Below are positions 1 through 64,000 of a DNA stretch of 64,000 bases, one piece after another. The DNA lies in assembly GCA_037447605.1 (NCBI GenBank), contig CM074805.1:1707361-1771360 (forward strand), written 5' to 3'. Origin of the DNA: Zygnema circumcarinatum SAG 698-1b. Taxonomy: Eukaryota > Plantae > Zygnematophyceae. The notes under the pieces are model-generated. The model made no database searches. It was not told where the DNA came from and saw only the letters and a list, made by a program, of their open reading frames with translations. How positions within the stretch are numbered: the first letter of the stretch is position 1; each line of letters opens with the position of its first letter. Both the position numbers and the translations under genes were made by a program.

Positions 1-169
1 CCTTTTTGGTATCTCTTGAGGTGTGAGGTCGAGATCAATGACGGCCGCAATCGGCAACAACTCCTGGCTTGAGAAGCTTTATTTGCATGTTTGTTTGTTT
101 TCATGTCCTCCTTGTAATTGCTGAACGTGATGCTTGTCTAATGAGATCACTGCCTTTCCTTGTGCGCAG

Positions 170-1250
170 GTTGCTGCTGCAGCTGTGGTCATGGCTGGAG
201 ATCCATGGCTGGGAGCTCGATCCTGCTGTGATTAACGTGGCGCGAAAATACTTTGATCTTTCAGAGCTCGAGTATGTGAAAGAGACTGGGCACAAAAGCG
301 GCTCTGATGAGGATGAAAGGAAACCACCGAGGGAGAGTGCAGTGGCGAGTCCCCAGAATGCAGCCAGGCTCGAGGCAGCGAAAAAGGATTGGAAAGTTCT
401 TTTTGAGAATGGTGATTATTCTGAGGAACAAAAGAAGGCGCGTGAGGGCCATTTGGTAGTGCACATAGGAGACGCATTTGCAGAAGAAGCAACCATAGAA
501 GGTGGATTTGCTGGCATCTTAGTTGATTGCTTTTCAGAAGGAATAGTTGTCCCACAACTTCAACAGGAGGCTGTGTGGGAGCGATTGAAGAAGCGGCTCA
601 GACCAGGAGGACGAATAATGGTCAACTGTGCAGGCGGATGTGTCGAAGGCACAGACGCTAATGGAAAGGTTTGAGTTTCGTCCTTTACACCAGTCTTAAA
701 TCAGAATGTATCACTTTAATAACCTTCTGGACCTTTTCAGAATTGCTTGATCCGTTTTATCTATGGTATTCTTCATGGAATGACAGTATCCATGAGGTAC
801 ATGTTTGCTTGTAGTAAGGAGGTAAGCAATTGGCCGCCTTTTGAGCTTCAGAGCGTTTCACCTTCTCGTCAAGTTTGAACTTTTCCCAAATTTGAAGGTA
901 CTTAGATATTGATCAGGAGACTTCATTCTCACTTCCTTTCTATTGCGGTGGTTTTTTAGAGGAGCAGGCGGAAGGTATGACTAACGCAAATATGTGCTGG
1001 GATTTTGGTGCAGGGTGGTGAAGCTTTAATGTTGGAAACTGTTATGGCTCTCAGTAATGTATTTGAGGGTGAAGTATTCTGCCAACGGATTGATGGGGAA
1101 TATGGCAACGTTATGGCGTGTACAGGCCCCCCGCCAAACGTAGCATTTTGGCAAGACAATGTGCCGGAAGTATTGATGCCTTATGTAGAGAGCTGGATGT
1201 CAAGCCAAGATTTTTTATCGACCAATAAAGTCGTCCAAGTGCAGGGATGA
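170..1250 (+). CDS. SAM-dependent methyltransferase superfamily protein (spermidine-synthase-like fold), 5'-partial; exons ~170-668 and 1014-1250
   Basis: Translation contains LEIHGWELDPAVINVARKYFDLSEL, LVVHIGDAF, GILVDCFSEG, RLRPGGRIMVNCAGG; GT-AG intron 669-1013 joins in phase 0; TGA at 1248-1250. Upstream exons not identified within the window. Confidence 0.75.
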
Positions 1251-1439
1251 CTCGCACACAGTTTGGAAGAATTTCAAAACTTGCACCCTTTATCGGTGAA
1301 TGTTGTGTACTTTCAGTTTCAATTCACTTTTCCCGTGCCAGATGCCCCCGTTTTTGTGAAAGAGGACGGCCCGATATGCGTGTCAGGCAGGAAAACTTAC
1401 GAATCTGGTTCAGGCGGGCAGACCCAAGCAAGGCAGATA

Positions 1440-1920
1440 TTCCCAGGCAGGTAGGACCAGCTTAGGCATGCAGGCATGCAGGCGTGCAAACCCAAGCAGG
1501 ATGGCGGAAACAGCTTCTTGCTTGCATGAGCCCGGCTGCCTTAGCCGGCGTGTTTGTCTGCCTACCTGCTTTAGTCTGCTTGCATGTTTGGGCTGCCTTC
1601 CTTTCTGCTTTTTTGCTTGAGCCCGCTATTATGCCTTGCCTGAGCCCGCCTGCTTCGGCCTGCTTTCTGTCCCGCCTGCCTGCCAGCCTTAGCGCCCGAG
1701 TCTTCGTACTTGGCTGAGCCTGCTAAGCCTGCCTGCCTTGTCTAGTCTTCCTCCCAGGCAAGGCAGTAGGCTAAGGCAGGCAAGGCAGACTCAGACAGGC
1801 AGGGAGGCAGGTGTAGGCTCAGGGTTAGGCGCGCAGGTTCAGGCAGGCAGGGAAGGCGCAAGCTCAAGCAGGTAGGCAGACTCAGGCAGGGCAGGCTCAA
1901 GGTCAGGCAAGGCGTAGGAG
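1440..1920. repeat. Cryptic simple repeat built from CAGG/GGCA and CCTG/TGCC words with strand-polarity switches
   Basis: GCAGG-rich 1440-1505, GCCTG-rich ~1520-1742, GCAGG-rich ~1756-1915; no coding signature. Confidence 0.7.
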
Positions 1921-2203
1921 CCACGGCGATTAATGATAGAACATACCATTGACTCGGAACACCTGCCTCAAGGAACAGGTGGTCATGACACAGGACAAAC
2001 TTAAAAATAAAGGCAACATAAAAATGAGAATTACAGTCACAGAAAGGTCAAACATTCCATGCACGAGATCGTTGGACCGTGATTGCAGAAACCAACATTC
2101 ATGGACGAACCCTGAAGACTCCAAGCACTAACAAGGATTCATATTCTTAGTTGTGGACAATCATTGCGGCATCGATTTGGATCACACAATCTACCTCTCA
2201 TTC

Positions 2204-3597
2204 TTAGCTGCCAGGGTTCAATGCCGCTTCAGCAGCAGCCATAGGGTCAGTATCTTTCTCTGCCTCTGCCTCTTCCTGTTCCTCCCCAACAGATCTCGCT
2301 TCGTCTCTCGCTTTTGCCACCGTTGCATCGTGCTCTGCTTGCAATTTCTGAATCTCCTCTTCCTGCAGCTGTCGTTCAAACCACGTGTCCGCATCCGCCC
2401 ATACTGCAGGTCGCAAGCAAAATACACTAAACAATGAATTCAATAAAGTAGTGCTTAAAATGTGCTTGCATTACGAAATACATGTGAAGCCTGGGCAGTG
2501 TACGAAAATGCCAATGCCAGCCTAAGATTTAACCGCAAGAGTCCAAATTTACAGTCTAATTTACAACTCTTCGATGCTTAAAAGTTTGTTTTAATCTAGG
2601 AACGTTTGAGGATAGTCAAGTTGACGATGGTCATAATTGCCACCACCCGGACCAACTGAGAAGGCGATTCTGCTTTCAGTTTGAAAAGAAACGCTAGCTA
2701 GGTATACAAGAACCGCTGCAGATTGATTATCCGACCGCATTAAGACAAGATGTGTTTCTATCAACAAAGCTAACTTAAAAGAGCATAGTCGATTTTTTCG
2801 AAGACACAAGCATCTACGGGTGAGTGACACCTTTCTGTAGACCATACATGTGCATTAATAGCACTATGGAACCGCTCGTAATAAGAATCACACAATCATC
2901 CTTCAAGGAGGTAAAGGATTCATAAGCTTCTCAAAAGGATCAGGAACAAAGAAACGAGAGCCAGCAAACGTGAGATTTCTAAAAGAATTCATAAATCTTG
3001 GGACGAATAACTTGCCTGGTTGAGCTGCCCAGCCTTGCTCTCCTCCCTTTATTTTTATGGGTTGTGCATAGTTCACTGTTAAAACACGTCCATAAAGCTC
3101 CGCATTGTGCATGTTATCCATGGCAGCTGCAGTATCGTCCTTTTCAAGATAGGTCACGAACCCAAATCCTCGATGCTTTTGAGTTGTCTGGATAGCAAAA
3201 GCATATTGCTGTTCTTGTCAAACGGATTGGGATTAAAGGACCAAAACATCAACTTGAGAAATTAACTTGACGATAAATGTCCTCAACACCATAGACGTAT
3301 GCACTGCTTGGATGCTTCCCAGCTGAAAAGAAATAAGAGAAGGCTTGGTGCAGGTTCAGAGTACCTGATCAAGCGGAATGTTTACATCTTTGATGTCGCC
3401 AAACGGAATGAAAGCCGAATGCAACACGCCTTCATCCACATTTTCCTCCAATCCACCTGAAATGCCCGAGCCTGTTATGGTTTGATGCGCAACTGCAAAA
3501 CAATTGCGAAAACAGCAATTCATTGCCATGAAAAAACAACAAACGTTGACAGAGAGAACCTACCGACATAAAGCGTTGTCTTCGGATTCGTCCCCAT
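2204..3597 (-). CDS. RRM-domain protein, PPIE/Cyp33 N-terminal RRM type without cyclophilin domain; exons 3597-3564, 3457-3365, ~3189-3016, 2403-2204
   Basis: Spliced product [57 protein letters not shown]...[15 protein letters not shown]...[14 protein letters not shown]; RNP2/RNP1 intact; intron 3 has a GC donor (AG|GCAAGT at 3015). Confidence 0.9.
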
Positions 3598-4107
3598 GCG
3601 TAATTCACCACTCAGCCGCCCTCAGCAGGTCCTACTACAAATCAGTGTGAGATAGCGAAACTCGCTTACTGTAAGGCCCGTTGGCAAACAATTTGGCAAC
3701 CAAATCGTTTCATCGATACATCACAATGCTAACGCTTGTTCACGCAAAATGCCTCGAAGTTGAGGAATTAAATTTAAAAAGAATGAAGTGGCTTCTCCCC
3801 ATCATAGCTTCTACTTTGAAATATCGGAAACCGAGTTATCTTTCTCCTTGAGATTTTATGAGAGAAGCAAGCTGCTCCCCCTTAGCCCCTTCCCTGCTTT
3901 GCCCTCTCAGTTTGAGCCGCCAGAGGGCGCCCCCTGATATCGAGATGCAGTATCGGTGTATCGGACTATATATCGGAGTTCATTAATATCGATAATATTG
4001 GTATCGTCTGTTGTCCAATAAGTTACGATACTGACAGTGAGCAGCGCCGAGCTTGAAGTGCGCTTTGAGGGAGGGAGGGAGGAAGGGAGGGAGGTAGGGA
4101 GGCAGCC

Positions 4108-7100
4108 ATGGCTTCCCTAAGCGATAGCAGACTGCTTCTCGCTGCCTCACTCTCCGCTGCAGCGGGGGCTGCGATGGTGTTTTTGCTATCTCCATATGAA
4201 AAGAAGCAATTATCCTCCTCTGGCGACAGTAGCCATGGATCCGAAGCCACTACCCGCTCTGCTTCCCCTCCGGAACCACCTGCAACAGACGCTGCTTCGC
4301 AAACGCTCACGAGTGTTCAACAAACTTGGACTTGGCGTTATTCCTTATATTCTGGGACGTTGGCGGCAGCCATGGGAGCGCTTGGAGCAGTTGCTGTTGG
4401 GTATGTTGTCAGTGGGAGGTGGCGGTCGGTGTGGCTTGGTAGGGCATTTCGTGCACGCGTGGTCGGGATAATACCGGCACGTTACCACTCGTCCAGATTT
4501 CCCGGAAAGCCACTAGCCAATATACTAGGGAAGGCAATGATTCAGGTGAGTCAAGGAATCCATGTTATGTGAAGGAATTATTTCTGGCCGTATGTCGATC
4601 TGTGATATCATTGTCTATAGCAGGCACCAATGCATTGAATATTTTGGATAGGCTAGCTTTTTCTGTCTATCTTACAGAATTTGTATTCAACTCTTGAAAT
4701 GCAATCAACTCGCAATGGAACGTGATTTATTGTCCGACGTAGCAGTACTCACCAATAATTTCCGTAAAAATTGTAATGATATCAAAGTATCTGATTTGGA
4801 AGCATTGAAAATGGTAAAACTAATTTTACTTTGCATTGACAGATCAAGTCATAGTATGATAGATAGGCTTCCGCTTATTTCGAATTTCGAATTGTATTGG
4901 GTTTGGGGAGTAGAGGACATGGGAGCAAGCTCGGCAAGCCAAGACACTCGAGGCTGTAGGTTTGTGATCCTTAGAACATTCTTTTCCTGCTTAATTAAGT
5001 ATTTTGCTCTTAATTTCAAGAGAAAATTCTAAAAATCCAGTGCTATTTGGAGTAATTTTTGGAATTTATGTAGAACTTGCTTTTGATCATTCTCCATTTA
5101 GCGCCTGGGAGGGTGAACAACATACAACGTTGATGTAGATGTTTGTTCCAATGCGCAACAAGAAGGTTTTTTTAGAACAGAATAAAAAATCGTTGCATAC
5201 AGCCCTTGTGTTGAATTTATGGGTGAATGCAGAATACAGGGATGTTAGTTCATTTGGCTGTCCTTTTTAAGAGTTATTTGTTGAAGTGCTCATCAAAGTT
5301 GGCTTTCTGAATTTTTGTCCTTCAGTGTTGCTCATGTATTTGTCATTTCAATCCGTTTTTATGTCCAGATGGACCTCAGTGTATTTCATATGGTTGAAAA
5401 TCTTCCTTTACATGTTCCATTCTCGTATCCAAATGCTTATTCCACACTGAGAAATGCTCGCAATGTCATGGGGAGTGAAGGCCAGTTATCGCAACCGATG
5501 ATGAGAGGATCGCCGCCTATTGTCGCGATTTTGGTGCAGAGGTAGTCATGACATCTCCAGAATGTGAAAATGGTCGGTGGCCTGTTCTCAGAATTGCAAT
5601 AATCCCCATATTTGATGTGCTGTTCTGTAGCTGTTGCTCGTTTTTTTCCACTTTGCTAGTGCGTGGATCGAGAAAAGTACTCACATACTGTCGCTCATCA
5701 AGAATGCATTCTTCGATTGACTTGTCGCAGCAATTTATGTTTAAGTGAAGTTAAAGGATCTGAAATCAATATGAAATTCATGCTAGAGGTTAGACATGCT
5801 TCGCACAGGATCATGGACAAGCCAACTCTTTTGGTTTCTTCAAGAAGTGAATGCATGCAATTCAAGAGAACCTCACTAACCACTCGGGCATTGTCGAGTC
5901 ACGTGGTAAGTCCTTGAAACCACGCGCGGCGGCGTCACGTCAGTCGCGCGTCACTAGTTTTCACCAATTTTGGCAATGGAAAGGAAAGAGGGAGGAGAGA
6001 GAATGGAGAAGTACATGAACAGCTTCGAAAGTGTTTGTCAAATTCTAAGCAATGGCGCCATTTGAAGTGGAGATTTCACGTGGGCTATGCTATCGTAATG
6101 CTTCGCGACGTGGACGAGTCATCTAGCACAGCTCCCTTGAGATCTCCACTTCAAATGATGTTGTTGCTTAGGATTTGAAAAGAACTTTCGAAGTTGTTCT
6201 TTTACCTCCCCATTCTCTCTCCTCCCTCTATTTCCTTTCATTACCAAAACTGGTGAATGAATGGTTTGGCACACCTATTCTAAAATTTCGAAGCTTGACG
6301 TTGCGCTCTTGGCGTGCTCCATGACTTCAGGCCAAGTGAAGATGAATGATGAATGGCTGTCTGTGTCACTTTGTTGCCAAAAATGCATTTTTCTTAAGTG
6401 TGAAGATGAGCGCTTTTCTTCTGGAACATATTTGCAGTGTTTGGGAGAATGCTGTGTTTCCCTGTGGTAGATGTTTATTCCACTGTAGTAAGAATTGCTT
6501 GCCTTACTTCGATTCGTACTGAACTCTGAGATAGGGAATTGCAGGCACAGTCCGCTGCTGTGAGGCCATGGAGGCATTGGGCACACAACGATGGGATGCT
6601 GTGGTGAACATTCAAGGCGATGAGCCCCTTGTTGATCCAGCAGCCATTGACGCTGTGGTGATGGCGCTTCAGGTGAGCACATGCAACAGGTTGATGATCC
6701 TGTTGCCTCTTAAACGAGATTATCATCGAAACAACTCTGGTTTCCTACAAATCTGAAAGCACTTCATTGGTTGCTGCTTGGGGTGTGGCTCGAAAAGCAG
6801 TCTCGTAGTAAGCACGCAAGCCTAGGCTAACGACCCTTGCACAAGTTTATTGACGGAGTTCACAGTCAAAGCATTGTTTTCTGGGTGGAACTTTTCTACG
6901 TTTGCCAGATTGATTTTGACTCTGGTTCGTGCTAATGTGAAATTACTCGTAGACAAACTAACTGAGCATGGAGGACAATATTGGCATATGTACTGTGTGT
7001 GTCATGAAGCCCACATTTTTCTTACTTTGTTCTCGCAATTCATATGCCAATTTTTTCTTCAGCAGCTTTGTTCAGAATGCTCAAATAGAAATGTTCCTCT

Positions 7101-8566
7101 GAACTTTTGCGTCTAGCAAGCCTCTTGTTGTTGAACCATGAGGCGTCTTTGTCCGGAGTTAATTCTAGTGACTTTGACTCAAGTCTGTGTCTTCTGCGGT
7201 CTCTGCAGGGCGCGCCTCGGGCTGTATGCAGCACTGCAGTTGCCCCTCTCGATTTGTCGGATGCTCGTAACTCAAATCGAGTAAAGTGTGTCGTGGATCG
7301 TAAAGGATATGCCATGTATTTCTCTCGAGCACTGATACCTGCCAACAAGTGAGCAAGCAGGTGCTTGAACCATAGTGCAACTTTCTGGGATTCAGGAGGA
7401 AGATGTGGCATTGATCTCACGATCAATGGATTTTTTGGATTCATCGTCCATAAGAATGTGAATGCAATTAGACGATGAATGAAAGGTCAGAGTGTGAGTC
7501 ATGAAAATAATTATTATCATTATTAATAATATTATTTTACAAGCTCAGTTGGTTGGTGAGCCTGTTGGAAAAAAAAAGGGCAAAAGCACTGTAGAAATGC
7601 ATAATGCTCTCTTCTAATAAGGGGATGATAAATTGTTCAAAATAAAAGATAAATTCATAAATTGCATCTGGTAGTCTCTGATCCAATTCCTTTCCTGAAC
7701 ATCATAGGGGAAGTGATGTTTTATGACTTTCGAGAATGTGCTTTGCAGGAGTGTCGAAATCAGCAACAGCTTTCCATATCTTCTACATCTGGGGCTCATG
7801 GTGAGCTCGCATAGCACTCTAATGCCAGATATGAGGGATGGATCTGATGGGGAAAGGCATACAAGTTAGAACCCTCCTTATCCCTTGAAACGAGCATCCT
7901 TTAACGGAAGATGATGCTCTCTCTAGTGGTTGGCCTGGCCAGCCTATTTGATTCTCGACTGTTTGGATTGATAATTCTATGGATGTGAACTGCTCTGACG
8001 ATGGCGTAAGTCTAAAGATTTTCATGTCCAATCTGCTCGTAGCTGTGTGAAAACTGACATGGTCTGGAAAGTTTTCGTCAGTGCTACGATTCCAATTTTC
8101 TCCTTCGCTATGCAAAGATGAAAACCACACCACTGCAGTTGGAGGAAGATTTGGAGCAGCTGCGTATTCTGGAGTGTGGGCAAAAAATCAAGGTCAGTTG
8201 TTGAAAGAAGTATGCCCAAGGTTTTTTTGTTCTCGCTTAATAAGAGAGCAGAAAGGATCTTCTTTTCAAAATGTGCAGTAGGAAGGGAGAACAGCATTTC
8301 TATCCTCTGGTAACCTTTATGTGCTTCAAAGGTCGTGATGCCTCATAGTATCGCATCCTTAGTTTGGTTAAAACTAAAACATTTGTCTAGCTGATTTTAC
8401 TGATGGGTATATTTTCTTACAGTTTTGTTCCTCCCTTACTGGAGTGCAGGTCATTTGTGTTAATCATCGAGCACACGGCGTAGACACTCCGGAAGATGTC
8501 CCGAAGGTTGAGGCCATTCTGTTGCAGAAGGGTTTGGGGCCCAGTAACGTTTTTCCAACAGAATGA
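4108..8566 (+). CDS. kdsB: 3-deoxy-manno-octulosonate cytidylyltransferase (CMP-Kdo synthetase); exons 4108-4545, 4914-4959, 5486-5572, 6545-6672, 7209-7348, 7749-7800, 8082-8192, 8450-8566
   Basis: Motifs [73 protein letters not shown]; all junctions GT-AG and in frame. Confidence 0.93.
5960..6257. mobile_element. ~300-bp foldback (long imperfect inverted repeat) in CKS intron 3; MITE-like, no TSD found
   Basis: Left arm TTCACCAATTTTGGCAATGG...CATTTGAAGTGGAGAT (5960-6074) matches the reverse complement of ATCTCCACTTCAAATG...CCAAAACTGGTGAA (6142-6257), roughly 80% by eye, ~67-nt loop. Confidence 0.65.
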
Positions 8567-9599
8567 GGCTGCAGCCCTACTGCATGCATGCACACATGCA
8601 TCTGCTGTCATGCCACTGCATGCATGAAGACAAGTGGATCCTATTGTCAGCCTCCTATGGGCACCCAACGGCTGCTCTCCCAGGGGCCCCCTTTTTGAGT
8701 TCTGAAGCCAAGAGTCTGACTGGAACTGTTCATCTAGCGATCGTTAGTCAACTTTCAGTCTCTTGGTTTTCAGTTAGGTGCAGCAAAGATTGGCAGCATA
8801 CGTGCCATGCTGTCTTGCAATTGAGGGACTCGCAGGATAGAAAGAGGAGACTGTTCTCAGGAGCACTCTCTTCATCATGCGGCTTGTGCGAAGGGGACAT
8901 GTAGGCATGCTGGTTCTACCGTGTCCTTGCCTGAGGGCGAGGGAAAAGACAACAAAGATATCCATCATTCTCTTGGACTTGGCAACTCCTCTTCGTCTTT
9001 CTGCCTGTTTGCTTTGATGTGCTATCAAGTCCTATTCAGCTATGAAACATGCTCTGAGTTCAGACTCTCAGGCCACGTGCAGAGCAAGTGGTGGCTGTGC
9101 AGACGACCTGACGCATATGTCTGCTACATCATTAGATTATTCTAATGATGTAGTATCTATGTGTATATATTACGCATAGATACTACATCCTGTGTGTGTT
9201 ATATTGGGAATATAAGATTGGCATAAACTATGGAATAGGCAACTTGGAAATGACAAGGCACAAATAAACAATGGAGTGCGGAAGTAAACCCACTGGCAAC
9301 AAATTTCTGTCACCAGGAATCTCTTGGTGAAGCTGCGCTATTGTCATTTTCTGCATCGATAATTTTCCCCACCATCACGAAATAATGCCAGCTTTTGTAG
9401 TACTTGCGAACATTTGCTGTTGCAGGAGTGGTCCAGTAAACAGCAGCTTTTCATATGCAGCTCCAGGTTCGGGTTCTGCTTCAATAGACCTTTACTTTAC
9501 AGGCGGTATTCATCATATACCAAGATCAACTGCCGTTCTTGTCATTGCCTCCCCCCACTTAGACTGCCGGCCACTCTTCCTGCTCCAAGCTATGCTTCT

Positions 9600-10897
9600 T
9601 CAGGATTTAAGGATCTGCCTTACTCTCCTTTTTGCGCCATACGCTCGGTCAAAATGATGCACCTGCCCAACAAAAGCCTTGATCAGAAGGGAACTGGAAA
9701 GGAACCAGTAATCCAAAAAACCAGAGAAAAAGTCATTGATGTGAGCGGCAGGCAACCCTTTCCAACCGGGAAATTAGAGTGACCACCCCCACCCCCCCAA
9801 TGTAGCAAGCTTCTCAGTCCACATGGAGACCTTCATGGCTGACATGAGAGCTATCTACAGCTCACCCATGTTGAACGACATGCGCCTTCATACTCCTTAC
9901 GCAATTCTTTGCAGGCTAAAGGGTACAATAGTCCTGCCCGGCCTATTTCTGTGGGCCCCTCCTTGTCCTGCCGCTGCTCCAGGCATGCGAAGAAGGCGTC
10001 CCGTGCCTGCAGGAATCAAGAGGAGTGAACCGCTTCAGCAACTCCTCTCGATAAACACGCTCGAGTTAAATTGACAGGCACAGCATGCATAACGATGAGA
10101 CCAGGCGAAATTTGCCGCCATTTTCAGCATTCCTTCAGAACGTATGTAATCATCAGCAGAGGAGAAAATGACACAACAAAACTTGTAAACTTTGTAAAGG
10201 TAAAATACCCATTTGGAGATCATCAAAAATAAAAGGGGTTCGGAGTATGTACTCGGTAAGTACAGGTACAGTTTACACGGCTGGTTCCAGCCTTTGCGTA
10301 CGAGAAAAAATGAGTACAAAAGCAAACCGCGAAAAGGGATAGAAGGAGGGGCATGGCTGGAGGCTATAATGCGGTTGCTAGCTTTCTAGTTGTCAGTTTA
10401 TTAGAAGTTCCAATCGCACTTTCCTGACTTCGGGTCTCAATAAGCAAGGGCTAGAAGCCGGCTTTCTCAGTTTAATGCTCATGTCAGCAGAACAAGAAAA
10501 TTTCATTGTTCAAATTTTTGCTTCTTATCTTGTATACTGGAGATTCCATGGACATTCCACATGCCATGGCAATATGCCTTGAGCCACATTACCATATTTA
10601 TATCACCATACTGGAGCCTGCATTGCAGCCTGAATCCAATTGGACAGCATCGATCGCTACTGGCATCAGGAAACATCAAAAAAATTACTCCCATTCTTAC
10701 TGAATGTCCATTGGAAGCATTTTCCTTCTCTGCAATACCACGTTCTCCAAGACAGAAACGTATAAGGAAGACTTGAAATGAATGAAACAGAGAAGTCATA
10801 CCTTGTAGCAGCGCATCCTCCCTGCTGCCAGCACATCTGGAGCTATGGCGCCCTCGGAGATTTTCTGAGCTCCTGCCTCGGAGTACTTGACCGCCAT
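9600..10897 (-). CDS. COA6: COA6/COX6B-family twin-Cys protein (cytochrome c oxidase assembly factor 6-like); exons 10897-10802, 10006-9866, 9662-9600
   Basis: Spliced MAVKYSEAG...GRMRCYK|ARDAFFACLEQ...GLLYPLACKELRKEYEGACRSTW|VHHFDRAYGAKRRVRQILKS*; CX9C and CX10C pattern with WxxHF typical of the family. Confidence 0.82.
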
Positions 10898-11235
10898 AGC
10901 TAGAAGCCACTGCAGAACACTTAAGCGGGAACCAAGCAGAACCGGCACTGGCTTTCTCGTCAGAACCCTTCTCTTGTTTCAGTAAATGTCACCATTCTAT
11001 TCTGCTGAACCCCTTTTTATCAAGAACTACACCATTCAGAAAGCGAGAAGGAAACTGCAGAACACCCCAATGCACACTTTTTTCGTGAAGTCTTCGTTCA
11101 CGTGAAGCTCCAACAGTTTCGCTGCGTGTCCGAAGCAGAAGAGGAGTGGCTGAAGCGTTGGAGTGTTCAATTCGAAGAGCGACCTCCTTCCTCCTTCGAA
11201 TACGTGCTAGCAGCCTGTTTGACCTCTTCGAAGCC

Positions 11236-13402
11236 ATGGCTAGCGGGGGTGATGACGGGTATGAGGAGCTTCTTCGTGCAGTTGCAGATGGGCGCTCTGA
11301 AGACGTGAAGCGTTTGCTCAGGTATAGTGCCACGGCCGAGAGCTCTTCTTGTTTTCTCAAGTGATGCAGGGGATGCAGTTTTGCAAGTGTCTTTACAAAC
11401 CATACGATGCTATTTTTTTGCAGTAAGAGATGATCACTTGGCTGATGGAACTTAATTGTATTTTTACGTCAGGCCAACGAGAGGTTCACTTGTTGGTATT
11501 GCTCTGTAACTACATTTACTTTTTTGAGACATGAAATACGCCCATACTTCGCTACTGTGAGCCACCAGCTTGTGGTTTGAAGTATTTACATCATACGCCA
11601 CAGCAGCTGAACTTTGCATGATTTGATCCTGACATTTGGAGAGTTCTGCCTTGAGATTGTCAGTTGTAGACAGGAGTGAGGAGATGTGACCGCAAACAGC
11701 TTGAGGACTATGCTATCTCGCGTGCATCCGTTTGATGATACACTCTGCATCGTGCAGAGAGGGCAAGGATGCTGCATGGCAGGATGAAGAAGATGGGAAG
11801 AGTGTGCTTATGGTTGCTGCAAACGGAGGCCATGTAGAAGTTTGCCGTGATTTGCTCACAGCTGGGGCTCCATGGAATTCGGTCGACCGTCAAGGACGAT
11901 GTGCTGGTGACTATGCCATGGAGGCTGGCCATTCAGAAGTCATAGATTTGCTAATAGATGCAGGCAAGCACATCTCCACCCAAGGCTCAGAGTTGCGTTG
12001 ATCAGTGGATGGGGAGTCTCCTCTGTGAACACTGTACATCGTCGAAGCAGCATAAAAGTGGCTATCCCTTTTTACTGTTTGCGGTTTCTTCCCTGCGTTT
12101 TCTATATAGACAAGTATCTGTGCTGCTGAGGGCGGAAATGTCGCGTATTAGGGGTTTCCTTTCCCTCTTACTGCATCGAGAATCCCTTGGGCAGTGCTTT
12201 TATGGCCATATCTGGAATGCAGGGGTGCAGGCTGAGCTTGTTCTCGGTGCAGCTAGTAGGAGGCTGACGGGTGGCAGCGATTCCAGCAATGCGGGGTACT
12301 TACAGCAGCGAGTGGAGTACAGCGAGGGCCGCCTCACGGATGAGAGCAACAGCGCAGTCATGATGGAGTGGGAAAGGCCTCTCATGGAGGCTCACGCACA
12401 TGCCATCTGTCAGCAGGCAGGCGACCTTGTACCCTTTCGCTATTGTCTCAGTCAACATCACTGCTTCTCTACATAAAAGCTTTAGAACATGCGGCTAACC
12501 TTAGAATCCGGATAGGGAGATTCAGGGTGGTGATATATTGAACATCGGCTTCGGGATGGGATTGGTGGATGAGGCCATTCAAAGGCGGCATCCTGCAAGT
12601 CACACAATTGTCGAGGCTCATCCGGCTGTGCATGAAAGAATGTTAGCTGAAGGCTGGGGGAGCAAACCGGGTGTGCGGATCATATTTGGGCGATGGCAGG
12701 ATGTCCTGGACCGCCTTGAAAGCTACGATGGTACGTTGTGCGAAAATGAAAACCTTCCCGCCTTATGCTTGCAGCTTTTCAATTGTTGCGTGCAAAAAGA
12801 ATCTTGAATGGAAGAAACCTTTTAAGTTTGAGCCTAGATTTCGAGTACTTACCCAATTCCTCAGTCATAGCTCATTGATTATGCCGCTCTGTTAAAACCC
12901 TCAGTCGAGTGCAGTGACGACCACTCGAATGTCTTTAGCTTGGTCCTTGTCGTTTCTTCCTTTTCCTCTCCCACTCCCATCGTACCTCTACTGATTATTC
13001 ATTGCGTGTCTCATCCAACATGCACGTGTAGGAATTTTTTTTGATACATACGCTGAATTCTACGACGATCTCAGAGAGTTTCATGCCCAGTTACCCAAGC
13101 TCTTGAAGCCAAGCGGAGCGTATTCATTTTTCAACGGGATGTGTGGCGACAACGCCTTTTTCCATGTTGTGTATTGCCAGATAGCCGCCTTAGAACTTGC
13201 CCGCCTTGGGCTCTCAACGCAGTTCATTCCACTCCCTGTGAAGGAGAGTCTGACTGCAAAAGTGTGGGAGGGCTTGCAAGAACATCGATATTGGCAACTG
13301 GACACCTATTTCCTACCTGTCTGCGGACATGAAGAGGAGGAGCAGCAGGAGGAAGCTCTTGAGGCAAGCAAGGAAAGCATCGTGGAGAGAAGCAATGAGT
13401 GA
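11236..13402 (+). CDS. RMT2: Ankyrin-repeat plus RMT2-type protein arginine N-methyltransferase; exons 11236-11321, ~11758-11963, 12223-~12416, 12526-12730, 13032-13402
   Basis: Ankyrin GKSVLMVAANGGHVEVCRDLLTAGAPWN; methyltransferase AVMMEWERPLMEAHA, GDILNIGFGMGLVD, GIFFDTY, YSFFNGMCGDNAFFH. Intron 2 donor is GC (11964); the intron 3 donor is ambiguous. Confidence 0.88.
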
Positions 13403-14321
13403 AGATGACTACCAAACATTCTTTTTGAAAAAATATTTCAAGCAGATTCACATTTGATTGTGTAATGGTAGGCAATGGCCATGGCAATGGTTGATGAGTG
13501 CTTCATTGTTTCAAGGTGATAAACGCGAGAGTAAAACGCTTCAGAGGAAAATGAGGAGTCAAAGCTGGCTGCCATGGCTTCTGCCAGCAAACGTACCCCA
13601 CTAGTGGCGCATGCCAAAGTCTCCAACCTCTGACTTTGAACTTGTGTACAAATTTCAAGAGTTGGAAATGCAGCACATTACTCGAAACAAGCCGAGAGGA
13701 ACTCGGCCCTCTCCCTGCTCTCCTGTCGACTCTCCACTCTCTCCCTCCTCTCCCTCGTCTTCATTTGCCTTTTCTCCCCTCTACTCGCGGCCATCGATGC
13801 CATCCTCACCGCAAGCTCTGTCTACCGCAATGCTCTACTCCCTCGGCGGACATCAGTTCCTCATGGGGTTCTCGTGCACAAATGTGAACGACTTTTTCTC
13901 AAGGCCTCAACGCCTGCGCAGGTGTTGCCTCGACACAACATTTAATTGTTTGCACATACACAGTCAGCCCGCGCGCGAGGCTGATAGAAGTGCGAGCGCA
14001 TCTTTTTCTGCACCTGCACAGGCCCAGGTTGCGCATGAGATCAAAGTGGGGCCTCATCCGAAACACGAAGTGCCAGGAAGGAAGCTGATGGCTGACACCA
14101 AATCATCCCTCACAGACTTACATATGTGAGCGGTTTGTACATTGTTGCTGGATGTTGCGATCTATGCTCCAACGTGGCACCAGATTCCAATGCTTTACCA
14201 AAAATAAGACGGTTTTTGGGGCCTCTCTCTGCAGTAGAGACTCCTCACCAAAGGTCGGCCGCGGTGCCTAAAGCAGCTTCTGAGTTCACGCCAGTTTTAC
14301 ATGATATCGCCAACATAAACT

Positions 14322-24616
<10,295 letters not shown>

Positions 24617-24677
24617 CCTGCCTCCCCGCCCTCCTTCCTGCGGGCTGCTTCAGTGGGAGCCCGCGCTCATGCAGCGC

Positions 24678-24784
24678 AACCCTAACCCTAATCGGGACCC
24701 TAACCCTAATTCAACCCTAACCCTAATTCAACCCTAACCCTAATTCAACCCTAACCCTAATTCAACCCTAACACTCAACCCTAA
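24678..24784. repeat. Telomere-like array, 17-bp unit AACCCTAACCCTAATTC, ~60 nt upstream of the RPC1 ATG
   Basis: Three to four exact units plus degenerate flanking units; hexamer (TTAGGG) type. Confidence 0.9.
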
Positions 24785-24850
24785 GCGCGCTTGATGGTGT
24801 GTAGCGACTACCGAACAGAGCGCCGAACACCTGAAGTATTCGCAGCCATC

Positions 24851-25060
24851 TGGCGACCATGCCAATGTAAGCAACCAAGACAATGGTTGGCAGCCACGCC
24901 AATGGTAGGCAGGCATGACAATGGTTGGCAACCACGCCAACGGTTGGCGACCACGACAAAGGTTGGCAACCACGCCAATGGTTGGCAACCAAGCCAATGG
25001 TTGGCAGCCACCCCAATGGTTGAAAACCACGCCAATGGTTGGCAACCATGCCAATGGCCG
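24851..25060. repeat. 19-bp minisatellite, consensus CCAATGGTTGGCAACCACG, ~10 copies
   Basis: Units start at ~24880, 24899, 24918, 24937, 24956, 24975, 24994, 25013, 25032. Confidence 0.9.
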
Positions 25061-25289
25061 CCAGCGCAAGGCCTATCCATGCCGGGCCGTCCATTTTCAA
25101 CACACCACATTCCCCGAACTGCTGCGCATGGAACGCGCCGGCGCACTTGCAGGCGCCATTTCGACCGCGCAGAGCCGTTTTATGCAATCCAGTTCAGTGA
25201 CTTAAGTAACGTCCAGTTCAGTTCACTTCAACTAAGTGCAGGCCCGTTCAGTCCAGTTCCGTTTCGTTCCACGCGCAGTCGTATCCACA

Positions 25290-28200
25290 CCGCCGCCGGT
25301 CGCTGCGGGTCCTGCCCCCGCGAATCGCGGCGCGTTCCCCGACAAACGGGGGACTCTTCGGAGAAGATTCGATATCGTGTTCCGGAGTCGCAGGGTCAGC
25401 AACGTGGAGCCATCGCGACCGTTCATTCTACATCGCCGGCCCAGCGTCAATGCATTGACTTTCCAGTCCCTTCAAGTACCGCCAAAGGAACACCCTTTTT
25501 GGGAACTGCAACTCGTGGCCATCGGGACCCGGAAAACGACAGTTCGTCGAAAGGCACAAGACGATAAAATGACCGTCGTCTGGTTTGGCATTGTCCAAAA
25601 AGACAAATCATACGGCGTCAGCTATCTAGCACTTCAACGGAAATGTCCGTGACGTGCCGCATACGACAAACTTCACCACTGTCGTTCTTATCGTATGTGG
25701 AAAGAAAGGACAAACGGCACCGCAGCGCGACCAGACGAAAGGGACCGATGCCGATAAAGAGGCGCCCTCACAGCGACACGTGGCAAAGCGGATCCTGCCA
25801 CGCCCGATCCCCGCCAACGACAAAAACGGCCGCCGCCGCCGCGAGCTGAGAGGGGGAGTGACGACTTCGATAAAGGGAGCACGGCGGGAGAGAGAGAGAG
25901 GCGCGGAGAGGGAGAAAGAGAGGAGCGACGAGAGCGAGGAGAGGAAGGGGGGGAGGAAGGCAGACAGAAGAGAGGGAGGAGGGACGGAAGTGGGAGGAGA
26001 GAGGGAGGGAGACCGGGGAGAGAGAGAGGAGAGTGGGAGGAGACACGCAGGGAGACCGGAGAAAGAGGGAGGAGAGTGGGAGGAGAGAGGCAGGGAGACC
26101 GGAGAGAGAGGGCGGGGAGTGGGAGACAGGCACGAGTAGGAGAGGAGCGATGGGTCTCGGTGTGGTTTGTCGCCTTCTGGCGGTTGCAGTTCTGCATGCG
26201 GCCGCTGCGAGTGCAGCGCGAGAGCCAAAGCAAGAGGCAAAAGTCCCCGCGGTGTTCGTTTTGGGGGACAGCACGACGGACGCGGGCAACAACAACTACA
26301 TCCCCGACCCCATCTACCACGCCAACAACCCGCCCAACGGCCAGGACTTCATCCCAAGCAGCGGCCGCTTCGCGAATGGAAAGCTCATCGTCGACTACCT
26401 TTGTGAGTGCTCATGCGTGTCACGTCACACCTTCTAAATCACCTTGTAAGCCAGAGAGGAGCAAAAAACAGTAGGCTCGGCTGCAAGCCTACGAATCGCC
26501 AAATCTACGAATGTGGCTCTAGAGCCGTCCGCCTAGCTTCAATAACACGCCTGTTTCGTGTGCAATGTTGTCAACAGGCGACATGTTGAAGTTGCCGTAC
26601 GCCCCCCCATACCTTCAGCCCGGGGCCGATTTCAGGTATGGAGTGAACTTCGCTTCGGCAGGCTCAGGCGTTCTGAATGCCACCCATGCCGGCAGGACCA
26701 TCTCCTTCGGTATGCAGCAGGACAATTTTGACAAGTTATTTAAGGACCCATCGGCGTACAACCTCACTCACGAGGTAATCCTGAGCTGAGAATGAAAGAT
26801 TCACAATTCTGATCTGTTTGGGGCCGACTTTACTGAGCAGCAAATGTTGTGAGGGCCGTCGAGTGGAGAGATTAGGAATGCTGGCAGGTGTGGGAGTGCT
26901 CGAGAATCCATTACTCACTTGTCACTTCAAGCGGTTGCGCATCTGTGCAGACACTTCAAGACGCGCTGTACTACATCTCAATTACCGCCAATGATTACAT
27001 CGTGTACATAACGTCACCAGATCTTCAAACCACTATTTCATTCAACGACTACAAAATGAAAGTCGTGAAAGGCGTCATCAGTGGCATTAAGGTACGGCTC
27101 CGACGACATATATTCAGGCCCATGCGTGCACTCAACTATGCTTAGCTCTCTCATACCAACGGTCCTTACATGTTCAGTTCAAAAGTCGTAGTTGTCACAA
27201 GGCTTCATTCCTCCAAGGTCGATTCGAAATAGAAACGAAAGATTTACCCACGTGGTATTTTCCATGAGGAAATTTTCCACTCTCCCACAAAATCTCTCTT
27301 TGTTTTTGAACTGCTCTGGCCCAATTCACGCACAATGGCGAGTTCACCGTCAGAACTCCGAATTCATGTATCGAAAAAATCCGGAAAAATGACCAGCTCT
27401 AATCATTCTAAGCATTCTTACCTGGGAATGGACGACTATACGAGTGCAGAATCTGTACTCGAAAGGAGCAAGGAAGATTATCGTTGAAGGAATTCCCGCC
27501 CTCGGGTGTGCGCCCGCCATTTCGCTCGCGTTCAATGCGCAGCCAAAAGGCAAGTGCGTGAAGCAAGTGCAGGACATCATGGCGGCCCACAATGCTGCTC
27601 TGAGGCCCGCCCTGAAGGCGCTTGCTAAAGCTCTTCCCGCCCTCAAGCTCACCTTCTCCGTCGCCTTCTACGAGATCCAGCTCGAAGCCGCCTTGACGCC
27701 GCTTCGATACGGTGAGTCCCGCCAGCCTCGCCGGTCCTTGCACGCCCTTGCAGTCAGCCATGCAGTGAGGCAGTCAGTCAGTCTGACGGTGGGCGGGCGG
27801 GCGAGGGAGGGTTCAGGGTTCGAGGACGGGCGGACGGCGTGCTGCGGCGTGGGGCCGTTCGGCGGCGTCGTGATGTGCGGGCAGTACGCGCTGTACGGCG
27901 GCGCGAACGTGACGACGACGACGTGCGCGGCCCCGGACAAGTTCGCGTTCTGGGACTACTTCCACCCGTCCTCGGCGGCCTATCAGGTCATGGCGCGCGC
28001 CATGTGGACCGGCGAGCGGGGCCGCATCGCGCCGTACACTGTGCGGGCCCTCGCCATGGCGTGAGGCGTGGCATGGGAGCTTGCCGGGGAAGATTTTGCT
28101 TATTATTAGCTCACCATTTTAAAATTATGGGAATCAAGGAGCGTGTTGTCTAGGGATTGGATACATGTACGACAACTCGCTGAATTAGAGCGAACTAGGA

Positions 28201-28537
28201 TGGACATTATTTACAAAGTTTTGAGTCGTATTGATGAGTTCAAAACTGACTTCGTTGTAATTTTTGAAATACATCTTAAAATACTCGGGTTCCATATCAG
28301 TCAAGATGTTGATTTCGTCCTCAATCTAACCAACGTGAATAATGAGCGAATAGTTGTTCAAGTTCATCGAGGTGCGCCAAATCGTATTGATGGCGGTGTC
28401 CTGAATCATAAATAGAATAAAAGCGACGTGAAGGATAATGTGAAAAGTGGCAAATGACCAAAAGTAACCTAAATGCTATTAGCCGAACAACATGGATCAA
28501 GAACCCTTACCGTAATTCCCTCCCCAACCCTAATTCA
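25290..28537 (+). repeat. Left arm of a large inverted duplication (GDSL locus with promoter and 3' flank)
   Basis: Matches the reverse complement of ~30635-34000 from CGCCGGTCGCTGCGGGTCCTGC to CAAGAACCCTTACCGTAATTCCCTCCCCAACCCTAATTCA. Confidence 0.9.
26150..28064 (+). CDS. GDSL esterase/lipase with signal peptide; exons 26150-26402, 26578-26774, 26951-27091, 27450-27711, 27817-28064
   Basis: Signal peptide MGLGVVCRLLAVAVLHAAAASA; block I VFVLGDSTTDAGN; GRFANGKLIVDY; GVNFASAGSG; ANDY; block V FWDYFHPS; five-exon structure typical of plant GDSL genes. Confidence 0.92.
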
Positions 28538-29070
28538 TACCCAAACCCCAATTCAAACCCTAACTCTACTTCAAGCCTCAACCGCAGTTCAGACCCTCAC
28601 CCTAATTCAAACCCTAACCGTAATTTGAACATAAACCGGAATCTTTGCCTGAACCCTAATTCACGCCTCCACTTTTAATCAAACCCTACCTCTATTCCGA
28701 ACCATAACCCAAATTCGAACCCCAATCCAAATTCGAACCTCTACCCCAAATTCACGCCTCACCTTAATTCAAACCCTAACTGTACTCCGAGCCATAACCC
28801 TAATTCGGACCCTAGCCCTAGTTCAAACCCTAACTGTTACCCAAACCATACACTCAATTCGGACCTTAACCCTAATTAACCCCAAACCCTAATTGAAACC
28901 CCAACCGTAATTCCCACCCTAACCCTAAGTCAAATCATAACCGTACTCCGAAGCATAACTCTAATTCAAACCCTAACATTAATTCGAACCCTAACCTGAA
29001 CTCAAATCCTAAAGAAAGTTGAAACCCTAAAACCGAATTCGAACACTGACCCTAATTCACTCAACCCTCC
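28520..29070. repeat. Degenerate interstitial telomere-like array (AACCCT/AATTCA hexamer periodicity)
   Basis: Repeated CCCTAATTCAAACCCTAAC words; translates to PN-rich pseudo-ORF. Confidence 0.85.
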
Positions 29071-29323
29071 ATCCTCCAGCGGACCTGCAACCCTAACTGC
29101 CAAGTGGCAGCCCCGGATTGGCTGCCCCTTCGGCTCAGCCAACCGGTGGCATACCGCGCTACCCGCCATACAATAAGCATACTGTACTATTACCCGTACA
29201 TTCGTACAGTTCGACCAAATCTCACAAACATCCTGTGTACGGATATCCGTACACCAACACAATCGTACACTTCGACCAAATCCCACAATGTTGGCTGTAC
29301 GGCGATCCGTACACCAACAGCTA

Positions 29324-29895
29324 CAGTAGGACCCCATCATATTTTCCACCTGGTTTTAGCAAATATATCCGGCGAAAATATTGTTTTTGGCAAATATCAG
29401 GTCTGTGTTACCAAAGAGGCGAGCGGAATTATGTTAGAGTTCATGAATGCCCGTACGTATCGTATCGTATCGTTTTATGACATATCGTACCGCATCGTAC
29501 CGTATCGTATCGTGGCAACTGACACTATGGTGGCCTCTTGCGGCGGCAAGGGCGGGAAAATTCGGAGAGTTTAAAATTCGAGCCTATAACGGCTCTAAAG
29601 CTCGTACGGCTAGTAAGGATAGTACCGTATCGGGGCGTTTCGTATCGTATCGTATCATATCGAAGCCAAGAACAAGGGGAGAAGAGTGAGCGCCTCTTAC
29701 GGCGGCACGGGCGGGGAGATTAGGTGAGTTTTGCGTAAGCCCGTGACGGCTAGTACAGCTAGTACGGATAGTACGGATAAAACGGATAGTACGGCTAACA
29801 CAAAGTTACCGTACAAAAAAGTGGTTTCGGCAAAATTGGTGCGAATTTCTTGAGGACGCACTTTTGGAGATGGAAAATATGATGGGGTCCTACTG
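29324..29895. mobile_element. 572-bp non-autonomous Tc1/mariner (pogo-like) MITE
   Basis: Perfect 25-bp TIRs CAGTAGGACCCCATCATATTTTCCA / TGGAAAATATGATGGGGTCCTACTG flanked by TA at 29322-29323 and 29896-29897; no transposase ORF. Confidence 0.9.
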
Positions 29896-30634
29896 TACCG
29901 GACCTGTTCGCTCCCCTTGTCTTTGTCCAAGTCCCTCGCGCTTACGCCTGTCCCGTTCTCTATCCTTTCCACTCTCATTTTTTCACCTCTATCCATAATC
30001 TCTCTTTCCCTATGATTACATCTTGCTTTTGCTCTCTCGCTCACCTTTAATTTTTCTTTCCCTTTCTCCTAACTCTCTTTGTCCCTCTCTCTCCCACCCT
30101 CCCTTTTAATTAAGCGATACTTGCCACTGGAGGAGGGGGGGCAATAGGGCACGGGGAAAAGAAGCTTTTGAATCTCTTGAAGTCACTTCGCAAGGTGTCA
30201 ACCTCATTCGATGTTCTCAGTACATTCCATTACTTCAGGTATCTTTTTCCTCCCCTAGATCCTGTCGCCACCACCATTGATTCTTTTTTTATGTTTCTCT
30301 TTCTCAGTTCGATAGTGCTGCCTTTCTTTCTCCCATCACCTCTCTCGCATTCTCCACGATTTTTCCCTCCCTCTCACTCTCCCCCTCCCTATCCCTCCCT
30401 CTCCCTGCTCTCCTGCTCCCTCTCCCTCTCCCACACCATCTCCCTCTTCACTCTCGCTTGCCCACTCCCTCTCTTCCTCCCTTTCTCCCCCTCCGAGTGC
30501 CCGGCCTGCTGACGTACGCAAAACGTCAGAAAGACCTTTATTAACGTTGACAACGGATCCTTAATGCGAAGGAAGGGGGATGTAATATTGATCTCGCGAT
30601 GGCGATGCCTGAAAGAATAAATGCCAATGTTATT

Positions 30635-33600
30635 TGAATTAAGGTTGGGGAGTGAGTTACGGTAAGGGTTCTTGATACATGTTGTTCGGGCTCTGCCAAT
30701 AGCATCCTATTGCATTAGCATCCAGCTAACTTTTAGTTATTTGTCACTTTTCTCGTTATCCTTCACGTTGCTTTTATTCTATTTATGTTTCAGGACACCG
30801 CCATCGATACAATTCATGCGGAGGCGCACCTCGATTGACTTGAACAACAATTCGCCCATTATCACGTTGGTTGGATTGGGGACGAAACTAACATCTTGAT
30901 TGATATGGAAGCCGAGTAATTTAAGATGTATTACGAAAAATTACAAAGAAGTAAGTTTTGAACTCATCGATACGACTCAAAACTTGGCAAATAATGTCCA
31001 TCGTAGTTTGCTTGAATTCAGCGAGTTGTCGTACATGTATCCGATCCCTAGACAACATGCTCCTTGAGTCCCATAATTTAAGAATGGAGAGTAATCATCC
31101 CTATTTGTAATAAGCAAAATCTTCCCCGGCAAGCTCCCATGCCACGCCTCACGCCATGGCGAGGGCCCGCACAGTGTACGGCGCGATGCGGCCCCGCTCG
31201 CCGGTCCACATGGCGCGCGCCATGACCTGATAGGCCGCCGAGGACGGGTGGAAGTAGTCCCAGAACGCGAACTTGTCCGGGGCCGCGCACGTCGTCGTCG
31301 TCACGTTCGCGCCGCCGTACAGCGCGTACTGCCCGCACATCACGACGCCGCCGAACGGCCCCACGCCGCAGCACGCCGTCCGCCCGTCCTCGAACCCTGA
31401 ACCCTCCCTCGCCCGCCCGCCCACCGTCAGACTGACTGACTGCCTCACTGCATGGCTGACTGCAAGGGCGTGCAAGGACCGGCGAGGCTGGCGGGACTCA
31501 CCGTATCGAAGCGGCGTCAAGGCGGCTTCGAGCTGGATCTCGTAGAAGGCGACGGAGAAGGTGAGCTTGAGGGCGGGAAGAGCGCTCGCAAGCGCCTGCA
31601 AGGCTGGCCTCAGAGCAGCGTTGTGGGCCGCCATGATGTCCTGCACTTGCTGCACGCACTGGTCTGTGGTCTGCGCATTGAACGCGAGCGAAATGGCGGG
31701 TGCACACCCGAGGGCGGGAATTCCTTCAACGATAATCTTCCTTGCTCCTTTCGAGTACAGATTCTGCACTCGTATAGTCGTCCATTCCCACGTAAGAATA
31801 ATGTAGATTAGTGCTGGTCATTTTTCGGATTTGTACATGAATTTGGAGTTCTGAAGGTGTGTGCATGAATTGGGCCAGAGCAGTTCAAATTAAAAGGAAA
31901 CATTTTGTGGGAGAGTGGGAACTTTCCTCATGGAAAATACCACGTGGGTAAATCTTTCGTTTCTATTTCGAATCGACCTTGGAGGAATGAAGACTTGTGA
32001 CAACTACGACTTTTGAACTGAACATGTCAGGACCGTTTGTATGAGAAAGCTAAGCTCAGTTGAGTGCACGCAAGGGCCTGAATATATGTCGTCGGAGCCG
32101 TACGTTAATGCCACTGATGACGCCTTCCACGACTTTCATTTTGTAGTCGTCGAATGAAATAGCGGCTTGAAGATCTGGCGACGTTATGTAGACGATGTAA
32201 TCATTGGCGGTAATTGAGATGTAGTACAGCGCGTCTTGAAGTGTCTGCACAGATGCGCAACCGCTTGAAGTGACAAGTGAGTAATGGATTCTCGAGCACT
32301 CCCACACCTGCCAGCATTCCTAATCTCTCCACTCGACGGCCCTCACAACATTTGCTGCTCAGTAAAGTCGGCCCCAAACAGATCAGAATTGTGAATCTTT
32401 CATTCTCAGCTCAGGATTACCTCGTGAGTGAGGTTGTACGCCGATGGGTTCTTAAATAACTTGTCAAAATTGTCCTGCTGCATACCGAAGGAGATGGTCC
32501 TGCCGGCATGGGTGGCATTCAGAACGCCTGAGCCTGCCGAAGCGAAGTTCACTCCATACCTGAAATCGGCCCCGGGCTGAAGGTATGGGGGGGCGTACGG
32601 CAACTTCAACATGTCGCCTGTTGACAACATTGCACACGAAACAGGCGTGTTATTGAAGCTAGGCGGACGGCTCTAGAGCCACATTTGTAGATTTGGCGAT
32701 TCGTAGGCTTGCAGCCGAGCCTACTGTTTTTTGCTCCTCTCGCTGAGATTGTGATTTAGAAGGTGAGATGTGATACGCATGAGCACTCACAGAGGTAGTC
32801 GACGATGAGCTTTCCATTCGCGAAGCGGCCGCTGCTTGGGATGAAGTCCTGGCCGTTGGGCGGGTTGTTGGCGTGGTAGATGGGGTCGGGGATGTAGTTG
32901 TTGTTGCCCGCGTCCGTCGTGCTGCTCCTCTCCTTGTCCTCGTGCCTGTCTCCCACTCTCCTCCCACTCTCTCCGATCTCCCTTCCTCTCTTCTTCCACT
33001 CTCCTGCCTGTCTCCTCCCATTCTCATCCCTCGTCTCTCTCTTCTGTCTGCCTTCCTCCCTTCCTTCCTCTCCTCGCTCTCGTCCCTCCTCTCTCTCTCT
33101 TGTCTGCCTTCCTTCCTCCCTTCCTCACCTCGCTCTCTCCCTCCTCTCTCTCTCCTGTCTGCCTTCCTCGCTCCCTTTCTCTCCTCGCTCTCGTCCCTCT
33201 CTCTCTCCTGTCTGCCTTCCTCCCTCCCTTCCTCTCCTCGCTCTCGTACCTCCTCCCTCTGTCCTGTCTGCCTTCCTTCCTAGCTGCCTCTCCTCGCTCT
33301 CGTCCCTCCTCTCTCTCGCTTGTCTGCCTTCCTCTCCCCCTCCCTCTCCGCCTCTCGCTCTCTCTCCCGCCGCCGTGATCCCTTTATCGAAGTCGTCACT
33401 CCCTCTATCTGCGCGCAGCGGCGGCGGCCGTTATTGCCGTTCGCGGGGATCGGGCGCGGCAGGATCTTGCCTCGCCACGTGTCGCTCTGAGGGCGCCTTT
33501 TTGTCGACATCGTCCCTTCCGTCTGGTCGCGTTGCGGCACCGTTTGTTCTTTGTCATACGATAAATTGATCGCGGCAGAGTTTGTCGTATGGGGTAGGTC

Positions 33601-34000
33601 TCTTACATGACATGACTCTTCCGTTGACATGCTAGAAAACTGACACCGTATGGTTTGTCTTTTCTGGGGTAGTGTCAAATGAGACGACGGCCATTTTGTC
33701 GTGATGTGCCTGTCAACGAACTGTCGTCTTCGTGATTCCGATGGTTACGTTTTGCAAAGTCCAAATGTCGCGTCACTGAGGAAGTACCTCGCCCCTTGAT
33801 TCTCGCGATCCGGTCAACGGCTGAGATCGCAATCCGTCTTAAGATCGGCCGGCAATCGGATAACGGAACGGTTGCCGGCACCTGGCTGACTCGGCAGACT
33901 CCGCAACACGACAGGCGTGCGTCCGGCGCGAGTCTTCCTGGAGGGTCCTCCCTTTTGTCCCGATTCGCGGGTTGCAGGACCCGTAGCGACCGGCGGGGGC
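30635..34000 (-). repeat. Right arm of the inverted duplication
   Basis: Reverse complement of ~25290-28537; near-identical over the 3' part of the gene, more diverged upstream. Confidence 0.9.
31149..32923 (-). pseudogene. Inverted GDSL paralog lacking ATG, signal peptide and VFVLGD of block I
   Basis: Relative to copy A, 121 bp (A 26149-26269) are missing, giving GGAGAGGAGC|AGCACGACGGACGCG; exons 2-5 and splice sites are intact and stop-free; the only in-frame upstream start I found is GTG at 32956. Confidence 0.72.
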
Positions 34001-34890
34001 TTTTGGAACGTGCTCAAAAAAGACAGAAAAATAGCAAAGAATTGGAACCACGATGGGCCAGCCAGCGCGTCGCTAGTGGACGAATATCGCTGAACCATCT
34101 CGAAGGCGCCGCCGGAGGGTTTAACTCTTCGCATTAAATCAGCTCTTGGCATTTTCTTACCCGCCGCGGACTGGAGGCGCCGACCCTTGTCCCGAATCCC
34201 GATCGGACTTCCGTGTCGTCTGTACAGGAAAACTGTCTGTACGAACGAGCATTAAATCTGCGTGACGTGTGTTATGCTGAACAAGCGCGTTTTCTTGCCC
34301 ATTACAAACCGACAACGCAAATTTTTAGCAAGGAATTTATAATTGACACACCTCTTTTGGCTATTTTAACACCTTTTTGGTGAAATGAAAATCCTCAAAA
34401 CCCTCAAATCTGACCGGCGAAAAAAGGTGTGAGAATAGCCAAAAAAGTGTGTAATTAGCTCCCCAGTAAAACAAAGGGAAGCCCCCGGGCAGGGTGGGTT
34501 CAGGCAGCTTTTAAGCCTTAGGGTTTTGGGGCTTCGGCTCACACAAACTTGTTGCAAGGTTTGGCCTCCGTGTTCAACATGACATATTTGTGTGCGTGTT
34601 GGGGCATGAGGGTCCTCAAACCCCCACGAGGCTGATAACCCTACAAACCATTTCTTCTGTAAAGAATATGAACAAGAACATGCTCTACATAGAGGAGGTG
34701 TTGAAGCAATTTGAGGCGGCCAAAAACTTCCAAAAAAACATGTTTTTGGAGAGGTGGAGTGCTACATGCCAATCACTGATTTTTAAAATGGTCGATGTTG
34801 CAGGAGAATGAATGCCCATTGGATTCTTTATCATCCAGAGGGCTTCATTTTCACACACTCTTATCTCTCTCCCCCGAGCCACCCTTCTTG

Positions 34891-37800
34891 TCAGCTCTTC
34901 GCCGATTTCTTCACCCCTTTTTTCCCTGCCTTGCTCGCTTTTGGAGTTGCTTTCGGCTTGGAGGGCTTTCCGCGGGTCTTGGCTTTCGGCTTTGCCCTCG
35001 CTTTGCCGCTCATCTGCCAATCAAAAGCAATCTCAGTTGGAGTACGGGTCGCAAAAAAAAAAAAAAAAAAAAGTAAAGACTGGTCGGTCACCACATCCGC
35101 ACCTCGCCATTTCTCTCTTGGGAAAGGGAAGGGAAGACTTGTAAGCCGTTATGAATGGTGGGATCTCTCACCTTGGCGCCGCTTCCAAACTTGGGCAGCT
35201 TTACAGCCTTCCCAACACTTTTCCCTTTCGCCTTCTTCTGCAAACTCCCGACACAATTCTTCATCAAGCCATCACTTTTTTGCTCTAAGTTTCACAAAGG
35301 GCGCGGTTTCAGATGGCATCCTAGTACCATTCTCACCCACCACTGTCCAAAAGCACACAGACAAGTGGCAACTATTTGTTTCCATATCGCTTCTCTCTGC
35401 ACCGCACTGCTGTGCATCCATCCATGAAAAGCAATAAATAAAAAAGACTGAAGCGAATGCGTCTTGCTTCTTATGTACCAGGAATCAATTTTCTCGACGA
35501 CTAGCAACAACCCAGCAATAACGTTGACCAACAAAGCTCAAGGACGGAAGTTCTGCAGACTATGAATCCATTTAGTGATTCAAAGTGAGCGGATAAGAAC
35601 ACTTGCCTCCTGCCCTCCGCCTTCATCCCCTGCCATATGGCTCTCGCCCCCTTTCGACTTTTCCGGCTGAGCAGCAGCATGATGCTCCCCCTCATCATCG
35701 GAGCCAAGGGCGAAATCCTCCAGAGTGCCTACAGGATATGGAAAGTTGGCAAACTTTCATCATAAATCGACTGATTGGACGAAGCTAATCCCAGAATAGA
35801 CACGAACCCACAATAGAAAACCACAAAAGCTTGCTGCTAGTAGCGAACATCATCACACCATAAACTTCACGAGCGATGCTTCACAAGGCATGCAAGTGGT
35901 AGCTGAGTCTGGGAATTTAACTGTCAAGTTTGGTTACATCAAGCTTCTCCACCCTCGTGATCTTAGGGATTTCAATGGTTTATGAAGAACAACCAACCTT
36001 CTATGATAGTTTCTGTCTCGTGCACGCTTTTGTCCTCTTGAAGCTGCATGAAGTCGTTCATGACAGCTTCAACCTGCTACCTCTCCCCATTTTCGACTTT
36101 CTACACATCAATAGCTCGCTTCTCAAACACGTTCCTCCCTCCTGGCTCTTGTTCTTCTCCCTTGTCCCTAAAACGCGTTCTCATACTACTTTTTTTTCCT
36201 TCAAACCTGTCAAGTCTTTCCTTCTGCATTGCTGTATTCCGACCTTCTGGTCTGAGCCTCATCCCTCACGTTCCATGTTCACATAGCAACAGTGAAGACA
36301 ATTCCTTAAGGGGTACGGAGACAGAGAACCAAAAACTTGCTCACCTTAGCTTCAGTCATGCCGACATTAACGACCATGAAGGTGTTGCAGGGTACAATTG
36401 TGGCCTTGTATACAATGCCTGCACTCAACCTTCACCCTCCATGCAATGAATCATTTCCGTAGCCTCACACCTTATTCTTTAACCACTGCAGAATGGGCTG
36501 TAGTTATAAGCATCGGCAGACGAACTTCTTTATAACCCATCTGCAGAGTGATGACCGCACCTTTAAGGTCAAGCAGGAGGTCGGACTCTCCCTTCCCTTT
36601 GCCTTGTCGCACCGCGAGCCGTCCCACTGCTCCAGTATCGCCACTCAAATCCAAGGCCTCCACTGCACTCTCAATAAGGACCTGCCTCGCACTTTTCATG
36701 AGAACAAAACAACCATGCAACAAATAGTTTCTGCACAACAAGGAGCAACCGCTTTTGCTTTTTTTACATTCACCATTTGTCAAAGGACATCAGCTCGCAT
36801 GGTGCGGATATGCACTCGTATGCCTTGCAATCATGAGAAATGACCTGAATCGTTTCGTTTGCATCAGTTAATTTGAGCATGTAAAGTTTCCCAAGGCCAA
36901 GACGAGAAGTGAACAGGCGCAGCGAAGCAATAAGTTCTTGAATGGGCGAGATATGAGGAACAGTTACTTATCTGAAGCAAAAAAACAAAAATAAAAGACA
37001 GTGACTATATGTCACCTAAGTAGTCAAAATACCTTTGAACGGTGGACCTTATCCGGCAAAATTAGTGGCATTGACGACATGGCCTGCATGAGCATGACAG
37101 TTCCCCCAGACTGCTTCAAATTCATCCCTGCTAGAGATTATCCGAATTCGAAGCACCCAAGCTGGAGTTTGCCGAAACAAAAGCACTGCAGCCAAAAGTG
37201 CACATAAGGCACATTCTGATCACCTTTTGCTTCGTAATCTTCTCTGCCGCTTTACTTTCTCCATTGACCAATACTGCTTCCTCTTGCTTCCCCTCATCCT
37301 CACCAGCCAATAATACTGGCTCTATCTTCACAACGTTTCGTCGGCTGTCTCGTCCGACACCCCCGGCCACTTCAATAACACTTGAAATTGGGGTCTCTTG
37401 AAGTTTCGCCTTTATTGTAGGAGATACTTTTGGCGATGCCTTTCCTCCTTTCTTTGATCCTACAAACTCCTCCGCAGCATTTATAGGCTGTTCTTTCTGC
37501 CCCTCTTCCAAGTCGCCTTCGTTCTTGATCACTTCACGCGAGCCTCGCTTGGTTGAGCTTGCCACTTTAGATGGCGTAATATCCTCTTCAACCCACTCAT
37601 CATCTTCATCATCATCCGTATCATCCTCATCCGTATCATCCTCCTCATCTTCTTCTTCACCACCTCGTTCCTCCCCTTCATCAAAACCCACGGGCTGTGA
37701 CTTTTGTGACGTTCTTCTCCTACTTCTCACTACTGCTACCTCGCCTTCAGGTACACCCTCAGATAGGTCGTCTCCCTCTCGCTTTCGAGAACTACCCCCG

Positions 37801-39763
37801 TTTTCAGCCTCTGCGTCTGGGGATTCATTCGAGTATAAATTCATTTCCCTTCTTCTCTCGGGCTTGCTAATGCTGTGCTTTTGTGAATCAACCTCGTTTC
37901 CTCCCATTACCCCTGTCGGTTTCTTCCCCTCCTCGTTCTCGCCACTTTTTGTGGCCATCTGCTTCCTCAGTATAGCACCTTTCTCAATTCCTCTCCCGCT
38001 CCTTTGCCCCTCACCTCGCTCCCGCAACCGCATGCTTTCGGTTGTAGAGGGCCCACCTCCAGCCAATTCCAACGGGTCGTTCAGATCTCTCTTCTCGAAG
38101 TCATTCTCTTCCTCATCAGTCAGATCTATGGCCTCATTGTCCGTCGTTTTCGATCTGCTCCTCTTTCGCCCGGAGCCATTCTGCAACCCAGGAGTTGAAT
38201 CCCCCTTTGGGGCAGTTTTTTTTTGCCGTTTTCCTCTTTTGAGAACCTCACACGGTTCGCTCTCTTCAGCAACCTCCTCCTCCTCAGTTGCAGCAGTCGT
38301 TTCTCCAGTGGCTTTTCTTTTCCGTCCTCTCGTTTCATGTTGCCGGCTCCCACCCTTCTCTACGCCTACTTCACCCTCCACAAATCCTGCAGTTTCCTCC
38401 CTACTTCTGCGAGTCCCTCTAGGCAGCTGATCAACGCTTCCCTTTGAACTTTTTTGCATGCGCCCACCGCTTCGAGAAGGGGACGATGACGATGAAGACA
38501 AGTGGAGAAGTTCCTCCTTTTCTAATGGACTCTGTGCCCAGCGGATTCACGAACACATGTCAACCCTCATTGTACTCTGTGCGTGATTTACTTTCATAGC
38601 GTGGCCACGATTCAGGCTCATCGCAACAGATAGAGGCGCCACGAGTTAGCCCTTATATATATGATGCATAAAACCTGAGTATTGAAATAGTAGTAGGGAA
38701 GACCTCCAAAACACATGAATGAAGTATGGATCAACTAAGAGAAAGGAGAGCTGAAGTTCTACAGTATCTAAGGGTCATCACGCCTTTGACGTTCCGTAAT
38801 GGAGTTTTAGCAAACGGCCCCTAAGCAGTGCGAAATTGAAGTTCACTATATTATCCACGTGGCCTAATAATTACAGTAGGTACAAAATCTCTTGTCTTAT
38901 GCATAGGAACAGTCGTGAAACTGGAAACTTCACAATGCTTTTAACAGTCTCATAGAGATGAAAATTGCTGCTCATGATCAAAATGACTGAAATTTATGCA
39001 CTTTAGGCAAGAGTTTTTTGCTTGGAAGGGCTGACTGCCCGAGATATCTTGAGCACAATGCCGCTGGGCAGTGGCGGCTGAAGCTAATTGGCTACCAACC
39101 AGCTACGGCTTTGTGCAATCCAAAAGAAAAGAAGAGAAATCCTTTTTAGATACCTTGACTTGTTTCAATTTTCCGAGAAGTTCTCTTTGGAGAGATTATC
39201 AGGGGTATGTGTGAACAAGGAGATGACTAGGTCTCAGTCATTCAACATGAGTTTTACGTAGGCAAAATCAAACACTAGCTTTAAAAATAAACTCTAAAAT
39301 GGAAACATTATGCATTTCCTATTGGCATGATCAGGAGACGCGGAGATCCTTATTTGGAGCAGACCCATCCAAAGATGTGCAATCTCTTGTCATATCGTGT
39401 TATGCTACAGAGAGGCAACAGAACTTTTTTTCATAAGAGCTTTTCAATAACTCGTTAGATCAACTTCGTGAGAGACACGGTTGCTGACGAATAGATGCAT
39501 CGGCTCAGCTTACTTCCCTACAAAATGTGACATTTTCCAAAATTCCTGTATTGTTCAGCTGACAACTGATTGACTTATGAACGGCTTCCAAATTTAATTT
39601 TTTCCAAGATACAAAACTTGCCAGAATGTTCTTCAAATCGCTTCAGAAACGCTGTTATGATAATCATCAACAAGAAAACGGAAAAGACAACAATGTTGAT
39701 GATGTTACGGAGGAAGCGCACCTGGAACTCCCGCATCCACTCAGGATCGCCCTCCTCCGCCAT
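34891..39763 (-). CDS. BIN4: DNA-binding protein BIN4/MIDGET (topoisomerase VI accessory subunit); ~9 exons, first 39763-39722, large exon 38531-37224, last ~35012-34891
   Basis: MAEEGDPEWMREFQ start; MPLILPDKVHRSK|VLIESAVEALDLSGDTGAVGR...LLLDLKG|IVYKATIVPCNTFMVVNVGMTEAK|VEAVMNDFMQL...ETIIEG|TLEDF; Lys-rich C-terminus with KTRGKP. Confidence 0.9.
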
Positions 39764-40265
39764 CGCTGCCAGCCTCTCCCTCTCTCCCTCCCTCCCTCTC
39801 TTCACAGAGCGAGCCACCCTCCCTCCCTCCCTCTCTCCCTCTCTCCCCTGCCCATTCACCATGCCCCTCTTGCTCCCTCCCTCCCTCCCGAATCATTCCA
39901 TGACCCCATCACACATGCGTTTACCATTTCATCGCCACATCTGCAGGATATATCGAGATATATCGATGCAATGCGATGGGTGAAAATATCGGAATTTATT
40001 GGAAGATATCGGCTTGGCCCCTGTGGAGTGGGGCCCACCACGGCCGGACCACAAACCGACACCGCCCGGGGCGCCTCCGTACGTCTCACACGAGCGAATC
40101 TCGTCCTCGTTCACACTGCGCCGGAACCTTCCGGAGGTCCTCGTCGTCGTCGTCGTCGGCCAGCTCCCACGTGTCATAAAGAACCACGTGCCACGTGGAC
40201 GGCTGAAATGAGTCGAGGCCCGATCGGACGGTTGAGAAGTGCCGTGGGAGGCCAAGCGACGTCTC

Positions 40266-40280
40266 AGAAACTTCTAGAAG
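40266..40280 (+). promoter_or_regulatory. Perfect three-unit heat-shock element aGAAacTTCtaGAAg upstream of HOP
   Basis: nGAAnnTTCnnGAAn ~160 nt before the HOP ATG; a near-perfect second copy GAAccTTCcgGAG at 40124-40136. Confidence 0.8.
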
Positions 40281-40438
40281 GCCCTCCCGCCTTCAAGCGG
40301 GAGCTGCGTTCCTGTAAGAGCAGGGCTGGGCTCATATTTGGAGTGAAGGGTAGAGGTTGGGAGATTATAATACGGAGATTAGAGAGGTAGGGAAGCTTGC
40401 AGGGAGGTCAATAGGGGTGGTTGGAAGGGGGGGGGAAC

Positions 40439-43400
40439 ATGGCGGAGGAGGCGAAGGCGAAAGGCAACAAGGCGTTTTCTGGAGGGCAGTATGAGGAAGC
40501 CATCAAACATTTCACAGACGCGATAGAGCTTGCGCCTGACAACCACGTGCTGTACAGGTAAGACTGAAGTTGCAATGATTTATCGGTTTAGGTAACGGAG
40601 TTTCTGGAGGATAGTTGACCGGATTAGGGAAGCGTCGGCAGGAAATGGGCGCATTTGAGCGGGTATTTTTATTGCGCACTTAATGGGACTGTGGCTCAGA
40701 ACCCTTTTACCCTTCATGGGCATTCTTGAATGTCATCACATTGATTCCGGCATTTAGCCGAGGAAATGCCGAAATACTTAGAAGGGCATTGCTGTATTTC
40801 ATCTTTATTAACTTTGCATGGCATGTGCCTGTGGGAAGGTTAGAGCATGTAGTGACGCCTTTCTTTATTCGTGTCGGAGGTCCTAATGTTGCTCGTCTGT
40901 TTTTCTGTAATGGTTTACTTGAATGAATTGAGCTTGCATACCGTCTTCAGGTCAAACTCAAGAAATTTTGAACTGTACATTCGCTAGGAGAAGAATGGAT
41001 TTAGAAGCCGTTGCTATTTCCTCAGACTGCTCCATCGACTTACAGTTAACTGTATCTGGCATTCGTCGGAGTGCCTTGCTTTACACATTTTTCCTGTCAC
41101 CATTCAACAAAGTCTCACTGAAGTGTTTGAATCAACGCTGTTTTTTTTAGTAGCTCCTCTGGCACTGCAGTGTTTTTACATGAAACTTTGTGATAATGTT
41201 GGCATAGAAGTGCTTGTATGTCTTCTCGTTTGAAGCGTAACTTGCGGGCCTCGCCTTATCCACCAATCTTGTCATGTGGTCCTGCTTCTGCTGCAGTAAT
41301 CGGTCGGCCTCATATGCCAGCCTTCAAAAGTATGCAGAGGCCCTTGCGGATGCAGAGCAGACAGTGAAGCTGCAGCCAACCTGGGCGAAGGGCTACAGCC
41401 GTCTGGGCGCTGCACATGTTGGCTTGGGGGAGCATGACGAGGCCATTATTGCATACAGAAAAGGCCTTGAACACGACCCACAGAATGAAGGTCTGAAGGC
41501 GGGTCTGAAAGATGCTGAAGCAGCCCAGTCGAAGTCACCAGAAGGTGGCATGGGTATGCTTGGCAATGCTTTCCAGGTATTGAATCATGTCTTTCTTTTT
41601 TAATGCACGATTCCTGTGTCGGTTTGGATGCTATGAATTCTTGAATGTATGGAACTTTTTTAATACATGCTATTACACAGTAAACTTTTTCCATGTTGTT
41701 GATTGATTGTTGTGAAATAAGTTTGTTCGTAAATTTGACTTTGACGCCCAGCACTCCCTGTTGGTTTTATTCGCTTGCCGGGGGATTCCAGGGACCGGAA
41801 GTCTGGGCAAAGCTTCACAATGATCCTCGTACTAGGCAGTTCCTGCAACAAGCAGATTTCCGCGCTATGCTGCAGGATGTTCAGAAAAACCCAGATCATT
41901 TCTCTCTTTATCTCAATGACAAGCGCATGATGACGGTAAGAGTGGATACAAGCCTTTATCATCGTGCAAAATGTTGGATACCGACCGACTCATTCAGTGT
42001 CCGTGTGTGAAGCGTACAGATCAGGAGATGCAGTTGAGATTGAGATACTAAGATTACTGTTCTGTCTCTGCAGACACTTGGGATTCTTCTTGGAATCAAC
42101 ATACAAACTGCTGATTCAGCATCCGCTGCTGGGAAAATCTTTGAAGAGGATGATGCTGAAAAGCCAGCAACTCCCCGAGCTGCAGAGCCTGCTCCACCAC
42201 CTCCCGAAACAGAGCCTAATGCGGATGAGCCGATGGAAACAGAGGAAAGAGAAAAGAAGCGCAGGAAACAGGAGGCTGTGAAAGAGAAAGAAGCAGGGAA
42301 TACTGCATATAAGAAAAAAGAATTTGAGACAGCCATAGAACATTACTCAAAAGCATTGGAACTGGATGATGAAGACATTTCGTTCATAACGAATAGGGCA
42401 GCAGTATATCTCGAGATGGGTAAGGTGAGTAACATGGCTGATGAATACTCAGATCAAGTCAGAGAATTGTGTGCGAGTGTGTTTACATAATGCAGGAGAT
42501 TGAATATTTGGAATAGCCTGCTTGCACCGCTTTCGGAGGTGGTTGCTAAACATTATGTGTGACTGATTTTCCTGCAAACTAAATTTCTGATGAATTGGCA
42601 ACATTCCTAGTCTCTGTCTTTCTTGGAAATGGCTGATTTTTCTACCCTCGTTGCATTGTACGCAGTATGAGGAATGTATTGCAGACTGCGATAAAGCCGT
42701 GGAGCGGGGCCGTGAACTCCACGCTGACTACAAAATGATAGCGCGGGCTCTGACTCGGAAGGGAACTGCTCTTCTGAAGACGGCTAAGACATCTGCAGAC
42801 TATGATGCTCCCATTGAGATCTTCAACAAGGTGATTGACATTTTTAAACAGGGGAACTTAAAATGTAATAAGGTTACAAATCACTAAATAGAGAGTTTTT
42901 ATCGCATACTTCTAAGAGTTGGAAACAAACTCTGAAGTTTTTTGTCGAGTTAGCTTTCAGTATTAGATGGTACACTTTGTAACAAGCAGGGATTGTTGCT
43001 GGGGGCCCAAGCAGGCACTTACAGAGCACAGAAATCCAGACACGCTGAAGAGGTTGAACGAGGCTGAGCGCGCCAAAAAGGACTTGGAACAGCAGGAGTG
43101 TTATAACCCTCAACTAGCCGATGAAGAACGAGAAAAAGGTCAGTTCTCTGCATAATTTGCTCGTCTCGGAAATGAAGCCTCCATCTTCTCTCGTCTTACG
43201 GGTTGTTTTCCCGTTTGTGGAGGGCTTATCGGTCGATTAAGAATCGTCAGTCTTGTCTCACCCGTTCACATTGTGTTCGAGTTAATGATGTTTCTACGAG
43301 AGAAGAAGCTGAAACTGGACCGTCGGGCTTCATCATTTTTCAGACGCTGATATGGAGGGATCCCACGCCAGTCCCTTTTTTGGCTGATTAGTTTAATAAA

Positions 43401-45198
43401 ACTCCGATAACAACTTTTGAATGCTAGGGGAGATGGTATGTATGGTGATGGCTGCGATGGTATCCCCTCATTGATGAACTCACTTGCCTTGATGCTAAAG
43501 GCTCGCTTTCATGGGGGCTGGTACAGGAAACGAATTTTTTAAGAAGATGCTCTATCCAGAGGCTATCAAGCACTATACAGAGGCCATCAGACGGAATCCG
43601 CAAGATGTGAAGGTGAGTTGCTTCTCCCTTAGGCTGCAAAATAAGGAGCAGCCGGACTAGCGGTATCTGTAGCAGAGTTTCTATATGTCCTTCCAATTGC
43701 ACCTGGGACTCTCTGGAGTGAGGGCTTCTTCAAATCTTTTTCAAATTTTTTTTGTACAATTCTTTGGAGGGATGAAGCTACTGAAGTCGGAACCTGCAGC
43801 TTATGAGTTAATGCGGAAGTGACAATGGCTCTATTTCCTTTTGGTGATCGTATGGGTTGATAAAGTAGCTTATTGAGGAAGTAGCACAGAGGGGCCAACC
43901 CTGACGGTGGTCTTTCGAGCAACTTTTTCCCACTGCGCTGAATTGAAAACCATGTTGATCGGAATGAATGCATGGCATGCGTGTCTGGCTGGAGCAGCCC
44001 TAGTTAGTGGGCACGGCGCAAGGTGATGATGGCTTAGACGAACGATTCTTAATAGACCATTTATGGTCTTGTGGGTTGAGAATTGCACGCTGAGCTTTGA
44101 GCCGTGTCCATAGGGCATGTCTTTTGTTGTGAGCGCTGTTGTGAAATTGAGTGAAATTAAACGAGTGTAAGTTGTGAGTTCCCCGCAGCACATCAAACTC
44201 TGTTATGGTTTTCCACGAATACGACGTGACGAGAACTCACTTTCGTGCACTTTCGTTGTATATACACTGAGAACGCATCAATATCTTAAGTGTAGTTTAA
44301 CTCGATTTGTGTTCGTCCTGTTGCTGCAGTCTTACAGCAATCGGGCTGCATCATACACGAAGTTGGCTGCACTTCCTGAAGGACTCAAGGATGCCGAGAA
44401 ATGTATAGCCTTGGATCCGAAGTTTGTGAAAGGCTACTTGCGCAAGGGATCTGTGCAATACTTCATGAAGGAATACGACAAGGCTCTCGAGACGTACAGA
44501 GAAGGACTGAAGCTGGAGCCCCAAAATCAGGAGCTTCTGGAGGGAGTGCGCAGGTACAGTTTTGGCCGGAAGGATCAGAAGATGTGCGGAAGTGCAGCAG
44601 GGCATCCGATGATGCTCTTGCGGCAGAGACGAAGTCCGAATGCGTAGAGTTTCAATGGAAAATGTCTTCAAAAGATGAAACTTGTGAAGTAGAGGGATGG
44701 ATAATGCAAAGCCTTCGCTTGCACGTTGTTTAGGCAGAGTTCTTTCTGAAAGTTAACTTGTTCTTGGGGCTGTTTGCCGTTTGTTTGCTACAGCTGCATT
44801 CAGCAGATCAACAAGGCGGGCACAGGCGAGTTGACACCAGAAGAGCTCAAAGAGAGGCAGGCGCGAGGTCTCCAAGATCCGGATATTCAAGCCATCTTAA
44901 CCGACCCCATCATGAGACAGGCATGCTCCCAGACACATAACAGATGCATTTGCAGTTTTTTTGAGCCATTTGAAATGCTTCATGAAGTTTCTGGAGCCGA
45001 TTTACTCTTTAGCAATCCTCAGCAGCCTGAACAGATGAGAAGTTTGAAGAGAGGAGTCAACATGGACAAGGTTTGCGGTTGCAGGTGTTGACTGACTTCC
45101 AGGAGAATCCAAAGGCTGCGGCGGAGCATCAAAAGAACCCCATGATCATGCAGAAAATCCAAAGGCTTGTTAGTGCAGGAATTGTACAAGTTCGTTGA
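40439..45198 (+). CDS. HOP: Hsp70-Hsp90 organising protein (HOP/STI1), TPR1-DP1-TPR2A-TPR2B-DP2
   Basis: MAEEAKAKGNKAFSGGQYEEAIKHFTDAIELAPDNHVLYSNRSASYA; KEKEAGNTAYKKKEFETAIEHY; ALTEHRNPDTLKRL; YSNRAASYTKL; DPDIQAILTDPIMRQ|VLTDFQENP...AGIVQVR*. Confidence 0.95.
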
Positions 45199-46264
45199 TT
45201 GCAAGACTGGCGCTTTCTCATTCAGCTTGAGCGTGCAAATACATTTTGTGGATGGAGGTGGACTCTGCGGCGACACCTCTTGACAACCTGTGCATTTAGT
45301 AGAGGCAGAGGTCGGCATAGGAGCTAGGGTGGGAAACTTGTTGTATGTGGTAGTACGTGAACTAAAGGCTCAGTGGAGTTGTGGTAGATAATCGCTTGCG
45401 AGTGGGGTTCTATGTTGCCACGCCCCCTCCCAACTTGGGTTCTTGCCAGGAGAGTAGGGAATAGTCCGCTGCCTCTTTAGTGACTGCTTGTTCTCTATAG
45501 CTGGCTTTGATAGGATTGCATTGGATTGTGGAATCGGAGGAACCATGGAAGCATACTTCCTATTCTTCTGGTGACCGGTTCTATCTGTTTGTACGGCTTT
45601 TAGAGATTTCATGAAAAACTCGTGTTGATGCTGGCTCTTCAGGCAAAGGGTCTTGTAGCATCCCATTGCAACTGAACTCTGTTTTCCCCTCTTGCTGTCA
45701 AAGCGGGAGAAACTTCACACTACAAAAATGTTTACATTGTATGCCAGCTCCTTGGTGTCTCCAGCCTCGTTCTCTGATGCGCCTCTACTATACCATGTAT
45801 GGTTTGTGTGGCTCCTAGAGGTCCAGACTGGTCTCCTACTTAGTTTTTCGTTACCATGACAGGCTCGACATCTCACGCTCTGTACCTTGAATAGTAGCGC
45901 CATAGCTAGATTTGCTATGAAGAAGAACTGGTTTCCAGATTCTCTCTGGCTGCCCATCGTGAGATCAATGCAAATTCCTTCACGGTTCTGTGACCTCTCA
46001 ATTCTGTCTGCCGAATTTCAACGCCGATTGATGGATGAGCCTCGCGGAATGGACATGACACCATGACAGAGAACTTGGAATGACATGACGTGGCATGTCG
46101 CATGGGGTGGGCTCATGGCCATGGTCCCATGGCCATGGCCATAGGCTGTAGGCACTAGGCCGTACATCCTATGGGTCAAGACATGACCTTCAAGAGGCAA
46201 AGCCGAGAGATAAACGTGCAATTGATGGTCCATTGCAGGCTATGCCGCGGAGCTGCTGCTGAGT

Positions 46265-46490
46265 CGGAGGGAGGGAGGAGGGAGGCGCGGGAGGAGAGAG
46301 ACAGGGGAGCGGGAGAGGAGGCGAGGGAGGGAGGGTGAAGAGAGGAGAGCAGGAGAGGAGGAGCGGGAGGAGAGAGACAGGGGAGCGGGAGAGGAGGCGG
46401 GGGAGGGAGGGAGAGGAGAGGAGAGCAGGAGAGGAGGAGGAGCGGGAGAAGGGGATAGGAGAAGAGAAAGCGCAGGCGACCGGAGGTGAG
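46265..46490. repeat. Purine-rich degenerate repeat (~75-bp period), probably the 5' leader of the 47348 gene
   Basis: GAGAGACAGGGGAGCGGGAGAGGAGGC occurs twice; followed by a plausible GT donor near 46498. Confidence 0.55.
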
Positions 46491-47347
46491 AGGAGGCGTA
46501 TGTAATGTTTGGGATTTTTGGAGGTGGAATGGAAATACTGTTTGTTTAAGAGCTGATTTCTGCAATTCAGAAATTATGTGTTAAGTATCGCAACAAGGAT
46601 AGGCAAACTTATGGAGAAATAATTTTTAGGAGTAAAATTCTTAATGTTGATACCGGTCTGAAGCGAGCCAAACACGTTTTGTGATAACCTGCAGTATTTG
46701 AACGCTGCCGGAGTGCAGCAAAGCAGAGCAAAATTATATATTAAGGAAAGATAAATATCACCATTTTCTGCAATCTGGTTTCCACAATTTTCCTGAGGTT
46801 TGAATTGAATTGGGAGCTAAGCGTGAGTGCATGCATTGGTGTCCCTCGTTGTATTTAATGCCAAAGAGCTGCATGGGGCACTGTCTGCTGAACGTATTCA
46901 TATTTGGCACATGCATAGCGTGCATGTTTTGCATATGATTAAGTGGAAAGGGGCATTTAGAATATTGTAGGAATGTCCGATTATGTTAGTCAACATTGGT
47001 TTTATTTCAAGGTAAGTATACTTGGGAGGCACTGGCATCATTATACATGATAAACCTTTCAACCCTCCGTTGAGCGTTATATTTTGATATACAAGGCCTC
47101 TCTTTGTCACTATACCAGCTACTATCTGATAGCAGACGTCATACTCAGGACATTTTTTTTTTTTTTTTTTTTTTTTTTACTGATAATGCATTTGACGTGT
47201 GTATCTTCTCATCTCGCTCCAAAGCATCTTGCCAACACAGCTGCTTGACATATCTATCGCTGTCTCCCCTCCTGGCTGCACCTTCGTCCTTCAGACTTCA
47301 ACTAATGATAGGAAAAGCACTTGCGTGTTTCAGGGCGATTCTTTTCC

Positions 47348-48241
47348 ATGGCTGGTGCAGCGCCTGTTCCGGATTTTTCAAGTGTTGGAGCCGCATTCAG
47401 CAAGCTTGGTGAGGAATTTGCCAAGATGGGCTCTTGGCACCAGGTGCCTCCCAAGGAACCAAAGGTACAGCCGCTGCAGACCCTTTCAACGATGGAGACC
47501 GGGGAAGAGGCAGTGATGTTACAGGCAGCAAATGAGACACTGTCAGCCATACACAGGTCGCAAGCAAGCCATGAGAAAATGGTGGAACAAAAGCTCTCGG
47601 CCTTGATATCAGCCGTTGAACGGCTGGAAACAAATCTTCCGAAGCAGATAGCTGTAGAGTAAGTGGACCAGCCATCATTTTCCCTCTCGTCTTCTTCAAT
47701 GGACGATAGTGCGTGGGCAGTGTGTGCTTTGCTGTCCCTTCGATGCATCGTTCTCTGTAAGGGGGGAATGTGGCAAGAAGAGAGTGCTGCAGTTGTTTTG
47801 TTGCCCTTTTGGTACACTTAGAAGTCCTAGCACAGCACGTGCTTTGTTTAAGGTAAGGTGCCTTTTTATGTCGCGGTGATTAGTTAATCAGTTGGCACTG
47901 TGCGATGGTTCATAGCAGCTTCTATGGCTTCTACTAGCTCGCTATGTTTATAATGCTGCTTACATTTCATTTCGTTGGTTTTTCGCAGGTATTCGCAAAT
48001 CAATGCCAGAATGCACAACATGGCCCAATCTGACATTGCGAATGGTCGATTGCTGCCTCTTCCTGATGACCGGGGAACATTTCCAGTCGAGTTTCCAAAG
48101 ACTGCTGTCATATTTGCGCTGATTGACGAAGAGCTGGTCCTGAAGCTGTTGGTGCACTATGGCCTCAGCACAGAGAGCGGAGACCACAAAGAGCGGCGCG
48201 CGAACCTTGCTGCATACTGCGGAGTGCGCCTCCCTTCATGA
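47348..48241 (+). CDS. Uncharacterised ~187-aa protein: N-terminal helix, coiled coil, C-terminal domain resembling fungal Mug135-C; exons 47348-47658 and 47989-48241
   Basis: Canonical GT-AG intron joins GA|G in frame; MAGAAPVPDFSSVGAAFSKLGEEFAKM...LISAVERLETNLPKQIAVEYSQINARMHN...LLPLPDDRGTFPVEFPKT...LKLLVHYGL...ERRANLAAYCGVRLPS*. Family assignment is by recalled motif pattern only. Confidence 0.7.
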
Positions 48242-48271
48242 GGTCATGCTTTTGAGGCGCCTGATAGGGAG

Positions 48272-48612
48272 AGGAAGTGGGAGAGAGGGAGCAGGGGGAG
48301 GGAGAGAAGTGGGAGAGAGGGAGCAGCGGGAGGGAGAGGAGGGAGTGGGAGCGAGGGAGCAGCGGGAGGGAGAGGAGGAAGTGGGAGAGAGGGAGCAGCG
48401 GGAGGGAGAGGAGGGAGTGGGAGAGAGGGAGCAGCGGGAGGGAGAGGAGGAAGTGGGAGGGAGGGAGCAGCGGGAGGGAGAGGAGGGAGTGGGAGAGAGG
48501 GAGCAGCGGGAGGGAGAGGAGGGAGTGAGAGAGAGGGAGCAGCGGGAGGGAGAGGAGGAAGTGGGAGGGAGGGAGCAGCGGGAGGGAGAGGTGGAAGTGG
48601 GAGAGAGGGAGA
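48272..48612. repeat. 36-bp minisatellite (GTGGGAGAGAGGGAGCAGCGGGAGGGAGAGGAGG(G/A)A), ~9-10 copies
   Basis: 12-codon periodicity visible in the spurious ORFs (GEREQREGEEGV)n; starts ~30 nt after the 48241 stop. Confidence 0.9.
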
Positions 48613-48862
48613 GGGGGCATACTACATCAGCGGAGGGGATGGTTGAAGTTTTCGGCATTACTTCCGTTGATTGGCCGACGGCCAACATGTGCATAGCGTG
48701 TAGTGCAGATACAAAGTGATACAAGCCACTTTTTTATGTTGTAAATGTGACCGTGTTGTCCTTCAACAGGTTGCTGTTTATGTAAAGAAAAAACGTTTCG
48801 GGGGCCATTGATTTTCTGAGCAGTTGATCTTGGCAGTCCATTGTTGGACCGACCAAAAAAAA

Positions 48863-48890
48863 AAACCCTAAAAACGGCTTCATCTGGGCT
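48863..48890 (+). promoter_or_regulatory. Telo-box (AAACCCTAA) plus site II motif (TGGGCT) upstream of rpl22
   Basis: AAACCCTAA 48863-48871, TGGGCT 48885-48890; further TTAGGGTTAGGG near 49487-49498. The telo-box/site II pairing is established for plant ribosomal-protein promoters. Confidence 0.5.
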
Positions 48891-49685
48891 TCAAGAAAAT
48901 TGAGTCACCAGCTGCGCGTCTTTGGAGTCCTGTGTTCAGCTTTGAGCAAAAAAAAATTAAAAAAAGCGCACCTGCTGCTTTTCAGCTCTCACTCATCAAT
49001 CAAAAAATTCGGGCACGTCACAACCAACGTCCAAAAACACACAAAAAAAAAAATTCCGTCCACGGGCAGCCGATCACCACCCACGATTCCACATTTTTCG
49101 AGGTGCCCGAAGCTCCCGATCCTGCCACGGGCACCACTCAAATTTCTTTTCTGGTCGTCCTGTCCTCTGAGACGAGGCCGCGACGTCGACCGCCCGATGC
49201 TGTCTATCCGCAAATCCGACGGCTCTCCGGCGCCACCCCTCCGCCTGCAGCCCAAAAGGGGGGAAGAAAACAAGGAAGCCTTTCTGCAGCCCTTCTGCGT
49301 GGAGTTCCACGTGGCGGACAGTGAGCGCTTCTAAAGGAGGCCGCCCGACGGAAGTGGCTGCACGCGGCGCAGCGGAGGAGGAAGGTGCGGAGTGGCTCTG
49401 AAAGGGATAATATGTGGCTCGGCGTCATCAATTGTGGGGGGGAAGGACAGATGTTGGGGTAATGGGGTACAAGGTCTGGGAGAAATTAGGGTTAGGGTTA
49501 TGGTTAGAGTTTGGTAGGAGATTTATGAATGCTACTGGGGTCTTTTTGTCTAGATAGAAGATTATCTTGCTTGTAGAATTTATGGTTGTAAGGGTGCCGA
49601 CGACGGCTTGGTCCTGATTCCAAGTTGAGACCCCTTCCTGGTGGTGCAGGTTCTCCTTACTTTTGCCTCCTCTTCCAGTCCTGAC

Positions 49686-50294
49686 ATGGCAGCATCATTA
49701 GTCGCAGGCATGGCATCCATGGCCATTTGCGCTGGCCCTGCAGCTAGCTCTGGGCTTACATTGAGGCAAGATAGGGCGGCTGCAAGCCTGATTGTAAATA
49801 TTGGGCAATTATCTCGCTCAGAATTCATAGGCTCATCAAAGGCGTTATGCAGCTCCGTAGGTTGCAAGAGCAACATGAAACAGCGCCAGGGTTTGTCACA
49901 CGTTTCCCCTATTGCAATGGCCTTGGCGACTGGGGAGGAAGCGGTGGAAACGGAGAAAAGCGCCAGGGCTTTCCTTAAGGGTTTGCGCATGTCCCCAATG
50001 AAGCTTCGCCGGGTGGTGAACCAGGTTCGCGGAAGGACGTACGAGGACATCCTCATGATCTTGCAGTTCATGCCCTACCGCGCCTGCTTGCCTGTGTACG
50101 ACTTGGTGCTCTCTTGTGCTGCCAATGCCGAGAACAATTTGGGCCTCAAAAAGAGCGATCTGTACGTCAGTGAAGCTCTGGTGGATGCAGGGCCCACACT
50201 TAAGAGATTTCAGCCTAGGGCACAGGGCCGAGGGTTTCCAATTCGCAAGAGGACTTGCCGCGTTACCATCATCATGAAGCAGGTTGCAAAATAG
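49686..50294 (+). CDS. rpl22: Nuclear-encoded plastid-type 50S ribosomal protein L22 with N-terminal transit peptide
   Basis: ~90-aa Ala/Ser-rich presequence then ARAFLKGLRMSPMKLRRVVNQVRGR...AANAENN...VDAGPTLKRFQPRAQGRGFPIRKRTCRVTI; PRAQGR is the cyanobacterial/plastid signature; acceptor TGCAG in the 5' leader near 49649. Confidence 0.9.
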   Translation: MAASLVAGMASMAICAGPAASSGLTLRQDRAAASLIVNIGQLSRSEFIGSSKALCSSVGCKSNMKQRQGLSHVSPIAMALATGEEAVETEKSARAFLKGLRMSPMKLRRVVNQVRGRTYEDILMILQFMPYRACLPVYDLVLSCAANAENNLGLKKSDLYVSEALVDAGPTLKRFQPRAQGRGFPIRKRTCRVTIIMKQVAK

Positions 50295-51138
50295 ATGATA
50301 TTTGATAAGGCTGATTATTATGTTAGGGGATGAATCGGAAATTATTCAGGTTGCAGACGCTAGCTGGAGCTCAACGGGTTAATTGAACTCGCATTTGTAG
50401 GTCTGCTTGGCAGGCAAAGGCAAACTTGAGCTCAATTCTTTCGGCATTTCAGATGATGAGGAACTTTGGGTTGGGCCCTTTCGATTTGTTCTGCATTTTG
50501 GCATCTTGAGTGTATGTGGCTGGCTTGTTATTCGTGCTCCTGTTGGGCACTTAGACTGAGCTTTGATGAGGATATTCAGGTAGGACAGATTATTCGTTTC
50601 TCATTGTGGACAGTCCAATAAGTCATGCACATCGTGGCAAAATGATCACAAGCTAGAAACAACAATATGTTATCTGTTATCTTTCGCTTCCTCAAGAGCG
50701 AGTCAAAGAGGCCGATCTCTTTTCTCCTTTTTTTCCAAATCGTACGCCAAGCTTTACTTTAAAAACTTCTCAGGAATTTATCTTGTTGGAGTTTGTTGCA
50801 TTTGACCGTTGCTCCCCATTGGCCAGTGCGACAGACACAGACACACTGACTGACACAGATCCGGTGCACAGATTATACAGTTTCCTGCAATTTGCACGCA
50901 AAAATGGTGCTTGTAGGAAGCATCTTACCCTAAAGCTTCGTAGCAGTCTTCAGTATCACACCAGATAGCGGTTGCAGAAACCGCCATGGCTGCAACAACC
51001 AGGAGCTGCAGCATGCAGGAACTCGGGATCCTACCCATCTACAAAAAAGGCTACCCTCTCTCGCTCTCTCCCCCTCCCTCCCTCTCGCTCTCTCACTCTC
51101 TCTCCCTCTCTCTCTCGCTCTCACTCCCTCATAGTTTG

Positions 51139-51670
51139 CTGACCGTGTGCGCCAACCATTGGCGCAGGGCTGGCCGTGTGCGCCAACCATTCGCACAGGG
51201 TATTGCTGCAGGGCTGACCGTGTGCGCCAACCATTGGCGCAGGGTATTGGTGCAGGGCTGACAGTGTGCGCCAACCATTGGCGCAGGGCTGGCCGTGTGC
51301 GCCAACCATTGGCGCAGGGTATTGGTGACAGGGCTGACCGTGTGCGCCAACCATTGGCGCAGGGTATTGGTGTAGGGCTGACAGTGTGCGCCAACCATTG
51401 GCGCAGGGTGTTGGTGCAAGGCTGGCCGTGTGCGCCAACCATTGGCACAGGGTATTGGTGTCAGAGCTGACCGTATGCGCCAACCACTGGCGCAGGGTTG
51501 GCCGTGTGCGCCAACCATTGGCGCAGGGCTGACCGTGTGCGCCAACCATTGGCGCTGGGCTGGCCGTGTGCGCCAACCATTGGCGCAGGGCTGGCCGTGT
51601 GCGCCAACCACTGGCGCAGGGCTGACAGTGTGCGCCAACCATTGGCGCAGGGCTGGCCGTGTGCGCCAAC
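51139..51670 (+). repeat. Tandem array of 14 full plus 1 partial palindromes TGCGCCAACCATTGGCGCA; 31-bp and 44/45-bp units
   Basis: Palindromes at ~51148, 51179, 51223, 51267, 51298, 51343, 51387, 51431, 51476, 51507, 51538, 51569, 51600, 51631, 51662. Confidence 0.95.
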
Positions 51671-52265
51671 GATCTGGACCGTCAGTTGACAAACAACCAA
51701 CCATTGGATTCAAATTGTCTATCAACCATTGGTTCCGAACCAAGCTAGCCATTGTCAGTGCAACCATGCCAACCGTTGCTAATGGCTACAAATCTTGGTT
51801 CGCGATCTAGCCAACCATTGGCACTGTATGCAACCATTGGATCAATGGTTGCCAGATTGTCAATGCTTCGTCCGAAGTTTCAGTCGGAGTGGACATTTTG
51901 CGCTTTCGAAGTACCGTAGTGGCTGCCAGCCATGAAATGCGTCCAAGTTTGGCAACCATTGCCAATGGTTGGAACCATTGAAAAGCGGACAAGCCAAATC
52001 GGACGTTGGAACCATTGGATTCAATGAATGCCAACCATTGGCAATGGTTCATACCCAACGGTTGAAAAGACTTAATGGGTGCTACCTTCTGTCATATTTT
52101 TACTAGTCGTTTTCCCAGCCAAGTTCATAGCCAATATCAAGTGACTAATGGCGGGCTTTCTTCCACTTTGACCTCAGTGCTGTGTTGCAGTGAGAACTTT
52201 TGCAGCTAGCAGTTAGGGTTTGCTGGAATCTACAGTATTTAGATTTGCTGGATGCTATTGCAGCT

Positions 52266-52439
52266 TGCGCCAATGGTTGGCGCACACGGTCAGCCCTGCA
52301 CCAATACCCTGTTCCAATGGTTGGCGCACACGGTCAGCCCTGCACCAATACCTTGTGCCAATAGTTGGCGCACACGGCCAGCCCTGCGCCAATGGTTGGC
52401 GCACACGGCCAGCCCTGCGCCAATGGTTGGCGCACACGG
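52266..52439 (-). repeat. Five copies of the same unit in inverted orientation
   Basis: TGCGCCAATGGTTGGCGCA-CACGG(T/C)CAGCCC, including two long units carrying TGCACCAATACC. Confidence 0.93.
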
Positions 52440-53167
52440 AGGCGGGATACAGTATTCAAAATGCGGTGACGGGGTATCAGTTTCCTTGGTTAGCAAAAAT
52501 AAAATCAGCCGACGAAAGAAGGTGGGTATCGATTCCAAAAAGGTGTGAAAAAAGCATTTTCCGTTTTTAATCCCTTTTGAAATCTGCCCGGCCGGGAAGG
52601 GGTGTTTGGATCCAAAAAAGGGGTGGAAATAACACTACCCATTTGAAAACGACCGTTGTTTGAATTTTTATGAACTTCATCTCCTTGTCGATGACATGTT
52701 TTAAGCCTCTCTAGCTTTTTCCAGCGGTTTTACAACTCGATGCGCAGAGAAAGAACCACAACCTTTCCCTGCGCGGGGCGATGCCAATTCCCTAACATTG
52801 CCCAGTTCTAATCCAAATACGTCGCCCATACAGTACAAGTCTTGGCCCCATTTCATGCAACATGGTGCAGTCGCGACATGAGGCCTCATGTTGGCGATGT
52901 TGAACATCGCATCCTCCCCAAGTCGCCTCAACATGAGCATGTTCCAGCTTCCAGTTTCCACACGTGCGAGCAGAACCCTCCCTCTGAACGTTTGAAGGTA
53001 CCGTGCCGTACACTCCGCCTTTGCGCTCTCCTCACGTTCGGGCGCTTGCGATGCTCGCCCTCTCCATCTTTCAGGAGAAAGCTTGGGAGGCGAAGCAGGG
53101 AGGAGGAGGAGGTCTAAGGGGGGAGGCAGGCCAGGAAGGAGCCGCTTTGAAGGCTTTGGAGGTCTGA

Positions 53168-56100
53168 ATGGCGTGCCTCTGCAAGCACTCTGCCGGCGTC
53201 GTGGGGCAGGAATTGGTTGCGGAGCGACCGAGGAGCGTGGTAGGGAGAGATGCTGCTGGAGAAGGGCGGAGGAACTTGCGGAGAGGCTTTTGCGGGGAAG
53301 GCATTTTGGGAGCTTCTGAAGGGGGAAAGGCTCAGAAGGGGAGGAGGGTTCGCGTGACGGCTGTTGTTGATTATGAACGAATGAACGCTGCAGCCAGCAC
53401 GAGGAAGCAAGGTGAGCCAAAGCTATGCATTCTGCAGCAACAGTAGCTCAAGACATTTGCTGTTATTTTTATATGGGTGGCTTGGACCACGCTATTGCTT
53501 GTAGCTATTTGAGAAAGCATCATGACTGATCCTAGACAAATGCGGAAGAAAACATCGTCCGGCATATTTTAATGATCTCAGTAACAAATGTCGTTAGGTG
53601 AGAGGGTATCAAACAATAGTGGGGTACGCCAATTGGAGCTGAGTGCCTTGCATTTGAATGAGCCTCAAGGAGTCAATGGAAACCATTATCATTGCAAGAA
53701 TACGTATGACCTTAAAATTGATCGTAGCAAATGCCAATCTGATGTTGATTTGGAATATCATCGGTCTCGTAACCTTTGTGATACTTTTATGTCGAAAGTT
53801 ATATCAATCTGAAGCATGTAGGTATTTTTTGACCTGCCTACGCAGAGGTCACACTTTTGGACTATGGGGCTGGAAATGTGCGGAGCGTGAGGAATGCCAT
53901 CAACCTCCTTGGCTACAATATTCGTGATGTAATCCACAGCCCCTTAACCCACAGTCCGTTTTTCTAACCCGGCATCTTCTTCACAAAACTACCTTTCAGT
54001 CGAAGTCCTTTTCGTAGACAAATTTATCTTTTCTTCATCATGTTTTACCCTGGTCTAGCATTTTAGGCTGCCCTTTTTTCTCCTCGAACCTCCTGGGGTT
54101 TGGAATGAAGGGTGTCATTTTTGCCACTATGTGCGCTGCTTCACGAATGCTTGTCGCACGCAAGGTTTATCAAGTAATTGCTTTACCGCAAGTTCTTTCA
54201 TTTCCTGATAAATTGTAGGCAACGCTGGTCTGTTTTATCAGCGCATTTGTCAAGCATTCGACTACGGCTTTCTTTTAAAGGTGATAGGTGTGTTTTGCAG
54301 AAGAGTTTTTTGAGGTAGAGAGGTAGTGATAGGGACTTATTTGGGGGTTGCCCAGGTCAGGTCTGCACAGCTGAAGACATTCTGAAGGCAGAGAAGCTTA
54401 TTTTCCCTGGAGTAGGAGCCTTTGCGGCTGCTATGGACGTGGTCAATAATAAAAGGTTTGTCGTTTAACTTTGTAATCGTTCAGCCAAATGGACAAAGCA
54501 AAAAAAGTGACAGCCGTTAGTTGATAAATTCTTAAAATACTAATGTGCAGCTTGCTGTATGAGTGCCGATTGTCTGCTATAGCTTCAGATGAGAATATTG
54601 CTGTCCCAGTATCTAAGCATCATCAAGCCCAAACACTGACAATTGGTGGGCGTTTATGGTTTATGCGTTACAGAATAGCTGAAGCTATCCGGGAGTACAT
54701 CCGTTCAGATCGTCCATTTTTGGGAATCTGCCTTGGAATGCAGTTGCTCTTTGAAGGAAGCACAGAGTTTGGCTCTGGTGAGGACTGGATGCTTGTACCG
54801 CCGTTTCCAGTGCTTGGTCCTGTCTGGTCCGTTATATGCAATATGTGAGGTCAAGCTTACTTTTGGTGACCTTTGGAATGAGACTGAGACAATTTTTTAA
54901 ATTGTTTGACGTTTTTGTGCCGGTTGCTTGCAGTGGAAGGTCTTGGCATCATCCCTGGCATTGTAGACAAGTTTGATACGTCCTTGGGCATCCCTGTACC
55001 GCACATTGGCTGGAATGGCGTAAATCTTCAACAGTCAAGCTCGAGTCTGGAGGGAGTAAATGGTCGCCATGTGTACTTTGTGCACTCATACCGTGCTGTG
55101 CCTGTACGCTTCTGCCCTAAACTGGGTAACGTAATACTGTAGCTGGTGAAGTTCCAACTTCTAGTCAAGTTCTCGATCTGCTTATATTTGTGGTTCATGG
55201 TGACCGATGCAGACAATTCTGCTGTGCTTATATGAACACGCAGTTGGTAGCATGTTAAGAGCAAGTTAAGTTCACAAGCAATTGTTGTGTTCTTCGAGCT
55301 TACTCATTTACCGTGGATGGAATACATTGCTGCGCTTATGATGTACATTCAAAATATGTGCTGATTGGAATCTTCTTGGCATTTGACAGAGTGACGCCAA
55401 TAAGGAATGGGTGTCTTCAACAACCACTTACGGCGGTCAATTCATCTCTGCTGTAAAGAAGGGAAATGTTGAAGCCGTACAATTCCACCCAGAAAAGAGC
55501 GGAGGTATAAAAGCTGAGAATTGCCTAACTCTTTATGATGACCTTGTGGGTTGGTCCTCCCTTTTTCTGAACTATCAGCGCTATGCATACTTCCGCTTGA
55601 TCTTAGACGTCTTTCGCTAGAAAAATGAGACAGAAGGCGCTGTAGTTTCTGCCTGTAAAATAACGAAGGAAAAGAGTCGCAACTACTGTTGTTTATCATG
55701 TATCACCTATGGATCATTCCTGCTTGTTCTCTACCTGCTGTTTGTTTAGCCCCAAATGGAAGCGTTTGTGTTGTTGGCAGTGGTGGGACTGGACATTCTG
55801 CGACGATTTCTGGGACCTGTGCGTTCAGAGGCTGCAGAGGTAATGATTCCATATGATGTCGCTAGTTTGTGGCAACATTGTGTGGTGATACTGGTCGTTC
55901 AATGAATAGATTTCTAGCACTACAAGGAGACGTAGACCATTCTCATTGGTTTTCTATCGTCTCCGGTTTTGAAAAGCCTCGGCAGGGACTCTGCTTTACC
56001 CGATGGAAGTTGTGACTCATTGAAGTAGAGTTGTTTGGATGTGATGGTTCTGTGTCCAGGCAGTTGCAAAAGCCTCGACGGAAGCAATAGGACGAAAGCC

Positions 56101-59100
56101 GGCATCTGCTCTAGCCAAGAGGGTAAGCATCTTTCTTTAGCACAGTTCATCCCTTCAGCTTTGCCTTTTTTGGCGTTTTTAACCCCGTCATTGTAACAGA
56201 GGAATGAGCTTATCTGCAAGCTTGTGCTTGAACTCTAAGGATAGCTGTTTAGCATGATCGAATCGTTTCGGTTTATATTTCTTTGTTCAAGCAAGCACGT
56301 GATGGTTGAGCTGCTGGTGCAGGTGATTGCCTGCCTGGATGTCCGCGCAAACGACAGCGGAGACCTGGTGGTCACGAAAGGAGATCAGTACGACGTGAGG
56401 GAGAAAAGCTCAGAGGCTGATGTGAGTGTATTTACATCACTCCATGCTTACTCCCACAGTGAAACCTGCAGGAGTGTTGCTGAAGGGACTTCTTCATCCT
56501 TCTCCTTCACTCGCTTGAAACTGTGTTGTGCTCCGACTACGCCATCGGAGTATCGAGGATTGTAATGCTACAAGAAAGCGACAGGCCTTCCACTCAGAAG
56601 ACAGAAGTGCCGAAATATTTTGAAGACTTTGCGTTATTGATGTTCTGAGCTTTGAAGCTTTTGCAGATGTTATTGGTTTGAGAATGGGCAAGGCTGGGTT
56701 CGTCATGTCTTTGGTTTTCCGCTTATGGTGTATGATTTTTCCATTTTTGTGCTGTATCGCAGGTACGATCGTTAGGTAAACCAGTGGATCTTGCACGCCG
56801 CTACTTTGAGGAAGGTGCAGACGAAGTAAGTTTACTGGAGTCACTTGGATTTTCATGCCAAAAAGCATTACTGTCTAACATGTGCTTTCTATGAAAACAT
56901 ATATGCAGCTCGAATGCAAGACCTTTGGCGTTTCAAGGAAGGGAAGTTTGCAGCGTTGTTAATGTCCATGTGCTAGGGTGGCAGGTGACATTTCTTAATA
57001 TCACAGGATTCAGAGACTTTCCCCTGGGCGATCTGCCAATGATGGAGGCAAGTCCCAAACCCTCCATTTTCACTTTCCACATTTTTCAGCTTTTCGTTTG
57101 CATCTGCTATGCCTGTCCATGTCCTAGCTAGCCTAACTCATTTGACCCTATTTTTCCTTCGTAAACATGAAGAGAAAGTGGTCTGAAATGTCTGATGAAA
57201 ACCCAACCTATTCTGTGTGTACTTGAGGGTGGGGATTGAGCAACAACTTCTTGATCTGACGAGTTAAATGACTGAGTCACAAGAGTGATGATTTGTGCAC
57301 CATTGCAGGTCCTGCGAAGGGCATCGGAAAAAGTTTTTGTGCCATTGACTGTTGGAGGGGGCATCCGCGACTTCACAGATAAAGATGGCGTGTAAGGCTT
57401 ACAAAATTGCAATGGAGATCGATGCAAGTAGCAGAGCTATCATGTGATATTACCCGCGTTCTAGCATTGTAGTGACATGCAGGGAGAGGCTTTCCGCGAA
57501 CCTGTGCAGAGTGTACTCCAGCCTGCAAGTAGCGACGGAGTACTTTCGGTCCGGTGCCGATAAGATTTCTATTGGCAGCGAGGCAGTCTACGCAGCAGAA
57601 GAGTTTTTGAAGACAGGGGTGAGTGGTTCTGAGCAATGGGTTGACATGTTAGGGTATGAGTAGACCACCTAATGTCCTTGGTTGAATGTTTTTGCCCAAG
57701 GCTGTTATATCAAAGGGCTTGCAAACTGCTGAAGTGAATGAATTTCTCAGCGGTAGTATGGTCCTTTTCCCTAAGGCATAAAACTTTTCTGGACTGCTCG
57801 TCTAGAGTTTGCAGACAAAAATTTAATCGTAGTGTGTTTATTGCAGCTTTCTACCCAGTTGTTTGTGAGCAGCGGAAAGGGTTGCACTGTCCTCATTTTT
57901 TTGGCAAAAAAATCGTCAGAAACTCTTCCTCTAAAGGGGGTGTAAATTTGTTTCATCGTAATGTTTGCAGAAAAAGGAAGGTAAAACTGGAATCGAGCAG
58001 ATCTCCTACGTTTATGGAAATCAGGTACAGCTTTTTATCCCCTTGTGTGAGAATTTCAAAGACTTATTATGAGCTTAAAAGAGTTTTAGAGAATGAATCA
58101 CTGGTTTTACTGTAGTTCTATCTCAGCGTCTTGGCATGGTCCTTCTTCTTTGAATGCTGTTGATGGTCCGGGTGAGAAAGTGAACAGTATCTTTGAGCAC
58201 TTTGAACTGGATTTCTTTCCTTCACAATTACTTATCAGTTATTCATTAGTTTCTGGAGGACCTTCTCATAGCTGAAACTAGTGCACTCTTCGAATTTTGG
58301 CAGGCAGTAGTTGTAAGCATTGATCCTAGGAAGGTTTACGTGAAGGATCCGAGCGATGTACCACACAGAACCATCAAAACCAGTCAGCCCGGTAAAGTCA
58401 TCGTCTTATCACCCTTCGGTCACTTGTTTTACCCGTAGGACTTTTTTCGAGTAAGAAGTCAACAATGTTGCTCACTGTTGGAAGGAAGAGCCAAAGTAGA
58501 TTGTTTATTCAAAAAGGACGGTCGAGACAGTTCGCTTTAGGTGTCATTTTTTAACTTAACTTCGAAGTTGGGAAGCTGCAGGTCCAAATGGTGAGGAATA
58601 CGTTTGGTATCAATGCACGGTGAGTTGCTCTTAACTTTGCTTCAGTCTGAAATGCGAAGTATGTATGCTGATTCTCAAGTGCGCAGCACGTACCTTTGAT
58701 CACCGATTGTCGCAGTATGCAGCTTGGAACATCACTTCATTCATATCGGTGTAAAAAATCATAAGAATTTTTCCTCCTAAATCTCTGCTCTATTGATGCA
58801 ACAGGTGAAGGGTGGACGGGAGGGCCGCCCTATTGGAGCTTATGAGTTAGCACGTGTGGTAGAAGAGCTTGGGGCAGGAGAGATTCTGCTTAACTGCATT
58901 GATCGCGATGGTGCGTGTCCTTTGAACAATACCACACCTATCTGTCTCGTTTCTATTCCTCTTTAAAAACAACAATTTCATCCGTTTTATTTAGTTTGCG
59001 TAAGGGCAGCAGAAGCCTTCGAAGGTGCTTGCTGATGTTCCACTGTATATGCATGAATTTCAGTGAACAGCGGCACTTGATAAGTCTCTTGGCCTCTGTC

Positions 59101-59829
59101 TGCTTTCATCTTCAAGCTACTGTCATTTGAATTTTATAGGCCTCAGGGAAATATAGAACACAAGACTGCTACAAAGAAAAGTTCTAATGGTGTCATGACA
59201 ACTATTTAACAAATGAGCAAGCGGCTTGTTGCATTGGGTACTCAACTATTCTCCCTTCAGGCTATTATCGGAGAAGGTCTCTGGTCCGTTCCAACTAAAT
59301 TCAATGACCATTTTTTATTGTCTCCTCTTTGCAGGCCAAGGTGATGGGTTCGATGTCGACTTGGTGAAGATGGTTTCTGAAGCAGTTTCCATCCCTGTCA
59401 TTGCAAGCAGCGGCGCGGGATGCCCCGAACATTTCTCCGAAGTATTCCACAAGACGAATGCTGCAGCAGCTCTGGCTGCAGGCATCTTCCATAGAGAGGA
59501 GGTGAGTGGCGGCACCACCCCTTGTTGTATGGGAGCCACCTGAACAGCAGAGACTAGGAGATATGGGGGCAACAGAAGACTCTTTCCAGCCTATTAAGGG
59601 AATGCTATAATACCCACGTTCGAAGGTTGAAGACTCGTCGAACCAATCTTTTGTGTTGGTGGGGCAGTTGAAATGGCTGTATGTTGTAAGCAGCTCTGCG
59701 GAAACTCTTTCAGAATGGAGTGAACTGCGGAGTTTTGCGGAGAGCTTACTTGCTATGAATGTGCAGGTGAGCATCGCCCATGTGAAGGAGCACCTCGTGG
59801 AGGCGGGAGTGGAGGCTCGAATTGCTTGA
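53168..59829 (+). CDS. HISN4: Imidazole glycerol phosphate synthase, fused glutaminase-cyclase (HisH-HisF), plastid-targeted, ~18 exons
   Basis: Transit peptide exon 53168-53411; [104 protein letters not shown]; ends VEARIA*. Confidence 0.95.
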
Positions 59830-60804
59830 CCATTCACCTTATGTCTTCCCGTCATATGAATCTGTTTCTGAATAATGGTAGTGACTCGCCTTCAATAGAT
59901 CGGCCTGCTAGGGCATATATCTCCCTCGGAGAATTCAATGCATGCAATGATCACGAGGGAGTGAGTGATCCGCTTCGATGCGGAGCGCAGCTGTGAACTT
60001 AATAGCTAGATGAAGTAGTTGATGCTGTTGTACTCGATGGTTTTGTCCAATAAAGGTAAGCTCCTTGATGACGTTTGGGTCATCGACGCCACCTTTCAGT
60101 ACTTCTTTTGTTCCCTTTGAGCCAATGCATACAGCCATGCACGTTCACATGAGGGGCGGCTGGTCTTGTGAGGAGATTGCTGTAGCATGGTTAGTCCTTA
60201 CGCAGGGTTGCGAGGGATACCTAATGCAAGCGAAATGTAAGAGGCCTCAACGTTTCAAAGCAGATGCCTAGATTCAGATGCCAGGTACAGATGAAACATT
60301 GACTTTAACAATGGTAAAAAAAGGGCAGAATCTTTCTAACAACATATATAGTTTGGCTACTTTTGAAAGCCAGCTTAATCGCGATGGCCCAACAAGCAAC
60401 AGCAATTACAAAAAGCAACATGCAACAAAACATCGAAAAGAGAGAGCGAACCCTCCAAAAAATAATATATGGCGACTGTTCACATGTGAGTCTCCCGTTC
60501 AAAATTTAGTCAGACGGATTTCGAAACGGGGGCCAACTGCGTGCATGGAACCGCCACGGCCGGCGGCAGGGAAGCGGCCGTCGGCTGAAGCGGGCTCCGT
60601 CCTGAAGCGGAGTCGCCATGGCGGGCGGCGCGGCTTCAGGGAGGGCCTTTGGAGCTGCCGCTTGGACTCTTCTCTTCATTAGAGGGTGGAAGAAACAGGA
60701 TGCGAATCATCTTGGCTGCTTAGGAAAGCTTTTGGAATAGCTGCATGCTGGTCGCGGTATAGATATTGAGAGAGGGATATATTATTTTGTATTGGAATTG
60801 GAGG

Positions 60805-63800
60805 ATGGACCCGCAAGGAGGAGGCAACGGGACGGAGGATCCTGGAGGTAGTGTTTTCTTTCCGGGGATCATACCTTGCGGGCAGATACCCATACCGAAC
60901 ATTCCAAAGGGAACTGCGTATGTGGCAAGCGTGTCACTGATGGTTCAGATCCTGATGCTGGCGATAACATTCATAGTCGGACACATCTTGCGCCGGAGAA
61001 AAATTCTGATCATTCACGAGGCCGGAGCAGCTCTTGGATTTGGTGAGCCATCATTGCGTTTCTGGGTGCTGCTTTGATTGAATGAAAGGAGTTGCGGAAG
61101 ACAGACTTGCAGCAACGACCAAACAAATGGGACGAGGTCCAAATGCAAATGCTGAAGGTTCAGTTTCGATTAGTCATTTCGTCATTCGCAGATCACGAAA
61201 ATGACTCCCGTATTCTTTGGATATATTTTTAGATCAAAAAATCAACTACGAATGTTGATTGTAGATTGTCGATCGAACGAAACCACTGTCTTGCTAAGTC
61301 TGCAGTCATTTTCTCTCCCCTTTTTTTTTTTTTTTTTAAAGTCTATGGCCGTGACAAACAGATTTTTTTTTACTTGCAATGCAGGGGTTCTGGTGGGTCT
61401 GACCATCACCTTTCTGCGACATGCCACCGAATTCAAGTAAGTTCTTAAGGACGCTTTAAAACAGTATACAGCCTAATTCCTGGTTAGTTACGCCGATTGT
61501 CCTTTTAAATAACTCGGGCCAGTCTTTGGAAATCATTGTAAAGCACTCTGTTTTATAAAAATAAAACTTTTTAATAGTTTACGACGATAAGTCCAATAAG
61601 TCTTGATGCGTATTGAGAGCGCCTGCAAGCTAATGCACCAGTAAAGAAAATCAAGTCGATGCAGATTTTTAGTCTGATCTGCTGTAGCAGTCAATGTGAC
61701 TCTTAATGGATGAATGTGGCTCGGATATGAGGTAGGCATGACGATTTTTTGTGATTGCTCGGACAGGCAGTGGATCAACTTCAACAATAACTTTTTTTTC
61801 TACTTCCTGCTTCCCCCAATCATCTTATATCCTCTATCCGATTAGTATCACTTGGTCCCTTCGTATCTTGTATCTTCTTGAAAAAAAAGCAGATAACATC
61901 TGGAATGGATCAGTGGCGGATCCAGGATCTTTGCTGAGGGGGGCTAAGCCCTGTTTCACCATAAAATACATAAGATAACATAAGAAAGTTGAATTTTCAA
62001 AATCTGAGGGGAGGGCTAAGCCTCCCCAACTCGTATATGTAGGCCCGCCCCTGGAATGGATAGGCAGTGAGTTGTGGGGCATCAATGCATCTGGCAGCGA
62101 AGCAGCAATCACCACAGGCGGTTTTCATTTGGCTTTTGTCTCCATGGTCGCACTAGTGCATGCTCTCCAATGCTACGTCCCTGTTTCAAACACTAATGGT
62201 CGAGGTTGCACAGCACAATGTTGAGTGGAAAGAGAATTTTGTTGCCATGGTGCTTTCTGGTGGATTTGGGGCGCTCATTGAGGCATTCAATACTGAGGCC
62301 AGCTAAGAATGAGTTGGACTCTCATACGAACGGTTCCTTGACTCATCTTCCGCGCACCCAGTCAGGATGGGAACTTAAATCGGTGGGCTGCAATTTCAAA
62401 ATGCTCCTTTAGAACAGTTCTGTGTGTTTTTGCTTTGCGTGAATGTTTTGAGCTTATGGGGCTGCTCCGTATGGTGATGGTAAAGCATGCACTGCATTAT
62501 GGAGCTGACGTACGAGAGCTTGCATGCCCATCTTTTACTGTGGAAAAATAAATTCATGGAAATGTGTTTGCAGATACAACCTCTAGTTGATTTCAGAATT
62601 GTAAATCAGCTTATTGGACGAAGAATTAAAGTTGTATTTGTGCAAAAGCTAGGTCTGTTTATGAAAACTAGTGGTTTACCTTTTAGACCCTGGCCATGAC
62701 ACAGAAAGTGGCTTTTGGTCTAAGAGCGACTCTTGATTGGTGATTCTGGTTTTCCATTGTTTCTAGAAGGAAAAAATACCTAACTATACTCCTTGGCTTC
62801 AACATGCTCCCATTGATGCATTGAGAGGGATTAATTGAGACTCCACAACTCTCGTCGCTGTCACAGAAAACCTTCTTCAGAAACTTTGGTGCAATCTGTT
62901 CCTTCGCCTTTGGTGGAACTCTCATTTCAACGTTCATCATTGGCTTTATGATGTGAGTCAGAAAAAATCGCGATCACTGTATTTGTGAAGGCGCAGGTCG
63001 CATGTGCAGGCGTTTCTCAAGCATAATATTGCTTTGGATGATTGCGTACTGAAGGGAAAACCCAGCAACAGAGTTCCCGAATTTCTTCACTTCCCAGCAC
63101 TTTTGAGCAATCCCACTGCACTTCACAATCTATTGTCAAGTCAAGTGCAGTGGGATTGACTGTCAGCAACTTTCAATAATGCCCAAAATCTGCTTTTGTT
63201 GCAGGTACGGAGTGGGGCAGCTTCATTGGGCCCATCAGATGCCCATCCTCGTCTGCTTGACCTTCGGAGCTTTGATTTCAGCCACAGATCCCGTCACAGT
63301 GCTGGCCATATTCCATGTAAGTTTGAGCTTGCTCTACCCCATGGAATCCGTGTCCAAACATGAGCTGGACGTGAGTGGTTGAACGTTAGAATGAACCCAG
63401 CATGGGATAATCTTCTGCTGATTGAAGCAGTCAGTGGACCTGCCAATGGTTGGTTCCAGGAATTGGGAGTTGACGCCAACCTCTATGCATACGTATTCGG
63501 AGAGTCGGTGCTTAACGATGCGGTAACAGACCGAATCATTCAGACATTTGCTTCAATCTTCATGACGACGCTTGCATGCACTGAAACATGTCATACTGGC
63601 TCGCGTGCCTCGGATGCATGGTCACACCTTTGGACATCTTGAGACGTTCAATAAGACAAAGATACGCAGCGGAGAACAAGAGAGTGAATCTAACATGTGC
63701 CTTATGTTTCTGATTTGTGTTTGTGATTTTTTTCGGCCACGCATGCTTGCCTCTCTGGTAATCCTTCAAGGTTGCCATTGTTTTGTATAGGTAAGCACAT

Positions 63801-64000
63801 GACACCCCAGTGCGGCTGTATTTCCTATGAAGAAAACTGTCAGTATTGTCAAAGGCTTAGAAACAGATAAGTTATCTGCCACGTGCACCCCACTCTCTCT
63901 TGACAACACTCCACTGTTTTACAGAACTATTCTTTCCTTCATCAACAATCCGATCAGTAATCGTGGCATCCTTGCGGCTGTTTGGTTTTTCATCGTCATT
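60805..64000 (+). CDS. NHX: Endosomal Na+(K+)/H+ antiporter, NHX5/NHX6 class, 3'-partial
   Basis: QILMLAITFIVGHILRRR, FFFYFLLPPIIF|QSG, KTFFRNFGAICSFAFGGT, FGALISATDPVTVLAIFH, VFGESVLNDA|VAIVLYR; includes 25-nt (62358-62382) and 20-nt (63771-63790) micro-exons. Confidence 0.93.
61827..62357 (+). other. U12-type AT-AC intron in NHX
   Basis: Donor ATATCCT at 61827, branch TTCCTTGAC 62334-62342, acceptor AC at 62356-62357; restores PPII-TT|C-CAG-TCA-GGA (F-Q-S-G). Confidence 0.92.
61911..62053. mobile_element. 143-bp hAT-type MITE
   Basis: 8-bp TSD GAATGGAT (61903-61910 and 62054-62061); termini CAGTGGCGG / CCGCCCCTG; internal repeat TGAGGG(G/A)GGCTAAGCC twice. Confidence 0.88.

Follow-up and report, generated by a model that had tools for sequence, protein, structure and literature searches.

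Inverted hairpin-palindrome arrays upstream of a HISN4-like gene in the green alga Zygnema: a candidate relic of a foldback-type transposon

Introduction

Transposons with long inverted arms built of tandem subrepeats have been described in both animals and plants. Potter's 1982 account of the FB elements of Drosophila reportedly gave them 10-, 20- and 31-bp periodicities, and Windsor and Waddell are said to have described FARE of Arabidopsis in 2000 as part of a Mutator/Foldback group. The subterminal regions of DNA transposons to which transposase binds, as in Ac, En/Spm and P/Galileo, are marked by short motifs that are irregularly spaced and face either way. Foldback elements as a class are defined by long terminal inverted repeats (TIRs) with internal tandem repeats and by a variable, non-coding middle domain; rearranged copies are commoner than intact ones, and satellite arrays can arise from the arms (PMC4079207). 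In Galileo, a member of the P superfamily in Drosophila, the tandem repeats of the TIRs reportedly multiply the transposase-binding sites (PMC3573991; Marzo 2013 via PMC4079207), and Tm1 of root-knot nematodes is reported as a foldback-type element (PMC3169594).

The locus described here lies in a 64-kb stretch of Zygnema DNA, the whole of which was analysed and is called the window below. Like FB and like Tetris of D. virilis, it has inverted arms of short tandem subrepeats, a unit length that shifts along the arm, arms of unequal length and a variable, non-coding middle; copies of FB and Tetris that are judged complete, however, have 8-10-bp target-site duplications (TSDs) and defined outer TIR domains, and the Zygnema element has neither. 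It also differs from them in its green-alga host, in having units that are themselves hairpin palindromes, and in lacking any sequence similarity to them. Galileo is likewise reported to multiply a short motif (protein-binding in that case) through tandem repeats in long TIRs and to have structurally very dynamic arms, but it has a THAP-domain transposase, a 7-bp TSD and autonomous copies, whereas the element has no TSD and the ORFs scanned hold no transposase domain. FARE and Tm1 reportedly resemble the element in being non-autonomous, in having little besides inverted arms with subterminal repeats and in often lying near genes, but they have 9-bp TSDs and a link to Mutator-type transposases, neither of which was found here. 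A literature search for foldback transposons in streptophyte and chlorophyte algae found no description.

Two further systems are relevant since they concern the motifs that the units carry. The ERSE, with the form CCAAT-N9-CCACG (CCAAT-N10-CACG in plants), is bound by NF-Y together with a bZIP factor; it occurs as single or few sites per promoter with a free spacer, whereas the element has a conserved spacer (GGTTGG...), is a minisatellite and has core copies without CACG. The likeness is a pattern match only. In Brassicaceae, MITEs amplify E2F sites (PMC5950925). Like the element, these MITEs are repeats that place a motif with a transcription-factor consensus near genes, but they are short, high-copy elements with TIRs and TSDs whose genome-wide enrichment has been demonstrated, whereas the element is one locus here with a loose E2F match.

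Results

Layout of the element and its arms

The repeat region (51138-52439, 1302 nt or ~1.3 kb) is non-coding and consists of two inverted arrays with a middle domain between them (Table 1). Its units carry a palindrome, TGCGCCAA-CCA-TTGGCGCA, of 19 bp with 8-bp arms and a 3-nt loop, for which there are 19 matches at two or fewer mismatches, 14 on the plus strand (51148-51649) and five on the minus strand (52266-52434), against 0 expected from shuffles of the window. A fifteenth unit in the left arm starts at 51661 and is cut at 51670, within the palindrome loop; the inner boundary on the other side, 52266, is a palindrome edge, and the gap between the arrays (51671-52265) measures 595 bp.

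Table 1. Positions of the element, its parts, the related array and the upstream gene in the window.
Feature	Position	Strand	Description
Left arm	51138-51670	+	533 bp; 14 full units (31 or 44/45 bp) and a partial unit at each end; 19-bp palindrome per unit
Middle domain, motif-rich part	51671-52060	.	~11 copies of (C)CAACCATTGG, mostly +, some inverted, several spaced 19 bp
Middle domain, motif-free part	52061-52265	.	resembles nothing else in the window
Right arm	52266-52439	-	174 bp; five units, innermost palindrome truncated at inner edge
Related solitary array, separate from the element	24851-25057	-	~11 units of 19 bp; consensus CCAAT-N9-CCACG
uL22 ribosomal-protein gene, upstream of the element	49686-50294		Ribosomal_L22 domain

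From outer to inner end, the units of the left arm measure 31, 44, 44, 31, 45, 44, 44 and 45 bp and then six times 31 bp before the truncated unit, and those of the right arm 31, 31, 44 and 44 bp before the truncated palindrome. The 44/45-bp unit is the 31-bp unit with an additional 13-14 bp, and in this extra module the neighbouring ATTGGCGCAGGG(T) is repeated in degenerate form (TRF period 13). Tandem periods of 31, 44, 75 and 89 are found by TRF, and with its head-to-tail units and higher-order blocks the array is a minisatellite. The higher-order block, of ~120 bp (31+44+44), occurs twice in the outer 240 bp of the left arm (51147-51265 and 51266-51385, 95.8% identical to each other) and once in the right arm, where it is 93.3% identical to each left-arm copy. 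The longest arm pair, 51138-51285 with 52266-52413, spans 148 nt at 95% complementarity, and the two sides pair in register with unit type as well as with the spacer variants (G, A and ACA types).

Since the 31-44-44 block is present in both arms, in that order and at 93-96% identity, the arms have a common origin: both clearly derive from one ~120-bp block of that composition, and the left arm has since expanded and is now three times as long as the right. A single unit folded as DNA gives an 8-bp hairpin at -9.4 kcal/mol, and the predicted fold of the full 1302-nt single strand pairs the two arms with each other (-456.7 kcal/mol).

The middle domain and the shared word

The motif-rich core of the middle domain adjoins the left arm only. 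It holds eight copies of AACCATTG, three of CAATGGTT and two AACCGTTG variants, and recurrence there is limited to words within CCAACCATTGG (7-11 times), the other 7- and 8-mers of the 31-bp unit being present 0-1 times. Because only these internal words recur, the arrays and the core have one word of ~11 bp in common and nothing else. The 11-bp word, CCAATGGTTGG, is a small palindrome (CCAA-NNN-TTGG), and no other sequence is found alike in the arrays, in the middle domain and in a second array at a distance of 26 kb (described below). A profile of the 19-bp unit of that second array matches the core at 51809-51854 and at 51943-51976 (E 1e-4 for each), and the core words are relics that resemble that array, which lies at 24.9 kb. 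By analogy, the pattern of motifs in the core could also be likened to a transposase-binding subterminal region. The last 200 bp of the middle domain (52061-52265) are without the shared word.

An account of this DNA made from its letters alone (the sequence-only reading) had counted fifteen palindrome copies facing one way and five the other, some 595 bp apart, had described units of 31 and 44/45 bp that differ by an added module and are found in both arrays, and had proposed that the arrays share an origin and that about ten further words lie between them. All of this is borne out, with the refinements that the fifteenth copy is the truncated one and that the module measures 13 or 14 bp.

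In the middle domain we found no ORF beyond translations of the repeats, no Pfam domain, no tRNA and no Rfam family above threshold; a snoRNA match in the core, at 23 bits where the gathering score is 60, was rejected. Just outside the left arm (51132-51139) stands the word TTTGCTG(G)A, which is found again twice just inside the right arm (52219-52232 and 52244-52257), possibly by chance.

A related array of 19-bp units

The second array (24851-25057) belongs to the upstream region of a gene for the largest subunit of an RNA polymerase, 240-450 bp from its ATG (~24612, minus strand), and it corresponds to one arm only. At 16 of 19 positions the consensus of its unit agrees with the palindromic portion of the 31-bp unit. 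Profiles made from the two arrays find each other reciprocally (E 6e-5 to 4e-4) and also find the core, with E values of 6e-5 to 4e-3 overall; across the 64-kb window they find nothing further except a marginal site at 13464-13493. In the 19-bp unit the palindrome has arms of only 5 bp (-2.7 kcal/mol), and the 31-bp unit differs from it on both palindrome arms, extending the palindrome to 8 bp. The CCAATGGTTGG word clusters at two places in the window, the element and this array. Since the word and its close context recur 26 kb away and are elsewhere in the 64 kb only at chance level, we regard them as a dispersed sequence family and not as a general promoter word.

The marginal site, on the minus strand, carries CAACCATTGCC, GGCCATTGCC and TACCATT at ~12-bp spacing; it may be a relic of the word family, and at a profile E of 0.009 it could also be chance. 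A telomere-like array of 17-bp units (24677-24772) adjoins the 19-bp array, and neither of the two lies more than 450 bp upstream of the RNA-polymerase ATG.

Transcription-factor site patterns

The units contain CCAAT, and ATTGGCGC fits WTTSSCSS, the loose 8-mer that serves as the plant E2F consensus; both are pattern matches. The sequence-only reading had drawn attention to both motifs, and the patterns do match as it said, but its E2F interpretation is weakened, since so loose a consensus is common elsewhere: there are 13 matches in the element and 40 in the other 62.7 kb of the window. The ERSE-like composite CCAAT-N10-CACG is a tighter match than E2F. At the level of pattern, 13 array units carry it exactly (minus strand), where 0.4 would be expected in the window, and the 19-bp array has CCAAT-N9-CCACG as its exact consensus, with seven units at no more than one mismatch (one exact, six with one). 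The CCAAT-N10-CACG composite is nevertheless broken in about seven of 18 array units, and its positions show no more conservation than the remaining ones; the core copies retain the CCAAT half with six of the "spacer" bases and have lost the CACG half. As a general promoter word, CCAAT-N9-CCACG was rejected, with six one-mismatch matches outside the arrays where 3.7 are expected in the window. What is conserved is the 11-mer, not an ERSE-type composite.

Termini, transposase and other copies

With long inverted arms of tandem subrepeats around a non-coding middle domain, the element has the features by which foldback elements are recognized. Its ends are another matter. Reading of the junctions at 51138/51143 and 52439 turned up no direct repeat in the 2-10 bp range, and the flanks, compared with each other, share chance-level words only, with no inverted repeat extending past the arrays. 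The two outer ends differ: the left arm opens with nine unit bases (GCTGACCGT), and the right arm stops flush at CCGT, with mismatching bases beyond. Because both a TSD and equivalent termini are lacking, we do not class the element as an intact foldback member.

No transposase domain was found in the six ORFs scanned among the eight of at least 220 aa in the window, nor in the ORFs around the 25-34 kb inverted duplication. That duplication (25500-33765) is large, its arms reaching 848 nt with 98% identity. ORFs of the GDSL-lipase type (27444-28064 and its mirror) lie in it, telomere-like arrays occupy its centre (28522-29058), and its central ORFs are without a Pfam transposase domain. Scans for the palindrome gave nine single chance matches and no array in metagenome contigs, and 15 single chance matches and no array in viral contigs. 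A 212-aa ORF of the array had no match in a word-indexed protein search. Eight weak HMMER matches to this ORF were rejected as relatives, being translations of unrelated tandem repeats; the best of them (P0001, SRA read set SRR5688500) has a different 31-bp unit that agrees, in its most favourable register, at 17 of 31 bases, close to what chance would give. The P0001 repeat unit also has a palindrome with 8-bp arms and a 3-nt loop as well as the word ATGGTTGG, and is a structural look-alike whose kinship is not demonstrable.

Two other kinds of repeat in the window may be mentioned. A small foldback or MITE-like element lies at ~5955-6262, with 106-nt arms at 82% complementarity and a 31-nt loop; by eye, its inverted repeat reaches outward to about 5955 and 6262. 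CT/GA-rich microsatellites and purine-rich minisatellites of 36-76 bp are frequent (51054-51130, 48271-48611, 46275-46448, 21420-21658 and 17015-17151), and one such repeat abuts the left end of the element.

Gene surroundings

The gene downstream of the element encodes GATase and His_biosynth domains and is an imidazole-glycerol-phosphate synthase (IGP-synthase) gene of the HISN4 type. A putative transit-peptide exon of this gene has its ATG at 53168, 729 bp past the right end of the element, and the first recognizable HisH-type exon (the HisH N-terminus) lies at ~53845, about 1.4 kb past that end. Through the element, the DNA 0.7-2 kb upstream of the HISN4-like gene carries ~30 CCAAT boxes as well as 13 composites of the form CCAAT-N10-CACG.

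Discussion

We read 51138-52439 as the relic of a non-autonomous DNA transposon of the foldback type, in which each arm is an expandable array of a putative protein-binding palindrome, a reading to which we give a probability of about 0.5. It is favoured because the inverted arms of tandem subrepeats, the variable non-coding middle and the unequal arms match the published definition of the class. The predicted pairing of arm with arm, the lack of any coding or RNA match, the single word common to arrays and core, and the recurrence of that word 26 kb away also speak for it. On the other side stand the missing TSD, the unequal ends, a motif-rich core that borders the left arm only, the lack of a transposase domain in the ORFs scanned and of further copies in the metagenome, viral and protein collections, and a related array that has just one arm. 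In the transposon account CCAATGGTTGG would be a protein-binding site, most simply for a transposase encoded elsewhere, and its repetition in the arms would provide more binding sites; the arms would have grown and shrunk through replication slippage and unequal exchange, both favoured by the hairpins. The element would by now be immobile, because its outer ends are unequal and no TSD is left, and the CCAAT boxes and composites upstream of the HISN4-like gene would be a side effect. The sequence-only reading had likewise seen a foldback-like anatomy, had found no TSD or recognizable terminus and had placed the locus ~730 bp upstream of HISN4, and in these respects we agree with it. Its verdict that this is the best candidate in the window for an undescribed mobile or regulatory system was overstated: the structural class, foldback, is already well known, and what the element offers is tidy evidence for stepwise unit growth.

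The same anatomy could have arisen without any transposition. A minisatellite may have grown in place, from the CCAAT word through 19- and 31-bp units to units of 44 bp, after which template switching at the palindromes would have produced an inverted copy of a ~180-bp piece at a distance of 600 bp, without anything having moved as a unit. Such a history would account for the absent TSD and the unequal outer ends, and both inner boundaries lie at or in a palindrome, as breaks or template switches provoked by hairpins would leave them; growth of the unit by partial self-duplication can be seen in the 13-bp module, and the large inverted duplication at 25.5-33.8 kb indicates that such rearrangements happen in this genome. 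What speaks against it is that a related array with the same core of 13-16 bases, most of the "N9" spacer included, stands 26 kb away at an unrelated promoter, so that either dispersal or a second, independent expansion of that word is needed. Outside the arrays the word shows no enrichment in the window (the six matches against 3.7 expected given above), and the overall shape is exactly foldback-like. We consider growth in place the main rival, though less likely than the transposon relic. A mis-join of long reads or haplotypes that created the inverted arm is highly improbable: inverted tandem arrays are indeed hard to assemble, but artefact is made unlikely by arms that differ from each other by 5-7% and in unit number, and the middle domain is unique sequence with both junctions to the flanking DNA clean.

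Whichever way it originated, the array might have been retained for the host's purposes, as a homotypic cluster in which NF-Y (CCAAT) sites are joined either by a bZIP-type CACG half-site, spaced as in the ERSE, or by E2F sites, and which would control the IGP-synthase gene downstream; this would be compatible with either origin. The 13 units that are exactly CCAAT-N10-CACG where 0.4 are expected, the exact CCAAT-N9-CCACG consensus of the 19-bp array and the location of both arrays upstream of genes are consistent with such a role, and amplification of transcription-factor sites by transposable elements, E2F sites included, is documented in plants (PMC5950925). Yet the positions of the composite are not preferentially conserved and some seven of 18 units have it broken, the sites in the core are without the CACG half, the composite is not enriched in the window outside the arrays, the E2F consensus is loose enough to match 40 times elsewhere, and the distance to the putative ATG is 0.7-2 kb. 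Retention for regulation seems to us decidedly unlikely.

For annotation, the region is best treated as repeat DNA, neither gene nor RNA. If it is the relic of a foldback-type transposon, it would be a clean example of how foldback arms grow, in which units lengthen from 19 bp through 31 bp to 44 bp, a block of higher order arises and the arms become unequal, and it would extend the foldback class to a green alga, none having been described in the literature searched. Dense CCAAT-type sites and cruciform-prone DNA at 0.7-2 kb upstream of a histidine-biosynthesis gene could affect its expression or the stability of the DNA around it. A more speculative and, in our view, unlikely proposition is that CCAATGGTTGG is a genuine protein-binding site that a foldback-type family has carried and amplified, seeding NF-Y/ERSE-like arrays before housekeeping genes of this streptophyte-lineage alga. 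Were that so, foldback-type elements with CCAATGGTTGG would be vehicles of promoter wiring, in which one palindrome serves both the element, through its transposase or the formation of hairpins, and the host, as a landing pad for transcription factors.
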